15,243 nt of DNA from Deinococcaceae bacterium (GCA_040256005.1 JBDZWC010000072.1:1-15243), one strand, 5' to 3'. Shown: positions 1 to 15,243, counted from the first letter of the stretch. The notes: a model not told the origin generated them from the sequence alone. Numbers and translations: made by a program.

Positions 1-411
1 CAATGTGGAGATCTGGTCGTTGGGATGTTGAGCCATCACCCGCCAGATCACGCGCGTGGCGGGCTCGTAGCGCCAGGGGTCCGCACCGGCCCAGAGCAGG
101 GCAGACACGAGATCGGGACGCTCGGTCCTGATCGCGTACGCCAGCGGGGTCCAGGAGGCGCTCGTCACGTGGTTCGGGTCCGCGCCCGCCTCGAGCAGCG
201 TGGGAACCAACTGCGGTGCGTGCTCGATGGCGTACATCAGACCGGTCTGTCCATACGCGTCCGCGTACCACGCGAGTCGTACGTCGTCCTGCAGTGCCTG
301 GTGCACGGCAGGCACGTCGCCGCTCTTGACGAGTCTCAGGAAATCCTCACCGGACATGGCGGAGGCCATCGAAACGATGAGGAAGGCGATCAGGCACAAG
401 CAGTTTCGCAC
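1..411 (-). CDS. Secreted ankyrin-repeat protein (partial; 3' end runs off the window start)
   Basis: Not in the ORF track. Manual translation from GTG at 411 is open to position 1: MRNCLCLIAFLIVSMASA (signal-peptide-like) then ...DAYGQTGLMYAIEHAPQLVPTLLEAGADPNHVTSASWTPLAYAIRTERPDLVSALLWAGADPW, matching ankyrin G-x-T-P/x-L-x-x-A and LL-x-AGADPN motifs. Confidence 0.88.
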   Translation of the reverse strand, partial: MRNCLCLIAFLIVSMASAMSGEDFLRLVKSGDVPAVHQALQDDVRLAWYADAYGQTGLMYAIEHAPQLVPTLLEAGADPNHVTSASWTPLAYAIRTERPDLVSALLWAGADPWRYEPATRVIWRVMAQHPNDQISTL

Positions 412-424
412 GGTGGGAACGCTA
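412..424 (-). promoter_or_regulatory. Putative -10 element (TAGCGT) 7 nt upstream of the ankyrin GTG; leaderless-type start
   Basis: Minus strand reads TAGCGT-tcccacc-GTG with no Shine-Dalgarno. Confidence 0.45.
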
Positions 425-502
425 ACTTCTCGGAGGTCGGTCGCTCTGTGAAATTATCTAGGGGCACCAGAGTTCATTAAGGTGTTCTCACAGTTGATCC
501 CA

Positions 503-531
503 TTGACATCTACGAATCGCCGTCGTACCCT
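503..531 (+). promoter_or_regulatory. Sigma70-type promoter of the BlaI/M56 operon
   Basis: TTGACA (503-508), 17-nt spacer, TACCCT (526-531). AGGAG SD at 558-562 precedes GTG 568. Confidence 0.75.
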
Positions 532-554
532 CTTGCTACGAATTGATATCGTAG
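510..554. promoter_or_regulatory. Two tandem palindromic operators for the BlaI-family repressor
   Basis: cTACGA-atcgccg-TCGTAc (510-528) and CTACGA-attgata-TCGTAG (536-554). They overlap the promoter spacer/-10 and the expected start site. The TAC...GTA dyad resembles the TACA/TGTA boxes of BlaI/MecI/CopY. Confidence 0.8.
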
Positions 555-567
555 GTCAGGAGTCAGT

Positions 568-951
568 GTGGCAGTCAAGCCGACCGACACCGAAGTCGCG
601 ATCCTAGATGTTCTCTGGGAGCGTGGACCGAGCACGGTTCGTGAGGTCCACGAGGCGCTCGATCGCACCGACCTGCGGTACACCACAACCCTCAAGCAAC
701 TGCAGATGATGTTCGAGAAGGGCTTCGTCTCGAGAGACGACAGCAACCGTACGCATGTCTACGCGGCCAAGATAAGTCGGGCTCGCATGGAGGAGATGCT
801 GGTCGAGAGCTTCATGCGGGGCATCTTCGGTGGCTCCGCTATGCGGCTGGTGACCCGAGCCCTGTCGGTCACGGGGGCGAGCGAACAAGAGAGAAGAGCG
901 GTCGAAGAGCTCATCGCCGAGATAGATGAGGCCAAGGATGCCGCCGATTGA
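568..951 (+). CDS. BlaI/MecI/CopY family transcriptional repressor
   Basis: KPTDTEVAILDVLWERGPSTVREVHEAL...YTTTLKQLQMMFEKGFVSRD...HVY winged-helix signature; 127 aa; adjacent to an M56 peptidase; SD present. Confidence 0.95.
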   Translation: MAVKPTDTEVAILDVLWERGPSTVREVHEALDRTDLRYTTTLKQLQMMFEKGFVSRDDSNRTHVYAAKISRARMEEMLVESFMRGIFGGSAMRLVTRALSVTGASEQERRAVEELIAEIDEAKDAAD

Positions 952-2338
952 CATGCTCGGCAACGCGCACATCCGCGTCCTGGGTTGGACTCTCGTGCAC
1001 TTCGTGTGGCAGGGAGCAGGTGTCGCAGCGCTACTCACGGTCATGTTGGCAGCGCTCAGGCGCTCTCGACCCGGAATCCGTTATGCCGTAGCCTGCGGGT
1101 TCCTCGCGATCGCCATATCTGTGCCAATAGCCACGTTTGCGTTCCTAGCGCCAAGAACGGGGCCGTCATCGAGGATCAGTTACAGCCTCGACCGGCCAGC
1201 AGATTGGGGCGCCCGTGCCGCAAGCTCCTCAAGAGGTGACGCGCCCACGCCCCGCCAAGGCTCGGCCGGCCCGACGATCGAGGCGTATCTGCCGCATCTA
1301 GTCGCGGTTTGGGTGATAGGGGTTCTAGTCCTCTCGGTGAGGATGCTCGGTGGACTCTGGCTCCTGAGGCGGCTGACTGCCCGTTTCAACCGCCCCGCTT
1401 CAGTGGCGCTCTTGACGAGGTTCGGACATCTCTCGCAACGACTTGGACTTCGGCGCAGCGTGAGACTACGAGAATCGCTGGCGGCGCGAGTTCCGCTAGT
1501 CATCGGCTGGCTGCGTCCCGTAATCCTCTTGCCGACCAGTGCGGTGAGCGGCCTCTCCATAGCCCAACTCGAGATGATCCTGGCGCACGAGTTGGCGCAT
1601 GTTCGCCGCCACGACTACCTAGTCAACTTGCTTCAACATCTGGTGGAGACGCTGCTCTTCTACCATCCTGCGGTCTGGTGGATCTCCGCGAAGGTGCGGG
1701 AGGAGCGGGAGAACTGTTGTGACGACCTGGCTGTCCGCGCTTGCGGCGGCAGTAGGGCCAGCTACGCGAAGGCCTTGGTTCAACTCGATGACCTGAACTT
1801 ATACCGGCTCGCTCCGGCAGCAACAAGCGGTTCTCTCCTACGTCGTGTCCAACGGCTCGCCGGCAGGGCTCCGATGCGACCACCCGGACCGGGGCAGTGG
1901 CTGGCCGGCGTAGCCCTTCTCGTCCTGCCGATCTTGACGATGGCTCTTGCCGGCAAGGTGCATGACATGACGCCGCTTTTGGGAACCTACCGGGCCGAGC
2001 CGGTGACCGTGACCGAGCTGTCCGAGGTGGGGTTCTCCGATGCTCTCGCGTGCGAGAACTCCGGGCCTTGGGTGCTCGTCTTCTCAGACCTCGGCTTCTT
2101 CAGCGGCAACGTGGATGCCGCGCCCGGTTGCACGTACCAGAGCCCCTTCGCGACTAGCTCCTGGACCGTCCACGGTGACCAGCTCACGTTTCGCGACTCG
2201 CGGGACTTCGGCTGCGGCCTGGAACTGTACCGCTACCGATACCATCTCGACGAACAGACCTTGACCCTGACACCTGTCAGCGACCCTTGCCCGGTGCGTG
2301 CCTACATCCTCTCCGCCCGGGCCTGGAGGAGGGCGTGA
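938..2338 (+). CDS. M56 family (BlaR1/MecR1-like) membrane zinc metallopeptidase with an atypical four-Cys C-terminal domain
   Basis: LGWTLVHFVWQG N-terminus, three N-terminal hydrophobic segments, PLVIGWLRPVILLP, HELAH (HExxH), RRHDYLVN, FYHPAVWW, ERENCCDD, then a fourth TM (WLAGVALLVLPILTMALAG). Overlaps the blaI stop. Start is uncertain (926/938/953); 938 has GAGG 6 nt upstream. Confidence 0.93.
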   Translation: MPPIDMLGNAHIRVLGWTLVHFVWQGAGVAALLTVMLAALRRSRPGIRYAVACGFLAIAISVPIATFAFLAPRTGPSSRISYSLDRPADWGARAASSSRGDAPTPRQGSAGPTIEAYLPHLVAVWVIGVLVLSVRMLGGLWLLRRLTARFNRPASVALLTRFGHLSQRLGLRRSVRLRESLAARVPLVIGWLRPVILLPTSAVSGLSIAQLEMILAHELAHVRRHDYLVNLLQHLVETLLFYHPAVWWISAKVREERENCCDDLAVRACGGSRASYAKALVQLDDLNLYRLAPAATSGSLLRRVQRLAGRAPMRPPGPGQWLAGVALLVLPILTMALAGKVHDMTPLLGTYRAEPVTVTELSEVGFSDALACENSGPWVLVFSDLGFFSGNVDAAPGCTYQSPFATSSWTVHGDQLTFRDSRDFGCGLELYRYRYHLDEQTLTLTPVSDPCPVRAYILSARAWRRA

Positions 2339-2369
2339 TCGAAACGGTTCGATCGCTTGGGGAGGGCTC

Positions 2370-2873
2370 ATGGGACTTCGGACGAAGAGACGGCTAGTGA
2401 CGCTAATGTTGGCTTGGACGTTCGGTGCCGTCCTGGCTCAAGAACCAGTAGTCACCGGCTCTCGAGTGGCGCCGGAATTGATGGGGTCGTACGTGACGGG
2501 GCCCTTCACGATCGAGGAGATCGCCCTGATGATCCCCGAACTCGGCAAGGACGACATCTGCGGCAATACGGGTACCTTCATCATGGACCTCAGAGCCGGC
2601 GGTTGGAGCTTGAACAACTACCCGATGCCCGGCTGCACCGGTTGGAACCCTGCGCTCATGGGTTCCTGGCGAGTACTCCGGAACAACGTTCTTGAGATCC
2701 AGGAGCTGGTCGACTTGGGGTGTGGACCGGCGGCGTACACCTACAACTGGCAGCTCGACGGCGACACGCTGACCCTGACCGCGCTCAACGACCCCTGTAC
2801 CGCTCGGATCTACTTCTTCACGGCTCGTCCGTGGCGCAAGGTGCCGAACGGAGCACAGCCACAATTTCAGTGA
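2370..2873 (+). CDS. Secreted hypothetical protein, paralog of the M56 C-terminal domain (four Cys, beta-rich, possibly lipocalin-like)
   Basis: GGAGG at 2361-2365 before ATG 2370. Signal peptide MGLRTKRRLVTLMLAWTFGAVLA|Q. Shares CxN(S/T)G, PGCT, SW, GCG, TLTLT, DPCxxR and ARxWR with the M56 C-terminus. Confidence 0.85.
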   Translation: MGLRTKRRLVTLMLAWTFGAVLAQEPVVTGSRVAPELMGSYVTGPFTIEEIALMIPELGKDDICGNTGTFIMDLRAGGWSLNNYPMPGCTGWNPALMGSWRVLRNNVLEIQELVDLGCGPAAYTYNWQLDGDTLTLTALNDPCTARIYFFTARPWRKVPNGAQPQFQ

Positions 2874-3006
2874 ACTCGTAGCGCCCGCCGGGCGTCCCAA
2901 GAAGCAGTTGCTTCAGTGACCTTGCCATGTGCAGGGCAGAAGGGAGGACTGTGCTTTCTGGAAGTTCGGGTTCGATCAGGTTCTTCGGGAAGAAGGGAGT
3001 AAGTAG

Positions 3007-4170
3007 ATGAAAAACGGGTTCGTAGCGTCCGTGCTAGTCGCAGTGACTCTGATCGCTACTGCTCTGGCGCAGGGCGAGAAGGCACCCGCGACGACAATTA
3101 GCGACCAGACTCAAGCCCGTCTGCGCGTAGCGCACCTCGTTCGTGGCGGACCAGAGGTAGACCTGCTGATCGATGGCTCGGTAGCGTTCAACTTGGACGT
3201 TCGACAAGCCGGCCTGCCTGCTGGCTACATCGGCGGCTATCTGTATATCGAACCGGGCCGCCACGAGATCGCTGTGGTACCGACGGGGCGATCAATAGAC
3301 GCGGCTCTAATTGGCCCACTGGACCTGGGCCTCGAGGCAGGACATCGCTACACGGTGGCGGTGTTAGGGCAGCTCGAAGACCCGAGTCTCACGCCTCTCG
3401 TGATGGACGACACGGAGACGCTCAGAGAGGCGCGGACTTCGCCGGAACAAGGCATCATGATCCTGATCAACAACCTGGCAGACACGACGACCCTAGATTT
3501 CACGCTGGGGGGCGAGGGACCCATAGGAGTGCCCTATCTCGGCTTTGCTGCGGCGCCGATGGCTCTTTCAGTCGGCGCCCCGCTCAGGATCGCGACCGAC
3601 CTTGGAGTGATCGCCCAAGAACCCGGGCCAGGAATGGATCCTGCGGTCGAATTCTTGGTCGCCTTCTACGGCAGGACAGCGGGCGATGACTTCGCTGACA
3701 CCCAAAGCGAGAACACGAGTGACCTAGACATCGTTAGCTTCCTGCGGCAGTTCAGCGGCCGCGGTTTCGAGTGGGCCGGACACCCTATCTCATTCGAGCG
3801 GTTCCTGGAGGCGCTCGATGTCACCGGAATGGACGAGTTGCTTTCCAGCGGACGGACCTACCTGGTCTTCCCACCCACCGACGAGGCCTTCGCGCAACTT
3901 CCCGCAGAGAACCTTGCCGAACTCATGGGCGATGCGGACGCTCTGACGCAGTTACTGCGGTACCACATCGTCGAGGGTTACTTCCCGAAGCGAACACTTA
4001 CCGGAGAAGAGTACTGGGTCGGCCTCCATACCAATCTTGCGGGGACCGAGCTTCAGGTCACACCAACAAGCGTCGCAGGGAAGCCGACCGCCGATCTTCA
4101 GGACTACATGGTGGCGAACGGCAGCCGGGTTGCGCCCATCACCACGGTTCTATTGCCGGCTACGCGCTGA
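3007..4170 (+). CDS. Secreted DUF4397 + fasciclin (FAS1) domain protein
   Basis: Signal peptide MKNGFVASVLVAVTLIATALA|Q. DUF4397-like ARLRVAHLVRGGPEVDLLIDG...LEAGHRYTVAVLG. FAS1 H1 motif TYLVFPPTDEAFAQLP and LLRYHIV. AAGGGAG SD upstream. Confidence 0.85.
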   Translation: MKNGFVASVLVAVTLIATALAQGEKAPATTISDQTQARLRVAHLVRGGPEVDLLIDGSVAFNLDVRQAGLPAGYIGGYLYIEPGRHEIAVVPTGRSIDAALIGPLDLGLEAGHRYTVAVLGQLEDPSLTPLVMDDTETLREARTSPEQGIMILINNLADTTTLDFTLGGEGPIGVPYLGFAAAPMALSVGAPLRIATDLGVIAQEPGPGMDPAVEFLVAFYGRTAGDDFADTQSENTSDLDIVSFLRQFSGRGFEWAGHPISFERFLEALDVTGMDELLSSGRTYLVFPPTDEAFAQLPAENLAELMGDADALTQLLRYHIVEGYFPKRTLTGEEYWVGLHTNLAGTELQVTPTSVAGKPTADLQDYMVANGSRVAPITTVLLPATR

Positions 4171-4248
4171 CTTCTGGAGCGACTGCACGCTCCCACCGAA
4201 CTGAAGCGCGCAATAGGGGTCTTCGGGTTCGTCATACCGGAATAGAGA

Positions 4249-4282
4249 GATTCCCGCCCCCAACTTGACAGGGGCGGGAATC
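4249..4282. terminator. 12-bp GC hairpin between convergent genes (probable bidirectional terminator / REP-like copy 1)
   Basis: GATTCCCGCCCC (4249-4260), 10-nt loop, GGGGCGGGAATC (4271-4282); lies between stops at 4170 (+) and 4288 (-). Confidence 0.65.
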
Positions 4283-4287
4283 GCCGG

Positions 4288-4869
4288 TCAGCGACGGCCG
4301 GCCCCCTCGAAGAAGAGATCCAGTGTCGCGTTCACTTGCTGCTCTGCGTTCGAGGCATCGACGCTCAGTAGCGGCTGGGCCAGGGCGAGAAGCGCATGCG
4401 CCAGCCAGGCAGTGTCGGCGGAGGCGGTCAGTTCACCGGCGTCCTGGCCGCTCTTCAGTAGCGTCTCGACCGGGAGCAGGAACTCCTGGCGGTACATGGC
4501 AAGCATCCGTGCGCGTGTCTCGTCGGCCAGGTGGACCGCCTCGCGTTCGGCCAAACGCATCGCGCTGCGCTGCCGCCGACGGTCGCGGATGATGCCCTCC
4601 AGCAGCGTCCGAACCTTGTCGCGCACCCCGCCCCGGCGGCTCGCGGCGCGCTCCACGATGGCGCCGGCCCCCTCGATGGCGGCCAGCAAGACCGCGAGGA
4701 GGAGCGCCTGCTTGTCGGCGAAATGGTGATAGAGAGCCGGCTTGGAGACGCCCAACTCTTCAGCGATCTCGCGCATCGACGTGCCTAGGTAGCCGCGCTC
4801 CGCGAACAGTTCGGTTGCCGCGTCGACTATGCGCTCGCGGGTGCCCGGCGCCGGGGCGTCTTCAGGCAC
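4288..4869 (-). CDS. TetR/AcrR family transcriptional regulator
   Basis: TRERIVDAATELFAERGYLGTSMREIAEELGVSKPALYHHFADKQALL HTH. GTG start overlaps the upstream gene's TGA. Confidence 0.95.
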   Translation of the reverse strand: MPEDAPAPGTRERIVDAATELFAERGYLGTSMREIAEELGVSKPALYHHFADKQALLLAVLLAAIEGAGAIVERAASRRGGVRDKVRTLLEGIIRDRRRQRSAMRLAEREAVHLADETRARMLAMYRQEFLLPVETLLKSGQDAGELTASADTAWLAHALLALAQPLLSVDASNAEQQVNATLDLFFEGAGRR

Positions 4870-5263
4870 CCTGGCCGGCCACGTAGCTCATGCCGATCCC
4901 GAAGGCCATGACGGCGAACAGGAAGGCGGAACTGGTGACGATCGCAGCGGTCCAGCGCTTGAGGCGCACGCGGCGTGGGAGCCAGTAGTAGACGAAGAAG
5001 AAGCCGAGCGGTCCCAGGCCACCGAGGTAGTGGATGAAGAGCTGCAGCGGCCCCAGGCCCTGGTCGAGGAGCTTGATGCCGATGACGGCCTGTACCATCA
5101 GCGAGACCTGCGCGACGATGAGGACCGCGTGGGCGCTGGTACCCAGCTCCCGGCCGCGCCAAGCGAAGAGGATGGCCACCACCATGGCGGCGAACGTCGT
5201 TATAAGGACCGCCATACCGCTGATGACGTGTACGTCGGGTGGAACCCAGATGGAGTCGATCAT
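4862..5263 (-). CDS. Small integral membrane protein (about four TM helices), unknown function
   Basis: GGAGG SD (5268-5272) before ATG 5263; four hydrophobic segments; overlaps the tetR start. Confidence 0.82.
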   Translation of the reverse strand: MIDSIWVPPDVHVISGMAVLITTFAAMVVAILFAWRGRELGTSAHAVLIVAQVSLMVQAVIGIKLLDQGLGPLQLFIHYLGGLGPLGFFFVYYWLPRRVRLKRWTAAIVTSSAFLFAVMAFGIGMSYVAGQGA

Positions 5264-5307
5264 CGTGCCTCCGTGGTCAGTTGGTCGCACTGCCGCCGTT
5301 CGCGCCG

Positions 5308-5327
5308 CTTACCGACCGGTCGGTAAG
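5308..5327. promoter_or_regulatory. Perfect 20-bp palindrome; putative TetR operator
   Basis: CTTACCGACC|GGTCGGTAAG, directly downstream of the -10 of the membrane protein-tetR operon. Confidence 0.8.
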
Positions 5328-5330
5328 GGG

Positions 5331-5359
5331 ATTGTCGCTCGGCTGGTGGCGGCGGTCAA
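5331..5359 (-). promoter_or_regulatory. Sigma70-type promoter for the membrane protein-tetR operon
   Basis: Minus strand: TTGACC (5359-5354), 17 nt, GACAAT (5336-5331). Confidence 0.65.
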
Positions 5360-5445
5360 GCCTTGTGCTCAAGACGTCGTCCAGCGGCCTTTCCCGGGGA
5401 TGATCGCGGAACGACTTACGGCGGGCGGTGGCGGAGCCACAGAAG

Positions 5446-5484
5446 CGCGATTCCCGCCCCGGCAGCCGGATGGCGGGAATCGCG
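5446..5484. repeat. Inverted-repeat hairpin, REP-like copy 2 (same arms as 4249-4282)
   Basis: CGCGATTCCCGCC (5446-5458) ... GGCGGGAATCGCG (5472-5484). Confidence 0.65.
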
Positions 5485-5505
5485 AAACCCGTTCAGTACG
5501 GGCTT
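5485..5505 (-). terminator. Hairpin directly 3' of tRNA-Pro; possible intrinsic terminator
   Basis: Minus strand AAGCCCGT-ACTGA-ACGGGTTT, starting 3 nt after the CCA end; the U-tract is short. Confidence 0.55.
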
Positions 5506-5508
5506 ACT

Positions 5509-5585
5509 TGGTCGGGGTGGCCGGATTTGAACCGACGACCACTTGACCCCCAGTCAAGTGCGCTACCAGGCTGCGCTACACCCCG
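5509..5585 (-). tRNA. tRNA-Pro (anticodon GGG)
   Basis: Reverse complement CGGGGTG TA GCGC AGCCTGGTA GCGC A CTTGA CT-GGG-GG TCAAG TGGTC GTCGG TTCAAAT CCGGC CACCCCG A CCA: 77 nt, full cloverleaf, encoded CCA. Confidence 0.98.
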
Positions 5586-5628
5586 GTACGAACGCGGCCA
5601 CAGCGCGAGGCGCTGCTGCCGGCTACAG

Positions 5629-5637
5629 AGCTTATCA
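5629..5637 (-). promoter_or_regulatory. Putative extended -10 promoter for tRNA-Pro
   Basis: Minus strand TGaTAAGCT about 44 nt upstream of the tRNA, overlapping the tetR TGA stop. Confidence 0.45.
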
Positions 5638-6258
5638 CGGGGGTGTCAGCCGCTGCAGTCCGGCGCGCGCGACCCGCGTCACCTCGTCCGGTGTCGATCC
5701 CAAGCCCAGCGCCGACAGGGCGCCGGACAGTGCGAGGCTCGCCATACCGTGCGCGGCGCTCCACGCCAGGAGGGCGAACGGGGGCATGTCGGCTAGTGGT
5801 GGCGCGCCGGTAGAGGTACCACCACTGGGGGCGTTCTTCAGTCGTCCCGAGGCGGCGCCTCCGGAAGACGCGTAGGCCTCGGCCCCCGCCAACAGCACCG
5901 ACCTGGTCCTCGAACGCGCCTGCTTCAGCTCGTCCGAGTCGTCGTTGACAAGGTCGGGCCTGAACATCACCGCGAAGTGGCCCGGGTGATCCAGGGCGAA
6001 GCGAACGTAGGCCACACCCGCCTCCAGGAAGTCGGAGCCGGCGGAGGAGAGCCGGCCTGCCAAGAGCCTGTGGCCCTGTGCCGCCAGGGCGGTCAGGACG
6101 CCTTGCTTGTCGCCGAAGTGATGCCGCGGCGCGGTGTGGGTGACGCCCAGATCCCGTGCCAGCTCCCGGAGGCTCAACCCGGACGGTCCTCGCTCCGCCA
6201 CGACCCTCGCGGCTGCCGCCAGCAGGTCCTCCTTGAGGCTGCCGTGGTGGTACGCCAT
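5635..6258 (-). CDS. TetR/AcrR family regulator (WHG-type C-terminal domain)
   Basis: MAYHHGSLKEDLLAAA...LSLRELARDLGVTHTAPRHHFGDKQGVL HTH; AYVRFALDHPGHFAVMF and AWSAAHGMASL. Start set at ATG 6258 (typical YHHG N-terminus; -10 box 7 nt upstream). Confidence 0.93.
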   Translation of the reverse strand: MAYHHGSLKEDLLAAAARVVAERGPSGLSLRELARDLGVTHTAPRHHFGDKQGVLTALAAQGHRLLAGRLSSAGSDFLEAGVAYVRFALDHPGHFAVMFRPDLVNDDSDELKQARSRTRSVLLAGAEAYASSGGAASGRLKNAPSGGTSTGAPPLADMPPFALLAWSAAHGMASLALSGALSALGLGSTPDEVTRVARAGLQRLTPP

Positions 6259-6265
6259 CGAGGGC

Positions 6266-6319
6266 AGCTTACCAGTGGAAAGATCCAAGAGGGTTGTGAT
6301 ATCTTACCGCCGGTAAGAT
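6266..6319. promoter_or_regulatory. Two TetR operator-like dyads in the divergent promoter region
   Basis: ATCTTACC-gcc-GGTAAGAT (6301-6319, perfect arms) and imperfect AGCTTACC-agt-GGAAAGAT (6266-6284). The latter contains the minus-strand -10 TAAGCT of tetR. Confidence 0.78.
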
Positions 6320-6371
6320 TGGTGGGACCGGCCTAGGTTGCCGACGGCATCGGCGGAAGGAGAGTCAAGAC

Positions 6372-6791
6372 ATGAACGGAACCGAGACCCTCATCAGCGT
6401 GGGTACGGCCAGGACGATCGGCGTCGTGCTCCTCACAGTCCCCTTCATCGCCTACGGCGGCACGTTCCTGTTGCGCGTCGTGCGTGGCGCCTTCCCGGCG
6501 ACCGACATCCAGAAGAGCTTCTTCCGCGCGGGTCACGCGCACGCCGGCGTGTTGGTGATCCTCGGCATCGTGGTGCGAGTCGTCGTCGACCTGGCCGGCG
6601 TCACCGGGTTGGCCGCGACCTTGTCCAGCGGCGTGCTGTGGGCCGCGATCCTCGTCCCGGCCGGGTTCTTCCTGTCGGTGGCTTCGCGGGGAGCCGAGCG
6701 CCCCAACCGCTTGGTGGCGCTGATCTGGTTGGGGGTAGCCAGTCTGACGGTGGGTGTCGTGTCGGGAGCGGTTGGTCTGCTGGGCGCCTGA
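6372..6791 (+). CDS. Small integral membrane protein (about four TM helices) with an RAGHAHAG motif; unknown function
   Basis: AAGGAG SD before ATG 6372; four hydrophobic segments; divergent from tetR. Confidence 0.85.
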   Translation: MNGTETLISVGTARTIGVVLLTVPFIAYGGTFLLRVVRGAFPATDIQKSFFRAGHAHAGVLVILGIVVRVVVDLAGVTGLAATLSSGVLWAAILVPAGFFLSVASRGAERPNRLVALIWLGVASLTVGVVSGAVGLLGA

Positions 6792-6909
6792 GCGCCCGGT
6801 ACGCGCAGGGCGCGAAGCAGCCCCGCGTCGCGGGCCAGGCAGTGTGGCAGTAGCCAGGTGGCTGCCTCGGGCCATGGGAGCGCCCGCGGGTCTCCCGTAT
6901 CATCGATCG

Positions 6910-7533
6910 ATGCAACCCGTGGTCGCAGAAGGCCAGCTCCTGGTGCTGGACGAGGCGGGACATCCCACCGGTGAGCTCATGCCCGCCGCTGAGGTACACG
7001 ACGAAGGGCTGTGGCACGCGGCGATCCATGTGTGGCTGGTGAGGGACCGTGACCACGTGTTGCTCAGCCGCGCGGCGCCGGAGGCCTGGCCGGAGCCCCT
7101 GAAGCTGGGCCCCAGCGCCGTGCTGCATGCCGCCATGGGGGACGAGGCCGAGCAGGCGGGCCTCGCCGTGGAGCGGCTCCTCGGTGCGACGTTGCGAACC
7201 TCGGACCTGAGAGCCGTCGGCACCTTCAAGTTCGAGCGTGCCTACGACCGCCACTACACCGACAGGGAGCATGTCCAGGTGTTCGCCGCCAAGGACGTGC
7301 GGCCCATGGACCAGTACGTGCTCCACGCCGCCACCATCGACAACGTCTACGAGGTACCGCTTCAGCGGGCGGTGAGCCTGTTCGAGAACGGGGACTACGT
7401 TCCGGCGCCCGGCTTCGACAGCATGAGGCGGATCAACAACGCGCTGTTGGTCGAGGACGACCTTCCCTCTCAGGGTCGGGACGTGCTGCTCGCAGAGCTC
7501 GGAGAACTGGCGGCACTCCTGCGGGCCGACTGA
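6910..7533 (+). CDS. Nudix-fold / IPP-isomerase type 1-like protein with a degenerate Nudix box
   Basis: LVLDEAGHPTGE...EVHDEGLWHAAIHVWL...VLLSR and DREHVQVF match IDI-like Nudix proteins. ATG 6910 is preceded by TATCAT 6 nt upstream. Confidence 0.75.
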   Translation: MQPVVAEGQLLVLDEAGHPTGELMPAAEVHDEGLWHAAIHVWLVRDRDHVLLSRAAPEAWPEPLKLGPSAVLHAAMGDEAEQAGLAVERLLGATLRTSDLRAVGTFKFERAYDRHYTDREHVQVFAAKDVRPMDQYVLHAATIDNVYEVPLQRAVSLFENGDYVPAPGFDSMRRINNALLVEDDLPSQGRDVLLAELGELAALLRAD

Positions 7534-7576
7534 CGCCTGGTGACATCTAGTCCACGGCCGGCATGCCGGGTCGCGG

Positions 7577-8350
7577 TCACGCTCCCTGGCCGAGGTTGAG
7601 GGAGAGCCCACCGTCGATGACGAACGTCTGTCCCGTCACGTAATCGGCGTCGGACGAGGCCAGGTAGACGGCCAGCTTCGCGATCTCCCAGGGTTCGCCG
7701 GCGCGGCGCCACGGGATGTTCTGCTCCGCCTCCTCGCGCGTCTCCACGTCCTCGACCGCTTCCTGGTTCATGGGCGTGAGGATCATGCCGGGCGCGATGG
7801 CGTTGACGTTGATCTTGTGCTTGGCCGCCTCCAGCGCCAGGGTGCGGGTGAGGTTCCTCAACCCGCCCTTGGTCACGTCGTAGACGGCGTCGCCAGCCGT
7901 GGGGATGTACTCATGGACCGAGGTCACGTTGATCAGCTTGCCGCCCCCGCCGGCCTCGCGCCTGACGTTCACGAAGCGCCGGCAGCCGAAGAACGGACCG
8001 TAGAGGTTCGTCTCGATGACCCTGGCCCAGTCCTCGGTCGACAGCCTCGAGACCTCGTCACCCGGGCCGCCCATGCCGGCGTTGTTCACCAGGATCGTGG
8101 GGGTGCCAAGGCGCTTCTTGGTCTCGTCGAAGAGCGCCTCGACGTCCGACTCCTTGCGGACGTCCACGCGTGTGACGAAGGCACGGGAACCTGCGTCGGT
8201 CACCATGCGCTCGGTCTCCCTGGCTCCCTCCTCGTCGGAGTGATACGTGACCGCGACGTTCGCACCCTCGCGCGCGAACTCGATCGCGATGGCCTGGCCG
8301 ATGCCGGAGTCGGAGCCCGTGACGATGGCTACCTGGCTGTCGAGACGCAT
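7577..8350 (-). CDS. SDR family oxidoreductase (glucose 1-dehydrogenase-like)
   Basis: TGSDSGIG Rossmann motif, NNAG, SVHE, YDVTK (YxxxK), VNAIAPGMILTPMN, YVTGQTFVIDGG; AAGGGAG SD. Confidence 0.93.
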   Translation of the reverse strand: MRLDSQVAIVTGSDSGIGQAIAIEFAREGANVAVTYHSDEEGARETERMVTDAGSRAFVTRVDVRKESDVEALFDETKKRLGTPTILVNNAGMGGPGDEVSRLSTEDWARVIETNLYGPFFGCRRFVNVRREAGGGGKLINVTSVHEYIPTAGDAVYDVTKGGLRNLTRTLALEAAKHKINVNAIAPGMILTPMNQEAVEDVETREEAEQNIPWRRAGEPWEIAKLAVYLASSDADYVTGQTFVIDGGLSLNLGQGA

Positions 8351-8468
8351 GACGCTCCCTTCCGAACGGGACGCTCGCCTGGGCGCTTAGATGCCGGCGC
8401 GAAGTCCCGCAGGTCAACCTAGGGGTCGCGCCCATGAGAAGGCGGCGCGAGGGATGACAGCCACGAGG

Positions 8469-8502
8469 AACGGCCGGCGCCTGGGAAGGGGCGCCGGCCG
8501 TT
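8469..8502 (-). terminator. GC-rich hairpin downstream of rnj; likely terminator
   Basis: AACGGCCGGCGCC (8469-8481) / GGCGCCGGCCGTT (8490-8502), about 60 nt past the rnj stop. Confidence 0.65.
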
Positions 8503-8563
8503 ACGGGTCGGATGGCCAGCCGCTGGAGCAGGGCAGGTAGCCGGTCGCTTCCCGCCCGGTGGC

Positions 8564-10210
8564 CTAGCCCTCGATGACGGTCGGGACGATGAGCGGGTTG
8601 CGGCCGGTGGCCTTCCGGATGTAGCGGCGCACCGGGTAGAAGATGTCGTCGCGGATGTCCGACAGGGAGCGCTTCTCGCGCACGCCCTTCTGCAGGCTCT
8701 CCTGGGCGATGCGCTCGATCTCCTTGACCAGCCCGTTCTGCCCCTGCACTACACCGCGGGTGATGACCTCGACGGTGGGCGCCTTCTTGCTGGCCAGCGC
8801 CATGATCACGATCACGCCCTCCTCGGAGAGGGTGAGGCGGTCGCGGATGACGGGCTCGGTGACCTCGCCGACGCTGTCTATCAGCACCACGCCGGCGTCC
8901 ACCTGGGCCACGACCTTCATGTCGTCTTTGGTCAGCTCGACGACGTCACCGTTGCGCACGATCATCGACTTCTTGGGCGGGTGGGCCATCGAGCCCGCCA
9001 GGCGCTCGTGGTTGACCTGGTGGCGCATCTCGCCGTGCCACGGCACGAAGAACTTCGGCCGCGTGAGGTCCAGGATCAGCTTGAGCTCCTCCTGGCTGGC
9101 GTGACCGGAGGCGTGCACCTTGTACGCCGGCGGGTAGTAGACCTCCACCTGGCGCTCGTAGAGCTGGTTGATGACGCGGCCCACCGCCTCCTCGTTGCCA
9201 GGGATGGGGTTCGACGAGAGGATGACCGTGTCGCCCTTCTTGAGCTGGATCTTCCTATGCGTGCCGGCCGCCAGCCGCGAGAGCGCCGCCATGGGCTGGC
9301 CCTGCGACCCGGTGCAGAGGAACAGCACCTTGTCGTCCTGCATGTCGCCCAGCGTGTCGGTGGACGCGAACGGGTTGGTGGCCTTCAGGTACCCCAGGTC
9401 CTGGGCGATGGTGGCGTTCTTGATCATCGAACGCCCCTCCATGACCACGCGCCTGTCGTACTTCTCGGCGACGCGGATGAAGTTCTGGAGCCGGTGCACA
9501 TGGCTCGAGAACGTCGTCACGATCACGCGGCCCTTGGCTCGCGCCACGATGTCGTCCACGGCGTTCATGACGTCGCGTTCGCTGGGCGTGTAGCCCGGGC
9601 GCTCGGCGTTGGTGCTGTCCGAGATGAGCAGCAGCACGCCGTCCTGGCCGGCCTGAGCCAGCTTGTGCAGGTGGCTGGTGCGGCCGTCGGCCGGGTGGTA
9701 GTCGAGCTTGAAGTCGCCGGAGTGGACGATGCGCCCGATGGGGGTGTGTATCACCAGCCCCGAGTTGTCGGGGATCGAGTGCGTCATCTGGAAGAAGTCC
9801 ACGGTGAAGTTCTTGCTCACCTTGATGCGGTCGTCGGTGGTGACCTGCCTGAGGTCGACGTCGGACTCCTTGATGCGGAACTCCTCGAACTTGCCCCTGA
9901 GCAGGCCCAGCGTGAGCTTGGCGCCGTACATGGGGACCTTGGGCAGCAGCCTGAGCATGTGCGGGATGCCGCCGATGTGGTCCTCGTGGCCGTGCGTGAG
10001 CACCCAGCCCTTGATCTTGTGGGCGTTCTCGACCACCCAGTCGATCTTCGGGACCAGGATGTCGACGCCCAGCATGTCGGCGTCGGGGAAGGCCAGGCCG
10101 CCGTCGACCAGCAGGACCTCGTCCTCGTACTCGAAGGCGAACATGTTCTTGCCGATCTCGCCCATGCCCCCGAGGGGGATCATGCGCAGCTTGCGTTCTT
10201 CTCGTGCCAT
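8564..10210 (-). CDS. rnj: Ribonuclease J
   Basis: IPLGGMGEIGKNM, THGHEDHIGG (MBL motif), HSIPD, SGDFK, DSTNA, TGSQGQPMAALSR, HASGHA; 548 aa; GGAGA SD. Confidence 0.97.
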   Translation of the reverse strand: MAREERKLRMIPLGGMGEIGKNMFAFEYEDEVLLVDGGLAFPDADMLGVDILVPKIDWVVENAHKIKGWVLTHGHEDHIGGIPHMLRLLPKVPMYGAKLTLGLLRGKFEEFRIKESDVDLRQVTTDDRIKVSKNFTVDFFQMTHSIPDNSGLVIHTPIGRIVHSGDFKLDYHPADGRTSHLHKLAQAGQDGVLLLISDSTNAERPGYTPSERDVMNAVDDIVARAKGRVIVTTFSSHVHRLQNFIRVAEKYDRRVVMEGRSMIKNATIAQDLGYLKATNPFASTDTLGDMQDDKVLFLCTGSQGQPMAALSRLAAGTHRKIQLKKGDTVILSSNPIPGNEEAVGRVINQLYERQVEVYYPPAYKVHASGHASQEELKLILDLTRPKFFVPWHGEMRHQVNHERLAGSMAHPPKKSMIVRNGDVVELTKDDMKVVAQVDAGVVLIDSVGEVTEPVIRDRLTLSEEGVIVIMALASKKAPTVEVITRGVVQGQNGLVKEIERIAQESLQKGVREKRSLSDIRDDIFYPVRRYIRKATGRNPLIVPTVIEG

Positions 10211-10361
10211 ATCTCTCCGTGTTCCGGCCTACGTACGCCGGGCAGGTACGCCTCAGCGGCGCCGCCCGCTTGGGCGGTGGGCCGGCGCGGTCACCCTGGA
10301 CCGCGCGGTTGGTCTGTCGATACACCTAGCCGCCATACGGTTGGCGGCGCTCGCAAGATAG

Positions 10362-10385
10362 GCCGGCCCTTAAGTCAGGGCCGGC
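10362..10385 (-). terminator. Hairpin just downstream of pnp (terminator or stabilising stem)
   Basis: GCCGGCCCT-taagtc-AGGGCCGGC, 15 nt after the pnp stop; weak U-tract. Confidence 0.45.
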
Positions 10386-10400
10386 GGGTACTACGTCGTT

Positions 10401-12785
10401 CTAGTCCTCCTCGCGGCGCGGGCCGCGTGGTCCATCGTGGCGGGGACCGCCCTCGCGACGAGGGCCGCGGTCGGCACCGCCCTCTTGCGGGCCCCTGTCG
10501 CCGCGGAACCCCCCGCGCTCGCCGCCGTCACGTGGGCCGCGGTCGCCGCGGAAGCCTCCGCGGTCGCCACGGTCGCCTCTGTCACCGCGGAAGCCGCCGC
10601 CGTCCCTGCCGCCGCGATCCCCTCGTGGGCCGCCACGGCCGCCGCCCCCACCGCCGCGCGCGGCGCGTGGAGCGACCTTGCCCTCCAGCTCGGGGCGGAC
10701 CAGGTCGATCTTGCCGCGCTCGTCGATGTTGTTGACCTTGACCTTGAGGTGGTCGCCCTCCTTGAGGTAGTCCTCGACGCGCTGGACGCGCTCCTCGGCG
10801 ATCTGGCTGATGTGCAGCAGGCCGTCCGTGCCGGGGAAGAGGGTGACGAACGCGCCGAACTCGGTGGTCTTGGCGACCCTGCCGTCGTACTCCTTGCCTA
10901 CCTCGGCGGACTGCGTCAGGCCCTGGATCTGAGCCTTGACGGAGTTGGCCGCCTCGGAGTCTTCGGAGTAGATGCGCACGGTGCCGTCCTCGAGGACCTC
11001 GATGGTGGCGCCCAGCGCCTCGAGCTCGCGGATCTGCTTGCCGCCCGGCCCGATGACCGCGCCGATCTTGTCGACGGGGATCTTGACCTGGATGATGCGC
11101 GGTGCCTTGGGCGAGAGCTCCGGCCGCGGTCCGGCGAGGGCCTCGGCCATCTTGCCCAGTATGTGCAGCCGACCGCGCTTGGCCTGCTCCAGCGCCTCGC
11201 GCATGATCGCAGCGGTGATGCCGCCGATCTTGATGTCCATCTGCAGGGCGGTGACGCCTTGTGAGGTGCCGGTCACCTTGAAGTCCATGTCACCCAGGGC
11301 GTCCTCGCTACCCAGGATGTCCGAGAGGACCTTGTACCGGTCGCCCTCCTTGACCAGGCCCATCGCGATGCCGGCTACTGGGGCCGAGACCGGGACGCCG
11401 GCGTCCATCAGCGACAGCGAACCGGCGCAGACCGAGGCCATCGAGGACGAGCCGTTCGACTCGAGCGTCTCGGCCACGATCCTGATCACGTAGGGGAAGT
11501 CTTCTTGCGAAGGGATCGTGCCGGCCAGGGCCCTGCGGGCGAGGTTCCCGTGGCCGAGCTCGCGGCGCGAGGTGCCGCGCAGGCGCTTGACCTCACCCGT
11601 CGAGAACGGCGGGAAGTTGTAGTGCAGCATGAACTCTTCGGTGGTGTCCAGGCCGAGGTCGTCCACAAGCCGGTTGCTGCGGCCCGTGCCCAGCGTGGTG
11701 ACGCCCAGCACCTGCGTCTCGCCGCGCGTGAACACAGCCGAGCCGTGCGCCTGAGGCAGCACGCCGGTCTCGATCCAGATGGGCCTGATCTCGTCAGGGC
11801 GCCTGCCGTCGGTGCGCGTGTCGTCCTCGATGACCATGCGCCTCAGCTCGGCCTGCTCGGCCTTGTCGAAGGCGGCCTTGAGCTGGTCGATGCGCTCGGC
11901 CGCGCCCTCGGCCTCTGGATCAGGCACGTGGCTGGCGATGATGGAGTCGCGCAGCGCCTTCACGGCGTGTGCCCGGTCGTGCTTGCCCTTCGTCAACAGC
12001 GCGTCCCTCAGGCCGGCTGCCCGGGCCGCGAGCGCGACCTCTTCGATCAGCATGCTGTCTAGCTCCGTCGCCGGAGCGAACTCGCGCTTGGGCAGGCCGA
12101 TCTCCTCGCGCATGCGGTCGATGAGGGCGACGACCGGCGCTAGCTGTGCCTGCGCGAACTCGATGGCGCCCACCATCACGTCTTCCGGCAGCTGGTCGGC
12201 GGCCGCTTCCACCATGAGCACGGCATCAGCGGTGGCGGCCACCGTGAGCTCGAGCTGACTGCCGCCCTCGTGGAGGACCTTCATGCTCGGGTTCACGACG
12301 TACTGGCCGTCCACGTGCCCGACGCCGCAGCAGGCCGTTGGCCCGTTCCAGGGCACGTCGGATATGGCCAGGGCCGCCGAGGCGCCGATGGCCGCGAGGG
12401 GGGCCGGGTCGTTCTCCTGGTCGGCGGAGAGCACCGTGGCGATGACCTGGATCTCGTTGCGAAGCTGCTTCGGGAACAAGGGGCGGATCTGTCTGTCGAT
12501 GAGGCGGGCGTTGAGGGTCGCCTGCGTGCCCGGCCTGCCTTCGCGGCGCATGAAGGAGCCCGGGATCTTACCCACCGCGTAGTGGCGCTCCTCGTACTCG
12601 ACCGTCAGCGGCAGGAACGGCATGGGCGACGTGGCGTCGCTCATGGCCGCCGTGACGAGCACGAGCGTGTCGCCGTAGCGGACGGTGACGCTGCCGTGCA
12701 GCTGCTTGGCGTACTTGCCGGTCTCGATCGTGAGTTGCCTGCCGCCGACCTCGGTCTGGTAGACGCGATGACTCTCTAGGTTCAC
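10401..12785 (-). CDS. pnp: Polyribonucleotide nucleotidyltransferase (PNPase)
   Basis: [84 protein letters not shown] ([10 protein letters not shown]) and S1 (FGAFV...DGLLHISQI). Start placed at GTG 12785 after AGAAGGAG. Confidence 0.98.
10404..10680 (-). repeat. Low-complexity RGG/RGDRG coding repeats in the PNPase C-terminal tail
   Basis: GGFRGDRG x3 plus several RGDRG/GPR units after the S1 domain. Confidence 0.85.
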
Positions 12786-12939
12786 TCTCTCTCCTTCTGC
12801 TCCCGCTCCGCTGCCCCTAGCGCGGCTACCGCCCAACTACGTGGACGGCGAGGCGACAGGCGCCTCGCCGCGAAAGACGTCGTGTTCATGCCGCATCCGG
12901 CGCAGGCGCCGGTACAGGCGTGTATGTGACTCGAGAAGT

Positions 12940-13209
12940 TCAGCGCCGCAGGCCGAGCCGGGCGATGAGGTCCTTGTAGGCCTCGTAGTCCGTGCGCTCC
13001 AGGTACGACAGCAGGCGCTTGCGCTTGCCGACCATCATCAGCAGCCCGCGGCGGCCGTGGTGGTCTTTCTTGTGGGTCTGGAGGTGCTCCGAGAGCTCCT
13101 CGATCCTCTTGGTGAGCAACGCGACCTGGACAGCGGTGGAGCCGGTGTCCTGGGCGTCCCTGCCGAAGGTCTTGGCGACCTCGGTCTTCTGTTCGGCGGT
13201 GAGAGGCAT
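12940..13209 (-). CDS. rpsO: 30S ribosomal protein S15
   Basis: [16 protein letters not shown]...[29 protein letters not shown]...LGLRR; 89 aa; AAGGAG SD; upstream of pnp. Confidence 0.99.
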
Positions 13210-13296
13210 GCTAACTCCTTAACATTCCCGTCCGGCGCGGATCCCATCCATAGTCGTCGATACCGAGCCAGAGAACGTAGCCCGCTTAGGGCAACC
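13210..13296 (-). promoter_or_regulatory. Structured rpsO 5' leader (candidate S15 autoregulatory RNA)
   Basis: Minus strand: small hairpin GCCC-UAAGC-GGGC, then a long stem (ACGUUCUC/GGGAAUGU and UGGC-U-CGG/CCG-C-GCCG) ending right before the SD. Confidence 0.55.
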
Positions 13297-13301
13297 TGAC
13301 G

Positions 13302-13310
13302 AGTCTAGCA
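13302..13310 (-). promoter_or_regulatory. Putative extended -10 promoter of rpsO
   Basis: Minus strand TGcTAGACT about 93 nt upstream of the ATG. Confidence 0.55.
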
Positions 13311-13320
13311 CGGCAAGGCG

Positions 13321-15243
13321 CTAAGCGTGCTCCTCGAACCAACCGACGATCGCGTCCAGGCGCATGACGCGCCTGTCGGGCCGGCCGGAGCGTGACAGCT
13401 CGTGGCCCTCGCCCGGGAAGCGGAGCAGCTCGACGCGAGCCTTGCCCAGCCTCTTGATGGCGGAGAAGAACTGCTCGGCCTGCTCGATGGGGCAGCGCCA
13501 GTCCTCCTCGCTATGTATCAGCAGCAGCGGGGTGCTCACTGCAGCCGCGTTGCGGATGGGGCTCTGGCGCCACAGCGCGTCCAGGTCGGCCCACGGCGCC
13601 GCGCCGATCTCGTGCTCCACGAAGCGCGGGCCTATGTCTGAGGTGCCGTACATGCTGGTCCAGTTGCTTATCGAACGCTGGCTGACCGCGCTGGCGAACC
13701 TGTCGGTGACGCCCACCAGCCAGTTGGTCATGAAGCCGCCGTACGAGCCTCCGGTCAGGTGGACCGGAGCGTCGGGCCGGTGCAGCCTGACCAACGCCGC
13801 GTCCACGATCGCGAGGACGTCGGCGGCGTCGTCGCCCCCGTAGTCGCCCAGCACGTGGGCGGCGTAGTCGTGGCCCAGACCCGAGCTGCCCCTCGGGTTG
13901 CCGTAGACGACCGTGTAGCCGCGCGCGGCCAGCAGCTGGAACTCGAACAGGAAACCCTGGCCATAGGCGGTGTGCGGTCCGCCGTGCACCTCGACGACGA
14001 CCGCCCCGTCGTCGCGTGGCTGATCAGGCTCCAGCGTCCAGTACCGCACGCCGTGCTCGTTGGCCGCGAACGGTCCTCGTGGGGCGCCCAGCCGCAGCTC
14101 CGCGACCCACTCGTCGTTCATGGCGGTGAGGCGGGTCTCCTCGCCGGCGGCCGTCCGGAACCACAGCTCACCCGGCGAGGTCGGGCTCTCGGCGACGAAC
14201 GCGGCCGCACCCGCTTCCGTGGCGGTGAACGCGGTGACCCCGCGCTGCTTTTCGTCCTGGAGGCGCGTGAACGAGCCGTCGAGGGACAGCAGGCCCAGGC
14301 CCGTCTGACCGTCGGTGTGCCCGTTGACGAGCAGGCTTTCGCCACCGCTCGGGAGCCGCGTCCAGGTGGGCCGGTTGGGGTAACCGCCGTGGCGGGAGTC
14401 GCCGGCCTCGGCCGGGCTGACGTCGACGTCGCCCGAGATCAAACGGGGCTCGCCCGGCGCCGCGAGCTCCACCAGGAAGACGCCGGTATGGCTGATCATG
14501 TCGCCGCGGTGCGAGGCCATGACGGCGAGTCGGCTGCCGTCCGGGGAAGGGGCGAGGCCGCTCAGGCCCCGCATGGCCCTAGCCAGCACGGTCTCCTCGC
14601 CCGTGCTCGGGTCCAGCGCCACGGCGTCAGCCTTGAACTCGGCGTTGTCATCCTCGTTCGCTGCCCTGGAGAGGTAGAGGGCGGAGCCGTCCGGTGCGAA
14701 CGTCAGGTTCCCGGGGGCCTCGTCGTACCGCTTGACCACGCGCGGCTCGCCCGACATGCCAACGGCGTAGAGGTCCGGCACCGAGCCGGGATAGAAGCCC
14801 TCGCCGTCGCCGCGGTAACGCATGCGTCTCACGCGCAACGGCAGACCCTTCTCGGCGCGGTCGTCCTTCTCCTCGCCGCGGGAGGTGTAGTAGATCTCGG
14901 CGCCCCCCGGGTGCCAGCAGAACTCCCTCACCCCCGCCTCGTGGCGTGTCAGCTGTCTCGCCTCGCCGCCGGACAGGGGCATGACGTAGAGCTGCGGCGG
15001 CTTCTTCTCCTCGCGCACCGAGAGGAACGCCAGGTGGCTCCCGTCGGGGCTGAAGCGCGGCGAGAAGTCTTTGTACGGCGACCGGGTGAACTCGGAGTCG
15101 ACGCCCGTGGACCCCTCGCCCTGGCCACCTGAACCGCCGTTCGGGGGCCTGAAGAGGTGGATCCGGCTGCGGTAGCGAGGCGGGTCCTCGCCCTCGCCGC
15201 GCACGATCGACGTCACGACGGCGGCGACCCGGTCGCCGGAGGG
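13321..15243 (-). CDS. S9 family (acylaminoacyl/dipeptidyl peptidase-like) serine peptidase, 5'-partial
   Basis: Beta-propeller repeats (PRFSPDGSHLAF, APSPDGSRLA), VHGGPH, NPRGSSG, GGSYGG nucleophile, EEDWRC Asp, EGHEL His. The frame stays open to the window end (PSGDRVAAVVTSIV), so the true start lies outside. Confidence 0.95.
   Translation of the reverse strand, partial: PSGDRVAAVVTSIVRGEGEDPPRYRSRIHLFRPPNGGSGGQGEGSTGVDSEFTRSPYKDFSPRFSPDGSHLAFLSVREEKKPPQLYVMPLSGGEARQLTRHEAGVREFCWHPGGAEIYYTSRGEEKDDRAEKGLPLRVRRMRYRGDGEGFYPGSVPDLYAVGMSGEPRVVKRYDEAPGNLTFAPDGSALYLSRAANEDDNAEFKADAVALDPSTGEETVLARAMRGLSGLAPSPDGSRLAVMASHRGDMISHTGVFLVELAAPGEPRLISGDVDVSPAEAGDSRHGGYPNRPTWTRLPSGGESLLVNGHTDGQTGLGLLSLDGSFTRLQDEKQRGVTAFTATEAGAAAFVAESPTSPGELWFRTAAGEETRLTAMNDEWVAELRLGAPRGPFAANEHGVRYWTLEPDQPRDDGAVVVEVHGGPHTAYGQGFLFEFQLLAARGYTVVYGNPRGSSGLGHDYAAHVLGDYGGDDAADVLAIVDAALVRLHRPDAPVHLTGGSYGGFMTNWLVGVTDRFASAVSQRSISNWTSMYGTSDIGPRFVEHEIGAAPWADLDALWRQSPIRNAAAVSTPLLLIHSEEDWRCPIEQAEQFFSAIKRLGKARVELLRFPGEGHELSRSGRPDRRVMRLDAIVGWFEEHA

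What the first reader, a model, noticed from the sequence alone, without database searches (positions are those of the whole stretch)
1961..2873. M56 sensor domain is duplicated next door as a free secreted protein (sensor plus soluble copy)
Seen: the ~125 aa after the last M56 TM helix align by eye end to end with the mature product of 2370-2873: LLGTY/LMGSY, ACENSG/ICGNTG, APGCT/MPGCT, SSWTV/GSWRV, DFGCG/DLGCG, YHLDEQTLTLTPVSDPCPVRAYILSARAWRR/WQLDGDTLTLTALNDPCTARIYFFTARPWRK. All four Cys are conserved, suggesting two disulfides, and the divergence elsewhere implies an old, retained duplication. Known: the BlaR1 sensor is a class D beta-lactamase-fold domain, so sensor and induced effector recognise the same ligand. 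Inference: same logic with a different fold. The membrane copy would sense a ligand and trigger derepression, and the soluble paralog would bind, sequester or degrade that ligand (negative feedback), or act as partner/inhibitor of the sensor. I do not recognise this domain as a named family.
Basis: partly seen in the sequence, partly recalled or inferred. Interest (0 to 1): 0.85.

Follow-up and report, generated by a model that had tools for sequence, protein, structure and literature searches.

The report
Lipocalin-sensor BlaR1 switch with secreted twin
A repressor and membrane-protease gene switch of the kind that senses penicillin in Staphylococcus carries a different end domain, predicted to be an outward-facing, lipocalin-like barrel, and the next gene encodes a 42%-identical free copy predicted to be secreted; the free copy is likely switched on to mop up the unknown signal, but this pairing was seen in only one species.

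Summary
The last ~125 aa of the M56 protease align with the mature product of 2370-2873 (48/114 identical; score 197, best of 5000 shuffles 58). Both domains are predicted to be 8-stranded, lipocalin-like barrels with two disulfides and reach no Pfam cut-off. The domain belongs to an unnamed family of exported modules (156 representatives): mostly free, also on anti-sigma-like and TRAP-binding proteins.

New here: two perfect TACGA-N7-TCGTA palindromes over the blaI promoter (the genome's only tandem pair); a signal-peptidase-like A-x-A after the last helix in 17 of 17 M56 orthologs; and sensor and free copies form sister clades.

Best reading: a self-repressed non-canonical BlaI/M56 operon whose free paralog is likely an induced sink for an unknown ligand (0.45). 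Against a general rule: adjacency is shown in one species only, 0 of 42 other evaluable Deinococcota M56 loci have a neighbouring tail paralog, and free orthologs (1 plus a fragment) are scarcer than fused ones (14). Non-penicillin M56 sensors are known to be common. New variant of a known kind.

The parts
503..531 (+). Likely sigma-70 promoter: perfect TTGACA (503-508), 17 nt, weak -10 TACCCT (526-531)
   Evidence: Read from sequence. The strict consensus scan did not call it, so it is inferred.
511..527 (.). Candidate BlaI operator 1, palindrome TACGA-N7-TCGTA over the spacer and -10
537..553 (.). Candidate BlaI operator 2, same palindrome, 26 nt downstream
   Evidence: 2 exact matches; 0.13 expected; 0 of 200 shuffles reach 2; only tandem pair in the genome
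568..951 (+). BlaI/MecI/CopY-family repressor (127 aa)
   Evidence: PF03965 80.5 bits, cut-off 22.6; closest solved relative 2g9w, E 1e-11
938..2338 (+). M56 (BlaR1-type) membrane zinc protease, 466 aa from ATG 938 (ORF open from 926), overlapping the blaI stop
   Evidence: PF05569 114.5 bits, cut-off 31; BlaR1 8exs/8exp E 3e-6; HELAH 1586-1600, ENCCD 1709-1723
1181..1189 (+). Y-x-L motif in extracellular loop EL1, invariant in an otherwise variable loop; candidate tethered pseudo-ligand (inferred)
   Evidence: Y86 and L88 in 12 of 12 full-length orthologs; loop mean conservation 0.45
1895..1951 (+). Last transmembrane helix ending in A-L-A (1943-1951), a signal-peptidase-I-like site (predicted)
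   Evidence: [AV]-x-A at the helix exit in 17 of 17 orthologs, against 0 of 14 correctly anchored TM2 exits
1973..2335 (+). Membrane-borne barrel domain (putative sensor), 4 Cys (codons at 2051, 2129, 2213, 2288)
   Evidence: conservation 0.81 against 0.84 for the protease core
2335..2356 (+). Intergenic hairpin without a U-tract, just before the RBS of the free copy; role unknown
2370..2873 (+). Free paralog: 23-aa Sec-type leader (2370-2438), mature barrel 2439-2870, Cys codons 2559, 2634, 2721, 2796
   Evidence: (pLDDT 94, pTM 0.86)
3007..4170 (+). Exported DUF4397 + fasciclin protein, probable fourth gene of the operon
   Evidence: PF14344 48 bits, PF02469 55 bits; no + strand terminator called before it
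1..411 (-). Divergent ankyrin-repeat protein with a hydrophobic leader, cut by the contig end; possible divergon member
   Evidence: PF12796 36 bits; hydropathy

Best explanation
This is a BlaI repressor plus M56 membrane-protease operon whose C-terminal domain is predicted to be an outward-facing, disulfide-bonded lipocalin-like sensor barrel, and whose adjacent free paralog is likely an induced, secreted binder that soaks up the same or a related signal. Proposed steps: (1) BlaI binds the two TACGA-N7-TCGTA palindromes and represses its own operon (palindromes shown; binding inferred). (2) A small ligand, probably hydrophobic or amphipathic, binds the membrane barrel and perhaps displaces the EL1 loop, as in BlaR1 (inferred). 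(3) The cytoplasmic HExxH/ExxxD protease cuts BlaI (motifs shown; cleavage inferred from BlaR1). (4) The operon is derepressed and the free barrel and the DUF4397-fasciclin protein are exported (gene order shown; co-transcription inferred). (5) The free barrel lowers free ligand, and signal peptidase sheds the unliganded sensor at A-x-A to reset the switch (motif shown; inferred from BlaR1 G331|Q332). Origin, inferred: an exported barrel gene duplicated, and one copy fused to the protease, its signal peptide becoming the last helix.
For: Homology 48/114 identical, above all 5000 shuffles. Same secondary-structure order and same top structural matches for both domains: 2m4l Z 9.3 (rmsd 2.7, 91 aligned) for the free copy and Z 9.6 (rmsd 2.5, 90 aligned) for the fused one; VtrC 5kev_B Z 8.4 and 8.1. 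C1 and C2 are present together in 35 and absent together in 48 of 83 aligned rows, none discordant, pointing to C1-C2 and C3-C4 disulfides (related rows, not independent). The barrel is as conserved as the protease across 12 orthologs, 0.81 vs 0.84. The family recurs on other signalling or binding proteins: 4 zinc-finger anti-sigma-like and 8 RskA-like N-termini among 149 hits by my loose patterns, and DctP fusions, including the closest M56 paralogs P0169, P0171-P0173, P0206. Fused (8 rows, 98/99) and free (2 rows, 100/98) domains are sister clades (93/86). Tandem palindromes, the only such pair in the genome. A-x-A in 17 of 17, with signal-peptidase shedding shown for S. aureus BlaR1 (PMC9834060, passages). 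In C. difficile CenIR the most induced gene (about 500-fold) is the exported protein just downstream (PMC13492132, sections 6 and 13).
Against: No ligand, binding or cleavage data. Adjacency is shown in one species only; the one ortholog locus fetched (L006) ends at the domain end. Free orthologs are scarcer than fused ones: comparable word searches gave 1 non-self free and 5 non-self fused; in all, 14 other intact fused proteins against P0002 plus fragment P0051. The word search found only 5 of those 14, so it is insensitive. 0 of 42 other evaluable Deinococcota M56 loci have a tail paralog nearby. The sister grouping is not starred and the bootstrap had not settled; sensor-free mean identity (37%) is only modestly above identity to other family members (31%). 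Positions in strands 2-3 differ in a fixed way between clades, so the ligands may differ. Z of 8-10 is modest, Foldseek gave no E <= 0.001, and a shared fold shows no function.
Confidence: 0.45

Rival explanations
1. Fusion-donor relic with its own job: M56 genes routinely capture a downstream exported gene, signal peptide included. Here a duplicated exported gene left one free copy that is co-regulated as an output but has diverged in ligand and does not feed back on the sensor.
For: The last helix looks like a captured signal peptide (17 of 17). 5 of 12 Deinococcota M56 genes picked by eye keep an in-frame AAGGAG + ATG before that helix. The closest M56 paralogs carry whole exported proteins (DctP, PF00144). 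Clade-specific residues; free orthologs are scarce; distant free copies lie without a nearby M56 in G357 and G358.
Against: Both clades keep all four Cys and the core. The free copy has a 62-67% identical ortholog elsewhere, so it is under constraint, and it sits 31 nt after the M56 stop behind the same operators.
Confidence: 0.27
2. Co-component or trans-acting partner: the free barrel binds the sensor barrel or the EL1 loop, as VtrC partners VtrA. It either completes the receptor or takes the place of the shed sensor, and so tunes protease activity directly.
For: VtrC (5kev_B) and ToxS (8u2f) are among the structural neighbours. Co-component systems pair a membrane regulator with an adjacent lipocalin-like protein (PMC9214523, abstract and section 7). 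BlaR1 is a dimer whose EL1 competes for the sensor site (PMC9834060, passages). Y-x-L is invariant in EL1; the sheddable junction is conserved.
Against: An obligate partner should be about as common as the fused form and is not. The free copy has no lipobox or membrane anchor. In VtrA/VtrC only one partner has the lipocalin fold, whereas here the receptor already has its own barrel.
Confidence: 0.2
3. Protease-inhibitor output: the barrels are potempin/Inh-like inhibitors; the fused copy senses a foreign protease by binding it and the free copy neutralises it.
For: Potempin E is a close structural neighbour (8ehc Z 8.2, rmsd 3.4, 87 aligned). Weak Pfam Inh hit (E 0.18). Eight-stranded potempins inhibit genetically linked peptidases (PMC9890683, abstract only). 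Disulfide-closed loops are predicted.
Against: These matches tie with many unrelated lipocalin-like proteins. The Inh hit is far below cut-off. No secreted protease gene lies in the window, and the M56 site is cytoplasmic, out of the free copy's reach.
Confidence: 0.08

Closest known systems
BlaR1/BlaI and MecR1/MecI of S. aureus (PDB 8EXP-8EXT; PMC9834060, passages read)
   Same: BlaI-family repressor next to an M56 protease with HExxH and ExxxD, four predicted helices, a variable EL1 loop, a C-terminal domain after the last helix, a signal-peptidase-type site at the helix-sensor junction, and inverted-repeat operators.
   Different: No penicillin-binding domain; the end domain is a ~120-aa predicted lipocalin-like barrel. 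No beta-lactamase or PBP gene in the window. The neighbour is a free paralog of the sensor.
Non-canonical BlaIR systems: C. difficile CenIR (PMC13492132; abstract, sections 6, 12, 13), P. aeruginosa PvmSR (10.64898/2026.08.03.742534; abstract, section 5), M. tuberculosis BlaI (2g9w)
   Same: No beta-lactam sensor; unknown signal. CenIR's main target is a small exported protein encoded just downstream. Only about 6% of ~15,000 M56 proteins have the transpeptidase domain.
   Different: CenR's tail is largely unstructured and CDR_0474 is reported to resemble no other protein. Here the tail is a folded barrel and the downstream protein is its paralog.
VtrA/VtrC and ToxR/ToxS co-component systems (PMC9214523; abstract, section 7)
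   Same: Membrane regulator with an adjacent, co-encoded lipocalin-like extracytoplasmic protein; fold match Z 8.4.
   Different: Output is repressor proteolysis, not a membrane transcription factor. Both partners have the barrel. No anchor on the free copy. Heterodimer untested.
Bacterial lipocalin-like proteins of unknown function (BT_0846 2m4l, BACUNI_03114 2mhd, BACOVA_00364 4gzv; Pfam Lipocalin_4, DUF5640) and potempin E (8ehc)
   Same: Predicted 8-stranded antiparallel barrel, Z 8-9.6; some family members hit Lipocalin_4 or DUF5640.
   Different: 7-15% identity; added two-helix insert, C-terminal helix and two predicted disulfides; the window proteins stay below the Pfam cut-offs.

Membership tests
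BlaIR-type (M56 + BlaI) regulators | Adjacent BlaI/MecI/CopY repressor | tested here: met
   PF03965 80.5 bits vs cut-off 22.6
BlaIR-type (M56 + BlaI) regulators | M56 domain with HExxH and ExxxD | tested here: met
   PF05569 114.5 vs 31; HELAH aa 221-225, ENCCD aa 262-266
BlaIR-type (M56 + BlaI) regulators | Four membrane helices, C-terminal domain outside | tested here: met
   Hydropathy peaks aa 23-44, 50-78, 117-148, 322-347 plus a weaker 184-207; orientation inferred from BlaR1 topology, not measured
BlaIR-type (M56 + BlaI) regulators | Inverted-repeat operator(s) at own promoter | tested here: met
   Two exact palindromes; binding itself untested. The likeness to the M. tuberculosis BlaI consensus is recalled and was not found in the papers read.
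BlaIR-type (M56 + BlaI) regulators | Signal-dependent cleavage of the repressor | not testable with these tools
   Needs experiment
Canonical beta-lactam sensor BlaR1/MecR1 | C-terminal transpeptidase (penicillin-binding) domain; equivalog score | tested here: not met
   No PF00905 hit; NF000326 88 bits vs cut-off 400
Canonical beta-lactam sensor BlaR1/MecR1 | Linked beta-lactamase or PBP gene | tested here: inconclusive
   None in the window, but the contig ends 567 nt upstream of blaI
Lipocalin-like barrel fold | Eight-stranded antiparallel barrel | tested here: met
   Predicted model with 8 strands, pLDDT 94; Z 9.3 and 9.6 to 2m4l
Pfam Lipocalin_4 (PF13648) | Gathering score 22.4 bits | tested here: not met
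   13.5 bits for the sensor domain; no hit for the free copy
Lipocalin-like barrel fold | Ligand-binding cavity | not tested
VtrA/VtrC-type co-component system | Membrane-bound transcription factor with its own DNA-binding domain | tested here: not met
   The membrane protein is an M56 protease; DNA binding is by a separate BlaI
VtrA/VtrC-type co-component system | Adjacent gene for a lipocalin-like extracytoplasmic protein | tested here: met
VtrA/VtrC-type co-component system | Obligate heterodimer | not tested
   No complex prediction was run
Potempins | Lipoprotein encoded beside a secreted peptidase | tested here: not met
   Leader has no lipobox Cys; no secreted peptidase adjacent

The most novel reading that the evidence does not exclude
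The secreted twin is a plug-in receptor subunit. Signal peptidase sheds the protease's own barrel at the conserved A-x-A site, and the induced twin docks on the invariant EL1 motif or the remaining sensor and resets or retunes the switch. 'Sensor plus soluble copy' would then be a general design of M56 systems, reached by gene duplication here, by internal translation starts in other Deinococcota M56 genes, and by shedding in BlaR1.
Probability: 0.15. Interest if true: 0.8.

Novelty: new variant of a known kind. Interest (0 to 1): 0.5.

Why it matters
About 94% of BlaR1-like proteases lack a penicillin sensor and their signals are an open question (PMC13492132). This locus offers a compact handle: a 125-aa, confidently modelled barrel, a naturally soluble twin for ligand fishing, a defined operator for a reporter, and 14 orthologs to guide mutants. 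It would add the lipocalin-like fold to the M56 sensor repertoire, linking BlaIR systems to the bile-sensing VtrC/ToxS fold class. It also annotates an unnamed family of about 150 exported modules that recurs on anti-sigma-like and TRAP proteins. Limits: the pairing is documented in one uncultured species found in landfill and waste metagenomes, and similar pairings with other folds have been noted repeatedly in this scan.

Tried and rejected
Pfam and NCBIfam gave no named family for either barrel. PDB sequence searches gave only low-complexity or weak, non-credible hits. ESM Atlas best scores were 0.88-0.89, leads only. Foldseek gave no E <= 0.001. The full-length M56 model was poor outside the barrel (pLDDT 55.9, 8 sequences) and was not used for topology.

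Context of orthologs: the genome-contig scan with the sensor alignment found none; viral contigs and plasmids none; the metagenome scan gave 2 loci, one the same species and one cut at the domain end. The cluster look-up could not be made, so neighbours and taxa of P0002 and P0004-P0009 stay unknown.

The first neighbour-paralog test failed its positive control through an ORF-overlap filter and was discarded; it was redone with masking. Of 61 M56 matches, 7 on short or broken contigs were not fetched, 2 fetched loci gave no hit with my profile, and 10 of 53 ORFs had too short a tail or flank.

Complex prediction (sensor + free barrel) never ran because the queue was full; there is no verdict.

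Expression: no RNA holder listed; runs guessed as RNA gave flat or near-zero cover; no conclusion.

Literature: BlaR1 + lipocalin + BlaI gave 0 papers; BlaR/M56/paralog/secreted/extracellular domain (4 of 5 terms) gave 0. The library is open-access only and no supplements were read (Table S3 of PMC13492132 lists the C-terminal domains of C. difficile BlaR-like proteins).

Rejected: an enzyme role for the free copy (no catalytic motif evident); a recent tandem duplication or assembly artefact; an internal start in this M56 gene (ATG at codon 317 has no clear RBS). P0155 is probably a false hit (Ig repeats).

Full report
1. Observation. The window holds blaI (568-951), an M56 protease gene (938-2338), a 167-aa gene (2370-2873) and an exported DUF4397-fasciclin gene (3007-4170), all on +, with a divergent ankyrin gene cut by the contig end. 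The last 125 residues of the protease align with the mature 167-aa protein at 48 of 114 identities, score 197 against a maximum of 58 in 5000 shuffles. All four cysteines align and DNA similarity has almost gone. These are the only two copies in the genome. An independent assembly (L005) and single contigs in other runs carry the same pair; DNA holders come from 8 studies, one possibly the source.

2. The domain. No Pfam or NCBIfam family reaches its cut-off. A profile of three sequences found 156 representatives at E <= 0.001, of which 150 were listed. Among the 149 non-self hits, 65 have a lipobox-like leader, 4 a zinc-finger anti-sigma-like N-terminus, 8 an RskA-like N-terminus and 1 is an M56 (loose patterns of my own); others are tandem repeats or fusions to DctP, SnoaL, NHL and FG-GAP domains. 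With an 83-row alignment the free copy folds at pLDDT 94 into eight strands with a two-helix insert and a late helix. The fused domain shows the same element order in an otherwise poor full-length model. Both retrieve the same neighbours: 2m4l (Z 9.3 and 9.6), 2mhd, 4gzv, VtrC (8.4 and 8.1), Tp0751 and potempin E. These Z values are modest and Foldseek gave no E <= 0.001, so the result is a fold class, not a function. The first two cysteines are present together in 35 rows and absent together in 48 of 83, never singly, which points to C1-C2 and C3-C4 disulfides and an oxidising location.

3. The switch. The protease has HELAH (aa 221-225) and ENCCD (262-266) and four hydrophobic helices, matching the N-out/C-out BlaR1 layout (PMC9834060, passages). 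Two exact TACGA-N7-TCGTA palindromes at 511-527 and 537-553 cover a TTGACA promoter; 0.13 are expected and 0 of 200 shuffles reach two. The genome has 3 exact sites and only this tandem pair. BlaI regulators are described as binding paired inverted repeats at their own operon (PMC8457756, passages). No operator lies before the free gene, which starts 31 nt after the protease stop, so co-transcription is inferred. The last helix ends in [AV]-x-A in 17 of 17 orthologs, against 0 of 14 correctly anchored second-helix exits (one further row was mis-anchored and scored positive). S. aureus BlaR1 is shed by signal peptidase at this junction (PMC9834060). This is a motif count, not a SignalP run. Across 12 full-length orthologs the barrel is as conserved as the protease (0.81 vs 0.84), and the variable EL1 loop (0.45) keeps an invariant Y-x-L.

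4. Evolution and spread. Fourteen other intact M56-barrel proteins were found, plus two broken ones (P0027, P0165). Free orthologs are P0002 (62-67% identical) and a fragment, P0051. In a tree of 57 of 195 domains (four-Cys, M56 or zinc-finger rows), fused (98/99) and free (100/98) copies are sister clades at 93/86, unstarred, with the bootstrap not settled. The closest M56 paralogs carry whole exported proteins, DctP or a PF00144 hydrolase, and five DctP fusions end in the same barrel family. The cassette is patchy: 3 of 364 genomes of the phylum match, counting this one, and 0 of 11 of the genus; the other two are distant free copies with no M56 within 1.5 kb. It has lower GC3 (0.70-0.77) than the housekeeping-type genes of the window (0.91-0.97), and the ortholog in L006 lies beside IS genes and PglZ/BrxL-like ORFs (names recalled, not scanned), suggesting horizontal movement. 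In 401 genomes of the phylum of a Thermoflexales genome, 16 had the barrel at E <= 1e-6; in the loci I could see (output partly cut) they were free, tandem or DctP/cupredoxin-like fusions, with no M56 seen.

5. Is 'sensor plus free copy' a rule? I tested 53 M56 ORFs (52 from Deinococcota genomes including this one, plus L006); 43 had a tail of 80 aa or more and at least 1.5 kb of downstream DNA. Only this locus has a tail paralog nearby (1 of 43). A first version failed its positive control and was discarded. Earlier AI notes of this scan describe the same layout with other folds in other phyla; I did not check them, and they are leads, not support. Five of 12 hand-picked Deinococcota M56 genes keep an in-frame AAGGAG + ATG + signal peptide before the last helix, which could yield a soluble sensor from the same gene.

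6. Mechanism. Best reading (0.45): an autorepressed switch senses an unknown, probably hydrophobic ligand with its barrel, cuts BlaI, and induces a secreted twin that binds the ligand and damps the signal; shedding at A-x-A resets it. Shown: homology, motifs, palindromes, gene order, conservation. Predicted: fold, disulfides, topology, export. Inferred: ligand, cleavage, induction, feedback. Rivals: a co-regulated relic of the fusion donor with its own ligand (0.27), a direct partner of the receptor as in VtrA/VtrC (0.2), a protease inhibitor (0.08). The scarcity of free orthologs and the fixed residue differences between clades weigh against an obligate, same-ligand pair.

7. Known systems and novelty. 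It is a member of the broad BlaI/M56 class and not a canonical BlaR1 (no transpeptidase domain; NF000326 88 vs 400 bits). Non-penicillin sensors are the majority (about 94% of ~15,000), and CenIR induces a downstream exported protein about 500-fold (PMC13492132, sections 6, 12, 13). I found no paper joining BlaR1/BlaI with a lipocalin sensor or a secreted paralog in the open-access library; supplements were not read. Papers seen: PMC13492132 (abstract, three sections), PMC9834060, PMC7593790, PMC8457756, PMC4757040 (passages), PMC9214523 (abstract, section 7), 10.64898/2026.08.03.742534 (abstract, section 5), PMC9890683 (abstract). The placement of the host among Truepera-like Deinococcota is my inference from gene content and GC; no call named it. 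Verdict: real, a new variant of a known kind, experimentally tractable; interest 0.5.

Noticed in passing
L105, L106, L108, L109, L110 (M56 ORFs, just before the last helix): In-frame AAGGAG + ATG + signal peptide inside the M56 gene (encoding K-E-x-x-M); a possible internal start giving a free secreted copy of the C-terminal domain (amidase-like in L105, L106, L108 by eye). 5 of 12 genes picked by eye.
   Followed up: partly
L073, L077, L092, L097: The M56 last helix ends in a lipobox-like L-x-A-C, so these sensor domains may be lipidated and cut by signal peptidase II.
   Followed up: no
L069, L070, L072, L081, L082: Short-tailed M56 genes followed directly by a secreted HtrA/DegP-like protease gene (family recognised by eye), suggesting an envelope-stress regulon.
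   Followed up: no
proteins P0169, P0171-P0173, P0206; P0078; L032: M56 + DctP + one or two barrels of this family; free DctP + tandem-barrel proteins also exist, and P0206 carries both barrel subtypes.
   Followed up: partly
L001:6401-9318 (G000 contig C12): Second BlaI/M56 pair in the same genome, with a long tail ending in a redoxin-like domain, followed by two ABC-permease-like genes; it lacks the TACGA-N7-TCGTA operator.
   Followed up: partly
window 952-1004: Strains in runs X8 and X12 carry 17 clustered substitutions in the first ~20 codons of the M56 gene, with few elsewhere: a likely recombination patch.
   Followed up: no
window 1885-2139 (run X2, record 18): A diverged contig (38 differences) whose loose end matches decayed protein P0027: a second, degenerate copy of the M56-barrel gene in the same community.
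   Followed up: no
window 4247-4284 and 5509-5585: Strong hairpin between convergent genes where contigs of several runs break or diverge (about 4291), and a tRNA-Pro(GGG) 1.2 kb further on, a possible integration site; the TetR gene between them was not found in 5 same-genus genomes at E <= 1e-30.
   Followed up: partly
L013, L116, L119, L022, L027: In Chloroflexota the free barrel lipoproteins often lie beside a divergent XRE-HTH + ATPase (+ TPR-like) regulator gene, hinting at another signalling link for the family.
   Followed up: no
window 10401-13209 (-): rpsO-pnp and RNase J (8564-10210) housekeeping genes, recognised by eye; ordinary.
   Followed up: no
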